From: an uncultured Chloroflexia bacterium
GTDB taxonomy: Bacteria > Chloroflexota > Limnocylindria > Limnocylindrales > CSP1-4
Reading direction: 5' to 3'
Length of the DNA: 64,000 nt
Assembly (NCBI GenBank): GCA_963734535.1
Contig: CAVTHS010000002.1
Location: forward strand, 96,001 to 160,000
Under the pieces are notes generated by a model. That model did no database searches, had not been told where the DNA came from, and worked only from the letters and a program-made list of their open reading frames with translations. A program made the position numbers and the translations under genes. Positions 1 to 64,000 of this stretch are shown here, one piece after another (the first letter of the stretch is position 1; each line of letters begins with the position of its first letter).

Positions 1-1
1 G

Positions 2-2206
2 CTCATCATCCTGCCGGCCGGGCTCATCGCCGTGGCCTTCGCGCTCTTCCTTGCCCGGGACGTGCTGCGGCGCGACACCGGGACGAAGGAGATGGAGGCG
101 GTCGCGGCGACCATCTTCGAGGGCGCGGTCGCGTTCATCCGGCGCCAGTACTCGACCATCGGGATCCTCGCCATCGTTGGCGCGGTCGGGATCGCCATCC
201 TGATCTCCGTCTTCGAGACCGCCAACGTCGCCGACACCAGCGTCTTCGGGCCCGAGCTCGGGATCCGGACCGGGATCGCGTTCCTGGTGGGCGCGGCCTG
301 CTCCATGGCCTCCGGGATCATCGGCATGTTCATCAGCGTCAAGGCGAACGTCCGGACCGCGGCCGCCGCCCGGCGGAGCCTCGTGGAGGCCGTCCAGGTC
401 GCCATGCGCGGCGGTGCCGTGTCCGGCTTCCTGGTCGTCGCGCTCTCGCTCCTCGGCGTCTACCTCATGTTCGTCGCGTTCGGGGGGCTCAATGCCAACA
501 CCGTCCGGGAGGCTCCCTTCCTGATCGTCGGCTACGGCTTCGGTGCAAGCTTCGTCGCGCTCTTCGCGCAGCTCGGCGGCGGGATCTACACGAAGGCAGC
601 CGACGTGGGCTCCGACCTCGTCGGCAAGGTCGAGAAGGGCATCCCCGAGGACGACCCGCGGAACGCTGGCGTGATCGCCGACCTGGTCGGCGACAACGTG
701 GGCGACTGCGCGGGCCGCGGCGCCGACCTCTTCGAGTCCACGGCAGCCGAGAACATCGGCGCCATGATCCTCGGCGTCGGCGTCTACTTCGTCGCCCAGA
801 AGGCCGGCTGGGCGAACCCCGAGGCCTGGATCTTCTTCCCGCTCGTGGTCCGCTCCTTCGGGCTCCTCTCCACGATCATCGCCATGTTCTTCGTCCGCGG
901 CCGCGAGGACGAGAACCCGATGAACATCCTCAACCGGGGCTACTGGGTCACCACGATCCTGTCGGTCATCTCGCTCGCCCTGGTCACGAACGTGATGATG
1001 CAGACGGGCAACCAGACGGGCGCCAACGGAATCCCGACCTGGATCTGGTTCTTCGGCGCCGGCGTCGTCGGCCTGGCGACCAGCGTCGCCTTCGTCTACA
1101 TCACCCAGTACTACACGGCGGGAACGTTCCGGCCGGTCAAGGAGATCGCCGAGGCCAGCAAGACCGGCCCGGCCACGAACATCATCATCGGCACGGCGGT
1201 CGGCTACGAGACGACGTTCGTCACCGCGATCACGATCGGGATCGCGCTCTTCGCGAGCCACTGGCTCGGCGCGGAGGCGGGCCTGACCGATGCGTCCGGT
1301 CGCAACGTTGGCGGCATCTTCGGGACCGCCGTCGCCACGATGGGCATGCTGATGACGACGGCCTACATCCTGGCCATGGACACCTTCGGCCCGATCACGG
1401 ACAACGCGGGCGGCATCGCCGAGTTCAGCGGCGCGGAAGCGCATGCCCGCGAGATCACGGACCGTCTCGACGCCGTTGGCAACACGACGAAGGCGCTCAC
1501 CAAGGGCTACGCGATCGCGTCCGCGTCGCTGGCCGCCTTCCTCCTCTTCAACGCCTACATCGACAAGGTCAATCTCATCCTCGGCCGCCAGATCGCCTCC
1601 GGCAAGGAAGGCGTCTCGCTGATGACGTCGGTGAACCTCGAGAACGTGAACGTGTTCATCGCCGCGCTCATCGCCTCGATGCTCGTCTACTTCTTCAGCT
1701 CGCTGGCCATCCGCGCCGTCGGCAAGACGGCCGGCGCGATCATCTTCGAGGTGCGGCGGCAGTTCCGCGAGATGCCCGGGATCATGACCTACGAGCAGAA
1801 GCCGGACTACGCGCGCGTCGTGGACATCACGACCCGGGCAGCGCTTCGCGAGATGGTCGCGCCGGGTCTCGTGGCGGTCGCCACGCCGATCGCGGTGGGC
1901 CTGCTCCTCGGCTACGAGGCGGTCGCCGGCATGCTCATGGTCGGCACGATCGCCGGTGTCCTCCTCGCCACGGTCCTCAACAACGGGGGCGGCGCGTGGG
2001 ACAACGCCAAGAAGTACATCGAGTCGGGCCACCTCAAGGACGACGACGGGAACGTCCTGGGCAAGGGCTCCGATGCACACGCGGCGGCCGTCGTCGGCGA
2101 CACCGTGGGCGACCCGTTCAAGGACACCGCTGGCCCCTCGCTCCACGTCCTCGTGAAGCTGCTGGCGACCATCACGCTCGTCCTCGCTCCGCTCTTCATC
2201 CGCTAG
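2..2206 (+). CDS. hppA: Membrane-bound H+-translocating pyrophosphatase, K+-independent type (5' end probably outside the window)
   Basis: Motifs GGGIYTKAADVGSDLVGKVE, DNVGDCAG, DTFGPITDNAGG, GGAWDNAKK and GDTVGDPFKDT. GNTTKA has Lys at the K+-dependence site. The frame is open back to base 2. Confidence 0.95.
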   Translation, partial: LIILPAGLIAVAFALFLARDVLRRDTGTKEMEAVAATIFEGAVAFIRRQYSTIGILAIVGAVGIAILISVFETANVADTSVFGPELGIRTGIAFLVGAACSMASGIIGMFISVKANVRTAAAARRSLVEAVQVAMRGGAVSGFLVVALSLLGVYLMFVAFGGLNANTVREAPFLIVGYGFGASFVALFAQLGGGIYTKAADVGSDLVGKVEKGIPEDDPRNAGVIADLVGDNVGDCAGRGADLFESTAAENIGAMILGVGVYFVAQKAGWANPEAWIFFPLVVRSFGLLSTIIAMFFVRGREDENPMNILNRGYWVTTILSVISLALVTNVMMQTGNQTGANGIPTWIWFFGAGVVGLATSVAFVYITQYYTAGTFRPVKEIAEASKTGPATNIIIGTAVGYETTFVTAITIGIALFASHWLGAEAGLTDASGRNVGGIFGTAVATMGMLMTTAYILAMDTFGPITDNAGGIAEFSGAEAHAREITDRLDAVGNTTKALTKGYAIASASLAAFLLFNAYIDKVNLILGRQIASGKEGVSLMTSVNLENVNVFIAALIASMLVYFFSSLAIRAVGKTAGAIIFEVRRQFREMPGIMTYEQKPDYARVVDITTRAALREMVAPGLVAVATPIAVGLLLGYEAVAGMLMVGTIAGVLLATVLNNGGGAWDNAKKYIESGHLKDDDGNVLGKGSDAHAAAVVGDTVGDPFKDTAGPSLHVLVKLLATITLVLAPLFIR

Positions 2207-2260
2207 CTCGGAGGCTCGGGCGGGCCGCGCCCATCGAGGGCGGGCCCGCCTCCACGTTCC

Positions 2261-3088
2261 ATGGATACCGCCGTCCAGGCGCTCGTGATGGGCATCGTCC
2301 AGGGGCTCACCGAGTTCCTGCCGATCTCCTCGTCCGGGCACCTCATCCTGGTCCCATACCTGCTCGGCTGGAAGGACCCGTTCGTCGACTCGCTGGCGTT
2401 CTCGGTGATGCTCCACATGGGGACGCTCGCGGCGCTGCTCGCCTACTTCTGGCGCGACTGGACCCGCCTGGTGCCCGCGGGGCTGGCAGCGCTCCGTGAT
2501 CGCTCGTTCCGCGGCGACCCCGACCGCCGCCTCGCATGGCTCCTGGTCGCCACGCTCCCGCCGGCAGTCGTGCTGGGCGTGCTTCTCAACGACCTCTTCG
2601 AGGAGAAGGTGCGCCAGCCCATCCTTGTGGCCGCGATGCTCGTCGTCGGCGGCGCGATCCTCTGGCTGGCCGACCGGCTCGGCCGCCGGTCCGAGCCGAT
2701 CGAGCGGCTCGGCTTCGGCGGCGCGATCGGGATCGGCTTCGCACAGGCCCTTGCCCTCGTGCCGGGGATCAGCCGGTCCGGGATCAGCATCAGCGCTGGG
2801 CTTGCCTTTGGGCTCAGCCGCGAGGCGGCAACGCGCTTCAGCTTCCTGATGGCGATCCCGGTCATCGCCGGCGCGGGGCTCTTCGAGCTCAAGAAGCTCG
2901 TTGGCGGCCAGGTCGTGGGCGATGTCAACGGGGGGGCGATCCTCGTCGGCTTCGTGGCGGCCCTGGTCTCGGGGCTGGCGGCCATCCACCTGCTCCTCCG
3001 GTTCGTGCAGAACCACCCGATGACCGTCTTCGTCGCGTATCGGCTTCTGCTCGCGGCGGTCGTGGTGATCGTCGTCCTCGCGGCCTGA
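2261..3088 (+). CDS. uppP: Undecaprenyl-diphosphate phosphatase (BacA family)
   Basis: QGLTEFLPISSSGHL and PGISRSG motifs; multi-TM protein. Confidence 0.95.
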   Translation: MDTAVQALVMGIVQGLTEFLPISSSGHLILVPYLLGWKDPFVDSLAFSVMLHMGTLAALLAYFWRDWTRLVPAGLAALRDRSFRGDPDRRLAWLLVATLPPAVVLGVLLNDLFEEKVRQPILVAAMLVVGGAILWLADRLGRRSEPIERLGFGGAIGIGFAQALALVPGISRSGISISAGLAFGLSREAATRFSFLMAIPVIAGAGLFELKKLVGGQVVGDVNGGAILVGFVAALVSGLAAIHLLLRFVQNHPMTVFVAYRLLLAAVVVIVVLAA

Positions 3089-3116
3089 CGCGGCCCGGCG
3101 TCGCGGCATGGAGGTC

Positions 3117-3575
3117 ATGAAGCAGCTTCGCCAGCGCGCCATCCGCGATCTCGTGGAGCGGCGGTCGATCCGGACGCAGCAGGAGCTGGCGACCGCGCTC
3201 CGCGAGCGCGGATTCCGGGCCACGCAGGCCACGATCAGCCGTGACGTCGCGGAGCTGCAGCTCGTGAAGGTGGGCCGCGAGGGTGTCGCGGTCTATGCCA
3301 TGCCCGCCCGCTTCGCGGACGCCGATCCGAGCGGCGAGGAGCGCCTCAGGCGCCTCTTCCACGACGCCCCCGTGGAGTTCCGCGAGGCGGGCCACCTGCT
3401 CGTGCTCATCACGCTTCCCGGGTCCGCCCACGCGATCGCGGCGGCCCTCGACCGGGCGCGTTGGCCGGAGGCGGTTGGCACGATCGCCGGCGACGACACG
3501 CTCTTCATCGCATGCGCGGATCGGCGCACCCTCGCGCGGCTCCGAAGCCGGCTCGAGCGCCTGGCTACGGGATAG
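3117..3575 (+). CDS. argR: Arginine repressor
   Basis: TQQEL...TQATISRD wHTH and GTIAGDDT motifs; GGAGG upstream of ATG 3117. Confidence 0.93.
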   Translation: MKQLRQRAIRDLVERRSIRTQQELATALRERGFRATQATISRDVAELQLVKVGREGVAVYAMPARFADADPSGEERLRRLFHDAPVEFREAGHLLVLITLPGSAHAIAAALDRARWPEAVGTIAGDDTLFIACADRRTLARLRSRLERLATG

Positions 3576-3628
3576 TCCGCGCAGCGTCCACGCGCGACAG
3601 GCCCTGCGCGATACGCATCGATTCTCTT

Positions 3629-3657
3629 TTGACACCCCGCATGGCCCGGGCTATCAT
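3629..3657 (+). promoter_or_regulatory. Sigma70-type promoter of greA
   Basis: TTGACA-17 nt-TATCAT. Confidence 0.7.
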
Positions 3658-3780
3658 CCGCACCCGACCGGACTTCGGGCGCGCCCACCCGCGAGGCAGC
3701 CGCCCGGGGTCCTTCCGTATGTGCCACATCACCCGCCGGGCACGGCGCACCTGCCCGGTCGCCAGAGGTTCGATTCCTCC

Positions 3781-4245
3781 GTGAACACGAAGCCAACCTA
3801 CCTGTCGCGCGAGGGCGAGACTGGCCTCCGCCAGGAGCTCGACAACCTCGTCAACGTCCGTCGCTCGGAGGTCGCTGCCCGCATCCACGACGCGAAGCAG
3901 CACGGCGACCTCTCCGAGAACGCCGAGTACGAAGAGGCGAAGAACGAGCAGGCCTTCGTCGAGGGTCGAATCCAGACCCTCGAGGGCATGTTGAAGACCG
4001 CCGTGATCATCGAGAACTCGGGCTCCGACCACGCGGGGCTGGGCTCGACCGTGACCGTCGAGAGCGTCGACGGGGCGGAGACCTTCTCGATCGTCGGCTC
4101 TGCCGAGGCGCGTCCCGCCGACGGCAAGATCTCGAACGAGTCGCCCGTCGGGCGCGCCCTCCTCGGTCGCAAGGCCGGTGAGAAGATCACGGTGCGTCTG
4201 CCGAACGGGACCGACTTCGTCTACACGATCAAGAAGATCAGCTGA
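3781..4245 (+). CDS. greA: Transcription elongation factor GreA
   Basis: HGDLSENAEYEEAK and ISNESPVGRALLG motifs; GTG start at 3781. Confidence 0.95.
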   Translation: MNTKPTYLSREGETGLRQELDNLVNVRRSEVAARIHDAKQHGDLSENAEYEEAKNEQAFVEGRIQTLEGMLKTAVIIENSGSDHAGLGSTVTVESVDGAETFSIVGSAEARPADGKISNESPVGRALLGRKAGEKITVRLPNGTDFVYTIKKIS

Positions 4246-4322
4246 GCGCCCGCCCCGCGACGTCGGGACGCGCGGCCGGTGCGGCCCCCGCCCCGGCGAT
4301 CGAAAGGGCAGGGACGCACGCG

Positions 4323-6017
4323 ATGTACTGGGCCGACGAGCTGGCTTCCGCGGTCGAGGGGCCGCAGGTCGTCAATGACTCCAAGACCCCGTCGGGGACG
4401 GTCCACGTCGGGAGTCTCCGCGGCCCGGTCATCCTCGACGTCATCAGCCGGGCGCTTCGCGACCGCGGCGTGCCCACGACGCTTCTCTACGGCGTCGACG
4501 ACATGGACCCGATGGATGCCCAGGCGCTTCTGACGCCCGATGCCGTCGCGCGCGAGATGGGCCGCCCGCTTTCCCAGGTGCCGGACCAGGTGGGCGACTG
4601 CCACGCCTCCTACGCCCGCCACCACGCCGGGATCTTCATCGACATCTTCGCGGGCCTCGGCATCCGCCCGGACCGCTACTACTGGATGAGCGAGATCTAC
4701 CCGACGGGCCAGATGGACCCGTTCATCCGGACAGCCCTGGATCGCGCCGACGTGGTCCGGGACCTGTACCGCCGGGTGTCGAAGGTGGAGCGGCCGGCCG
4801 GTTGGCTGCCGATCAGCATCGTGTGTCCCGCCTGCGGACGGGTCGGGACGACCCTCGCCCGCGACTGGGATGGCGCGACGGTCGCTTTCGAATGCCTGCC
4901 GGACTACGTGACGTGGGCCGCCGGGTGCGGCACCGCCGGGCGGACCACCCCGTTCGGGGGTGCCGCCAAGCTGCCGTGGAACCTCGAGTGGGCGGCCCAG
5001 TGGTCGCTCCTGGGCGTCACCATCGAGCCGTGCGGCAAGGACCTTGCCACCGCGGGCGGCTCGCGCGATCGGTCGGACGCGCTGGCCCGCGAAGTCTTCG
5101 ACCGCGAGCCGCCTCGCAACCTGGCCTACGAGTTCCTGAACATCGGCGGGCGAAAGATGTCCACCAGCAAGGGGCGCGGCGCCGCCGCCCACGAGATCGT
5201 CGAGGTCGTGCCGCCCGAGCAGCTCCGGCTGCTCTTCCTCCGGCCCCGCCCGAACCAGGCGATCGAGTTCGATCCCGACGGCACGGACGCGATTCCGCGG
5301 GTCTTCGACGAGTTCGACCGCCTCGCGGGAGCCGCATCCGGTGCGGAGGTCAAGGGCGAGCTTCCGGCCGACGCGGACCGGATCTTCCGCTACGCGCTGC
5401 TGGACCCCGCTGCGGACGTGGCGGCCGAGGCCGGGCGCTACCGGCCCGCGTTCTCGCACCTCGCGCTCCTGGCGCAGATCCCTGGAACCGACGTCGCGGC
5501 ACGGGTGGCGGCCGAGAAGGGGAGCGCCCTCACCGACGAGGAGCGTTCCATCCTCGGCCTGCGCCTCGCGGCCGTCCGCGCCTGGCTCGACGCCTACGCG
5601 CCGGACCGGTCCCGCATCGAGATCCAGCGGGACGGGTTGCCGGCGGAGGCCGCGGCGCTCGGCGAGGACCAGCGGGCCTGGCTCGGCGCGTTCGCGCGCG
5701 CCGCGGAGGCCGCGCCGCCGTCGTCGGGTGACGGCTGGCAGGCCCTGATCTTCGAGGTCGCGTCCGCGGCGGCGCTCCCGCCCGGCCGCGCGTTCGGCGC
5801 GCTGTACGTCGCGTTCCTGGGTCGCACGAACGGGCCGCGAGCAGGCTGGCTGCTCGCCAGCCTGGAGCCGGGCTTCGTCGTGGAGCGCCTTCGGGCCGCG
5901 GCAGGCTGGCGCCATCATCCGGACGGTGAGCCGGGCGCGTCCGTCACCAACCGGACCGGCACCTCCGGCGGGCCGCGCGAGCCCGGCGCGAACGATCCGG
6001 CGGAGGTGGCCCGATGA
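4323..6017 (+). CDS. lysS: Class I lysyl-tRNA synthetase
   Basis: MYWADE start, TPSGTVHVGSLRG (HIGH-like), CPACG, KLPWNLEW, EPCGKD and KMSTSKG motifs. Confidence 0.93.
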   Translation: MYWADELASAVEGPQVVNDSKTPSGTVHVGSLRGPVILDVISRALRDRGVPTTLLYGVDDMDPMDAQALLTPDAVAREMGRPLSQVPDQVGDCHASYARHHAGIFIDIFAGLGIRPDRYYWMSEIYPTGQMDPFIRTALDRADVVRDLYRRVSKVERPAGWLPISIVCPACGRVGTTLARDWDGATVAFECLPDYVTWAAGCGTAGRTTPFGGAAKLPWNLEWAAQWSLLGVTIEPCGKDLATAGGSRDRSDALAREVFDREPPRNLAYEFLNIGGRKMSTSKGRGAAAHEIVEVVPPEQLRLLFLRPRPNQAIEFDPDGTDAIPRVFDEFDRLAGAASGAEVKGELPADADRIFRYALLDPAADVAAEAGRYRPAFSHLALLAQIPGTDVAARVAAEKGSALTDEERSILGLRLAAVRAWLDAYAPDRSRIEIQRDGLPAEAAALGEDQRAWLGAFARAAEAAPPSSGDGWQALIFEVASAAALPPGRAFGALYVAFLGRTNGPRAGWLLASLEPGFVVERLRAAAGWRHHPDGEPGASVTNRTGTSGGPREPGANDPAEVAR

Positions 6018-7354
6018 GCGTCGGACTCCAGCGGCTACGGGAGGAACCGGAGGTCATTCGCAAGGGCGCGCTCGACAAGGGGGAGGACGCAACGCTCGTG
6101 GACGCGGCGCTCGCGTTCGACGCGCGGCGGCGGGCGCTCCTCGGCGAGGCCGATGCGCGCAAGGCCGAGCGCAACACGGTCTCGAGGCAGATCGGCGAGG
6201 CGATCAAGGGTGGCGCTGCGGCGGGCGGGCCGGAGGTCGCGGCGCTGCGCGCAGCGTCGGTGGCGGCCGGCGAGCGGATCTCCGCGCTGGACGTGGAGAT
6301 CGGCCGCGTGGAGGCGGAGCTGGAGGACGCGCTCCTCCGGATCCCGAACCCGGCGGACCCGGACGTGCCGGTCGGCGACGCCGACTCGAACGTCACGGTC
6401 CGGACCTGGGGCGAGCTGCTGCCGCGCGTCCAGCCGGTGGCGGGCGAGCTCGGCGCGGACGCCTCGACGGCCGCCTGGGAGCGCAGGCCGCACTGGGATG
6501 TCGCCGAGCGGCTCCGCATCTTCGAGCTGGAGCGCGGCGCCAAGATCACGGGGTCGGGGTTCCCCGTCTATCGCGGGGCGGGGGCCGGCCTCCAGCGCGC
6601 CCTGATCGACTTCTTCCTGACGGTCCACGTCAGGGAGAACGGGTTCACCGAGATCTGGCCACCGGCCGTCGTCAACGCGGCGTCCGCCCGGGGCACGGGT
6701 CAGATCCCGGACAAGGAAGACCAGATGTACGTGGTGACCCGCGACGAGCTGTACCTGGTGCCCACGGCCGAGGTCCCGGTCACGAACCTCCACCGCGACG
6801 AGATCTTCGAGGCGGACGAGCTGCCCGTTCGGTATGCCGCCTATTCGCCCTGCTTCCGGCGGGAGGCCGGCGCCGCCGGCAAGGACACACGCGGGATCCT
6901 GCGCGTCCACCAGTTCGACAAGGTGGAGATGGTGCTCTTCGAGAAGCCCGACGCCTCCGCCGAGGCGCTCGAGTGGATGGTGGGCCGGGCCGAGGACCTC
7001 CTGCGCCGGCTCGGCCTGGCGTATCGCGTGCTCCTCATGGCGACCCGCGACATGGGCTTCGTGCAGGCGAAGAAGTACGACCTCGAGGTCTGGGCGCCAG
7101 GCGTGGAGCGCTGGCTCGAGGTGTCCTCCTGCTCCAACTTCCGCGACTACCAGGCCCGCCGGATGGCGATCCGCCACCGATCGGCGCCGGGTGCGCGCCC
7201 GGAGCTCGTCCACACGCTCAACGGGTCGGGCCTCGCGCTCGCGCGGGTCGTTGCCGCGATCCTCGAGACGTACCAGGAACCCGACGGCAGCGTGCGCGTC
7301 CCCGGTCCGCTGCAGGCGTCGCTCGGGACGGACGTCCTGCGCCCACCTGCCTGA
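6014..7354 (+). CDS. serS: Seryl-tRNA synthetase
   Basis: LVPTAEVP, CFRREAG, GILRVHQFDKVE, EVSSCSN and HTLNGSGLA motifs. Confidence 0.97.
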   Translation: MSVGLQRLREEPEVIRKGALDKGEDATLVDAALAFDARRRALLGEADARKAERNTVSRQIGEAIKGGAAAGGPEVAALRAASVAAGERISALDVEIGRVEAELEDALLRIPNPADPDVPVGDADSNVTVRTWGELLPRVQPVAGELGADASTAAWERRPHWDVAERLRIFELERGAKITGSGFPVYRGAGAGLQRALIDFFLTVHVRENGFTEIWPPAVVNAASARGTGQIPDKEDQMYVVTRDELYLVPTAEVPVTNLHRDEIFEADELPVRYAAYSPCFRREAGAAGKDTRGILRVHQFDKVEMVLFEKPDASAEALEWMVGRAEDLLRRLGLAYRVLLMATRDMGFVQAKKYDLEVWAPGVERWLEVSSCSNFRDYQARRMAIRHRSAPGARPELVHTLNGSGLALARVVAAILETYQEPDGSVRVPGPLQASLGTDVLRPPA

Positions 7355-7435
7355 CGGCCCTTTCCGGCGGTCCGGTCCGCGCCCCGATCATCGCGGTGTC
7401 TGCGTCCCGGCCGACCGCTCCAGGAGACTCCGCAC

Positions 7436-7969
7436 GTGGCCATTCCCACTGGCTGGCACCAACCCATCGGTGTCGCCGGGCCCGCCCCGGGCGTTGCGTT
7501 CGCCAGCCACGGCGCCCGCCTCGGCGCCTACATCCTCGACGCGATCATCCTGTGCGCGGTCGTCACTGCGATCGTCGTCGTGTCCACGCTCCCGATCGTC
7601 GGCACCATTCTCGGCCGCGTCGGCGATCAGCCGAACTACTGGTCGGACTCGGGCACCTGGGCGCAGCTCGGCGCCGGGATCGGGCTCGTCATCGTCGGCG
7701 GGATCGTGGCCTCCCTCGTCGGGCTGGTCTACTTCCCCTGGTTCTGGGCGCGCGGAGGCCAGACACCCGGCATGCGAGCCGCGGGGATCCGCGTCGTGCG
7801 CGACCGCGACGGCGGCCCGATCGGCGGCGGGGCCGCGATCCTGCGCCTCGTCGGCTTCTGGATCTCCGGCGCCGTCTTCTACCTCGGGTATGCCTGGGTT
7901 CTCATCGACGAGCGTCGCCGCGGCTGGCACGACCTGCTCGCCGGGACCTGCGTGATCAGCACGCGCTGA
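7436..7969 (+). CDS. RDD family membrane protein
   Basis: RLGAYILD, GQTPGMRAAGIRVV and WHDLLAGT motifs. Confidence 0.88.
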   Translation: MAIPTGWHQPIGVAGPAPGVAFASHGARLGAYILDAIILCAVVTAIVVVSTLPIVGTILGRVGDQPNYWSDSGTWAQLGAGIGLVIVGGIVASLVGLVYFPWFWARGGQTPGMRAAGIRVVRDRDGGPIGGGAAILRLVGFWISGAVFYLGYAWVLIDERRRGWHDLLAGTCVISTR

Positions 7970-8170
7970 GTCCTTGGCGCGGCCGGCGAGGCACGGCCGG
8001 CGGGGGGTCCGGGCGCTCAGCGGGGCGCAGCCGCCCGCCCGGACCTTCGTCCCCGGTGCCCCGGACCAGCGGGCCGTTGAGCGGAGCGGGCGCGGCGCCC
8101 ATGCTCGGTTCATCACCGCCCGCCGGCCCCCTTCGGTCGGCACCTCCGCCCTTCGTCACACCAGGTATCC

Positions 8171-10102
8171 ATGCACGATCGACCCCGCCGCGTCGCGGCG
8201 GCAGGACTGGCCGGCCTGCTCCTGGCCGCGGCCCTCGCCGTGCCCGCCGCCGCCGCCACCCCACATCCCGTTCCGGCGCAGAAGGTCAGCACCCCGCCCA
8301 AGGTGCGCGTCCTGAAGGCGGAGCCGCGCCGGGTCGCGGACTACCACCCGAACCGGCCGATCACCCACGACACAGACCTGCTGTCCGACTCCGGCTACGC
8401 GGCGTGGATGATCGACGAGCTCCTGTCGACGACGACACCGCTGCCGCCGCTGGGGGCCGCGTTCACCCGGGCCGAACGCGACACCGGCATCAACGCGCGC
8501 TACCTGGTCGCGCACGCGATCCTGGAGACGGGATGGGGAACCTCGTGGATCGCGCAGGCGAAGCACAACCTCTTCGGCTACGGTGCGTACGATCGTGACC
8601 CGGCGAAATACGCCATCCGCTTCCCGACGTTCGCAGCCGGGATTGCCGCGGTCTCGGAGCAGATCCGAACGACCTACCTGTCGTCCGACGGGCGCTGGTG
8701 GCGTGGCTTTCCGACGCTCCGCGGCGTGAACCGCTTCTACGCGTCCGACCCGTTCTGGGCGGAGAAGGTCGTCGTCCTCGCGAACGCGATCGACAACCTG
8801 ATCGTGACCCTCCGTGAGCGGGGCCTCCAGTTCGGAAATCCGCACGTTGTCACGCCCGCCGCGGGCGCCCCCGTCCCGGTCGGCTCGTCGATGGTCGTCG
8901 CAGTCCCGTGGACGGCGCGAACCCTCGGGCTGCCGTCGGCGCTCCGCTTCGCGGTCCGATGGACGCCTTTGGCCCTCGCCGAGGGCGCATCCACCGCCCC
9001 GATGGGGCCGGCGTCACCTGCCTGGTCGCTGGTCGCGAAGACCACCCGGGTCGGGCAGACCGTCAACCTGTCGGTTGCCGCGCCCGCCCTGCCCGGCTCG
9101 TGGCGGCTGGAGATCGAGGCGCGCGATTCGGATGGGCTGCCGCTCCCGGCCTCGGATGCCCGGCCCATCCGAACGCTCGCGGTGCGGGCCGTCGCGGCGA
9201 CCGAGGCGGCGATCTCGGTCGGCCTCGACCCGACGCCCGTGATCGCGGCGGCGGGCCGAGCCACCACGGTTGCCTTCACGACACCTGCGGCATTCGCGGC
9301 CCCCGCCGTCACCGAGCGGGACACGGGCGGGCTCCAGGGAACCATTCGCAACGTGGGGCAGACGGTCATCCCGGCCACAGCCGCGGACGGCACGCCGACC
9401 CTCGTCGAGTCGTGGAGCCTTCCGCTGGCTGCCGACGGCGTGGCGGCACGACTGACCGCGGTGCCACTGGCCGTGGACCTGCCGCCCGCGGGCGAGGCCA
9501 CGTTCCGGTTCCCGGCCCCGGTCGGGACGGCAGTCGTGGTCCTCCGACTCTCCGGCGACCCGGCCGCGATCGGGCGCAGCGTGCCCGCCATCAGCCTCTT
9601 CGACGCGTCGGGGCTCCAGGGGCCGACCGTCACGCCGCTCGTCGTCCCCGACCTTCGCGACGAGGCGTTCGCCAGTCCAGCTCCCTCGCCGGCACCCTCA
9701 CGTGGCGCGAGCGCGCCCGACCTGCTCGCGCCGGCCCCGGGCACGGTCTCGATCGAGCAGGCCGACGCTGCCGGCGACATCGAGATCGGCCTCACGCCGT
9801 GGACCGCACGGACCGTGCCCGACGTGTTCGACGAGGCTCCGTCGGCGTCCCCGTGGATCCTCGTGCGGACGCTGTCGACGCCACCGACGGACGCGGCCGA
9901 TCCGACGTCCGACTTCGTGCCGTGGCCCGGCACCGGCGCGGGCGATCCGAGCGGGACGCTCAACGTCTCCGGCGTGCCCTCCGGGATCCGCCTGGTGGTC
10001 GTCGCGCTGGTCCGCGAGGGGAGCCTGGTCGCCGATCCGGGGACGCTCCGGCTTGCGTGGGTGCACGTCGCGTCCCTGCACGTGGACGCGACCCCGCGCT
10101 GA
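8171..10102 (+). CDS. Secreted glucosaminidase (GH73-like) peptidoglycan hydrolase with a long uncharacterised C-terminal region
   Basis: Signal peptide; INARYLVAHAILETGWG, NLFGYGAYD and YASDPFW motifs. Confidence 0.85.
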   Translation: MHDRPRRVAAAGLAGLLLAAALAVPAAAATPHPVPAQKVSTPPKVRVLKAEPRRVADYHPNRPITHDTDLLSDSGYAAWMIDELLSTTTPLPPLGAAFTRAERDTGINARYLVAHAILETGWGTSWIAQAKHNLFGYGAYDRDPAKYAIRFPTFAAGIAAVSEQIRTTYLSSDGRWWRGFPTLRGVNRFYASDPFWAEKVVVLANAIDNLIVTLRERGLQFGNPHVVTPAAGAPVPVGSSMVVAVPWTARTLGLPSALRFAVRWTPLALAEGASTAPMGPASPAWSLVAKTTRVGQTVNLSVAAPALPGSWRLEIEARDSDGLPLPASDARPIRTLAVRAVAATEAAISVGLDPTPVIAAAGRATTVAFTTPAAFAAPAVTERDTGGLQGTIRNVGQTVIPATAADGTPTLVESWSLPLAADGVAARLTAVPLAVDLPPAGEATFRFPAPVGTAVVVLRLSGDPAAIGRSVPAISLFDASGLQGPTVTPLVVPDLRDEAFASPAPSPAPSRGASAPDLLAPAPGTVSIEQADAAGDIEIGLTPWTARTVPDVFDEAPSASPWILVRTLSTPPTDAADPTSDFVPWPGTGAGDPSGTLNVSGVPSGIRLVVVALVREGSLVADPGTLRLAWVHVASLHVDATPR

Positions 10103-10223
10103 CGCTGCCGGCGGGACGATGTCACGGCTCTTCGCAACAGGTGAAGGTCCGTGCGTCGATGGAGTTGACCCGGACCGTCATCGGGCGATGATTCAAGCCA
10201 TCCGGGCAGCGAAGGGGCGATCG

Positions 10224-10499
10224 ATGCGGAGCATGTGGGCGCGAGGGGTCCTGCTCTGGACGGTTGCGCTGCTGGCCCTCGCCATCGTGCTCGCCGTCAT
10301 CGCGGTGACGGGTCTCATGGACGCCCAGCAGAGGTGCTTCTTCGAATACCCGTCCGTCGCGTGCCCGGGCGGCCAGGACTGGCGGGTGGGGCTGCTCACG
10401 TTCGCCTTCTTCGGCGTCCCGGTCATCTGGCTCGTCGGAGCGGTCGTAGCGATCGCCATTCGGGTGCTCGCGAGGCGGAAGCGCGAGCGCAGGCCGTAG
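10224..10499 (+). CDS. Small two-TM membrane protein
   Basis: Two hydrophobic helices flanking a Cys-Cys loop, basic tail, and a purine-rich RBS (GAAGGGG). Confidence 0.6.
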   Translation: MRSMWARGVLLWTVALLALAIVLAVIAVTGLMDAQQRCFFEYPSVACPGGQDWRVGLLTFAFFGVPVIWLVGAVVAIAIRVLARRKRERRP

Positions 10500-10717
10500 T
10501 CGCCGCGGAGTCGTTGTCGCGCCTGGGCCGCGCGCCCGGCGCCGACGGAGATGCCAGGCGGATCGACGTCCGATCTCGGGCCGGGTGCTGGGACGGTTGC
10601 GGCGGCTGACTGCCGGCGGCCGTTCGGGCGCGTCGCGATCCCGGGAAGGCCGACGTGGAGCACGATCGCTCCAATCGACCAGAACGTGAATGGTCTTCCC
10701 AGCTACCCGCGCAGCGC

Positions 10718-10740
10718 CGCGGAGAGGTGCCAGAGCGGCC
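10718..10740 (+). repeat. Copy of the tRNA-Ser(TGA) 5' end (att-like direct repeat)
   Basis: CGCGGAGAGGTGCCAGAGCGG at 10718-10738 is identical to 29770-29790. Confidence 0.8.
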
Positions 10741-10762
10741 TGAAACGCCGACTCCCCCAGAC

Positions 10763-11236
10763 CTAGCCGGGCGTCGGCGTGTCCGAGGTCGCCGGGATGC
10801 CAGCCAGGATCCGGCGGCGCAAACGGGCGAGGTTCTTGCGGGTCTCGGCTCGACCGACCGCCGGGAAGATCGGGTCCAGCAGGTTCAGCGGGAACCGCAT
10901 GCGGCCCGTCGCACTGTAGGTGACCCGGCACCGCTCCTCCCCGACAGGGTCCACCGTGTAGGTCACGATCGACTCGACGTGGGGACCGCCCCGGAGGGCC
11001 GCGGTCAGGAAGTGGCCTTCCTCGACAATCCGAACATCGCCGTCGAGGTGCGTGGCCTTGCCCGCGTAGACCCGCCCGGCCGTGAACCGCATCCCGACGA
11101 AGAGGGGTCCCTCGTCGATCTGCTTGACGTCCAGGATGCCGTGCTCCCATAGCGGCACCTGCTCGAGAGCGGCGAGGTACGGCCACACGACCGCCGCGGG
11201 CCGCTCGATCTCCATGCCCTGGCTGATCTTGAACAC
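10763..11236 (-). CDS. SRPBCC (polyketide cyclase/dehydrase-like) family protein
   Basis: IERPAAVVWPYLA...PLWE pattern and C-terminal helix; GGAAGGAG before GTG 11236. Confidence 0.8.
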   Translation of the reverse strand: MFKISQGMEIERPAAVVWPYLAALEQVPLWEHGILDVKQIDEGPLFVGMRFTAGRVYAGKATHLDGDVRIVEEGHFLTAALRGGPHVESIVTYTVDPVGEERCRVTYSATGRMRFPLNLLDPIFPAVGRAETRKNLARLRRRILAGIPATSDTPTPG

Positions 11237-11506
11237 TGTCGGGACGCTCCTTCCTACGACCATGCAGCCGGTGCTTGTCCCATCCCGTTTTCGCTCTGCG
11301 GGAGCCAGCTCCGCGATGATTGGTGCGCCCGCTCGAACCCTCCAAAGGCGGTACGCCTGTAGCACCGGCTCGTCGGCGTGCGGGTCCACGAGCGAATCCG
11401 GCGCCGGAGCCCGGCGCGGGCTCCGCTCCGGGGTTCCTGATGCACCGAGATGCGCAATCTCCCGGCCTCCGCGCGGGATGGACGCCGGATAGTGTCGCGG
11501 TCCGGC

Positions 11507-11524
11507 CGTTCCAGGACCGTTACG
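11507..11524 (-). promoter_or_regulatory. Putative SARP box type A
   Basis: CGTAACG-N4-TGGAACG (11-bp period), followed 10 nt later by GACACT. Confidence 0.5.
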
Positions 11525-11581
11525 GTCGGGGACCAGGTACTCCACGCGGGGCCGGCTCTGCCGTTGATCCTCGTTCGGACC

Positions 11582-14536
11582 CTACCAGTCCACCAACTTC
11601 CAGATCTCCGGCTCGAGCTCGCCTGGGCGCCCGCCGACCTCGGCGAAGAGGGTCACGGCTCGCGTGAGGTGCTCCATGGCCTCGTCGGGGTGGCCGGTCA
11701 CCTGCAGCTGGTCAGCCAGGTTGTTCTCCAGGGCGGCCTGCCGGTGCCGATCACCCTGGCGTTCACAGCGAGCAAGGGCGTCCAGTGTCAGGCTGATCGC
11801 ACGCTCGTGGTCGCCCTCGTCCGCGAGCACGAGGGCGAGGCTGTTCAGGGCTGCGATCCGAAGGCCCGGGTCCAGCCCGATGCCCCGTCCGTCGTCGGAC
11901 TCGGCCGCGTCAACGACGGCCAGCGAACGCTCCAGGTGAGCGCGCGCGATCGCAAGATCGCCCCGACGGCGCGCCAGGATCCCGAGCAGGTCGAGCGACC
12001 GGGCGATCCCGACCGGGTCGGCGACGCCCTCGGCCAGCGCGAGCGCTTCGCGGGCGAGCCGCTCGGCGCGACCATGGTCGGCAGACCGCTCGGCGATGGC
12101 GCTCAGGTCGGCAAGGATCCGAGAGCGCGTCGCCGTGTCCGCACCGGCGGCCAGGGCAGCTGACAGGTGGTGGTCCGCCCGCTCCCAATCACCCCTGCGG
12201 GCGTGGACCAGGCCCTGGCGATGCTCGAGGATGGCCTGTCTCTCGGGCCCGGCGAGCGCGGACGCGGACGCGAGGTGGAAAAGCGCGCCCTCGTAATCGC
12301 CGAGCAGGGTCAGGACCTCTCCCAGCGCACCGTGGAGCTCCGCGGTCGCCGGGTGTCCGAGCGCGAGAGCGGCTTCCAGGTGCACCCGCGCCTCGTCGTT
12401 CGCGTAGATCAGGCGCGCCTCGTCGCCGGCGCGGCGGTGTGCCTCGCCGGCCGCCTCCGTCCGTCCTGCAAGCGCCTCGTGGAGCGCGATCAGCGACCAG
12501 CGGTCGCGACCGAGACCGGCGTCGTTGCGCCGAACGGCCAGTGCTGTCGCGACGCGGCCGTGGAGCAGTCGGCGGCGGGAGAGGCTCAGCGCGTCGTAGG
12601 CCACATCACGGATGCGGCCATGCGTGAAGTCGAGGCGGAGATCATCCGGCGCGGCGGACCCAACCTCGCGAACGAGACCACGTCGGCTGAGCTCCTCGAG
12701 CCCGGCCACCGTCTCGTCGTCGCTCCTCCCGCTCGCCGCGCGCACCAGGTCCGGATCGAAGGAGCGGCCGATGACGGCAGCGGCCGCGAGGACCTGCCGA
12801 CCGACGTCGCTCACCGTCGCGATCCTCGACCGGAGGAGCGTGTTCACGCCGCCGGGTAGCGAGGCGCCCGTGGATTCGGGCCGGGCCAGCGCCTCGATCA
12901 CGTAGAGCGGGAGCCCCTCCGACTCATCGAAGAGCGCATCGATCCGTTCGGCGCTCATCGATCCGCCGAGGACCGCATCGGCGAGCGTCGCCACATCGGA
13001 CCGATCAAGCCGATCGAGATGGATCCGGGCGGCGAGGCCCGTCTGTGTGGCGACCTCCAGGATGCGCTCGCGGACGCCCGGCTCGAGGTCCTCGACACGC
13101 CAGGTCACCATCAACGCCAACGGATGATCGTGGAGGCGTCGGGCAAGGTAGCCCAGGAATTCAAGCGTCGACGCATCGGCCAGGTGGACGTCGTCGATCC
13201 AGACGATCCCCGGAACCGCGCCCCGGACGAGCGCCACGACGACCGAGCCAAGCGCCTCGAAGAGCCGAACGCGCCCGAACGGGTCGCCTTCGAGCGGCGG
13301 CGCAATCGGGGGGACGCCGGGCACGGGAAGCAGCCGCGTCAGCTCCGCGAGGGCCCTGGGCTCGATCGCGGCAAGTCTCGCGGACGCGTCCGGACGGGCA
13401 AACCCGGACCGGAGCACCTCGGCGACGACGCCCAGCGGGATCGCCTCCTCGCCCGCGTACGCCCTGGCCTCCAGGACCGTGGCACCCCGATCGCGCGCGA
13501 CGTCCACCACGGTGGTCGCGATCCGGGTCTTGCCGATGCCGGGCTCACCCTCGATGACCAGAAGGCAGCCCTGTCGATCGACGGCCTGGAGCGTCGCGAG
13601 AAGCGTTTCGAGCTCGCGATCCCGGCCGACAAGAGGCGCCCGCGAGACGGGCCCAGGGCGCGTGCCATGCACGGGCGGGGTCGCCGCCTGCGGCCGCGGG
13701 GCGATCGCCTGGGGGTCGAGCGCGCCGACTCCCCGACGCTCGATGAGCCGGCCCGCCCGGATCGCCTCCGCGAGATCCGTTGTCTCGGTGAGCGGCGCGA
13801 CGCCCAGCTCGCGGTCGAGGATCCGGACGCAGTCGCGGTACTGGGCGAGGGCCGCAGCTGGCTCGCCCGAGGTGGCCAGGACTTCCATGAGCAGCCGATG
13901 CGCCGGCTCGTGGAGCGGATCGAGCTCCAGCCATCGGCGCGCGGTCGAGGCCGCCGCACCCCAGGCCCGAGTCAGCGCCTCGCCGCGGGCAAGTCGTTCG
14001 AGGACGCCGGCCAGCTCTCGCCGAAGCGTCGAAGCCTCGGCCAGCTGCCACTCCTCGAACTCCTCGGAGTCGCGCAGGGAGAAGCCTGCCAGGAACTCGC
14101 CACGGTCGAGTGTCGCTGCCGCGAGGAGCGCCTCGCGGCAGCTCGGGCAGAGCGCGTGGCCCTGGTGCGCGTGACCTCGCGCGACGGCCAGAGCCTCCTC
14201 GAAGGTCCAGAGGTCCACGTCGAAGGCCGCGGCATCGAGGGCAACCATCGAGCGATCGACGATCAGACCGGGTTCACCGAGCCCCGCGCGGAGGACCGAG
14301 AGTGTCCGCCGAAGCGCGCCGCGGGCACCGGCGCCGTCGGCCTCCGGCCAGAGCAGCGCGGCGATCGCCTCACGACCCGCGGGGCGGCGGATCGCCGCCA
14401 GGTAGGCGAGCAGGGCGACTGCCTTGCGGGTGTCCACGGCAAGAGGCGATCCCTCCACCTCCACCGACACCGGTCCGAGCAGGCGAGCCCGGATGCGCGG
14501 CGACGCGACACGCAGCGGCGGCTCCTGGGTCGTCAT
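11582..14536 (-). CDS. SARP-family regulator: wHTH-BTAD-AAA ATPase-TPR
   Basis: RLLGP..., KAVALLAYLA, LDPLHEPAHRLLM, LVGRDREL and GEPGIGKT motifs; TPR-like C-terminus. Confidence 0.92.
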   Translation of the reverse strand: MTTQEPPLRVASPRIRARLLGPVSVEVEGSPLAVDTRKAVALLAYLAAIRRPAGREAIAALLWPEADGAGARGALRRTLSVLRAGLGEPGLIVDRSMVALDAAAFDVDLWTFEEALAVARGHAHQGHALCPSCREALLAAATLDRGEFLAGFSLRDSEEFEEWQLAEASTLRRELAGVLERLARGEALTRAWGAAASTARRWLELDPLHEPAHRLLMEVLATSGEPAAALAQYRDCVRILDRELGVAPLTETTDLAEAIRAGRLIERRGVGALDPQAIAPRPQAATPPVHGTRPGPVSRAPLVGRDRELETLLATLQAVDRQGCLLVIEGEPGIGKTRIATTVVDVARDRGATVLEARAYAGEEAIPLGVVAEVLRSGFARPDASARLAAIEPRALAELTRLLPVPGVPPIAPPLEGDPFGRVRLFEALGSVVVALVRGAVPGIVWIDDVHLADASTLEFLGYLARRLHDHPLALMVTWRVEDLEPGVRERILEVATQTGLAARIHLDRLDRSDVATLADAVLGGSMSAERIDALFDESEGLPLYVIEALARPESTGASLPGGVNTLLRSRIATVSDVGRQVLAAAAVIGRSFDPDLVRAASGRSDDETVAGLEELSRRGLVREVGSAAPDDLRLDFTHGRIRDVAYDALSLSRRRLLHGRVATALAVRRNDAGLGRDRWSLIALHEALAGRTEAAGEAHRRAGDEARLIYANDEARVHLEAALALGHPATAELHGALGEVLTLLGDYEGALFHLASASALAGPERQAILEHRQGLVHARRGDWERADHHLSAALAAGADTATRSRILADLSAIAERSADHGRAERLAREALALAEGVADPVGIARSLDLLGILARRRGDLAIARAHLERSLAVVDAAESDDGRGIGLDPGLRIAALNSLALVLADEGDHERAISLTLDALARCERQGDRHRQAALENNLADQLQVTGHPDEAMEHLTRAVTLFAEVGGRPGELEPEIWKLVDW

Positions 14537-14640
14537 GAAACGTCACGGTACTCCACCAGGCCCGCACACGGTAACGAAACCATCCCCCGGGGCAGGAGCA
14601 TGGCAGACCGATTGGTCGCGAATCGGGCGGCGCCGAATGC

Positions 14641-14673
14641 CGTAACGTTCCGCGAACGGTAGTCCCCGAGGAT
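14641..14673 (+). promoter_or_regulatory. Putative SARP box type A with -10 element (leaderless promoter)
   Basis: CGTAACG-N4-GCGAACG, 9 nt, GAGGAT, 6 nt, ATG 14680. Confidence 0.6.
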
Positions 14674-14679
14674 GGCCAG

Positions 14680-15920
14680 ATGAACAGCAAGCGTCCCGTT
14701 CCGACGGCCGTGGCCCCGCGTCTCGAGGCGATCCGCCCTCTTGGCACGAAGGGGCGGATCGCGATCGTTATCCCCGTCGTGGTGGGCGCCATCATTGCCG
14801 CACCGAGCGGGTTCGGCCTCTACTTCTTCATCCCGTACGCCGGCGTCGGGACGCTCCTCGTGATCCGGCGACCCCGCACGTCGATCGGATGGATCCTGCT
14901 CGCCCTCGCCTGGGCCTTCGCGCTCGTAACACTGTCGGTCGACGCAACGGCAGGACAGTTTGTCGACGGGAGCCTTGGCCCTGTGGAATGCCACCGTCGC
15001 GGTCGTCTCCGCCGCGGCTGGCGGCGCTGCATTCTTCCTGTTCGCCCTGCTCTCGATCGTCTTCCCGTCGGGACGGCTTCCGGGTGGCCGTTGGGGGGTG
15101 GCCGCTCGGCTCGGGCTCGGCGTGGGGCTCTCTCTTCGTCGCCGCCGGCGCGCTCATGCCAATGATCACGATGAGCCTCTGGGGATCGACTTCGAGCATG
15201 ACGGTTCCGAATCCGGCAGCGGTCCTGCCCGACCTGCCGATCTGGAGCGTCGTCACACCAGGCACGGCCATCCTGCCGATCGCGGTGCTGATGGTCGCTG
15301 CCGCTGTCTCGCTCGTGGTCCGCTACCGGCGGGTGGCGGGCATCGAGCGCCAGCAGTTTCGGTGGCTCACGGCGGCACTGTCATTCGTCGTGGCGGCCGT
15401 CGTGGGCGGCTTCATCGTGGGCACCCTGATCCCGGCCGCGGGCGAGAGCGGCGTGGTGTGGCTCGGTGCCGTCGTGGCATTCCCCTGCGTCCCCATCGCC
15501 ATCGGGATCGCCGTCCTGCGGTACCGGCTGTACGAGATCGATCGGATCATCAGCCGCGCGATCGGGTACCTCATCGTGACAAGCGTGCTGGTCGCCGCGT
15601 TCGCCATGCTGGTCCTCGGACTGACATCCGTGCTCGAGCCGCTCACCGGGGGCAACACCCTCGCGGTCGCCGGCTCCACGCTCGTCGTGGCAGCCCTCTT
15701 TCAGCCGCTCCGGGCGCGGGTCCAGCGCGCGGTCGACCGGCGCTTCGACCGCTCCCGGTACGACGGGGAACGGCTGCTCGCCGCCCTCGGGGAACGCCTG
15801 CGCGACGAGGTGGACCTGGCGGCCATCCGGGGCGAGGTCCTGGCCACGGTGGATGCCGCCGTTCGGCCGTCGGGATCCGGGCTATGGCTGCGTCGTCCGG
15901 ATGCTGGGGGCGGGGCGTGA
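14680..15920 (+). CDS. Multi-TM sensor-like membrane protein ending in an N-terminal GAF fragment (two frameshifts, about 14980 and 15130)
   Basis: Joined across frames: RRPRTSIGW, FPSGRLPGGRW, ERQQFRWL, LRYRLYEIDRII, LFQPLRARVQRAVDRRFDRSRYD and LRDEVDL...SGLWLR. Confidence 0.75.
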
Positions 15921-15943
15921 CGAATTGCGCAAATCCCTGTGCT

Positions 15944-15976
15944 CGTAACGGTTTACGAACGCTCGAGGGGTAGAAC
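15944..15976 (+). promoter_or_regulatory. Putative SARP box type A with -10 element (leaderless promoter)
   Basis: CGTAACG-N4-ACGAACG, 9 nt, TAGAAC, 6 nt, ATG 15983. Confidence 0.6.
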
Positions 15977-15982
15977 CAGGCC

Positions 15983-17699
15983 ATGACATTCATCGACTCG
16001 ATCAGGCGGACGGTCGGACGCGGCCCGCGGGGGGTCAGCGACGAAACGCCGCAGGCCGGCGCAACCACGGCAGCAGGAGGGACCGCGGTGGTTGCGTCGG
16101 AGACCTCGAGCGCCGCTTTCGACGCGCAGGCAGCCGCACCCGCAAACGGGACGGAGACTGGTCCCGCCATCGAGATCGCGCCGTCCGACCCACTGTTCGC
16201 CTACCTCCAGTCGGCGAGCGGGGTCGTCGACGCAGAGCGCCTGGACCTCGAGTCGACCGCGCTCGCGCAGTTGCGGGGCGCCGGCGTGCGGGTCATCGTC
16301 CCGCTGGTCACCCAGGGCGAGCTGATCGGCGCGCTCTACCTGGGCCCCCGCCTCTCGGACCAGGACTACAGCACCGACGACCACAAGCTCCTTTCGACGC
16401 TCGCCGCCCAGGCGGCGCCCGCGATCCGGGTGGCCCAGCTTGTCCGCGAGCAGGCGTCGAGATCCAGGCCCGGGAGCGCCTGGAGCAGGAGATGCGGGTC
16501 GCCACCCTGATCCAGCAGCAGTTCCTGCCACACGAGCTGCCCCAGCTGCCCGACTGGCAGGTCGCTGCGTACTACGGCCCCGCGCGCGCGGTCGGCGGCG
16601 ACTTCTACGACTTCATCGCGCTGCCCGACGGCCGGATCGGGATCGTCGTCGGCGACGTCACCGACAAGGGAGTCCCGGCGGCCCTGATCATGGCCCGCAC
16701 CCAGTCCGTCCTCCGCGGAGAGGCGCCCAGACTGATCTCGCCGGCGAAGGTCCTGGAGCGGGCGAACGAGATCCTCCTGCCGGAGATGCCGGCCCGGATG
16801 TTCGTCACCTGCCTGTACATGATCCTTGACCCGACCACGGGTGAGGTGGTGTACGCAAACGCGGGCCACAACCTGCCGTATGTCCGCACCGCGGACGGCG
16901 TGGTCGAGCTCCGGGCGACCGGGATGCCACTCGGCCTCCTGCCCGGGATGGACTACCCGGAGCACGAGGCGGTCCTCGCGCCCGGCGAGAGCGTGCTCCT
17001 CTACAGCGACGGGCTCGTCGAGGCGCACGACCGCGCCGGCGACATGTTCGGGTTCCCGCGGCTCCGCGAGCTCATGGCGACCGATCTCCCCGGCAGCGAC
17101 CTCCTGGACCACCTCCTCGACGAGCTCCACGGCTTCGTGGGGAAGGGCTGGGACCAGGAGGACGACATCACGCTGGTCGCCCTCCAGCGGACCGGCGGCG
17201 GCGCCACGGCGCTTACCGCGGAGACCGAGGCCGAGGAGCCGGAGCGGATCGCGTCCTGCTGCGCGACTCGCTCCCGGGCGAGCCGGGCAACGAGCGCCTG
17301 GCGATGGACCGGGTCGCCGAGTCCGTCGCCCAGCTCGCGATCGAGCCCGCCCGGCTGGAGCGCCTCAAGACCGCCGTCAGCGAGGCCGCGATGAACGCGA
17401 TCGAATACGGCAGCCAGAACGACCCGACGATTCCGATCGAGATCGAGGCGGTCGTGACGGGCCACGACCTGGTCGTCCGGATCACCGACCGGGGTCTGGG
17501 CGGCCCGCTGGGCGACGCGGAGGAGCCGGATCTCGAGAAGAAGCTGGCCGGCGACCAGAAGCCGCGCGGCTGGGGTCTCTTCCTGATCAAGCACATGGTG
17601 GACGCCATGGAGGTCACGCCACACGGCACTGGCCAGACCGTGACCCTCACCCTCCACCTGGAAGGAGCCAGCGATGCCGGCGATCCCGTTCACGGCTGA
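15983..17699 (+). CDS. Partial GAF - SpoIIE/PP2C phosphatase - RsbW-like HATPase fusion (frameshifts about 16456 and 17250)
   Basis: VPLVTQGELIGALYLG (GAF); VGGDFYD, GDVTDKGVPAA, YSDGLVE and DDITL (PP2C); AVSEAAMNAIEYG, DRGLG and RGWGLFLI (HATPase). Confidence 0.85.
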
Positions 17700-18048
17700 G
17701 GTCCACGGAAACCCCGAGCTCGCCACGATCGAGCTTCGCGGCGACGTCAACGCGGCCGCCGAGGCCGGGCTCGCCGCGGCCTACCGCGAGGTCACGGAGA
17801 TCGGCGCTGGCGCCGTCCTGCTCGACTTCGGTGGAACCGCGTACATCAACAGCACCGGGATCGCGCTGATCGTCCGGCTCCTGGCCGACGGCAGGAAGGA
17901 TCGACGCGAGGTGCGGGCGTGCGGGCTCAGCCCGCACTACGTCGAGATCTTCCAGATCACGCGGCTGTCCGACTACATGCAGATCTTCGACGACCAGGCA
18001 AGCGCGACAGCCGCCGCTGTCGCCACCACGGCGGGAGGGGAGCGATGA
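17674..18048 (+). CDS. STAS-domain anti-sigma factor antagonist
   Basis: LDFGGTAYINSTGI motif with phosphorylatable Ser. Confidence 0.88.
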   Translation: MPAIPFTAEVHGNPELATIELRGDVNAAAEAGLAAAYREVTEIGAGAVLLDFGGTAYINSTGIALIVRLLADGRKDRREVRACGLSPHYVEIFQITRLSDYMQIFDDQASATAAAVATTAGGER

Positions 18049-18401
18049 CGACGGGGACGACGACGATCGAGGTCCACGCGTTGAAGGCGGGGGCCTCCGA
18101 GATCGCGATCGCGGGGGATGTCACGTCCGCGAGCGAGGGCGCGCTGATGGACGCCTACGCCCTCGTCAGCGAAGCCGGGGCGAAGCTGGTCGTGCTCGAT
18201 TTCGGCCGGCTCGACTACATGAACAGCGGTGGGATCGGTCTGCTCGTGACGCTCCTGGTCCGCGTTCAGCGCCAGGGCCAGCGGCTCATGGCCGTCGGGC
18301 TCAGCGACCACTATCGCCAGATCCTGGCCCTCACCCGGCTCGACGAGGCGATCGCCATCCACCCGACCACCGCCGACGCCCTGACCGCCGCGGGCGCCTG
18401 A
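18045..18401 (+). CDS. STAS-domain anti-sigma factor antagonist
   Basis: LDFGRLDYMNSGGI motif; ATGA overlap with the previous gene. Confidence 0.88.
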   Translation: MTTGTTTIEVHALKAGASEIAIAGDVTSASEGALMDAYALVSEAGAKLVVLDFGRLDYMNSGGIGLLVTLLVRVQRQGQRLMAVGLSDHYRQILALTRLDEAIAIHPTTADALTAAGA

Positions 18402-18443
18402 GGCGCCCGGCTCATCACGTGGAGCTCCACGGGGGGACGAACA

Positions 18444-19203
18444 ATGATCGAGAACCGAACACCGCCGCCGGTCGGGGCCGAGACACCTCGACAGAGCGAG
18501 GCCAACTGGTCGAAGCCGGTGGACCGCCTCGCCGTGGGCGAGCTCCCGGCAACGGCGCTCAACCTGAACGTCGACGGCCGTCGCCTTGTCGGTCCCGTGC
18601 AGGGATTCGGCCAGCTCTGGCAGAAGCGCTATCGGATCCGGCTGGAAGGCGCAGAGACGGCACCCGAGCAGGTGATCTCCACGTGGAAGAGCGAGTTCGG
18701 CACGTTCTGGCCGAAGGGAGCCAGCTTCTACGGGCCGATCACCGGGATCGCCCCCGGGCGAGGTCGCCCTTCTGAACCTCGCCGTGCCCGGCGGCCAGAC
18801 GCTCTCGACCGGGGTCATGGTCATCTACGCGGACGAGGAATCATTCACGTTCATGACACCGGAAGGCCACATGTTCGCGGCCTGGATCACCTTCAGCGCC
18901 CACCAGGACGATGCGACCACGGTCGTCCAGATCGAGACTCTGCTGCGCGCCAACGACCCGATGTACGAGGTCACGATGGCCCTCGGCGGCCACAGGCGGG
19001 AGAACGCCTTCTGGCTCGCGACATTGCACAACCTTGCCGCGCGGTTCAACGTCGATGCCACCCCGACGCTGGAGCAGACCCGCGTCGACCGGAAGCGCCA
19101 ATGGAAGAACGCCAAGAACATCCGGCACAACGCGGCGATCCGCTCGACGATCTGGACCGCGACGCATCCGCGGCACTGGTTCCGGCGCGCACGGGAGGCG
19201 TAG
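18444..19203 (+). CDS. Conserved hypothetical protein, possibly SRPBCC-like fold (frameshift about 18755)
   Basis: GPVQGFGQLWQKRY in the first frame continues as TGVMVIYADEESFTFMTPEGHMFAAW in the second; GGAGG-like RBS. Confidence 0.65.
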
Positions 19204-19267
19204 TCGCCGGTCGAACGCTGTCACCGGGCGCGCGACGCGTTCGTCGCCCGTGGGGCACCATGGGTGC

Positions 19268-20707
19268 ATGAAGCCTGACGCGCCCGACGCGATCGTCGTC
19301 GGGTCGGGACCGAACGGGCTGGCCGCCGCGATCACCCTGGCCCGCGCGGGTCGGTCGGTCGTCGTGTACGAAGCGCACCCCACGGTCGGCGGGGGGATGC
19401 GCAGCGCGGAGCTGACGCTGCCCGGGTTCGTCCACGACATCTGTTCGGCCGTCCAGGGGACGTCGACGGCCTCGCCCTTCTTCCGCGACCTCGACCTCGG
19501 GCGGTTCGGGCTCGAGTTCATCGACCCACCGGCACCGCTCGCCCATCCCCTCGACGGCGGTCGCGCGGCCGTCCTCGAGCGGTCGGTCGCCGAGACGGCA
19601 GCCGGGCTGGGGGGCGACCGGGCAGCCTACCGACGGCTGATGGGACCCCTCGTGCGCGACGCCGACGCCGTGATGAACCTCGTGTTGGGCCCGGTCTTCC
19701 GCGTCCCGCGCCACCCACTGGCGGCGGCCCGGTTCGGGTTGCCGGCGCTCCGCTCGGCGGTCGGGCTCGCCCGGAGCAGGTTCAGGGGAGACGATGCCCG
19801 GGCGCTGCTTGCCGGAGTCAGCGCCCACTCGATGCTGCGCCTCGACCGGCCCCTCACCGCCTCGTTCGGACTGGTCCTGGCCATCACCGCTCACGCCTAC
19901 GGCTGGCCGATCGTGCGCGGCGGAACCCAGCAGCTCGCCGACGCCCTCGCTGCCGAGCTGCGATCCCTGGGCGGGGAGATCGTGACGGACCACCCCGTGA
20001 CCTCGATCTCCGAGCTCCCGGCGGCCCGGGCGGTGCTCTTCGACACCACGCCGCGCGCACTCGCCGCGATCGCCGGCGAACGCCTGCCGGGCCGGTATCG
20101 GCGCCGCCTCGAGGGGTTCCGCTACGGCCCGGGTGTCGTCAAGGTCGACTGGGCGCTCAGCGCCCCGATCCCCTGGCAGGCGAAGGGTGCCGGTCGGGCG
20201 GGAACGGTCCACGTCGGCGGGACGCTCGACGAGATCCGCGCGGCCGAAGCGGAGGTCGCGGCCGGGCGCCACCCGGAGCGGCCCTTCGTGCTGGTCGTTC
20301 AGCAGAGCCGCTTCGACGCGAGCCGTGCGCCCGCAGGGCGCCACACGGGCTGGGCCTACTGCCACGTCCCGAACAGCTCGACGTTCGACATGAGCGATCG
20401 GATCGAGGCCCAGGTCGAGCGGTTCGCGCCCGGCTTCCGCGACACGATCCTTGCGCGCTCGGTTCGCCTGCCGGCCGACCTGGAGGCCTACAACCCGAAC
20501 TACGTCGGGGGCGACATCAACGCTGGCATCGAGGACATCCGCCAGCTGTTCACGCGGCCCGTGGCCAGGCTGGACCCCTACTCCACGCCAACCCCCGGGA
20601 TCTACCTGTGCTCCTCCTCGACGCCACCAGGCGGCGGCGTCCACGGGATGTGCGGCGTCTGGGCCGCTCGGTCGGCGCTCCGCCGGGAGTTCGCCAGCGG
20701 CGACTGA
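19268..20707 (+). CDS. Phytoene dehydrogenase-like FAD-dependent oxidoreductase
   Basis: VVGSGPNGLAAA, GFVHDICSAV and LCSSSTPPGGGVHGMCG motifs. Confidence 0.9.
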   Translation: MKPDAPDAIVVGSGPNGLAAAITLARAGRSVVVYEAHPTVGGGMRSAELTLPGFVHDICSAVQGTSTASPFFRDLDLGRFGLEFIDPPAPLAHPLDGGRAAVLERSVAETAAGLGGDRAAYRRLMGPLVRDADAVMNLVLGPVFRVPRHPLAAARFGLPALRSAVGLARSRFRGDDARALLAGVSAHSMLRLDRPLTASFGLVLAITAHAYGWPIVRGGTQQLADALAAELRSLGGEIVTDHPVTSISELPAARAVLFDTTPRALAAIAGERLPGRYRRRLEGFRYGPGVVKVDWALSAPIPWQAKGAGRAGTVHVGGTLDEIRAAEAEVAAGRHPERPFVLVVQQSRFDASRAPAGRHTGWAYCHVPNSSTFDMSDRIEAQVERFAPGFRDTILARSVRLPADLEAYNPNYVGGDINAGIEDIRQLFTRPVARLDPYSTPTPGIYLCSSSTPPGGGVHGMCGVWAARSALRREFASGD

Positions 20708-20950
20708 CCGGCGGCCAGGCCGGGGCACGCTCGCGCGCGGGATACCTGTGGGCACCTCCCCACACGCCGTCATCTGCTCGCGGCTGGGCATCGCGTTGCG
20801 GCCAGGTGGCTCCACGGAGTCCCATCCTCGGGGCAGTGGGGTGAGCACCACGCTTCCAGACAAGCTGGCGGCACCCACGGGACTCCTGTCCAGCGGGCGG
20901 TGCGTCAGCCATCGCGCGCGTTGGACGCCGACGGCTCCCCGGCGATGGGA

Positions 20951-20983
20951 GTAGAGCCGGGGTAGAGCGGGCATCTCGACCAT
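20951..20983 (+). promoter_or_regulatory. Putative SARP box type B with -10 element
   Basis: GTAGAGC-N4-GTAGAGC, 9 nt, GACCAT. Confidence 0.6.
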
Positions 20984-21054
20984 GTTGAGCGCGCCCAACC
21001 ACGGGTGCATACGGCGTTGACCAGGGTCGACCCGTGTCACGAAGGGGGAATTCG

Positions 21055-21921
21055 ATGGCGAGCAAACCGAGAGCCCGGCCGCCCTGGGCGGCGGTCGTCA
21101 TACCCACAGTCGTCCTCCTTGTCGCCGCGTGCACAACCTCCGGCACGGGAGGAGCCGGCACCGGGAACCCGACCGGCGCGTCCTCGGTGCCAACCTCGAC
21201 AGCGTCGGCCCCCGTGGCCCCCAGCCGGACTGCGGCCGCCAGTCCACTGGCCTCGAGCATGGGCAATTCGAAACTCGCAGTGACCTCGTCAGTCCTCGAC
21301 GGAGCACTGACCGATCCAGTCGAGTGGATCGCAACGGTCACCGGCAACGCAGTGTCGGATCCGATCGATCACGTGGACTTCCTGGTGGACGGCGCGATCG
21401 CGTGGACCGAGCACGCCGTGCCCTACCAATTCAACGACGACGGCAACTTGCTGATCCCCTGGGTCCTGGCGCCCGGGAGCCACCAGCCGGGAATCAACGC
21501 CGTCACAGCCTCCGGAGCCTCCGCGATGACGCAGGCGAGGATCACCACGACCCGGCCGGCGGTCCCCGCAGCGCTGCTCGGCAAGGTGTTCGTCCGGTCC
21601 ATGCCGGGCGGGGGCCAGACGCCAGCCGGCGACTGGCGCTTCACCTTCAACGCCGACGGCGTGATCGCCATCGACGATCCCGGTGGCTTCGGGGCGAACG
21701 AGGGCTTCCTCGCAACGTCGGATGGGACGATGACGCTGTTCGGACCCGCGAACTGGATCGAGCCGGCGGACAGGTGGGGTGGCTTCTGCGACACGGCCGA
21801 TGGCATCGCCAAGATGCACTGGCAGCTCCAGGGAACCCATCTCGTCCTCTCGAGCATCGGCACCGACCCCTGTCGCGGGCGGGCGTTTCTGTTCGCCGGG
21901 ACGTGGACGCTCAAGCCATAG
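21055..21921 (+). CDS. Lipoprotein with an Ig-like domain and a beta-rich C-terminal domain
   Basis: Lipobox LVAAC, Ser/Thr/Pro linker, VDFLVDG...PY Ig-like pattern. Confidence 0.7.
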   Translation: MASKPRARPPWAAVVIPTVVLLVAACTTSGTGGAGTGNPTGASSVPTSTASAPVAPSRTAAASPLASSMGNSKLAVTSSVLDGALTDPVEWIATVTGNAVSDPIDHVDFLVDGAIAWTEHAVPYQFNDDGNLLIPWVLAPGSHQPGINAVTASGASAMTQARITTTRPAVPAALLGKVFVRSMPGGGQTPAGDWRFTFNADGVIAIDDPGGFGANEGFLATSDGTMTLFGPANWIEPADRWGGFCDTADGIAKMHWQLQGTHLVLSSIGTDPCRGRAFLFAGTWTLKP

Positions 21922-22045
21922 GCGTCGGCACCGCTAGAGGGGGTGAGGCGCTCGTGGAGCAGCCGAAGTCAATGTGCCCTACCGTGACCGCGAGCTGGGC
22001 CCCGGCCGACGTTGTTGGCGGGCGGTGGTGGGCAGCGAGGGGGCG

Positions 22046-25000
22046 ATGAACTTCCGGATCCTCGGCTCGCTCGAGGTCGTCGGTGGCGCTGCCATAGCCG
22101 ATCTCGGGCCGCCCAAGCAACGGGCGTTGCTCGCGGTCCTGCTCCTGCATGTCGGGGAGATCGTTTCGGTCGACCGGCTGATCGACGCGCTGTGGCCGGG
22201 CGAACCTCCGCGGACGGCCGCCCATTCGATCCAGATCTACGTCTCCGAGCTCCGAAAGGCGCTGGCCCCCTTCGCGTCCGGAGAGCTCATTGTCACTCGT
22301 CAGCCCGGCTATGCCCTCCAGGCAACCGCGGAATCGGTCGACGCCCGGCAGTTCGAGCGACTTGTCGACGATGGGCTGGCGCGCCTGCAGGCTGGCGACC
22401 GCTCGGCGGGCACCGAGCTGCTCCGATCGGCTCTCACGCTCTGGCGCGGCCCCGCCCTCTCCGATTTCACTTATGAGGAGTTCGCCCAGCCATACATCCG
22501 CCGCCTGACCGACCGTCACCTGGATGCCATCGAGGAGCTCGCCGCCGCCGTCCTTGCGGGCGGGGCGATCCAGGATGCCGTGTCACTGGCGGAAGCGGCG
22601 ATCCGTGAGGATCCGCTTCGCGAGCGATCCCGCGAGATCCTGATGCTCGCGCTCTACCGCTCGGGACGGCATGCTGAAGCCCTTCGGACGTACCAGCGTC
22701 TTCGCGAGCTCCTGGCGGAGGAAATCGGGCTCGATCCGTCTCCGGCCGTGCAGCGGCTCCAGGAGCGGATCCTGCTCCACGATCGAACCCTCGCCCCGGC
22801 CGACGACCCGGCGCCCGTCGACGCGATCAACCCATACAAGGGCCTCCGTTCGTTCACCGAGGACGACGCGGCGGACTTCTTCGGTCGAGATGCGCTGGTG
22901 GAGCGACTCCTCGAGGCCCTCCGAGCGGACAAGCGGCTGATCGCTCTGGTTGGCCCATCCGGTTCGGGCAAGTCGAGCGTCGTGGCGGCCGGCTTGATCC
23001 CTCGGTTGCGCGCCGGTGCGATCCTTGGCTCGGATCGTTGGACGATCGCACAGATCATCCCGGGCGCCAATCCGCGCGACCAGGTCGCGGCCGCCCTCCG
23101 AGGACCCGGGCGCTCGACGGGCACGGAGGAGGGAACGCCAGTCGAATCCGAGGGGCGGCCGATGCCCGCGCCGGGTCGCGCCACGCCGGGCGATCGGCTC
23201 CTGCTGGTGATCGACCAGTTCGAGGACCTGTTTTCGGTCGCCGACGAGCAGGAGCGCCGACGGTTCTTGCTCGAGCTGACGGACGGGATCAAGTCTCCCG
23301 ATCGGAAGCTCACCGTCCTGCTGACGCTGCGGGCTGATTTCTACGATCGCCCGCTCCTGGATCCGGGATTCGCCGAGGTGTTCGTGCCGGGCGTGATGAA
23401 CGTGCTGCCAATGACGACCGACGAGCTCGAGGCGGCGGTCGTCGGGCCGGCCGAGCGCGTCGGAGTCACGGTGGAGCCCGGATTGCTCGCAGCGCTTGTC
23501 GCAGACACGGCTGCCCAGCCCGGCGCGCTGCCGCCACTGCAGTTCGCACTCGCGGAGCTCTTCGACCGAAGCGCACGTGCCACGCTCACGCTCGCCGGCT
23601 ACCGCGCCATCGGCGGCTTGCGTGGAATCCTCTCGCGACGGGCCGAAGCCCTGTACCGACAGCTCGGAGACCAGGAGCAGCAGGTCGCCAAGCAGGTGTT
23701 CCTGCGGCTCGTTCGGCCTGGCCGTGGGACGATCGACTCAGGACGGCGGCCCCCGCTCTCCGAGCTCGCCGACCTCGACATGGACCCGGTGGCCCTCTCA
23801 GAAGTCCTCAACGCGTTCGGTCGCAACCGGCTCCTTTCGTTCGATCGCGACCCCGTGACCGGCGATGCCACGGTCGAGGTTGCCCACGAAGCGCTTCTCC
23901 GGGAATGGGAGCGCCTGGCGGGCTGGATCGACCGACATCGCACGGCCCTCCGCCGCCACGACACCTTGACCGCTGCCGCGGAGGAATGGGAGGCCGCCGG
24001 CCGCGACGCCGACTATCTCGTTGTTGGGTCGCGCCTCACCGAGCTCGAAGCGACGATCAAGGACGGCACCCTCCAACTGACCGGGCGCGAGCGCGCATTC
24101 CTTGAGGCGAGCCTCGATCGGCGGCGCACCGAACGGGCACGGGAGGCCGCTCGGTGGGCGTCGAGCAGAAGGCTGGAGCGCCGAGCGAGGTCGCGGCTCG
24201 TCGGCCTCGGGATCGCTCTGCTGGCGCTGATTGTCGTCGGTGGCTATGCCGCGCTCGTCGCCGCCGGCAGCAAGCTGGCACCCGTCGCGTTGCTTTACAA
24301 CGGCGACGGCGTCTTCACCGCCGCCCGCATCGTCGAGCGCGGGTTCGACAGTGGGGTGTCGGACCTCGGACTCACCTCGCGCAAGACGTCGGTGTCGGAC
24401 GGCCCGTCGGCTGACGCTGCCCTCCGGACGTTGTCCAGGGACGGGGCCGGGCTCATCGTGGTCGCGAACGTGGAGGCGGACGTTGACGCTGTTGCTGCTG
24501 ACTTTCCTCGTACAAGGTACGTCGTGCTCGACCTGCCAGCCGTGCAGTCGAATGTGATCCACCTTTCGTTCGCGGATAACCAAGGCTCCTTCCTCGCCGG
24601 TGCGGCCGCGGCGACCACCAGCCGGACGGGTACCATCGGCTTCATCGGCGGCATGGATGGCCCGGTCATCTGGCCGTTCCAAGCCGGCTACGAGGCCGGG
24701 GCCCGCGCGGTCAACCCGTCGATCAGGATCCTGGCGACGTACCTGTCGGCGTTCGGTGACTACAACGGGTACGACGATCCGGTCGCCGCCGCGACTGCGG
24801 CCGCGGTCCAGTACAGGTCCGGTGCCGACGTGATCTTCGGTGCTGCTGGCGATTCCGGGTACGGTGTGTTCAGGGCGGCTACCGACGCGTCCGCCGCCAC
24901 CGGGCGGAAGGTGTGGGCGATCGGCGTCGATTCCGACCAGTACCAAACTGTCGGGGACAACTCGGCGAACGTCGGATGGCAGGCCTGGCAGCCGCACATT

Positions 25001-25276
25001 CTCACCTCGATGCTGAAGCGCGCGGACATGGGCGTCCACGCGGTCCTGTCCGACTACGCCCACGGGAGCGCTGCAACCGGCGCTCGCAACCTGGGACTTG
25101 CCGCCGGAGACGTCGGTCTCTCCTACAGCGGCGGCTTCATCGACGGAATGCGCCCGATGATCGATGCCTGGACGGCGAAGATTGTCGCGGGCTCCGTCGT
25201 GGTGCCATGCATCCCCGCCGAGCGGCTGAGCCAGGCGGGCGCCATTGGATTGCCTCCGATCGGCTGCGGCGACTGA
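22046..25276 (+). CDS. SARP (wHTH-BTAD) - STAND-like NTPase - TM - BMP/PnrA-family solute-binding domain fusion
   Basis: FRILGSL, DPLRE, NPYKGLRSF, GPSGSGKSS, VIDQFEDLF, VEVAHEALL, one TM helix, then FADNQGSFLAG, IGFIGG, ADVIF, AIGVDSDQ and ILTSMLKRAD. Confidence 0.9.
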   Translation: MNFRILGSLEVVGGAAIADLGPPKQRALLAVLLLHVGEIVSVDRLIDALWPGEPPRTAAHSIQIYVSELRKALAPFASGELIVTRQPGYALQATAESVDARQFERLVDDGLARLQAGDRSAGTELLRSALTLWRGPALSDFTYEEFAQPYIRRLTDRHLDAIEELAAAVLAGGAIQDAVSLAEAAIREDPLRERSREILMLALYRSGRHAEALRTYQRLRELLAEEIGLDPSPAVQRLQERILLHDRTLAPADDPAPVDAINPYKGLRSFTEDDAADFFGRDALVERLLEALRADKRLIALVGPSGSGKSSVVAAGLIPRLRAGAILGSDRWTIAQIIPGANPRDQVAAALRGPGRSTGTEEGTPVESEGRPMPAPGRATPGDRLLLVIDQFEDLFSVADEQERRRFLLELTDGIKSPDRKLTVLLTLRADFYDRPLLDPGFAEVFVPGVMNVLPMTTDELEAAVVGPAERVGVTVEPGLLAALVADTAAQPGALPPLQFALAELFDRSARATLTLAGYRAIGGLRGILSRRAEALYRQLGDQEQQVAKQVFLRLVRPGRGTIDSGRRPPLSELADLDMDPVALSEVLNAFGRNRLLSFDRDPVTGDATVEVAHEALLREWERLAGWIDRHRTALRRHDTLTAAAEEWEAAGRDADYLVVGSRLTELEATIKDGTLQLTGRERAFLEASLDRRRTERAREAARWASSRRLERRARSRLVGLGIALLALIVVGGYAALVAAGSKLAPVALLYNGDGVFTAARIVERGFDSGVSDLGLTSRKTSVSDGPSADAALRTLSRDGAGLIVVANVEADVDAVAADFPRTRYVVLDLPAVQSNVIHLSFADNQGSFLAGAAAATTSRTGTIGFIGGMDGPVIWPFQAGYEAGARAVNPSIRILATYLSAFGDYNGYDDPVAAATAAAVQYRSGADVIFGAAGDSGYGVFRAATDASAATGRKVWAIGVDSDQYQTVGDNSANVGWQAWQPHILTSMLKRADMGVHAVLSDYAHGSAATGARNLGLAAGDVGLSYSGGFIDGMRPMIDAWTAKIVAGSVVVPCIPAERLSQAGAIGLPPIGCGD

Positions 25277-25335
25277 CCGAGGCGATCTCTGCGGATCACG
25301 CGTCGCGCCGGCTGAGGATCGCGTCGAGTTCCGAC

Positions 25336-25368
25336 GTAGAGCGCGGGTAGAGCAGGGCGCTGGAGGAT
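25336..25368 (+). promoter_or_regulatory. Putative SARP box type B with -10 element
   Basis: GTAGAGC-N4-GTAGAGC, 9 nt, GAGGAT. Confidence 0.6.
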
Positions 25369-25428
25369 CGCGCACGGAGGCCGGCCCGCTGGGCCGGGCC
25401 GTGCACGGCCTGACAAGGAGTCATCGCC

Positions 25429-27258
25429 ATGAACCTGGGGGGCACCCGTCCGAACGCCCGACGACAACGGGCAGGACTCCGTTCGACGCTCGCCATCGGT
25501 CTGACGGCCGTGCTCTGCGCCGCCCTGCCGGGCGTTGCCGCGGCCGCCGGCCCGTCGGGTGCGTCGTCCGGGGGGCAGATCACGCGGCAGCCCATGCGGC
25601 TGACCCACCATGCAGCGCCGGCATGGCTCGCGGGCCAGATGCGAATCCTCACCGGCGGCGCTAACCCTTCCCGGCCTTCACTCGTCTCGGCGCTCCCGGC
25701 GAGCGGTGCGAACCTGTGTGTCGGTAGCCGGCCGGCGTGCTTCGCGACGATCCAGGCCGCGCTGGACGCTGCCCATGACGGCGACACGATCCGAATCGGC
25801 GCCGGAACCTACGCCGGCGGAATCACCATCAACGCGAGCGTCAATCTCATCGGCGCCGGAGCCGGCCTGACGGTCATCAGGGGTGGTGGCCCCGTGGTGA
25901 CCATCGGCGAGTATCGGGCCCCCAGCGCGCCGACGGTCGCGATCAGCGGGGTGACCGTCACGGGCGGCGTCTCGCACTCGAGCCCGATGTCGGCTGACTG
26001 GCTCGGAGCGGAGGATGTGATCGCGGCCGGCGGTGGGGTCGAGATCCTGCCCTTCGCCGACTCGAACGGCAACCTCGCCGGCGGGGCTACCGTAACGATC
26101 AGTCACAGCGTGGTTACCGGCAACACGGCGACCCCGACCCAAACCCTGTTGATCGGACCCGCGTGTCCCGGCGGCCCTTGCTCGTTCGCCTGGGCGAAGG
26201 GAGGCGGAATCGACAACTTCGGCAACCTGACGCTGGTGGACACCACCGTCAGCAACAACACCGCAGCCGGCGTCGCCAGTGATGCGAACGGCGGGGGGAT
26301 CAACGTCTGGGGGACCGGCTCCCTGACCCTTGCAGGGAGCCGCGTCACCGGCAACCTCGCGACCGCCGTGGCGCCCGACGGCCGCTACGCTGAAGGCGGT
26401 GGCATCTTCACGGACGAGGGCATCACGCTCGGCATCAGCGACAGCGTGATCAGCGACAACGCGGCCAGCCTGACCAGCACGCAGCCGTTCGACGTCGGCG
26501 GCGGTAACACGCTCGACATGAACGCGAACGGCGGCGGCATTCACGTCGGCGACGGCAGCAGCGTGACGATCAGCGGCACGACGATTCGTAACAACCTCGT
26601 CAGCGTCAATGACCCCAACGGCGAGCCGTACGCCTTCGACGTCGCGCTGCACCCAGGTGACGGCCCCTTCGTCCTGCGCGACAGCACGATCTTGAGCAAT
26701 CATGTCCTCGCCCAGGTGGGTTCATCTGCCGACGTCGGCCCGAGCGGAAGCGCCGTCGGTATCACCGGCCCCGCCACAGTCACCAAGACCAGGATCGTCG
26801 GCAACACCACCCTGGTGACGAGCATGTCCGGCAGCGCCTGGGCCTCGGCCGCAGGTGTGTACGCGGGCGACACGACGTCGACACCGATCCTGATGAGCAA
26901 CACGATCATCAGTGGCAACCTGACCACGACCTCGAGCACGAGCGGATCTGTGACGGTCAATGGCTCCGGCCTGGTCAACGAGGGCCAGCTGCTCCTTCGC
27001 GACACGATCGTGGCGGCGAACGTCGGGGTCGCCCACGGGCGGTCTGGAACCGCGCAGGGCGCGGGCGTCTGGAACGGCAGCCTGTTCGACTCGACGCCCG
27101 CCCAGCTGACGCTGGATGGCACGACCGTGAGCCTCAACGCGCTCATCGGGGGTGCTGGCGTCACGCTTCAGGGCGGCGGTGTGTTCACGGCCGTCCCGGT
27201 CATCCTCCACGGAAGCCGTATCGCGCATAACCTGCCGGACGACTGCTCCGGCTGCTGA
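25429..27258 (+). CDS. Secreted right-handed beta-helix (pectin lyase-like / GG[GA]I repeat) protein
   Basis: Signal peptide; TIQAALDAA...GDTIRIGAGTY; repeated GGGI and NxA motifs; AAGGAG RBS. Confidence 0.8.
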   Translation: MNLGGTRPNARRQRAGLRSTLAIGLTAVLCAALPGVAAAAGPSGASSGGQITRQPMRLTHHAAPAWLAGQMRILTGGANPSRPSLVSALPASGANLCVGSRPACFATIQAALDAAHDGDTIRIGAGTYAGGITINASVNLIGAGAGLTVIRGGGPVVTIGEYRAPSAPTVAISGVTVTGGVSHSSPMSADWLGAEDVIAAGGGVEILPFADSNGNLAGGATVTISHSVVTGNTATPTQTLLIGPACPGGPCSFAWAKGGGIDNFGNLTLVDTTVSNNTAAGVASDANGGGINVWGTGSLTLAGSRVTGNLATAVAPDGRYAEGGGIFTDEGITLGISDSVISDNAASLTSTQPFDVGGGNTLDMNANGGGIHVGDGSSVTISGTTIRNNLVSVNDPNGEPYAFDVALHPGDGPFVLRDSTILSNHVLAQVGSSADVGPSGSAVGITGPATVTKTRIVGNTTLVTSMSGSAWASAAGVYAGDTTSTPILMSNTIISGNLTTTSSTSGSVTVNGSGLVNEGQLLLRDTIVAANVGVAHGRSGTAQGAGVWNGSLFDSTPAQLTLDGTTVSLNALIGGAGVTLQGGGVFTAVPVILHGSRIAHNLPDDCSGC

Positions 27259-27300
27259 GACCGCGGGCCGGGGCCACAGCGGGGCACACCGCACGGTCGG

Positions 27301-27339
27301 GTAGCCCAGATGCAGATCCGCTTCTCGCAACTGGGCTAC
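27301..27339. terminator. Inverted repeat between convergent genes
   Basis: GTAGCCCAG...CTGGGCTAC stem, no clear U tract. Confidence 0.3.
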
Positions 27340-27466
27340 TCGTCCGCTGCCCGCTGCCCGCCGCACGCTCGTGCCTGCCATGCCTCCGCCCGATGCTTCG
27401 TCAGCCGGACGCATCAGACGATGCGATTGTGGCGTCAGCACTCTTCTTCAGGCCCTCTGTTCACCG

Positions 27467-28911
27467 TCAGCGCCCGCTGACGACGTCACCGATCCAGAAC
27501 ACGGCCCGATCGCCGCCCATCCCGGTGCCCACGGTCTTGCCGCCGATGATCGCCCGGGAGCCCGACACGGCGAGCGAGCGTCCGAACTCTTCATTGGTCG
27601 CTTCGATGGTCGCCGCCCGCCACTTCGTGCCGTCCACGGAAGTCCACACGGCCATATTGCCCTGCCCGTCGTCGCCGACGACGATGAAGCCGCCGCTCAT
27701 GGCGTAGAGGCCGGGGATCGACGACCCGCGGATGTCGGGAGCGGTGCGAACCGACGCCGACCCGGTCCGCGCCCACGTTGCGCCGCCATCTGCGGAGAGC
27801 CACGCCGCGAGACCGGTCCAGGTGCCGGGGGTCGCCTCGTCACCCGGCGCGGGCACGGCGCCCAGCGCGGCGAGATGGCGGCCCTGGGCCGCCACCGAGA
27901 CGAGGTCCGCGCTCGCGTCCGACCCGTCGGGGAATGTCGCCCGCTGCCAGTCCTGCCCGTCGGGCGAAAACCAGGCCGCGGCTGATGTCTCCACGCTGCC
28001 GACTGCCACGAAACCCTCGTCAGTGGCCGTGACGCCGGTGACCTTGGCGCCGGGCGTCCCAACCGGCGCCTCGGACCACGTCGTGCCGTCGCGGCTGAAG
28101 ACGAGCGACCCGACGTCGAGGCCGCGCACCGCCATGATTCCCGCCGGCCCCACGGTGACGCGGAGAAGCTCACCCGGCGCGAACGCGGGCTGGTCGGGGA
28201 CGCGTTGCCAGGTCGTGCCGTCGGTCGAGGTCCAGGCGGCGCCGGCCGGCCGCACGTCGGTCGCCACGCCCTTGTCGATCTCCGCGCGGATGGCCGTCGT
28301 GTCCTCGCCGACCGCGACGAGAAGGTCGCCCCAACGGGCGATCCCGCTGACCTGCGTGTCGCCACCGGGGGAAGCGAACCGCCCGCGGTCCACGTCATGC
28401 CGTCGCCCGAGTGGAGGACCACGGGAGCCTTCCTGCTGTCGATGGCGGAGGCGATCGCGACGAACCTCCCGTCGGGCGCGGTCGCCACCGCGGTGTTGCT
28501 CGCCGGGCTCACGTGCAGGAGGGGCGCGTCGGGCACGCGGCCCCAGGTCGTCGGCGGAGCGCCGGCCGGCAGGACGAGGGCCGGCGCAGAATGTGTTGGC
28601 GTGAGAGCAGCCGACGCCGACGGCGCCGGGCTGATCGGCGCGACCGACGGAAGAACGCTCGGCGCCGGTCCGACCGAAGTCCTGCGAGCGCCCAACCCGA
28701 TGATGAGCGTGGCGCTGACCAGGACCACCGCGGCCACTGCCGCTACCGACGCCATCAGCCGGGAAACGCGCGGGGGCCGGACGAGCCTGGCCCGAAGCGC
28801 CGCGTCGTCGGGCACCGCGGCGATGCGCGCCCGCAGTCCGCTGCCGACCGGGCCGGGATCGTCCTCGAGAAGCGCGGCACGCAGCTCACGCTCCAGGTGC
28901 TCGTCGTTCAT
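27467..28911 (-). CDS. Putative anti-sigma factor: short cytoplasmic N-terminus, TM, Pro-rich linker, BNR/Asp-box beta-propeller (frameshift about 28385)
   Basis: LERELRAAL N-terminus, TM helix, repeated WxSxDGxxW; ATGA-coupled to the ECF sigma gene. Confidence 0.7.
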
Positions 28912-29480
28912 CGGGAACCTCCGGGCGCCCGCTCCGCGGCGTCGAGGGCCGCTCGCATCTGGCGCAGCGCGTAGTGGAGCCGCGACTTCACGGTCCCCTC
29001 GCGCTCGCCCGTCCGGGCGGCGATCTCTGCAGGGGACAGGTCGGCGATGTGGCGCAGGACGACCGCCACGCGGTGGTCGGCGTCGAGGGTCGCGAGCGCC
29101 CGATGGAGGATCTCGCGCTCGTGCAGGCCGGCGAATGCGTCGGGGCCGGGCGCCTCGGTCTCATTGGTGAAGGCGAGCCGGCGGATCATCTTCCGGCGCA
29201 TCCGCGCCCGGCAGCCGTTGACGAGGATCCGGTCGAACCAGGCGTCGACCCGCTCGGGATCGCGCAGCTCTCCCCAGTGGAGCCAGGCTTGGACCGCGGC
29301 GTCGTGGACGGCATCCTCGGCATCCGATCGGTCGCGGAGAAGGAGGCCAGCCAGGCGATAGGCGCGCTCCAGGCGGCTCTGCGTGAACCGCTCGAAGGCT
29401 GCCCTCCGCTCGACCTCCGTCCCCCCGGACGCGCGAGGCCCCACGGTGATCACGCCCTCCAGTCGTTCGATGGCCACCAT
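28908..29480 (-). CDS. ECF RNA polymerase sigma factor
   Basis: DAEDAVHDA, AWFDRILVN and EIAA...GTVKSRLHYA motifs. Confidence 0.92.
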   Translation of the reverse strand: MVAIERLEGVITVGPRASGGTEVERRAAFERFTQSRLERAYRLAGLLLRDRSDAEDAVHDAAVQAWLHWGELRDPERVDAWFDRILVNGCRARMRRKMIRRLAFTNETEAPGPDAFAGLHEREILHRALATLDADHRVAVVLRHIADLSPAEIAARTGEREGTVKSRLHYALRQMRAALDAAERAPGGSR

Positions 29481-29488
29481 GCTCTACA

Positions 29489-29514
29489 GATGCGAGCGAA
29501 CGCTGGCCGGTTCA
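29489..29514 (-). promoter_or_regulatory. Putative ECF-type autoregulatory promoter
   Basis: TGAACC-16 nt-CATC, 8 nt before the sigma ATG. Confidence 0.4.
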
Positions 29515-29640
29515 ATCTTCGCCCGGACCGACGTCGGCGAGCGTGTCGGTACGCGAATCGGGCTATGTGCGAGCGTCGCCTGTTGCTGGCCGATGCGACC
29601 CGGAAATGCTGACTCGTTGTCACCGGGGTGCGGCCTGTCT

Positions 29641-29657
29641 GAGGTGCCAGAGCGGCC
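29641..29657 (+). repeat. Second partial copy of the tRNA-Ser(TGA) 5' end
   Basis: GAGGTGCCAGAGCGGCC is identical to 10724-10740; 15 nt match the tRNA. Confidence 0.65.
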
Positions 29658-29772
29658 GCGAGACGACTCCGTCGACGCCGAGCCCTATCCTATGGTCCGC
29701 ACCTGTGTTGGGAACCTTGCGTCAAGGGCCACGCCCGCCCAACCGGCGCACATTGAGCACGGATTCACACGC

Positions 29773-29859
<87 letters not shown>

Positions 29860-29998
29860 GTTCGCGCGCAGGAGCTGCGCATCGGCGCGTCCACCGTGTC
29901 GAGCATCGGGGCGCCCACCGTGGCGCGCCTGTCCGCCGCCTGACCGCGGACGCCCCAGGCGCGCCGACCGACCAGGCTTCCACGACAATCAGCCTCGC

Positions 29999-30937
29999 AT
30001 GGTCCGGCTGCCCGCGTTCGACATCTACCTGGAGCTCGGTCTCGCGCCGACAGCGGACCGGGCGCAGATTCGTGCGGCCTACCGGCAGGCGGCCAAGGAG
30101 GCGCATCCGGACGTCTCCGACACGGCCGGCTCCACGGCGCGGATGGCGCGCATCAACGCGGCGCGCGACGTGCTGCTCGACCACGACCGGCGCGCCGAGT
30201 ACGACCGCCAGCACGGCCTGCTGTCGCGCGCACCGACGCGTGCGCCACGAACGACTGGCCCGCGGACCGGCACGCGACGCAGGGCTGCGACCGCGGCGTC
30301 CGGCGATGGCGCGCCCGACCCACCGACCGAGGCGCGCGGCCGGCGCGGGCCACCGATCGCCGAGTGCCCGGTCTGCCCCTGGCCCGACCCGGCCGAGTTC
30401 GGGCATTGCGCGCTCGGCCACGAGGAGATGGCGCCGCGGTTCGGAGGTCCCCGACGGTTCCGGCTCGATCCGATCGAGCATGGCTCGGGCATGCCGTTCG
30501 GGTCTGCAGGCGAGGCCCGGGATCACGCGCGCACCTGCTCGTGGTTCGCCGCGACGCGCGCCGGTGGCGGGCGACCGACCGTGCTCGTGGGGTGGGGCGG
30601 GCGGGCCGAGTTCCCCGCCGTCGGGCGCATCCGCCAGCGCGACGGCGTCGCCCTCGACCCGGAGGTCGTGGCGGTCCTCGCGGCGTACGCCGACGAGGCC
30701 GCCGTGCGTGACGCGCTGGCCTATGCCGTGGCCGGCCGCGTGGTGCTGATGACGCGACATGGCGATCGGGTGCGGTCGATCGTGTGCGGTCGACACGCCT
30801 ACGCGGTCGAGCTCACGATCGGTTCGTCCGCTCCCGGCGCTCCGAGCCGGGCTTCATGCTCGTGCCCGAGCTGGCGTCCCGCCTGCAAGCACGTGCTGGC
30901 GACATGGCTGGTCTGGCACTACACGCGGCCGTCCTGA
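29999..30937 (+). CDS. J-domain protein with a C-terminal SWIM zinc finger
   Basis: YLELGL...AYRQAAKEAHPD...INAARDVL (J domain) and CSCPSWRPACKH (SWIM). Confidence 0.8.
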   Translation: MVRLPAFDIYLELGLAPTADRAQIRAAYRQAAKEAHPDVSDTAGSTARMARINAARDVLLDHDRRAEYDRQHGLLSRAPTRAPRTTGPRTGTRRRAATAASGDGAPDPPTEARGRRGPPIAECPVCPWPDPAEFGHCALGHEEMAPRFGGPRRFRLDPIEHGSGMPFGSAGEARDHARTCSWFAATRAGGGRPTVLVGWGGRAEFPAVGRIRQRDGVALDPEVVAVLAAYADEAAVRDALAYAVAGRVVLMTRHGDRVRSIVCGRHAYAVELTIGSSAPGAPSRASCSCPSWRPACKHVLATWLVWHYTRPS

Positions 30938-31074
30938 CGCGACCGGCGGTGCGCCGGCTCCTGACCCGGCCCGCCGGAGCGCCGGCCGCTGACGAAGCCG
31001 CCCGGCACGCGGCGCCCCCGTCGCCCGGACCTGCGCGGCGCCAGACGCCCGTTCACACGCCAGGCGCCCGGCGC

Positions 31075-31104
31075 TTGACCATTTCCGGAGCGGCCCCGTA
31101 GACT
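31075..31104 (+). promoter_or_regulatory. Sigma70-type promoter of the trp operon
   Basis: TTGACC-18 nt-TAGACT. Confidence 0.55.
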
Positions 31105-31119
31105 CCGCGGCAATTGAAG

Positions 31120-31415
31120 ACATGGGCTGTGAACGGGACGAGTACCCGTCGCGCGCCAGCACAGAGACCCGGCGGTCGGTGGAAGACCGGGGTGGCGGCG
31201 ACGGCGAATGGACCCGGGAGCCTCCGGACCGAACGCGCGGGCAGGGCCCGCGCCAGTAGGCTCCGGCGCAGGGCGCCAGCGATAGCGGGCAGCGCCGATC
31301 GGACGAAGCAGCCGTCCCGTCGGTCACGTGAGCGCGGCAGTGCCGAAGTCGGGTGGCACCGCGGATGGTCAGACCGGCCGTTCGTCCCGAGTGGACGAAG
31401 GTCGGTTTCGTTGTC
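31120..31415 (+). promoter_or_regulatory. T-box riboswitch with Trp specifier
   Basis: AGTA box, AG and GNTG boxes, GAA-TGG specifier (31209-31211), T-box GGGTGGCACCGCG (31351-31363), terminator hairpin 31371-31415. Confidence 0.9.
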
Positions 31416-31433
31416 TCTGGAGGCCCGCGGACG

Positions 31434-33149
31434 ATGTCCACCCAGCACCCGCTCAGTCTCGGCGAGGTCAAGCGCCTCGCTGGCCGCGCGGACACGATCC
31501 GCCTCCGGGCGAGCCGCGACGCCGATCTCGAGACCCCGATCGGCGCGTTCCTCCGCCTGGACGACGGCGTCACGCCGGCCTACCTGCTCGAGTCGGTCGA
31601 GGGCGGCGAACGGCTCGGCCGGTACAGCTTCCTGGGGGTCGGGCCGCGGAGGCTCCTCGACGTGCGCGACGGCGTGGCCCGCATCCAGGATCGGCCCGTG
31701 GGCGTCACCGACTATGCGCCAGACCTTCCATCCACGACCTTCCCCGCCCCGGATCCGCTCGGCGCGTTGCGCGCATTCGTGCCCCGCCGGGCCGTCGAGC
31801 CCGGAGACGGGATGCCGCGATTCACGGGCGGCGCGGTGGGCGCGCTCGCCTACGACGCGGTCTCGGTCTTCGAGCCGACGGTCCCGCTCCCGTCGGCCGA
31901 CCCGGTCGGCGTCCCGCTCGCCAGCTTCATCGAGACGGATCTCGTCCTTGTCTTCGACCACCTGAGCCACGAGCTCAGCGCGATCGCATCGCTCCACACG
32001 GATGCGCCGCGCCTCGAGGAACGCTATCGCATCGCCGAACGGGCGATCTTCGAGGTCCTCGAGCGGACGGCGCGCCCGACCGCGGGCGAGATCGCCGGCC
32101 CGGCGGCCCTCGGCGGACGCACGCCGGGCGGCAGCGCCGGGTCGATCGCCACGACCCCGCCGGCACCAAGGTCGGACGAGCCGAGAACGAGCCTTGGACG
32201 GGACGCGTTCGAGGCGGCGGTCCGGGCAGCGAAGGATGCGATCGCGGCCGGCGAGGCGATCCAGGTCGTGCTCGCCCGGCGCGAGACCCGGGCGCTGCCG
32301 GTCGGGCCCGACGGCCGCGCGGTCGACGGGATCGGCCTCTATCGCGCGCTCCGGCGCGTCAACCCCAGCCCATACCTGTTCTTCGTCCGGACGCCGTCCT
32401 TCGAGGTGGTGGGCGCCAGCCCGGAGCTGCTCCTGCAGGTCGAAGGCGACCGCATGACCACCCATCCGATTGCCGGCACGCGGCCCCGTGGAGCCACCCC
32501 CGCCGACGACGCGCGCCTTGCGGAGGAGCTTGCCGCCGACCCGAAGGAGCGTGCGGAGCACGTCATGCTCGTCGACCTGGGCCGGAACGACCTTGGGCGC
32601 GTGGCGCGACCCGGCACCGTCCGCGTCTCGAAGTACATGGAGGTCGAGCGCTACAGCCACGTGCTGCACCTCGTGAGCCACGTGGAGGGACGGCTGGCCC
32701 CGGGACTCGACGCGCTCGACGCGCTCCGCAGCGTCTTCCCGGCCGGGACCCTGTCCGGCGCCCCGAAGGTCCGCGCGATGCAGCTCATCGCGGCGGCGGA
32801 GCGCGAGCGGCGCGGCCTGTACGGTGGCGCGATCGGCTACCTCGGCTACGACGGCAACCTCGACACCGCGATCGCCATCCGGAGCGCCGTCCTGAAGGAC
32901 GGGGTGGCGCATCTCCACGCCGGCGCCGGGATCGTCGCAGCCAGCGTGCCGGAGCGCGAGTTCGAGGAGACCGAGCACAAGGCGGCGGCGCTGCGCCGGG
33001 CGCTCGAGCTCGCGTCCGGGGCCGGACGGGGCGGAACAGCCACGCGGGCCGGCGCCGATGCCGCGCCGGCCGCCGACACGGCCGGCGAGCCCGACACGGC
33101 GCCTGCATCCGATCCGGCGGGTCCAGTCTCGGCGGGAGGGTCGCGGTGA
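31434..33149 (+). CDS. trpE: Anthranilate synthase component I
   Basis: LLESVEGG, NPSPYLF, PIAGTRPRG, EHVMLVDLGRND and GTLSGAPK motifs. Confidence 0.96.
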   Translation: MSTQHPLSLGEVKRLAGRADTIRLRASRDADLETPIGAFLRLDDGVTPAYLLESVEGGERLGRYSFLGVGPRRLLDVRDGVARIQDRPVGVTDYAPDLPSTTFPAPDPLGALRAFVPRRAVEPGDGMPRFTGGAVGALAYDAVSVFEPTVPLPSADPVGVPLASFIETDLVLVFDHLSHELSAIASLHTDAPRLEERYRIAERAIFEVLERTARPTAGEIAGPAALGGRTPGGSAGSIATTPPAPRSDEPRTSLGRDAFEAAVRAAKDAIAAGEAIQVVLARRETRALPVGPDGRAVDGIGLYRALRRVNPSPYLFFVRTPSFEVVGASPELLLQVEGDRMTTHPIAGTRPRGATPADDARLAEELAADPKERAEHVMLVDLGRNDLGRVARPGTVRVSKYMEVERYSHVLHLVSHVEGRLAPGLDALDALRSVFPAGTLSGAPKVRAMQLIAAAERERRGLYGGAIGYLGYDGNLDTAIAIRSAVLKDGVAHLHAGAGIVAASVPEREFEETEHKAAALRRALELASGAGRGGTATRAGADAAPAADTAGEPDTAPASDPAGPVSAGGSR

Positions 33150-33898
33150 TCCTCGTCATCGACAACTACGACAGCTTCACCTACAACCTGGTCCAGGCGC
33201 TCCAGGTCGCGGGCGCGGCCGTCCGGGTCGTGCGGAACGACGCGATCGACGCCGCGGGCCTCGCCGCACTCGCCGACGATCCGGAGGCGGAGCTGCGGGG
33301 GATCGTGATCTCGCCCGGGCCGTCGGACCCGGACCACGCCGGTGTCTCGGTGCCGGCGGTCCGATTCGCTGCCCTGCGCCGGATCCCGCTGCTCGGCGTG
33401 TGCCTCGGGATGCAGTCGATGGCCGCCGCGTTCGGCGCCTCGATCGTGCGCGCCCCCACGCTGGTCCACGGCGAGGCCTCCACCGTTGCGCACGACGGCG
33501 CCGGGCTGCTCGCCGGCATGCCCGAGGAGTTCCGCGCGGCCCGCTATCACTCCCTGTGCGTGGATGCCGCCACGCTGCCGGCGGAGCTGTTCGTGACGGC
33601 TCGGAGCCTCGATGACGACGTCGTGATGGGGCTCCGCCACGCCACGCTGCCGATGGAGGGCGTGCAGTTCCACCCGGAGTCGGTGCTCACGCTCGACGGT
33701 CCGCACCTCCTGGCCAACTTCCTGCGGCTCGCCGGAGAGGGCGACGCCGGCGTCCTCGACGACGCCTCCGGGACCTTCGCGACGAAGGGCCTTGCGGCGG
33801 CGCCGGCCGACCCGACTCGCCCGGCCGTGTCGCCTCGTCCGGCCGCCCGGTCTCTGCCACCGACCCCGCCTCCCCCCGCCGTGGGCGCGATCCCGTGA
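33146..33898 (+). CDS. trpG: Anthranilate synthase component II (glutamine amidotransferase)
   Basis: IDNYDSFTYNL, SPGP, GVCLG, RYHSL and QFHPES motifs. Confidence 0.95.
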   Translation: MILVIDNYDSFTYNLVQALQVAGAAVRVVRNDAIDAAGLAALADDPEAELRGIVISPGPSDPDHAGVSVPAVRFAALRRIPLLGVCLGMQSMAAAFGASIVRAPTLVHGEASTVAHDGAGLLAGMPEEFRAARYHSLCVDAATLPAELFVTARSLDDDVVMGLRHATLPMEGVQFHPESVLTLDGPHLLANFLRLAGEGDAGVLDDASGTFATKGLAAAPADPTRPAVSPRPAARSLPPTPPPPAVGAIP

Positions 33899-35009
33899 GC
33901 GACGCCGTCCGCGCCGCCCTCGCGACCGTGATCGACGGTGGAACCCTCGACCGTGACGAGGCCTACCGCGCGATGGGCGCGGTGATGGACGGCGAGTCGA
34001 CGCCCGCGCAGCTCGCCGCGCTGCTCGTGGCGCTTCGGATGCGCGGCGAGACGGTCGATGAGCTGACCGGGTTCGCCAGCGCGATGCGGGAGCGCGTCCT
34101 CCGCGTGGAGGCGCCCGCCGGGGCGATGGACATCGTCGGGACCGGTGGCGACGGCTCGGGCACGTTCAACATCTCCACGACGGCGGCCGTCATCGTCGCG
34201 GCGGCCGGCGTGCCCGTGGCCAAGCACGGCAACCGGGCGATCACGTCGCGATCCGGGTCCGCGGACGTCCTCGACGCGCTCGGCGTGCGGATCGACCACG
34301 ACGCGGACTCTGCCGCCGCCGCGCTCAGGAGCATCGGCTTCGCGTTCCTCTTTGCCCCCGGCTTCCACCCGGCCATGCGGCACGCAGGGCCGACCCGACG
34401 CGAGATCGGCGTCCGGACGGCCTTCAACCTGATCGGCCCGGTGACGAACCCGGCCGGGACGCGGCGACAGCTCGTCGGGGTCGGGGATCCGGTGGCCGCG
34501 CCGAAGCTGGCCGAGGTCCTGCGCGTCCTCGGGACGGAGCGCGCCCTCGTGGTCCACGGCGCCGGGGTGGACGAGCTGCCGCTCGACGGGAGTGGCGTCA
34601 TCCACGACGTGACGCCCGGCGGCGTCGTGCGTCGGGAGGTGGACGTGGCCGCGCTCCGGCTGGCCCGGGCCGCGACGTCGGAGCTCGCGGGCGGCTCGCC
34701 CGCCGAGAACGCCGCGCTCGTGGAGGCGATCCTGGCGGGCACGGAGCGCGGGCCGCGGCGCGACGTCGTCCTCCTCAATGCGGGTGCCGCGCTCATCGCG
34801 GCCGGCCGCGCGATGGACCTTGCCGATGGCATCGTCGCAGGCGGCGGCAGTCGTCGATTCGGGGGTCGCGACCCGGCTGCTGGCGCGACTCCGGGCCGAG
34901 CGGCTGGCTGCCGACGCGGCTGGAGCACGGGCGCGGCCGAGCGGCGGGTGCGGCCGAGGCGCCGGACGCCGTGCGCGTGCCCGCGCCATCGTCGGAGGCT
35001 CGAGCATGA
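33895..35009 (+). CDS. trpD: Anthranilate phosphoribosyltransferase (frameshifted near the 3' end; end inferred)
   Basis: DIVGTGGDG, NISTT and KHGNRAITSRSGSAD motifs; the C-terminal helix continues in another frame from about 34840. Confidence 0.9.
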
Positions 35010-35900
35010 CACTCACGGTCACGCCGCACGTCCGCGCCACGGCCCGGGCCACCACCGGCCCACGGGCCCGCCGGGGTGGGATCCTCGCCGAGATCGCCGC
35101 CCGGCGCGCGCACGACGTCGCCGCCGATCTCGGCGATGCGACGTACGCGGCGCTCGTCCGCGCGACCCGCGCCGCGCCCGCGCCCGCGCCCGATCGCCGA
35201 GCGGCTCGCCGCCCCGGGCCTGCACCTCATCGCCGAGGTCAAGCGCTCATCGCCGTCGGCCGGCGCGATCGCCCCGGCGGCGGACGTCGCTCCGGCGACG
35301 GATGTCGTCGCGCGTGCCCGCGCCTACGCGGCCGGCGGGGCGGCGGTCATCTCCGTCCTCTGCGAGCCGCACTGGTTCGGCGGGACGGTCGCGGATCTCC
35401 GGGCGGTGCGCGCCGCGGTCGCGATCCCGGTCCTCGCCAAGGAGTTCGTGGTCGATCCCCGCCAGCTGCCCGTCCTGCGCACGGCCGGCGCCGACCTCGT
35501 GCTCCTGCTCGCCGCCCTCCACCCCGCGCGGCGGCTGGCGGACCTCGTGCGGCGTGCCCTCGACCTCGGCATGGAGCCGCTCGTCGAGATCCACGCGGAG
35601 CGCGAGCTCGATGCCGCGCTGGCCAGCGGGGCGCGCCTGGTCGGCGTCAACAGCCGTGACCTCCGAACCCTCGAAGTGGACCCCGACCGCCCGATCCGCC
35701 TCCGGGGGCTGGTGCCGGGCGACCGGATCGCGATCGCCGAGTCCGGCGTCCGGGACGCCGGCACGCTGCGCCGCTGGCGCGCCGCGGGCTACGACGCCGC
35801 GCTCGTCGGCGAGACCCTCATGCGAGCGGCCGATCCGCGTGCGGCGGCGGCATCGTTCGTCGATGCCGGCACGGTCCCGGACGATCCGGGAGCCCGCGCC
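35006..35900 (+). CDS. trpC: Indole-3-glycerol phosphate synthase domain (frameshift about 35185; apparently fused to TrpF)
   Basis: ILAEIAARR, IAEVKRSSPSAG, SVLCE, LVEIH, GVNSRDL, IAESG and ALVGETLM motifs. Confidence 0.88.
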
Positions 35901-36620
35901 CGGGCCCCGTTCGTCAAGATCTGCGGGATCGTCGATGCGGCGGGCGTCGAGGCGGCGCTCGTCGCGGGCGCCGACGCGCATCGGCCTCAACTTCGTCGCT
36001 GGGACTCCGCGCGTGCTCTCGCTCGCCGAGGGCGCGGCCCTGGCACGCCGCGCGCGTGCGCGCGGCCCCGGGCGGCCGTGCGCCCGGTCATCGTGGCGAT
36101 CACCGCGGACGCGGACGCCACCCTGCTCAGCCGCGATCGTCCGCGACGTCGACCCGGATGCCGTCCAGTACGCGGGCGGGGAGTCCCCGGAATGGATTGC
36201 CGCCTCGCCGCGCCCAGCCTGGAAGGTGCTCCACCTGCCAGCGGACGCGGGCGACAGTGGCGGCCGACATCGCGGCGACGGTCGTAGCGGAGTCGGACGC
36301 GCGATTCCTCGCCGCCGGCGCGGAGCGGATCCTCCTCGACACCGCGGGCGGCCCGCACCCGGGTGGCACGGGCACGCAGGCGGACGCCGACGGTCGCCGC
36401 CGCGGTCGCCCGCGAGATTCCCGTCATCCTGGCCGGCGGGCTCAACCCGGCGAGCGTCGGGGCGGCGCTCCTGCGCCGTGCCCGCCGTCGGAGTGGACGT
36501 CGCGTCCGGGGTCGAACGCCCCCGCCTGGCCGGGGAGCGGCCCGACCAAGGATCCGCTCGCCGTGGCGCTCTTCGCGAAGCGTGCCCGCGCGGCGCGTTT
36601 CGACAGGCCGCACGCGCCCG
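35901..36620 (+). CDS. trpF: Phosphoribosylanthranilate isomerase domain (multiple frameshifts)
   Basis: VKICGI, IGLNF, LLDT...[12 protein letters not shown] and GVDVASGVE motifs, spread over three frames. Confidence 0.82.
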
Positions 36621-37931
36621 CCCGTCCCGAGCCCGTGGATCCGGGCCTCCTCGCGGCCGACGCCGCCGGCCGCTGGGGCGTGGACCGATCGTTCGGTGGC
36701 CGCTACGTCCCGGAGACGCTCGTCACCGCGCTCCGCGAGCTGGAGGACGCGTACGGGGCGCTGCGGGACGACCCGGTCTTCTGGGCGGAGCTGCGGGCGC
36801 TCCTTGCGACGTACGCGGGCCGGCCGACCCCGGTCTACCGCGCCGACCGTCTCGCCGCGGACGTCCTGCGCACGGGCGCGGGAGCTCGACCCGACGGCCG
36901 ACCTTCCGGCTGGCCTCCGGATCTACCTGAAGCGCGAGGATCTCGCGCATACGGGCGCCCACAAGATCAACAACGCGCTCGGCCAGGCGCTGCTCGACGC
37001 GGCGCCTCGGCAAGACGCGCGTGATCGCGGAGACGGGCGCGGGCCAGCACGGCGTCGCGACCGCCACCGCCTGCGCGCTCCTCGGCCTGCCCTGCGTCGT
37101 GTTCATGGGCGCGGTGGACATCGACCGCCAGCGGCCGAACGTCCTGCGAATGGAGGCGCTGGGCGCCGAGGTCCGTCCGGTCACGTCGGGCACGGCGACG
37201 CTCAAGGACGCGGTCAACGATGCGATGCGCGACTGGGTCACGAACGTCGCGACGACCCACTACGTGCTGGGCAGCGCGATGGGCCCCCACCCGTACCCGA
37301 CCCTCGTGCGCGACCTGCAGCGCGTGCATCGGGGACGAGGCCGCGGCCCAGCTCCAGGCCGTCGAGGGGCGGCTGCCCGACCTCGTCGCGGCGTGCGTCG
37401 GCGGCGGCTCCAACGCGATCGGCCTCTTCTCGCGCTTCATCGGCGAGCCGTCCGTCCGGCTCGTCGCCGCCGAGGCGGCGGGGGAGGGGATCGCGACCGG
37501 CCGGCACGCGGCGGCCCTCGCGGGGGGCACGCCGGGCATCCTCCACGGCGCCCGGTCGTACATGCTCCAGGACCGGGACGGGCAGGTCACCGAGGCGCAC
37601 TCGCTCTCGGCCGGGCTCGACTACCCGGGCGTCGGGCCGCAGCTGTCGGCACTCTACGAGGCGGGGCGCCTGGAGGTGGTCTCGACGACCGACGACGACG
37701 CCGTCGCCGCGATCCGGGACCTGTCGCGCGCGGAGGGGATCCTGCCGGCCCTCGAACCCGCCCACGCGCTGGCCGCGCTCCCGCGGATCCTCCTGGGGCG
37801 CACCCGCGGGCCGAACGGGCCGCTTCCGCCAGCTGGCGCTCCCCGCCGACGCGCTGATTCTCGTCGGCCTCTCTGGCCGCGGCGACAAGGACCTCGCCGC
37901 GCTCGAGCGGCGGGAGGGGACGTCGCAATGA
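36621..37931 (+). CDS. trpB: Tryptophan synthase beta chain domain (multiple frameshifts; no separate start seen)
   Basis: [52 protein letters not shown] and LSGRGDKD motifs. Confidence 0.9.
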
Positions 37932-38809
37932 GCCCTGCGTCGGCCGCACCCACCAGCGGGAACCGCGCGACGATCGCGGGTCCCGCCCAGGGGACCGGGT
38001 CGACGCCGGGCGCGGCCCGCATCGCGGACGCGTTCGCGCGCGCCGGCGCCGCGAATCGCGCCGCGCTCATCCCGTACATCGTGGCCGGCTACCCGGACGC
38101 GGCCGGCAGCCTCGCGGCGGCCGTCACGGCGATCGACGCCGGTGCGGATCTCCTCGAGGTCGGCCTCCCGTACTCCGACCCGCTCGCCGACGGCGCCACG
38201 CTCCAGCGGGCGTCCGGCGTCGCGCTCCGCGCCGGCGCAACCCTGGACCGGTCCGTCGCGCTGCTCGCCGAGATCGCGGCCGCCCGCCCGGGCGTCCCGC
38301 TCGTGCCCATGTGCTATGCGAACCAGCTCCTCGCCGGGGGCGGCGGCGCGACCGCGGCGCGGCGGCTCGCCGACGCGGGCGCGTCCGGCGTGATCGTGGC
38401 CGACCTGACGCCCGACGAAGGCGCCCCGTTCGAGTCCGCCTGCCGGGATGCCGGCCTCGCGCTCGTGTACCTCGTCGCACCGACCACGCCGGCCGATCGG
38501 CGGGCCGCGATCGCGGCCAGGACCGGCGGCTTCCTGTACACGGTGTCGCTCGTCGGCGTGACCGGCGCGCGGACCAGCCTCCCGCCGGAGGTCGGCCGCT
38601 ACGTCCGTGCGGTGAAGGCGGCCAGTCCCGTGCCCGTGGCCGTGGGGTTCGGCGTCTCGCGCCCGGCGCACGTCCGTGCGCTCGTCCGGGCGGGTGCCGA
38701 CGGGGTCATCGTGGCATCCGCCCTGATCGATGCGCTGGGCCCGGACGGGCGCGGCACCGCCGGGCTCGGCCGGCTGGTCGGCCTGTTGCGGGCAGCGGCA
38801 GCGCGCTGA
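37928..38809 (+). CDS. trpA: Tryptophan synthase alpha chain
   Basis: [24 protein letters not shown] and ADGVIV motifs. Confidence 0.95.
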
Positions 38810-39587
38810 CGGTGGGGCAGGTCCGGCGCGTTCCGAGGCGGTGAGCGGCCGCGCACGTTCGGGTTGGACCCGAATGCGGACCAGCCACTTCGACCCGGCC
38901 GAATCCGGCCCTGCTACGGCGTCGCCCCTCGGCAGTCTGCAGCTCCGGCAGGAGGATCACGACCAGCCCCCCGTCCTTCGTGGGAACAGGGTCGTCGGGG
39001 CGCGCGTGGTGGACGCTCTCCACGGCCGGCGGCACCGTCCTGAACACCTGCTGGTCGAAGCCGACGAGGATTCCACCGATCGTCGTGCCTGCGGACTGAC
39101 GCTTCTTCCGCATCATCGGCTTCGAGGTGCCTCCCCGACGGCGCCCCTCTGTCCATCGTTCGACCCCACCGACCGTGTCCGGTCGCCCGACCCGCTTCTG
39201 CGCGTGCTGGACGCGCCGCGTCGCCGCGATCAGCTTCCGGTACAGGGCGACGAGCTCCGGGTCCGGGAAGAGCCCCGCCGATGCGCTCGTGACGCGCTCG
39301 AGGACCTCGGCCTCACGGGCAGGGTCGCGCACGGTTCGCCGTCCCGTCTCCTGCTTGACGCGGCCGATCTCGAGCGCGATCTGGGCGCGCTCATTGAGGA
39401 GCGCCACGATCTCGTGGTCGATTGCGTCGATCCGGTCCCGGAGCGGAGCGAGCGCCACGGCGGTGGGGTCGGCCGGTGAGGCAGCCTGGGCCGCCGAGCC
39501 AGTCGCGGCCGTCGAGCGCGTCCCGGCGCCCGAGCCCGTGCCGGCCGCCGGTTCGTCGCCAGCCAGCTCGTTCCGACGCTCACCCAT
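38706..39587 (-). CDS. Chorismate mutase (AroQ class/CM_2). The 3' part from about 39117 is probably a separate small hypothetical gene joined by an indel
   Basis: [20 protein letters not shown]...IGRVK...DPAREAEVL. The ORF as read overlaps the trpA end. Confidence 0.75.
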
Positions 39588-40095
39588 TCGAGGCCTCCGC
39601 GTCCCCGGCGTGCGCCGGGATCAGGCCCGCGACCCAGCGCCTCGCGAGCTCCTCGAGCGCCAGCGTGTAGCCGCGCGCCTGCAGGCCCACGAATCGGGCC
39701 GCGGCGATGTCCTCCAGGAAGTTGACCCGGCGGAACGGCTCCCGCGTCGACGGATCGGAGAGGTGCACCTCCACGAACGGGCGTTCCACGGCCAGCAGTG
39801 CATCGCGAAGGCTGACCGACGTATGGGTGAGCCCGGCCGCGTTCACGATCGCCGCATCGAAGTCGCGCGCGTGGAGCCGGTCGATCAGCGCTCCCTCGTG
39901 GTTCGACTGGAAGAAGGTGATCATCACGTCGAGCTCCACGGCTCGCGCGGCGATCCCCGCGTTGACCTCGTCAAGCGTCTCGCGCCCGTAGATCGCCGGT
40001 TCTCGCGTTCCGAGCAGGTCCAGGTTCGGGCCGTTGAGGACGAGCACGCGCAGCACGCGCGGTGCCGCCCCACGTGCGGGCTCGGCCGCGCTCAT
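39580..40095 (-). CDS. aroQ: Type II 3-dehydroquinate dehydratase
   Basis: LNGPNLDLLGTREPAIYG, QSNHEG and EVHLS motifs. Confidence 0.95.
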   Translation of the reverse strand: MSAAEPARGAAPRVLRVLVLNGPNLDLLGTREPAIYGRETLDEVNAGIAARAVELDVMITFFQSNHEGALIDRLHARDFDAAIVNAAGLTHTSVSLRDALLAVERPFVEVHLSDPSTREPFRRVNFLEDIAAARFVGLQARGYTLALEELARRWVAGLIPAHAGDAEASNG

Positions 40096-41732
40096 GCGTT
40101 CGCCGCCGCGGGCGTGCCGGCCAGGACGCTCCGGGCGGCCGCTGCGACAACGTCGTCGGGAACATCCGCGCGGACGGTCCAGCCCCCGGCGGTCGCGAGC
40201 ACCCAGCGGAGCCGGCCGTCGTGATGCTTCTTGTCGGTCGCGACCGCGTCGAGGACCCCGTCGGGCGGGTAGGGGAGCTCGGCGCAGCCGAGGTCCAGGC
40301 GGTCCAGCAGCGCCTCGACGCGTTCGGCTCGCTCGGGCGGCGTCGCCCCCACGGTGACCCCCACTCGGAGCGCGGCCCGAAGCCCGTACGCGACGGCCTC
40401 GCCGTGCAGGATCCCCCGGAAGGCAGCAACGGTCTCGATCGCGTGCGCCAGCGAGTGCCCGAGGTTGAGCGAGATCCGGCCGCCCTGCTCGCGTTCGTCG
40501 GCCGTCACGACCTCGATCTTGGCCGTCGCGCAGCGCTCCACGAGCTCGGCCATCGCGCCCGAGGCGAAGACGGCGGGATCGCCCGCCGCGAGGGCCGGAC
40601 CCTCGGCCTCGAGGAGCTCGAGGAGTCGCTCGTCGCCCAGCGTGCCCATCTTGACGGCCTCGCCGAGCGCAGCACGCAGCTCCCGCGGATCGAGCGTCCG
40701 GAGGAACCGGATGTCCGAGATGTTGGCGACCGCCTGGTGGAAGGCACCGACCAGGTTCTTCCCCTCGGGAAGGTCCACCGCCGTCTTGCCACCGATGGAG
40801 CTGTCCAGCTGCGCGACGAGGGTCGTCGGGACATGAACGAGCGGGACGCCACGGAGCCAGGTCGCCGCGAGGAAGCCGGCCGCGTCGCCAAGGGCCCCGC
40901 CGCCGATCGCGACGATCGGGTCGGTCCGCTCGGCCCGAAGGCGGGCCAGCTCGCGCGCCGCCTCCTCGATGACACCGAGGCGCTTGGCGTCCTCGCCGCG
41001 CGGCAGCAGGATCCGCTCGGTCGGGATCCCGGCCGCCGCGAGCGCGCCGGCGAGCGCGGACCCGGCCACCTCCCAGGCGCGCGGCTCGGAGACCAGGATG
41101 GCGCGGCGCGCCTCCAGCCGCCCGATGGCCGCCTCGACCCCGGCCGCAGCCGTCCCGTCGCCGAGCTCGTAGCGGCCGAGGGCGGTCGTCGCGCGCAGGA
41201 GCAGGGTGGCGTCGGGGAGCGCGTCGTCCAGGTGCCGCTCGAGCGTCTCGACGATCCCGGCCAGGCCAACGATGCCGTTCACCCGGAGCGCTGGCTCGTA
41301 GAAGGAGGCTCGCGTCGAGGCAAGGCTGCGCATCGCGGCGACGGGGTCGCGTCCGCTCAGCAGCGGTCGCGGCACCGGGGAGTTCCGAATTCGCTGCGCC
41401 AGGATCTCGGGTGGGGCGTCGAGCCAGGCCGCCATCCGACCGCGGTAGAGGCGCCAGCGATTGCGCGGATCCACGGGCGCGCCGCCGCCGGTCGCGATGA
41501 CGCGGGTCAGGCCGGGCCGAGGGTCGGCCGGCCCCAGCGCCTCGATGGCCCGGCGCTCCCGGGCGCGGAAGCCCGGCTCGCCTTCCTCCGCGAAGATCGA
41601 CGGGATCGGGCGACAGGCGTCGCGCTCGATCTCCTCGTCGAGATCGACGAATGCGGCCCCGTGGCGGCGAGAAAGCCGGCGTCCGACGGCGCTCTTGCCG
41701 CTCCCGGGCAGCCCGACGAGGACGAGGTCCAC
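40092..41732 (-). CDS. aroKB: Bifunctional shikimate kinase / 3-dehydroquinate synthase (AroK-AroB)
   Basis: GLPGSGKS and ATGGG (kinase); GGGALGD, PTTLVAQLDSSIGGKT, LNLGHS and HGEAV (synthase). Confidence 0.93.
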   Translation of the reverse strand: MDLVLVGLPGSGKSAVGRRLSRRHGAAFVDLDEEIERDACRPIPSIFAEEGEPGFRARERRAIEALGPADPRPGLTRVIATGGGAPVDPRNRWRLYRGRMAAWLDAPPEILAQRIRNSPVPRPLLSGRDPVAAMRSLASTRASFYEPALRVNGIVGLAGIVETLERHLDDALPDATLLLRATTALGRYELGDGTAAAGVEAAIGRLEARRAILVSEPRAWEVAGSALAGALAAAGIPTERILLPRGEDAKRLGVIEEAARELARLRAERTDPIVAIGGGALGDAAGFLAATWLRGVPLVHVPTTLVAQLDSSIGGKTAVDLPEGKNLVGAFHQAVANISDIRFLRTLDPRELRAALGEAVKMGTLGDERLLELLEAEGPALAAGDPAVFASGAMAELVERCATAKIEVVTADEREQGGRISLNLGHSLAHAIETVAAFRGILHGEAVAYGLRAALRVGVTVGATPPERAERVEALLDRLDLGCAELPYPPDGVLDAVATDKKHHDGRLRWVLATAGGWTVRADVPDDVVAAAARSVLAGTPAAANA

Positions 41733-41741
41733 GGCGGGTGC

Positions 41742-43071
41742 CTAGTCGTCCCCGCCGGAGCCGGCGGCTCCCGAGCCTCGGCCGGCGGGGGAACCGGCCC
41801 CGGCGGGCGATCGCGGCTGGCCGGGTCCGCCCGGGTCCGCGTCGGCGGCGTGGTCCGACCCGGGTCCGCGTTCGATCCGTTCGAGGTAACGCGCCAGGTT
41901 GTCCTGCACCTCGGTGAGCGAGTCGCCCCCGAACTTCTCAAGCACCGACGCGGTCAGCGTCAGGAGCACCATCGCCTCGCCGATCACGCCAGCCGCCGGG
42001 ACGACGCTGATGTCCGAACGCTCGTAGTGCGCCTTCTCGACCGCCTCGCCCGTCACCAGGTCGGCGGAGGGCAGCGGCCGCGCAAGCGTCGAGATCGGCT
42101 TCACCGCGCCGCGGACCACCAGCGGCTGGCCGTTCGTGATGCCACCCGTGAGGCCGCCGGCATTGTTCGTGCGGTGGATCCAGGCCCCGGCTCCGTCGCG
42201 GCGTTCGATCACGTCGTGGACCTCGGAGCCGAGCAGCCGGGTCTGCGCGAATCCGAGCCCGAGCTCCACGCCCTTCACGCTCTGGATGCTCATCACGGCA
42301 GCGGCCAGGGCGCCGTCGAGGCGGCGGTCCCAGTGGACGTGGCTGCCCAGGCCGATCGGGAGCCCGTGCGCGACCACCTCGAAGACCCCGCCGACGGTGT
42401 TCCCGAGCGAACGCGCCTCGTCGATCCGCGCCACCATCCGCGTCTCCGCGTCGGGATCCGGGCAGCGCAGCGGGCTCGCCTCGGCGTCCGCGCGGCTCCG
42501 GGTGCAGTTCGCCGGGTCGACGGCCACGCCCCCGACCTCCGCCGTGAACGACCAGACCTCGATCCCGAGCGCGGCAAGGAATGCGCGGCAGACTGCGCCC
42601 GCCGCGACCCGCGCGGCGGTCTCGCGCGCGGAGGCGCGCTCGAGCACGGGGCGAACGTCGGCGAAGCCGTATTTCAGGGCGCCGGCAAGGTCGGCGTGCC
42701 CCGGCCGGAGTCGAGTCACCGGCTGTGCGCGCAGGTTGCCCCCGGCAGCGAGCGCGGCCAGCTCCTCCGCCTGGGCGTCAGTGAGCGGCTCGACCTGCAT
42801 CACACGGGTCCAGCTGTCCCAGTCCCGGTTGCGGACCAGGAGGAGGATCGGCGAGCCGATCGTCAGCCCGTGCCGGATCCCGGCCAGGATCTCCGCCCGG
42901 TCCTGCTCGATGACCTGGCGCGCGCCGCGCCCGTAGCCGCCCTGGCGCCGCCGAAGGTCCCCGGCGATCGCGTCGGCCGTCACGGCGGATGCCGGCAGGC
43001 AGCCCCTCGAGCGTGGCGCCGAGCGCCGGCCCGTGCGACTCCCCGGCGGTGAGGAACCGGAACGCGGTCAT
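41742..43071 (-). CDS. aroC: Chorismate synthase (frameshift about 42988)
   Basis: FLTAGESHG, RPGHADL, ERASARET, NNAGG and KPISTL motifs. Confidence 0.93.
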
Positions 43072-43961
43072 CCCGCTCCCGGGTCACCCGGCTCGGCCGC
43101 GGACCCGGCCTCGGAGGCCGTGACCGCGAGCTCGGATTCGAGCTTCTCGCGCATCAGCTCCACGGGCGCGGGCTGCCCGGTCCAGAGCGTGAAGGCCGCC
43201 GCTCCCTGGTGGAGCAGCATGAGCTCGCCGTTCTGGGTCGAGCATCCGGCGGCGGCCGCGTCGATCAGGAGCCGCGTCTGGGGCGGGTTGTAGATCAGGT
43301 CGAGGACGAGCAGGTCGCTCGGCAGCAGCTCGGCCGGGATGGGGCTGACGTCGCCCGCCAGCCCCACCGACGTGGCGTTGACGAGGACGCGGGCCCGGGT
43401 GAGCTCCGCCTCGATGATCGACTCGTGCCAGGGCATCGCGCGCAGCTCCATGTGGGCCGCGCTTCGTCCGAAGAACTTCACCAGCGCCTCGGCCCGATGG
43501 AGATGCCGGTTGAAGACGACGATCCGCTGGAATCCCTCCGTCACCAGGCCGTGAACCACGGCCCGGGCGCCACCGCCCGAACCCAGGACGACGGCCTGGC
43601 GGGGCATCTTCTGCTTGCCGACGAGGCGGTCGAGCGCGACCCGGAAGCCCGGGACATCCGTGTTGTGGCCGACGAGCTTCCGCCCCTCCTTCGTGATCGT
43701 GTTGACCGCACCGGTGGCGTGCGCTTCCTCGGTGAGGCGATCCATCAGCGCGGCGACCTTCTCCTTGTGGGGGATGGTCACGTTCGCACCCAGGAAGTCG
43801 TCTCCGCGCAGCTCCGTCATGGCGTCGGGAAGCTCCGCTGCGGTCCGGTCCCAGAGCTCGTAGGTCGCGGGGATTCCCAGGGAGTCCAGGGCAGCCTGCT
43901 GCATCGCGCCCGAGAGCGAATGGGCCACGGGATGGCCGATGAGCACGATCCGCTTCGTCAT
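43068..43961 (-). CDS. aroE: Shikimate dehydrogenase
   Basis: GHPVAHSLS, NVTIPHK, GAVNT, NTD and NATSVG motifs. Confidence 0.95.
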   Translation of the reverse strand: MTKRIVLIGHPVAHSLSGAMQQAALDSLGIPATYELWDRTAAELPDAMTELRGDDFLGANVTIPHKEKVAALMDRLTEEAHATGAVNTITKEGRKLVGHNTDVPGFRVALDRLVGKQKMPRQAVVLGSGGGARAVVHGLVTEGFQRIVVFNRHLHRAEALVKFFGRSAAHMELRAMPWHESIIEAELTRARVLVNATSVGLAGDVSPIPAELLPSDLLVLDLIYNPPQTRLLIDAAAAGCSTQNGELMLLHQGAAAFTLWTGQPAPVELMREKLESELAVTASEAGSAAEPGDPGAG

Positions 43962-45307
43962 GCGCGCACCCTTTCCAGCTCGTCGAAGAAGCCCGGGTAG
44001 GAGACGTCGGCGGCGCCGGCGTTCCCGACGAGCGTGTTCCCCTCCGCGATGAGGCCCGCGATGGCGAACGTCATCGCCAGGCGGTGGTCGTCATGGCTGG
44101 CGACCGCAGCGCCCCGGAGCGCCCGGCCACCCTCGATCTCGATCACGTCTCCGTCCGCCCGAATCCGGGCCCCGAGGGCCGCGAGCCCGGCAACGATGCC
44201 TGCGACGCGGTCCGATTCCTTGTGGCGCAGCTCCCCGATGCCGCGAATCCGGCTGCGGCCGGACGCGACCGCGGCAGCGAGGCAGAGGATCGGGATCTCG
44301 TCGATCGCCCCCGCGACATCGGCGGGATCCACGTCGATTCCGTGAAGCGAGCTGCTCCGGACGACGAGATCGGCGATCGGCTCGCCGGACGCGCCGTCCG
44401 CGCCGGTCCCGACCGGCCGTTCTTCGATGTCGGCGCCCATCCGGCGCAACAGGTCGATGATCCCACGCCGCGTCGGGTTCGTCCCGACGTTCCGGATGAG
44501 CAGGTCGGCGTCGGGGTGGATGGCTGCGGCCACCAGCCAGAACGCCGCTCCCGAGACGTCACCCGGCACGCGTTCGTCGAGCGGATGCACCGCTGCCGGC
44601 CCGACGACCTCGTGGATGGCGCTTCCGTCGCCGAGGATGTCCGTGTGGACGGGCACGCCGCGGGCGCGCAGCATCCGCTCGGTGTGGTCGCGGGTCTGGA
44701 GCGCCTCGCGCACGACGGTCGGGCCCGCGGCGGCCAGCCCGGCAAGCAGGACGCACGACTTCACCTGGGCGCTCGGGACCGGAGAGGCGTGCTCGATCGC
44801 GCGGAGCCGTGCCGAACCGGTGATCGCGAACGGCGCCAGCGTGGTGTCGGCTCGCCCGGCGATCGCTGCGCCCATCGCGAGGAGGGGCGCGGCGATCCGT
44901 CCCATCGGCCGGCGCCGGAGCGACTCGTCTCCGTCGAGGATGCCGAACGCGGGCAGGCCGGCCAGGATGCCCGCCACCAGCCGGAACGTGGTGCCGGAGT
45001 TCTGGCAGTCCAGGACCGCGGCCGGCTCGCGGAGCGCCGCGCGGCCCGGTGAGACGACGAGGTAGTCCACGGTGCGAGCGTCACCGCCGAGTCGCGTCAC
45101 GCGCGCTCCCAGCGCCGATGCCACGCCGGCCGTGGCCCGCACGTCTCGCCCGTCACCGGCGCCCGTGATCCGGCTCTCGCCCTGCGCGAGGAGCGCCAGC
45201 AGGAGCGCCCGGTGGCTGATCGACTTGTCGCCGGGCAGCTCGAGCTGGCCCCGCAACCGGCCCGCCGGGCGCACGGTCACCTGGTCCGCGATGGGCGCGT
45301 CGAGCAT
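43958..45307 (-). CDS. aroA: EPSP synthase
   Basis: PGDKSISHR, NSGTT, SAQVKS, RDHTE, KESDR and DHRLAM motifs. Confidence 0.95.
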   Translation of the reverse strand: MLDAPIADQVTVRPAGRLRGQLELPGDKSISHRALLLALLAQGESRITGAGDGRDVRATAGVASALGARVTRLGGDARTVDYLVVSPGRAALREPAAVLDCQNSGTTFRLVAGILAGLPAFGILDGDESLRRRPMGRIAAPLLAMGAAIAGRADTTLAPFAITGSARLRAIEHASPVPSAQVKSCVLLAGLAAAGPTVVREALQTRDHTERMLRARGVPVHTDILGDGSAIHEVVGPAAVHPLDERVPGDVSGAAFWLVAAAIHPDADLLIRNVGTNPTRRGIIDLLRRMGADIEERPVGTGADGASGEPIADLVVRSSSLHGIDVDPADVAGAIDEIPILCLAAAVASGRSRIRGIGELRHKESDRVAGIVAGLAALGARIRADGDVIEIEGGRALRGAAVASHDDHRLAMTFAIAGLIAEGNTLVGNAGAADVSYPGFFDELERVRA

Positions 45308-45315
45308 GGCCGCGC

Positions 45316-46380
45316 TCAGCTCGTCGAGCCGGCCGCAGAGATCGCGCCGCCGCGGGGCGCGTGGAGCGGCGCGGCCTGCGCGTGCACGGGCCGGACGGCG
45401 GCGACGAGCGCCGCGAACTGCTCCAGCGTCACGGACTGCTCGCCGTCGGAGAGCGCCTCCTGCGGGCGCGGGTGAACCTCGATGAGGAGGCCGTCGGCGC
45501 CGATCGCGGCCGCTGCCAGCGAGAGTGGTGCCACCAGCCATCGCTTGCCGGTCGCATGGGACGGATCGATGACCACGGGCAGGTGGGTCAGCTCGTGCAT
45601 CAGCGGCACGGCCGCGATATCGAGCGTGTTGCGCGTCGCCGTCTCGAACGTCCGGATGCCGCGCTCGCAGAGGATGACGTTCGGGTTGCCGCTCGACATG
45701 ACGTACTCGGCGGCCATCAGCCACTCCTCGATCGTGCCCGACAGCGCGCGCTTGATGAGGACGGGACGCCCGGTCTTGCCGACGGCCGTCAGCAGCGAGT
45801 AGTTCTGCATGTTGCGTGCACCGATCTGGAGGATGTCGGCGTACTCGGCCACCGGCTCCACCTGGCCGGGCTCCATCACCTCCGTGATCACGGGCAGGCC
45901 CGTCCTCTCGCGAGCCTCGGCCAGGAGCCGCAGGCCGTGAAGGCCCAGGCCCTGGAACGAATAGGGGCTCGTTCGCGGCTTGAACGCGCCGCCCCGCAGC
46001 ACGTCGGCGCCCGCCGCGGCGACCGCGTCGGCCGTCTCGAAGAGCTGCTCCCTGGACTCGACGGCACAGGGCCCGGCCATGATCGCGAGCGAGCCGTCCC
46101 CGATCCGGACGGCGCCAACCTCGACCACGGTGTCCTCGGGATGGAATGCCCGCGAGGTGAGCTTGAAGGGGCGGTTCGAGCGGGTCACGGACGCCACTCC
46201 CGGCAGCGCTCCCAGGCGGGCGCCGAGGCGGTCGAGCCGGGCTCCGCCCTCGCCCAACACGGCGATCACCGTCCCGCGCGAACCCCGGTTCTCGTGGGGC
46301 GTCAGCCCCTCGTCGAGGATCAGGCTGCGAACGGCATTGAGCGCTTCCTCGCTCGCCCCGAGCGACATGACGACGAACAT
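45316..46380 (-). CDS. aroF: DAHP synthase, type I-beta with N-terminal regulatory domain
   Basis: [31 protein letters not shown] and DPSHATG motifs. Confidence 0.95.
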
Positions 46381-46429
46381 CTGGCTTCGCCTCGCGTCCC
46401 GATCTTCCCGTGCCGGGCATCCTGCTGGA

Positions 46430-46463
46430 CAAACAAAAAAGCAGAGGCTTGCGACCCCTGCTT
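46430..46463 (-). terminator. Intrinsic terminator (attenuator) in the aroF leader
   Basis: AAGCAGGGGTC-GCAA-GCCTCTGCTT followed by TTTTGTTT. Confidence 0.85.
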
Positions 46464-46508
46464 CCACCCGGCACGAGCCGTGCCTCGGAGCCTACGCCCC
46501 GCGGACGG

Positions 46509-46547
46509 TCATGCCGGGTCCATAAAGAAGAAGTGGTGCGCCTGCAC
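46509..46547 (-). CDS. Putative Phe-rich leader peptide MQAHHFFFMDPA
   Basis: GTG CAG GCG CAC CAC TTC TTC TTT ATG GAC CCG GCA TGA, lying between the promoter and the terminator. Confidence 0.75.
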   Translation of the reverse strand: MQAHHFFFMDPA

Positions 46548-46556
46548 GGTGCCCGG

Positions 46557-46586
46557 ACGATAGCGGCCGCCGGCGGACCCTGTCAA
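46557..46586 (-). promoter_or_regulatory. Sigma70-type promoter of the aro operon
   Basis: TTGACA-18 nt-TATCGT. Confidence 0.65.
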
Positions 46587-46673
46587 CGCGCCGACCGATC
46601 GCGTCGCGGCGCACTCGGACTCCGCCGGCCCGGCTGCACCTCGGCGTCTGCTAGAATCCGCCGGCCGTGGCCC

Positions 46674-46765
46674 GGAGAGGTCGCATAGAGGCCTAGTGCA
46701 GCGGTTTGCTAAACCGCCATGTGGGGTAACCTGCATCGAGGGTTCGAATCCCTCCCTCTCCGCCA
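46674..46765 (+). tRNA. tRNA-Ser(GCT)
   Basis: Anticodon arm GCGGT-TTGCTAA-ACCGC, long variable arm, CCA. Confidence 0.96.
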
Positions 46766-46773
46766 CCTCTCGT

Positions 46774-46849
46774 GCGCCCGTAGCTCAGTGGATAGAGCGC
46801 CAGGTTGCGGACCTGGAGGTCGTGGGTTCGAGTCCCGCCGGGCGCGCCA
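46774..46849 (+). tRNA. tRNA-Arg(GCG)
   Basis: Anticodon arm CCAGG-TTGCGGA-CCTGG, anticodon at 46807-46809, CCA. Confidence 0.93.
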
Positions 46850-46952
46850 CGCGCCTCCCCGTGGCCTCCAGGGCCCCCGGGTGACGACATCGCGCGCCCC
46901 CAGCCCGCCGATCGGCGCCTCAGTGCGCCATCCCGGCCGATCTCCAGCCGGC

Positions 46953-48239
46953 TCAGCGATGCAGGTTTCCCGCCGCCACGAAGCTCAGGCCGTGCTCGGT
47001 CAGGGCGCGCGCCGTGTGGTTCGTCGCGTCGAGCTTGTCCATGAAGTTGAGGGCGAGGTTCTCCCAGTCCCCGCTCTCGACGACCTCGGACTCCGCCCGG
47101 AAGTAGTCCAGGATGTCGGAAGGGTGCGCCCGGGCCCCGTCGACCGCCGGGTCGCCGCCCTCGTGCTTGGCCGAGATGTTGGGCACGTGGCCGGCCAACG
47201 CCATGAGCTCCTCGCGCCGGTCGTACGGCTGGAGGACGATGCTCTTGAACGTCTCGGTGATGTGGTGCTCGAAGCGGATCGCGTCCTCGAAGCCGAGCGC
47301 CCGCCGGATCTCGGCCGTGATCTCGAGCGTCTCGTTGTTCGTCGAGTTGCCCCAGTTGAAGCCGACGAGCGGCGACGTGCCGTCATCGCGGGCGAACAGC
47401 TTCGCCCCGACCATGGTCCACATCCCGGCATACGGGTTGTCGTTGCCCATGAAGACCGAGATCTTGAACTCGATGTCCACCCCCAGGCGGTGGAGGAGGT
47501 AGCCCGCCAGCACGGTCCCCGGGTTGATGTTGAGGACCTGGCGCACCCCGTACTCGGTGTAGTAGTGGAGGAACTCGTCGAGCCACAGGAGCACGTGATT
47601 GTTCGGCTGGCCGATCCCGCCGAAATACCCCGTGATCGTGGCGGGACCGCCGAGGTGGACGTTCGATCCGTCGGTGCCCTTCGTGTCGAGCGTCTCGACA
47701 TAGCTCGAGCCGATGATCTGCATGGCCGCCGCAATCGCCGGGAGGTCGCCCTCCGCCTCCTGCTCCTTCATGCGGCGGACCTGGATCCAGCGAGCCGGCA
47801 TGAGCGAGCGCTCCGCGATCGTCTTCCGGGCGGCCGCGATGACCCACGGGAAGTACTGGAGAGCGCTGACCTCGAGCGTCACCGCCATGTCGTCCGCGAA
47901 CGTCATCGAATCCGCGCGCGTGCCGAGGACGCTCCTGCGGAAGTCGGCGACGCCGACGAAGGCACCCCGGTCACGCTCCGCGGCGAGCCATTCGAGGTCC
48001 GCGAGGTATGCCGGGTGGTCGTTCCGGACGCGCTCGATGAGGGCCGGCAGCTGGCCCGCGATCCGCGCCCGGCGATTGATCTCCTCGGGTGTGCCGTACC
48101 TGGCGACGACGGCCAGGATGTCGTTGACGACCCGCGAATCCGGGTCGACCAGGAACGCGTTGAGCTCGTCGAGCCGTTCGGTCGGGATCGCGAGCCTCTG
48201 GCGGAGGTCGGCCCCGACCTCGATCACCGCGCTGGTCAT
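46953..48239 (-). CDS. Uncharacterised enzyme-like protein (428 aa), translationally coupled to panB
   Basis: Globular, non-repetitive composition with strong GC3 bias; ATGA overlap with the panB stop. Family not recognised. Confidence 0.8.
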   Translation of the reverse strand: MTSAVIEVGADLRQRLAIPTERLDELNAFLVDPDSRVVNDILAVVARYGTPEEINRRARIAGQLPALIERVRNDHPAYLADLEWLAAERDRGAFVGVADFRRSVLGTRADSMTFADDMAVTLEVSALQYFPWVIAAARKTIAERSLMPARWIQVRRMKEQEAEGDLPAIAAAMQIIGSSYVETLDTKGTDGSNVHLGGPATITGYFGGIGQPNNHVLLWLDEFLHYYTEYGVRQVLNINPGTVLAGYLLHRLGVDIEFKISVFMGNDNPYAGMWTMVGAKLFARDDGTSPLVGFNWGNSTNNETLEITAEIRRALGFEDAIRFEHHITETFKSIVLQPYDRREELMALAGHVPNISAKHEGGDPAVDGARAHPSDILDYFRAESEVVESGDWENLALNFMDKLDATNHTARALTEHGLSFVAAGNLHR

Positions 48240-49090
48240 CCGAGCAGCCTCGCGAGCTCGTCGTATTCCTCGTCCTTCATCCCGAACCAGTTCTCCGGCT
48301 GGGGGAACGTCCGCTCGGTCACCTCGCGGACGTAGCCCGCGAGGCCCTCGCGAATCACGGCCCCGGCGTCGGCGAAGACCTTCGCCATCCGCGGCGTGAA
48401 CTTCGGGTAGAGCGCGAACGCGTCGTGGTAGATGAGCAGCTGGCCGTGGGCGTCGGGCCCCGAGCCCAGGCTCATGATGATGCAGTGCTGCGCCCGCTCG
48501 GTGATGAGCCGGCAGACACGGTCGGGGACGAGCTCCAGCAGGATGCAGAACGCCCCCGCCTCCTCGAGGGCCCGCGCGTCGTCGACGATCTTCTTCGCCT
48601 GTGCCGCGCCCTTGCCCTGGAGACGGAAGCCGCCGAGCGCGCTCACGCTCTGCGGGGTCAGGCCAAGGTGGCCGATGACCGGGATGCCGGCCCGCGCGAT
48701 TCCCGCGACGCGATCCGCCATCTCCGCGCCGCCTTCGAGCTTGACCGCATCGCAGCCCGCCTCGGCCATGAAGCGGCCCGCATTGCGGATCGCGCTCTCG
48801 ACGCTCGGCTGGTAGCTCATGTACGGCATGTCGCCGACCAGCCAGGCCGTCGGCGCCCCGCGGCGCACGGCCGCCGAGTGCCGGATCATGTCGTCCATCG
48901 TCACGGGCAGGGTGCTGTCGAAGCCGAGCATCGTCATGCCCAGGCTGTCCCCCACGAGGATCATGTCGATGCCCGCCTGTTCCTGCAGGTGGGCGGTCGG
49001 GTAGTCGTAGCAGGTCAGCCACGTGATCGGCGTGCCCTCCGCCACCTTCGCGAACAGCGCGGGCAGGGTGACCTTCTTCCGATCCGCCAC
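48236..49090 (-). CDS. panB: 3-methyl-2-oxobutanoate hydroxymethyltransferase
   Basis: TCYD, ILVGDSLGM, GDMPYMSY, VKLEGG and GHLGLTPQ motifs; GAGGAGG RBS before GTG 49090. Confidence 0.93.
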   Translation of the reverse strand: MADRKKVTLPALFAKVAEGTPITWLTCYDYPTAHLQEQAGIDMILVGDSLGMTMLGFDSTLPVTMDDMIRHSAAVRRGAPTAWLVGDMPYMSYQPSVESAIRNAGRFMAEAGCDAVKLEGGAEMADRVAGIARAGIPVIGHLGLTPQSVSALGGFRLQGKGAAQAKKIVDDARALEEAGAFCILLELVPDRVCRLITERAQHCIIMSLGSGPDAHGQLLIYHDAFALYPKFTPRMAKVFADAGAVIREGLAGYVREVTERTFPQPENWFGMKDEEYDELARLLG

Positions 49091-49193
49091 CGTGGCCTCC
49101 TCTCGTGGACGGCCGCGGCGCGGCAACGTCCAGCCGCATCATTCCGGGCCCGCCAGGGTCCGGGGAAGTGCCGTTCCGCCTACACTGCCGCCC

Positions 49194-50090
49194 ATGTCGG
49201 AACGAACCCAACCCCGGATCGGCGTCGTCGGCCTCGGCACCATGGGCGGCGCCATGGCCGCCAACCTGGCCCGGGCCGGGTTCCCGCTCGCCGCCTGGAA
49301 CCGGACCCCGGGGCGCTCGCACGAGCTCGAAGCGCTGGGCATCGACATCGCCGCGACGCCGCGGGCCCTCGCCTCGACGGCCGACATCGTGCTGGTCTGC
49401 GTCTCCGACACGCCAGACGTCGAGGCCGTCCTCTTCGGCCCGGAGGGCGTCGCCGAGGGTGCGGCGCCCGGGTCCCTCGTCATCGACTGCTCCACGATCG
49501 ATCCCGCCGGCAGCCGGCGATTCGCGGCTCGCCTCGCCGAGAACGGGATCGGCTTCGTCGACGCACCGGTCACCGGCGGCAGCGAAGGCGCGCGGAACGC
49601 GACGCTCGCGATCCTCGTTGGCGGCGCCCCGGCCGATGTCGAGCGTGCCCGGCCGGTCCTCGCGGCGATCGGCCGGACGATCACGCACCTCGGCCCCGTC
49701 GGGTCCGGCCAGGCGGCGAAGGCCGTCAACCAGGTGATCCTCGCGGCCACCTACCTGGGCGTCGCCGAAGGCCTCGTCCTTGCCCTCAAGGCCGGTCTCG
49801 ACCCGCACCAGGTGGTGGAGGCCCTCTCCGGCGGGGCGGCCCAGAGCTGGGTCCTCGCCAATCGGAGCGGGCGCATGCTCGCCAACGAGTACCCGCTCGG
49901 CTTCAAGGTCGCGCTGCACCTGAAGGACCTCGGGATCGCGCTGGACATCGCCCGCGAATCCGGCGCTGTCCTGCCGATCGCGGGGCTCGTCGCCCAGCTC
50001 GAGGCCGGCCTCGTCGCGACAGGTCATGGAGACGACGACATGTCCGCCCTCGCCCGCGCGATCAGGGGGCTCTCGGGCCTCGAGGCGTGA
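49194..50090 (+). CDS. NAD(P)-dependent beta-hydroxyacid dehydrogenase (3-hydroxyisobutyrate dehydrogenase / tartronate semialdehyde reductase family)
   Basis: GLGTMG, DAPVTGG, GSGQAAKAVNQ and FKVALHLKDL motifs. Confidence 0.9.
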   Translation: MSERTQPRIGVVGLGTMGGAMAANLARAGFPLAAWNRTPGRSHELEALGIDIAATPRALASTADIVLVCVSDTPDVEAVLFGPEGVAEGAAPGSLVIDCSTIDPAGSRRFAARLAENGIGFVDAPVTGGSEGARNATLAILVGGAPADVERARPVLAAIGRTITHLGPVGSGQAAKAVNQVILAATYLGVAEGLVLALKAGLDPHQVVEALSGGAAQSWVLANRSGRMLANEYPLGFKVALHLKDLGIALDIARESGAVLPIAGLVAQLEAGLVATGHGDDDMSALARAIRGLSGLEA

Positions 50091-50122
50091 ACGGCACGAC
50101 CGAGGCAGGGTAGGCTGTCGCC

Positions 50123-50563
50123 ATGCACTACGAGCTCTTCATGGGGGCCGCGCTCGCCGAGGCTCGCGCCGCGGTGGAGAAGGGCGAGCGCCCGCGCGGT
50201 GCCGCCGCGGTCCTCGACGAGGCCCTCGTTGCCAGCGGCCACGAGGAGGTGGTCGCGCGCACCGACCCGACCGCGCACGCGATCGTCGTGACCCTTCGCG
50301 AGGCCGCGGGGCGGCTCGGGAAGACGTCGCTGGCCGGCGTCACCGTCTTCGCGGTCGTCGAGCCCTGCGCAATGTGCGTCGGCGCCCTGCTCGAGTCGGA
50401 CGTCGACCGTCTCGTCTACGCGATCCCGAGCCCGTTCGCCGGTGCCGCCGGCTCGGTGATCCAGCTGGCCGATCATCCCGCGCTCTCGCGGCGGATGGAC
50501 CTCGTCTCGGGGATCCTCCGGGCCGACGCCGCCGACCTGATCGCGGTCGCCACCGAAGCCTGA
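50123..50563 (+). CDS. tadA: TadA-like deaminase-fold protein lacking the catalytic Glu (HAE to HAI)
   Basis: DPTAHA, EPCAMC and GAAGS motifs; sits in the tadA-ffs-dnaX-ybaB-recR gene order. Confidence 0.8.
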   Translation: MHYELFMGAALAEARAAVEKGERPRGAAAVLDEALVASGHEEVVARTDPTAHAIVVTLREAAGRLGKTSLAGVTVFAVVEPCAMCVGALLESDVDRLVYAIPSPFAGAAGSVIQLADHPALSRRMDLVSGILRADAADLIAVATEA

Positions 50564-50674
50564 ATGCCGGTGAGCGGGCGCCAGCCCGCCCCGGCGTTCC
50601 ACGGTCCGCCCCGCTATCCCGCGAGCGATTCGTGCCCGACCCCCCGGCCCTCTGCCTTTGGTATCCTCTCGAGC

Positions 50675-50760
<86 letters not shown>

Positions 50761-50805
50761 CGCCACTCGGACCCGACCTGCCGGTCCCCGCGCCGACGTG
50801 CCCGC

Positions 50806-50893
50806 GGAGAGGTCGCCTAGAGGCCTAGGGCGCCGCACTGGAAATGCGGTATGGGGCAACCCATCGAGGGTTCGAATCCCTCCCTCTCCGCCA
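50806..50893 (+). tRNA. tRNA-Ser(GGA)
   Basis: Anticodon arm CCGCA-CTGGAAA-TGCGG, CCA. Confidence 0.96.
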
Positions 50894-50932
50894 CACCCCG
50901 GGTCCATCCCAGCCCCCTGCTATGATCCCGAT

Positions 50933-51198
50933 GCCGTGCTAGGCGGGGAACTAGCGGTGCCCTGTACCTGCAATCCGCTCCAGCAGGGCTGAATTCCCTC
51001 CCGAGGTCCTCGTCTTCGAGAGCCGCCGGCGTGAACGGCGCCGAGGATCGGGTCCCGCGCAGCGGCGACACGCGAACCGCGTCAGGTCCGGAAGGAAGCA
51101 GCGCTAAGCGAGGCTCGTCGGGTGCCGCGGCCAGGCCTGGTCTGAGTCGATCACGTCGGTGGGCGCGGGGACGGCTTGATCGACGGAGGGTGCACGGC
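50933..51198 (+). ncRNA. ffs: Signal recognition particle RNA, large (Alu-containing) bacterial type
   Basis: TCAGGTCCGGAAGGAAGCAGC helix 8, Alu-like 5' domain, terminal pairing GCCGTGC/GCACGGC, TATGAT just upstream. Confidence 0.93.
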
Positions 51199-51238
51199 AA
51201 ATCTTCTTCCTGTTGCCGCGACCCGGATCGGGAGCCCA

Positions 51239-64000: not shown

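What the first reader, a model, noticed from the sequence alone, without database searches (positions are those of the whole stretch)
46774..50563. Catalytically dead TadA retained near a tRNA-Arg that no longer needs editing (GCG anticodon)
Seen: the TadA homologue (50123-50563) reads DPTAHA-I-VVTLR where active TadA has DPTAHA-E. The codon is ATC at 50282, a multi-base substitution with register kept. It also departs from TadA at the tRNA-contact positions: EVPVG to ERPRG, N46 to E, D108/K110 to S/F (E. coli numbering, aligned by eye), and loss of the C-terminal FF..R helix. All three Zn ligands (H, C, C) remain, the ORF is intact, it has its own leaderless -10 (TAGGCT 6 nt before ATG), and it keeps the tadA-ffs-dnaX position. 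The tRNA-Arg 3.3 kb away has anticodon GCG rather than ACG. Known: TadA makes I34 in tRNA-Arg(ACG) using that Glu, and lineages using tRNA-Arg(GCG) usually lose tadA. Inference: this lineage rewired CGN decoding yet keeps TadA as a Zn-binding pseudoenzyme with a different, undescribed role.
Basis: partly seen in the sequence, partly recalled or inferred. Interest (0 to 1): 0.8.

Follow-up and report, generated by a model that had tools for sequence, protein, structure and literature searches.

The report
Conserved glutamate-less TadA in Limnocylindria
A whole clade of soil and freshwater Chloroflexota keeps the gene for the tRNA-editing enzyme TadA without its catalytic glutamate, under strong selection, although these genomes hold no tRNA left to edit, so the "dead" enzyme must do something else.

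Summary
The ORF at 50123-50563 is a TadA orthologue that reads H-A-I where TadA has H-A-E. It keeps the zinc ligands and sits in the usual tadA / tRNA-Ser / SRP RNA / dnaX position. The genome has tRNA-Arg(GCG), (UCG) and (CCG), no A34 tRNA and no second TadA.

It is not a private mutation or a sequencing error. All 75 orthologues read from two families of the class (record titles: Chloroflexota, Limnocylindria) have V, I or L at that site. They form one clade (support 0.99-1.0) and evolve under purifying selection (pairwise dN/dS about 0.2; codon-model omega about 0.03).

Within the class, canonical HAE TadA goes with tRNA-Arg(ACG), and glutamate-less or absent TadA goes with GCG.

A second, independent glutamate-less clade, one member labelled Omnitrophica, lost the same residues.

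Best reading: a selected, non-catalytic, homodimeric zinc protein derived from TadA. Its role is unknown. None of five literature searches listed a paper on it.

The parts
46674..46765 (+). tRNA-Ser(GCT), conserved left neighbour of the tRNA-Arg
   Evidence: ARAGORN and Rfam tRNA at 53.9 bits. The same pair was seen in 28 of 30 genus loci.
46774..46849 (+). tRNA-Arg, anticodon GCG at 46807-46809, anticodon loop UUGCGGA
   Evidence: ARAGORN, Rfam 71.2 bits, sequence. GCG in 30 of 30 genus loci. GCG pattern in 44 of 49 f1, 7 of 7 f2 and 51 of 55 f4 genomes.
50110..50115 (+). -10-like hexamer TAGGCT, 7 nt before the ATG. No Shine-Dalgarno sequence in between, which suggests a leaderless mRNA.
   Evidence: Sequence. 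TANNNT at -11 to -14 in 58 of 75 orthologous loci, including 25 of 25 in the genus and 29 of 30 in other genera of the family.
50123..50563 (+). Glutamate-less TadA orthologue, 146 aa plus stop
   Evidence: AlphaFold2 pLDDT 97.1. Foldseek TM 0.94-0.97 to TadA structures.
50276..50284 (+). Codons for H52-A53-I54: Zn-ligand His, then Ile in place of the catalytic Glu
   Evidence: Alignment to TadA chains. V, I or L in 75 of 75 clade members read.
50366..50377 (+). Codons for C82-A-M-C85, the two Zn-ligand cysteines of PCxxC
   Evidence: Invariant in the 74 glutamate-less sequences aligned.
50675..50760 (+). tRNA-Ser(CGA), 111 nt after the ORF's stop
   Evidence: Next to the tadA-like gene in 28 of 30 loci from other genera of the family, and next to canonical tadA in 7 of 9 other Chloroflexota loci.
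50806..50893 (+). tRNA-Ser(GGA)
50934..51197 (+). Large bacterial SRP RNA (ffs)
   Evidence: Rfam RF01854, 184.2 bits.
51176..53344 (+). dnaX-like ORF (DNA polymerase III tau/gamma). The listed TTG start overlaps the SRP RNA, so the true start is probably further downstream.
   Evidence: ORF list. The name comes from the P-loop and Zn-module motifs seen in the translation and was not checked against a family library.

Best explanation
The ORF is the true orthologue of tadA. In the common ancestor of two Limnocylindria families it lost the proton-shuttle Glu (to Val, later Ile in part of this genus) together with several residues that canonical TadA keeps (V28, N46, R98, K110, H128, the C-terminal FF). 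It kept the zinc site, the fold and the TadA-type dimer interface.

These genomes decode CGN the three-tRNA way: G34 reads CGC and CGU, U34 reads CGA, and C34 reads CGG. There is no A34 tRNA to edit.

The protein is therefore a pseudo-deaminase: a leaderless-expressed, homodimeric zinc protein that is selected for a non-catalytic job.

Shown: orthology, loss of the catalytic and contact residues, clade-wide purifying selection, absence of substrate tRNA and of an active paralogue, and dispensability in the genome-reduced sister family.

Inferred: it no longer deaminates, it still binds zinc and dimerises, and its retained role is most likely binding of an RNA or protein partner through the conserved pocket and dimer face rather than chemistry. 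The partner is unknown.
For: Orthology:
- Gapless alignment to TadA chains, TM 0.94-0.97.
- Same slot before tRNA-Ser(CGA) / tRNA-Ser(GGA) / ffs / dnaX as in this window. Canonical tadA of other Chloroflexota also lies beside tRNA-Ser(CGA), in 7 of 9 loci.

Clade-wide loss of Glu:
- V, I or L in 25 of 25 genus sequences, 30 of 30 from other genera of the family and 20 of 20 from family f4.
- One clade, support 0.993 and 1.0.

Selection:
- NG86 median dN/dS 0.20, 0.23 and 0.235 in the three sets, against 0.32 for the class's canonical TadA.
- GY+F3X4 omega 0.031-0.034 in the genus.
- H57, C87, C90, DPTAHA and EPCxMCxGA are invariant in 74 sequences.
- Length stays at 144-160 aa.
- The -10 element is conserved in 58 of 75 loci.

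No substrate and no partner:
- 0 of 51 tRNA genes have A34.
- ACG pattern in 0 of 49 f1 and 0 of 55 f4 genomes.
- One TadA-family hit in the genome. The other CDA-fold gene is an ordinary cdd.

Co-variation within the class:
- 25 of the 26 family-f3 genomes with the ACG pattern have a TadA hit. All 28 f3 TadA sequences read have HAE.
- The 3 f3 genomes with the GCG pattern have no TadA hit.
- In the phylum sample, all 9 genomes with TadA above the cut-off have ACG and none has GCG.

Dimer: score 0.86, best of 3 controls 0.01. That mark was reached by 20 of 30 proteins solved as pairs and 1 of 23 solved as single chains. The runs agree in 100% of contacts and the partner's pLDDT is at least 94. 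TadA dimers are solved, so this pass may come from the model's memory.

Independent repeat: five glutamate-less TadA-like proteins (HAV, HAI, HPI, HAT) nest among HAE relatives of another phylum. They lost the same conserved residues V28, N46, E59, R98 and H128.
Against: - No biochemical datum exists. Inactivity, zinc binding and dimerisation are all inferred.
- The contact residues K110, N46 and the FF tail are lost, and the protein is acidic (pI 4.96, net charge -8, 11 K+R against 19 in canonical relatives). This argues against tRNA binding in the TadA manner and leaves the partner open.
- The gene was replaced by another ORF in the genome-reduced sister family (0 of 42 genomes with a hit; locus), and 5 of 78 family genomes gave no hit. 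The role is therefore not essential everywhere.
- Position 46 is acidic in most members (D or E), next to a 97% conserved His, so a relocated catalytic pair cannot be excluded.
- dS is constrained by 72% G+C, which distorts pairwise dN/dS.
- Expression evidence is weak: contigs of one RNA library lie on 50211-50524, and that does not show transcription.
Confidence: 0.62

Rival explanations
1. It is still an enzyme. The zinc-bound water is used with another general base (for example the conserved His45 with Asp/Glu46), on a new substrate or in a new reaction.
For: The zinc ligands and the DPTAHA and EPCxMC pocket are invariant in 74 sequences. H at position 45 is 97% conserved, and D or E at 46 is the majority residue in each of the three sets (E 95%, D 86%, D 80%). 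Selection is as strong as on the canonical TadA of the class.
Against: Position 46 is not universally acidic: it is R in four f4 sequences (L126, L127, L129, L130) and N in two f1 sequences. The independent second clade has T, D or H there. As recalled, every characterised CDA-fold deaminase needs the helix-2 Glu. The invariant residues also lie in the predicted dimer interface (residues 47-70 and 82-93), which explains their conservation without catalysis.
Confidence: 0.15
2. The gene is kept for a nucleic-acid-level reason: it carries the promoter and leader of the downstream tRNA-Ser / tRNA-Ser / SRP RNA / dnaX unit, and the protein itself is irrelevant.
For: A conserved -10 element lies upstream. 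tRNA-Ser(CGA) starts 111 nt after the stop. The arrangement is conserved across the family.
Against: Amino-acid-level purifying selection and invariant Zn ligands are not explained by a promoter role. In the sister family a different ORF fills the slot before the same tRNA.
Confidence: 0.05
3. It is an ADAT3-like inactive subunit that pairs with an active deaminase encoded elsewhere.
For: Val at the Glu position, as recalled for Tad3/ADAT3 (the table in PMC3239186 says only that Tad3 lacks the E of HxE, passages seen). ADAT3 chains match at 1.9e-11.
Against: Only one TadA-family match in the genome. The other CDA-fold gene is a cdd next to a nucleoside phosphorylase. There is no A34 tRNA to edit. 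The glutamate-less clade arose inside bacterial TadA, and the protein lacks an ADAT3 N-terminal domain (146 aa).
Confidence: 0.05
4. It is a decaying relic or an assembly/sequencing artefact.
For: It scores below the NCBIfam cut-off. The MAG has 7.1% contamination.
Against: 75 of 75 orthologues have intact frames and the same substitution class. dN/dS is 0.2 or less.
Confidence: 0.02

Closest known systems
Bacterial TadA, tRNA adenosine(34) deaminase (NCBIfam NF008113; structures 1Z3A, 2B3J, 7CPH)
   Same: Same fold (TM 0.94-0.97), gapless alignment, same zinc ligands, same predicted dimer, same genomic slot.
   Different: No catalytic Glu. N46, K110, H128 and the FF tail are changed. Below the family cut-off. 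No tRNA-Arg(ACG) in the genome.
Eukaryotic Tad3/ADAT3, the inactive subunit of the ADAT2/ADAT3 heterodimer
   Same: A TadA-derived protein that lacks the Glu of HxE and keeps the zinc site (PMC3239186, passages seen). Val at that position is recalled. ADAT3 chains are hit at 1.9e-11.
   Different: Independent origin within bacteria. No active partner paralogue. No N-terminal domain. No I34 tRNAs at all in these genomes.
Mollicutes that replaced tRNA-Arg(ACG) by GCG plus UCG and lost tadA (Yokobori et al. 2013, PMC3711424; abstract and passages seen)
   Same: Same decoding end-state: GCG and UCG tRNAs with no A-to-I editing.
   Different: There tadA was lost outright. Here it is kept without its Glu in two families, was replaced only in the genome-reduced sister family, and tRNA-Arg(CCG) is retained.
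Bacterial lineages reported to use tRNA-Arg(GCG): Candidate Phyla Radiation (PMC8629427, passages seen); Thermotogae and Spirochaetes (PMC8007984, passages seen)
   Same: GCG, UCG and CCG decoding of CGN without inosine. Here the same is shown to be the majority state of Chloroflexota.
   Different: Those passages do not mention a retained glutamate-less TadA.
Glutamate-less TadA beside tRNA-Arg(GCG) in an Omnitrophota-labelled clade
   Same: Same phenomenon. Here five such proteins were found, one named 'Candidatus Omnitrophica' by its source. They share the losses at V28, N46, E59, R98 and H128 and read MCVGA in four of the five.
   Different: Independent origin: they nest among HAE relatives of another phylum. 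Their tRNA context was not checked here.

Membership tests
Bacterial TadA (NF008113 equivalog) | CDA-type deaminase fold with the TadA topology | tested here: met
   AlphaFold2 pLDDT 97.1. Foldseek TM 0.94-0.97, rmsd 0.9-1.2 A to TadA of five species.
Bacterial TadA (NF008113 equivalog) | Zinc ligands: His of H-A-E and the two Cys of PCxxC | tested here: met
   H52, C82 and C85 are present and invariant in 74 clade members.
Bacterial TadA (NF008113 equivalog) | Catalytic proton-shuttle Glu of the H-A-E motif | tested here: not met
   Ile54 here. V, I or L in 75 of 75 clade members.
Bacterial TadA (NF008113 equivalog) | Score at or above the curated cut-off (150 bits) | tested here: not met
   106.4 bits. 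0 of 121 genomes of the order exceed the cut-off.
Bacterial TadA (NF008113 equivalog) | A substrate tRNA with A34, tRNA-Arg(ACG), in the same genome | tested here: not met
   0 of 51 predicted tRNAs have A34 (MAG 89.9% complete). ACG pattern in 0 of 49 f1 and 0 of 55 f4 genomes.
Bacterial TadA (NF008113 equivalog) | Residues conserved in canonical TadA and recalled as anticodon-loop contacts (N46, K110, C-terminal FF..R) | tested here: not met
   E41, F105 and no FF here. These positions are conserved in the class's canonical TadA and not in the glutamate-less clade. Their role as contacts is recalled, not tested.
Bacterial TadA (NF008113 equivalog) | Orthologous genomic position (tadA before tRNA-Ser / ffs / dnaX) | tested here: met
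Bacterial TadA (NF008113 equivalog) | A-to-I deaminase activity on tRNA | not testable with these tools
   Needs an enzyme assay.
Tad3/ADAT3-type pseudo-deaminase | Glu of HxE replaced while the zinc site is kept | tested here: met
   The family feature is taken from PMC3239186.
Tad3/ADAT3-type pseudo-deaminase | Obligate heterodimer with an active Tad2/ADAT2 paralogue | tested here: not met
   One TadA-family gene in the genome. The second CDA-fold gene is cdd.
Tad3/ADAT3-type pseudo-deaminase | Descent from the eukaryotic Tad2/Tad3 duplication, with an added N-terminal domain | tested here: not met
   146 aa, deaminase domain only. The clade arises among bacterial TadA.
Guanine deaminase (GuaD-type CDA fold) | Best match and fold closer to GuaD than to TadA, with HAE present | tested here: not met
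   TadA chains score 1e-20 to 1e-24, against 8e-13 for GuaD. The HAE paralogues of some genus genomes (L029-L033, with a PFGAV-type motif) are separate genes.

The most novel reading that the evidence does not exclude
TadA has a second, deaminase-independent function that predates the loss of editing. Once tRNA-Arg(GCG) made editing obsolete, that second function alone kept the gene. This happened at least twice independently, in Limnocylindria and in an Omnitrophota-labelled clade, with convergent loss of the same five conserved residues and a shift to MCVGA. These glutamate-less forms would then be natural separation-of-function alleles that make the hidden role of an otherwise essential enzyme directly testable.
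Probability: 0.35. Interest if true: 0.85.

Novelty: new variant of a known kind. Interest (0 to 1): 0.72.

Why it matters
TadA is treated as a single-purpose enzyme of bacterial translation (recalled: essential in E. coli) and is the scaffold of adenine base editors. Here a large clade keeps it for a very long time without its catalytic residue and without any substrate tRNA, and a second clade did the same independently. That implies a function nobody has assigned to this fold in bacteria.

The finding also gives a clean natural series inside one class: active TadA with ACG, dead TadA with GCG, and no TadA with GCG. This series can be used to study how a wobble-decoding system is replaced.

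It also documents that most sampled Chloroflexota decode CGN without inosine. Automatic annotation calls such proteins tRNA(adenine34) deaminase or nucleoside deaminase (names seen), which is probably wrong for this clade.

Tried and rejected
- Raw-read confirmation of the two sites. The look-up of sequencing runs found no run holding half or more of the sampled words. Read laying laid contigs only. A probable DNA run (X19) covers the ORF with two contigs of a related strain. RNA-library contigs lie mostly on the tRNAs and the SRP RNA, with depth 41-52 on 50211-50524 in one run. Uncovered parts say nothing, and no transcription claim is made.
Only the genus codon run finished (read). Pairwise NG86 and FastTree were used instead, so deep branching order and rooting (midpoint) are not reliable.
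- Relocated catalytic acid at position 46: not universal.
- ADAT2-like partner: none found.
- The canonical 184-bit TadA in bin G188 (family f4) lies on a 3.4-kb contig and groups with proteins of another phylum. It was treated as probable contamination but was left inside the 'canonical' set of 30 used.
- Rows dropped: g1_L026 was left out because its frame runs on to 223 aa. Trees used subsets: 24 of 74 glutamate-less sequences and 16 of 74.
- Literature: five searches listed no paper on a bacterial glutamate-less TadA. Rafels-Ybern et al. 2019 is not held and was not seen; it may describe TadA-less phyla. Supplementary files were not consulted.
- Earlier scan notes by sequence and by place gave nothing relevant.

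Full report
**What is in the window.** The ORF at 50123-50563 (+) encodes 146 aa. It matches Pfam MafB19-deam (5.4e-19) and dCMP_cyt_deam_1 (5.3e-17). Its best NCBIfam hit is the TadA equivalog NF008113 at 106.4 bits, under the 150-bit cut-off. Against solved structures it aligns without gaps to TadA chains (3ocq 1.9e-24, 1z3a 1e-22, 2b3j 1.2e-20), and more weakly to guanine/guanosine deaminases and ADAT3. That alignment places H52-A53-I54 (codons CAC GCG ATC at 50276-50284) on the H-A-E motif and C82/C85 on PCxxC. In E. coli numbering (query + 5; the numbering is recalled) the protein reads E-R-P-R-G for the EVPVG-type motif. It has E at position 46, S at 108 and F at 110, and it ends before the FF..R tail.

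The tRNA at 46774-46849 has anticodon GCG and follows tRNA-Ser(GCT). Downstream of the ORF lie tRNA-Ser(CGA), tRNA-Ser(GGA), a large SRP RNA (184 bits) and a dnaX-like ORF.

**The genome.** The window belongs to a 3.2-Mb, 14-contig, 72% G+C MAG (89.9% complete, 7.1% contamination). ARAGORN finds 51 tRNA genes, and none has A at position 34. The Arg set is GCG, TCG, CCG, TCT and CCT. Two further 92-nt 'Arg-CCG' calls are probably false; the one in the window has no Rfam match. The TadA model matches only this ORF. The only other CDA-fold gene reads CAE...PCGGCRQ, sits next to a nucleoside phosphorylase, and is an ordinary cytidine deaminase.

**Not a private mutation.**
- All 24 other genomes of the genus that were searched have an orthologue at 72-97% identity. 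With the window's own, the 25 sequences read HAI (9), HAV (15) or HAL (1), and never HAE.
- All 42 genus genomes match the tRNA. All 30 loci fetched hold tRNA-Arg(GCG), 28 of them next to tRNA-Ser(GCT).
- In the order, 73 of 78 genomes of the same family (22 of 24 genera in the sample) have a hit. None of 121 genomes exceeds the cut-off.
- All 30 loci fetched from other genera read DPTAHAV at 53-65% identity to the window's protein. In 28 of the 30 the two tRNA-Ser genes lie beside it.
- A second family of the class (f4) has hits in 52 of 55 genomes. All 20 loci fetched read HAV (19) or HAL (1) at 47-56% identity, and tRNA-Arg(GCG) is visible in 6 of them.
- Record titles of 24 related loci call these MAGs Chloroflexota, and 6 of the 24 say Candidatus Limnocylindrales or Limnocylindria.

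**A natural series inside one class.**
- Family f3 and the single f5 genome carry canonical TadA. All 30 top-scoring loci read DPTAHAE with VP[IV]GA, HN, a conserved K at position 110 and a C-terminal FF.
- The ACG pattern occurs in 26 of 38 f3 genomes, and in 0 of 49 f1, 0 of 7 f2, 0 of 55 f4 and 0 of 1 f5 genomes.
- The GCG pattern occurs in 44 of 49 f1, 7 of 7 f2, 51 of 55 f4, 3 of 38 f3 and 0 of 1 f5 genomes.
- Of the 26 f3 genomes with ACG, 25 had a TadA hit. The exception is G175, which is 89% complete.
- The three f3 genomes with GCG (G157, G187, G225) are not among the rows with a hit. G157 (97% complete) and G187 gave only 47- and 41-bit CDA-family matches.
- The genome-reduced sister family f2 (1.0-1.4 Mb) has no TadA hit in 0 of 42 genomes. 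It has tRNA-Arg(GCG) beside tRNA-Ser(GCT) in 16 loci of 15 genomes, plus tRNA-Arg(TCG). In the one f2 locus read, a 135-aa unrelated ORF fills the slot between the upstream dehydrogenase gene and tRNA-Ser(CGA).

**The phylum.** In 121 Chloroflexota genomes of about 90% completeness or more:
- 27 have a TadA-family hit at 1e-20, and 9 exceed the cut-off.
- 92 have the GCG pattern and 11 the ACG pattern.
- All 9 genomes with TadA above the cut-off have ACG and none has GCG.

GCG without TadA is therefore the usual state of the phylum. The GCG tRNA's D-arm and anticodon-arm string is identical in f4 and in a genome of another family (G255). The ACG and GCG tRNAs differ throughout the anticodon arm (loop CUACGAA against UUGCGGA), so GCG here is not a fresh A34G point mutant. 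Canonical tadA of other Chloroflexota also sits beside tRNA-Ser(CGA), in 7 of 9 loci. This supports the view that the glutamate-less gene is the orthologue, left in its old place.

**Selection.**
- Frames are intact and 144-160 aa long in 74 of 75 sequences. One runs on to 223 aa and was dropped.
- Pairwise NG86 dN/dS medians are 0.20 (genus, 276 pairs), 0.23 (other genera, 425 usable of 435) and 0.235 (f4, 190 pairs). The 30 canonical sequences give 0.32.
- The one codon model that finished (GY+F3X4, 24 genus sequences) logged omega 0.034 and 0.031.
- H57, C87, C90, the DPTAHA string and EPCxMCxGA are invariant in 74 sequences.
- E59, N46, K110, N127, P130, W132, R133 and the FF motif, all conserved in the canonical set, are not kept.
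- Y8-E9-L10, G26, T79, F81, V91, L102, A114-G115 and S134 are conserved specifically in the glutamate-less clade.
- The clade is monophyletic on a long stem, with FastTree support 0.993 and 1.0 (midpoint root, subsets of sequences).
- A TANNNT hexamer 11-14 nt before the start codon is kept in 58 of 75 loci. Chance expectation is about 1% per locus at this base composition (my estimate). Several f4 loci have a GGAGG-like motif instead.

**Structure.** AlphaFold2 on a 54-row alignment gives pLDDT 97.1 and pTM 0.91, with a C-terminal helix at 133-145. Foldseek finds TadA of B. subtilis, A. aeolicus, S. aureus, Salmonella and E. coli at TM 0.94-0.97 and rmsd 0.9-1.2 A.

A two-copy prediction scored 0.86, against 0.01 for the best of 3 controls. 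That mark was reached by 20 of 30 proteins solved as pairs and 1 of 23 solved as single chains. The runs agree in 100% of contacts and the partner's pLDDT is at least 94. The interface covers residues 43-70, 82-93 and 105-122. TadA dimers are solved, so this shows likeness and not proof. It does offer a non-catalytic reason for the invariance of the DPTAH and PCxMC helices.

The protein is acidic: pI 4.96 and net charge -8, with 11 K+R against a median of 19 in the canonical set.

**A second, independent case.** One outlier of the representative search, P0104 (HPI), led to four more glutamate-less proteins (HAV, HAI, HAV, HAT). One of them is named 'Candidatus Omnitrophica bacterium' by NCBI. 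They sit among 107 HAE relatives, out of 120 sequences examined. With denser sampling they form their own clade (support 0.91) nested among those HAE relatives, far from the Limnocylindria clade. Both clades lost the same otherwise 94-100% conserved residues V28, N46, E59, R98 and H128. Four of the five read MCVGA, as the Limnocylindria clade does. I confirmed the protein part and not its tRNA context.

**Interpretation.** The catalytic function is gone. There is no proton shuttle, no N46, no substrate tRNA and no active partner. The protein is nevertheless maintained as strictly as the active enzyme of sister lineages. That combination points to a pseudo-enzyme with a retained or new non-catalytic role. 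The decay of the canonical contact positions and the acidic charge make classical anticodon-loop binding doubtful. The replacement of the gene in the streamlined family shows the role is dispensable under genome reduction. The closest analogy is eukaryotic Tad3/ADAT3, but there is no ADAT2-like partner here.

**Literature.** Loss of tadA with an ACG-to-GCG change is described for Mollicutes (PMC3711424, abstract and passages). GCG use is reported for CPR bacteria (PMC8629427, passages) and for Thermotogae and Spirochaetes (PMC8007984, passages). Five searches listed no paper on a conserved glutamate-less bacterial TadA. Rafels-Ybern et al. 2019 could not be read, and supplements were not consulted.

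**Limits.**
- All genomes are MAGs, and tRNA genes are often unassembled.
- The pattern searches miss variant D-arms: 9 of 38 f3 genomes matched neither pattern.
- Relatives are not independent samples.
- The trees are FastTree trees on about 140 columns.
- No raw reads were available.
- Five genomes flagged unpublished (G193, G207, G212, G234, G272) are counted in tallies, and two of them are among the 30 canonical sequences. No claim depends on them alone.

Noticed in passing
G000 contig C11:65735-65810 (outside the window); whole genome: ARAGORN calls a tRNA-Ile with anticodon TAT and only two CAT tRNAs. The TilS model TIGR02432 finds nothing in the genome at E <= 0.001, although it rings in all 14 control genomes. 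The lineage may therefore also do without lysidine and read AUA with a U34 tRNA. That would be a second departure from standard bacterial wobble chemistry. The MAG is 89.9% complete, so absence is not shown.
   Followed up: partly
window 63765-63856 (-); also G000 C4:59959-60050: ARAGORN reports 92-nt 'tRNA-Arg(CCG)' genes with a long extra arm. Rfam finds no tRNA at the window copy even at E <= 1. These are probably false positives in G+C-rich DNA. The 76-nt CCG tRNA on C9 looks normal.
   Followed up: partly
L155:2486-2893 (family f2 genome G092): In the 1.0-1.4-Mb sister family, the slot between the dehydrogenase gene and tRNA-Ser(CGA), where tadA sits elsewhere, holds an unrelated 135-aa ORF. 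It was not identified.
   Followed up: no
L094 = G188:C60:1-3415: An f4 bin holds, besides its glutamate-less gene, a canonical 184-bit TadA on a 3.4-kb contig. That copy groups with proteins of another phylum and is probably bin contamination.
   Followed up: partly
L153 = G175:C69:4006-7077: One f3 genome (89% complete) has tRNA-Arg(ACG) in tandem with tRNA-Arg(TCG), but only a 52-bit CDA-family hit and no TadA. Either the gene is unassembled or this is an A34 tRNA without its editor.
   Followed up: no
window 50934-51197 and 51176: The SRP RNA (Rfam) overlaps the first 22 nt of the listed dnaX-like ORF, which starts at TTG 51176. The real start codon is likely further downstream.
   Followed up: no
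L029-L033 and further rows: Many genus genomes, but not G000, carry a second CDA-fold gene with HAE, PFGAV and CEPCPMC motifs at 39-50% identity over about 100 residues. It looks like a guanine-deaminase-type nucleoside deaminase, not a TadA.
   Followed up: no
window 50123-50563 against other genera (positions 38, 42, 63, 69 and 132 of the protein): The window's genus replaced five Arg residues that are 83-100% conserved in the other glutamate-less sequences: S38, E42, G63, S69 and L132. It is also the most acidic group. This is a further lineage-specific shift whose meaning is unknown.
   Followed up: partly
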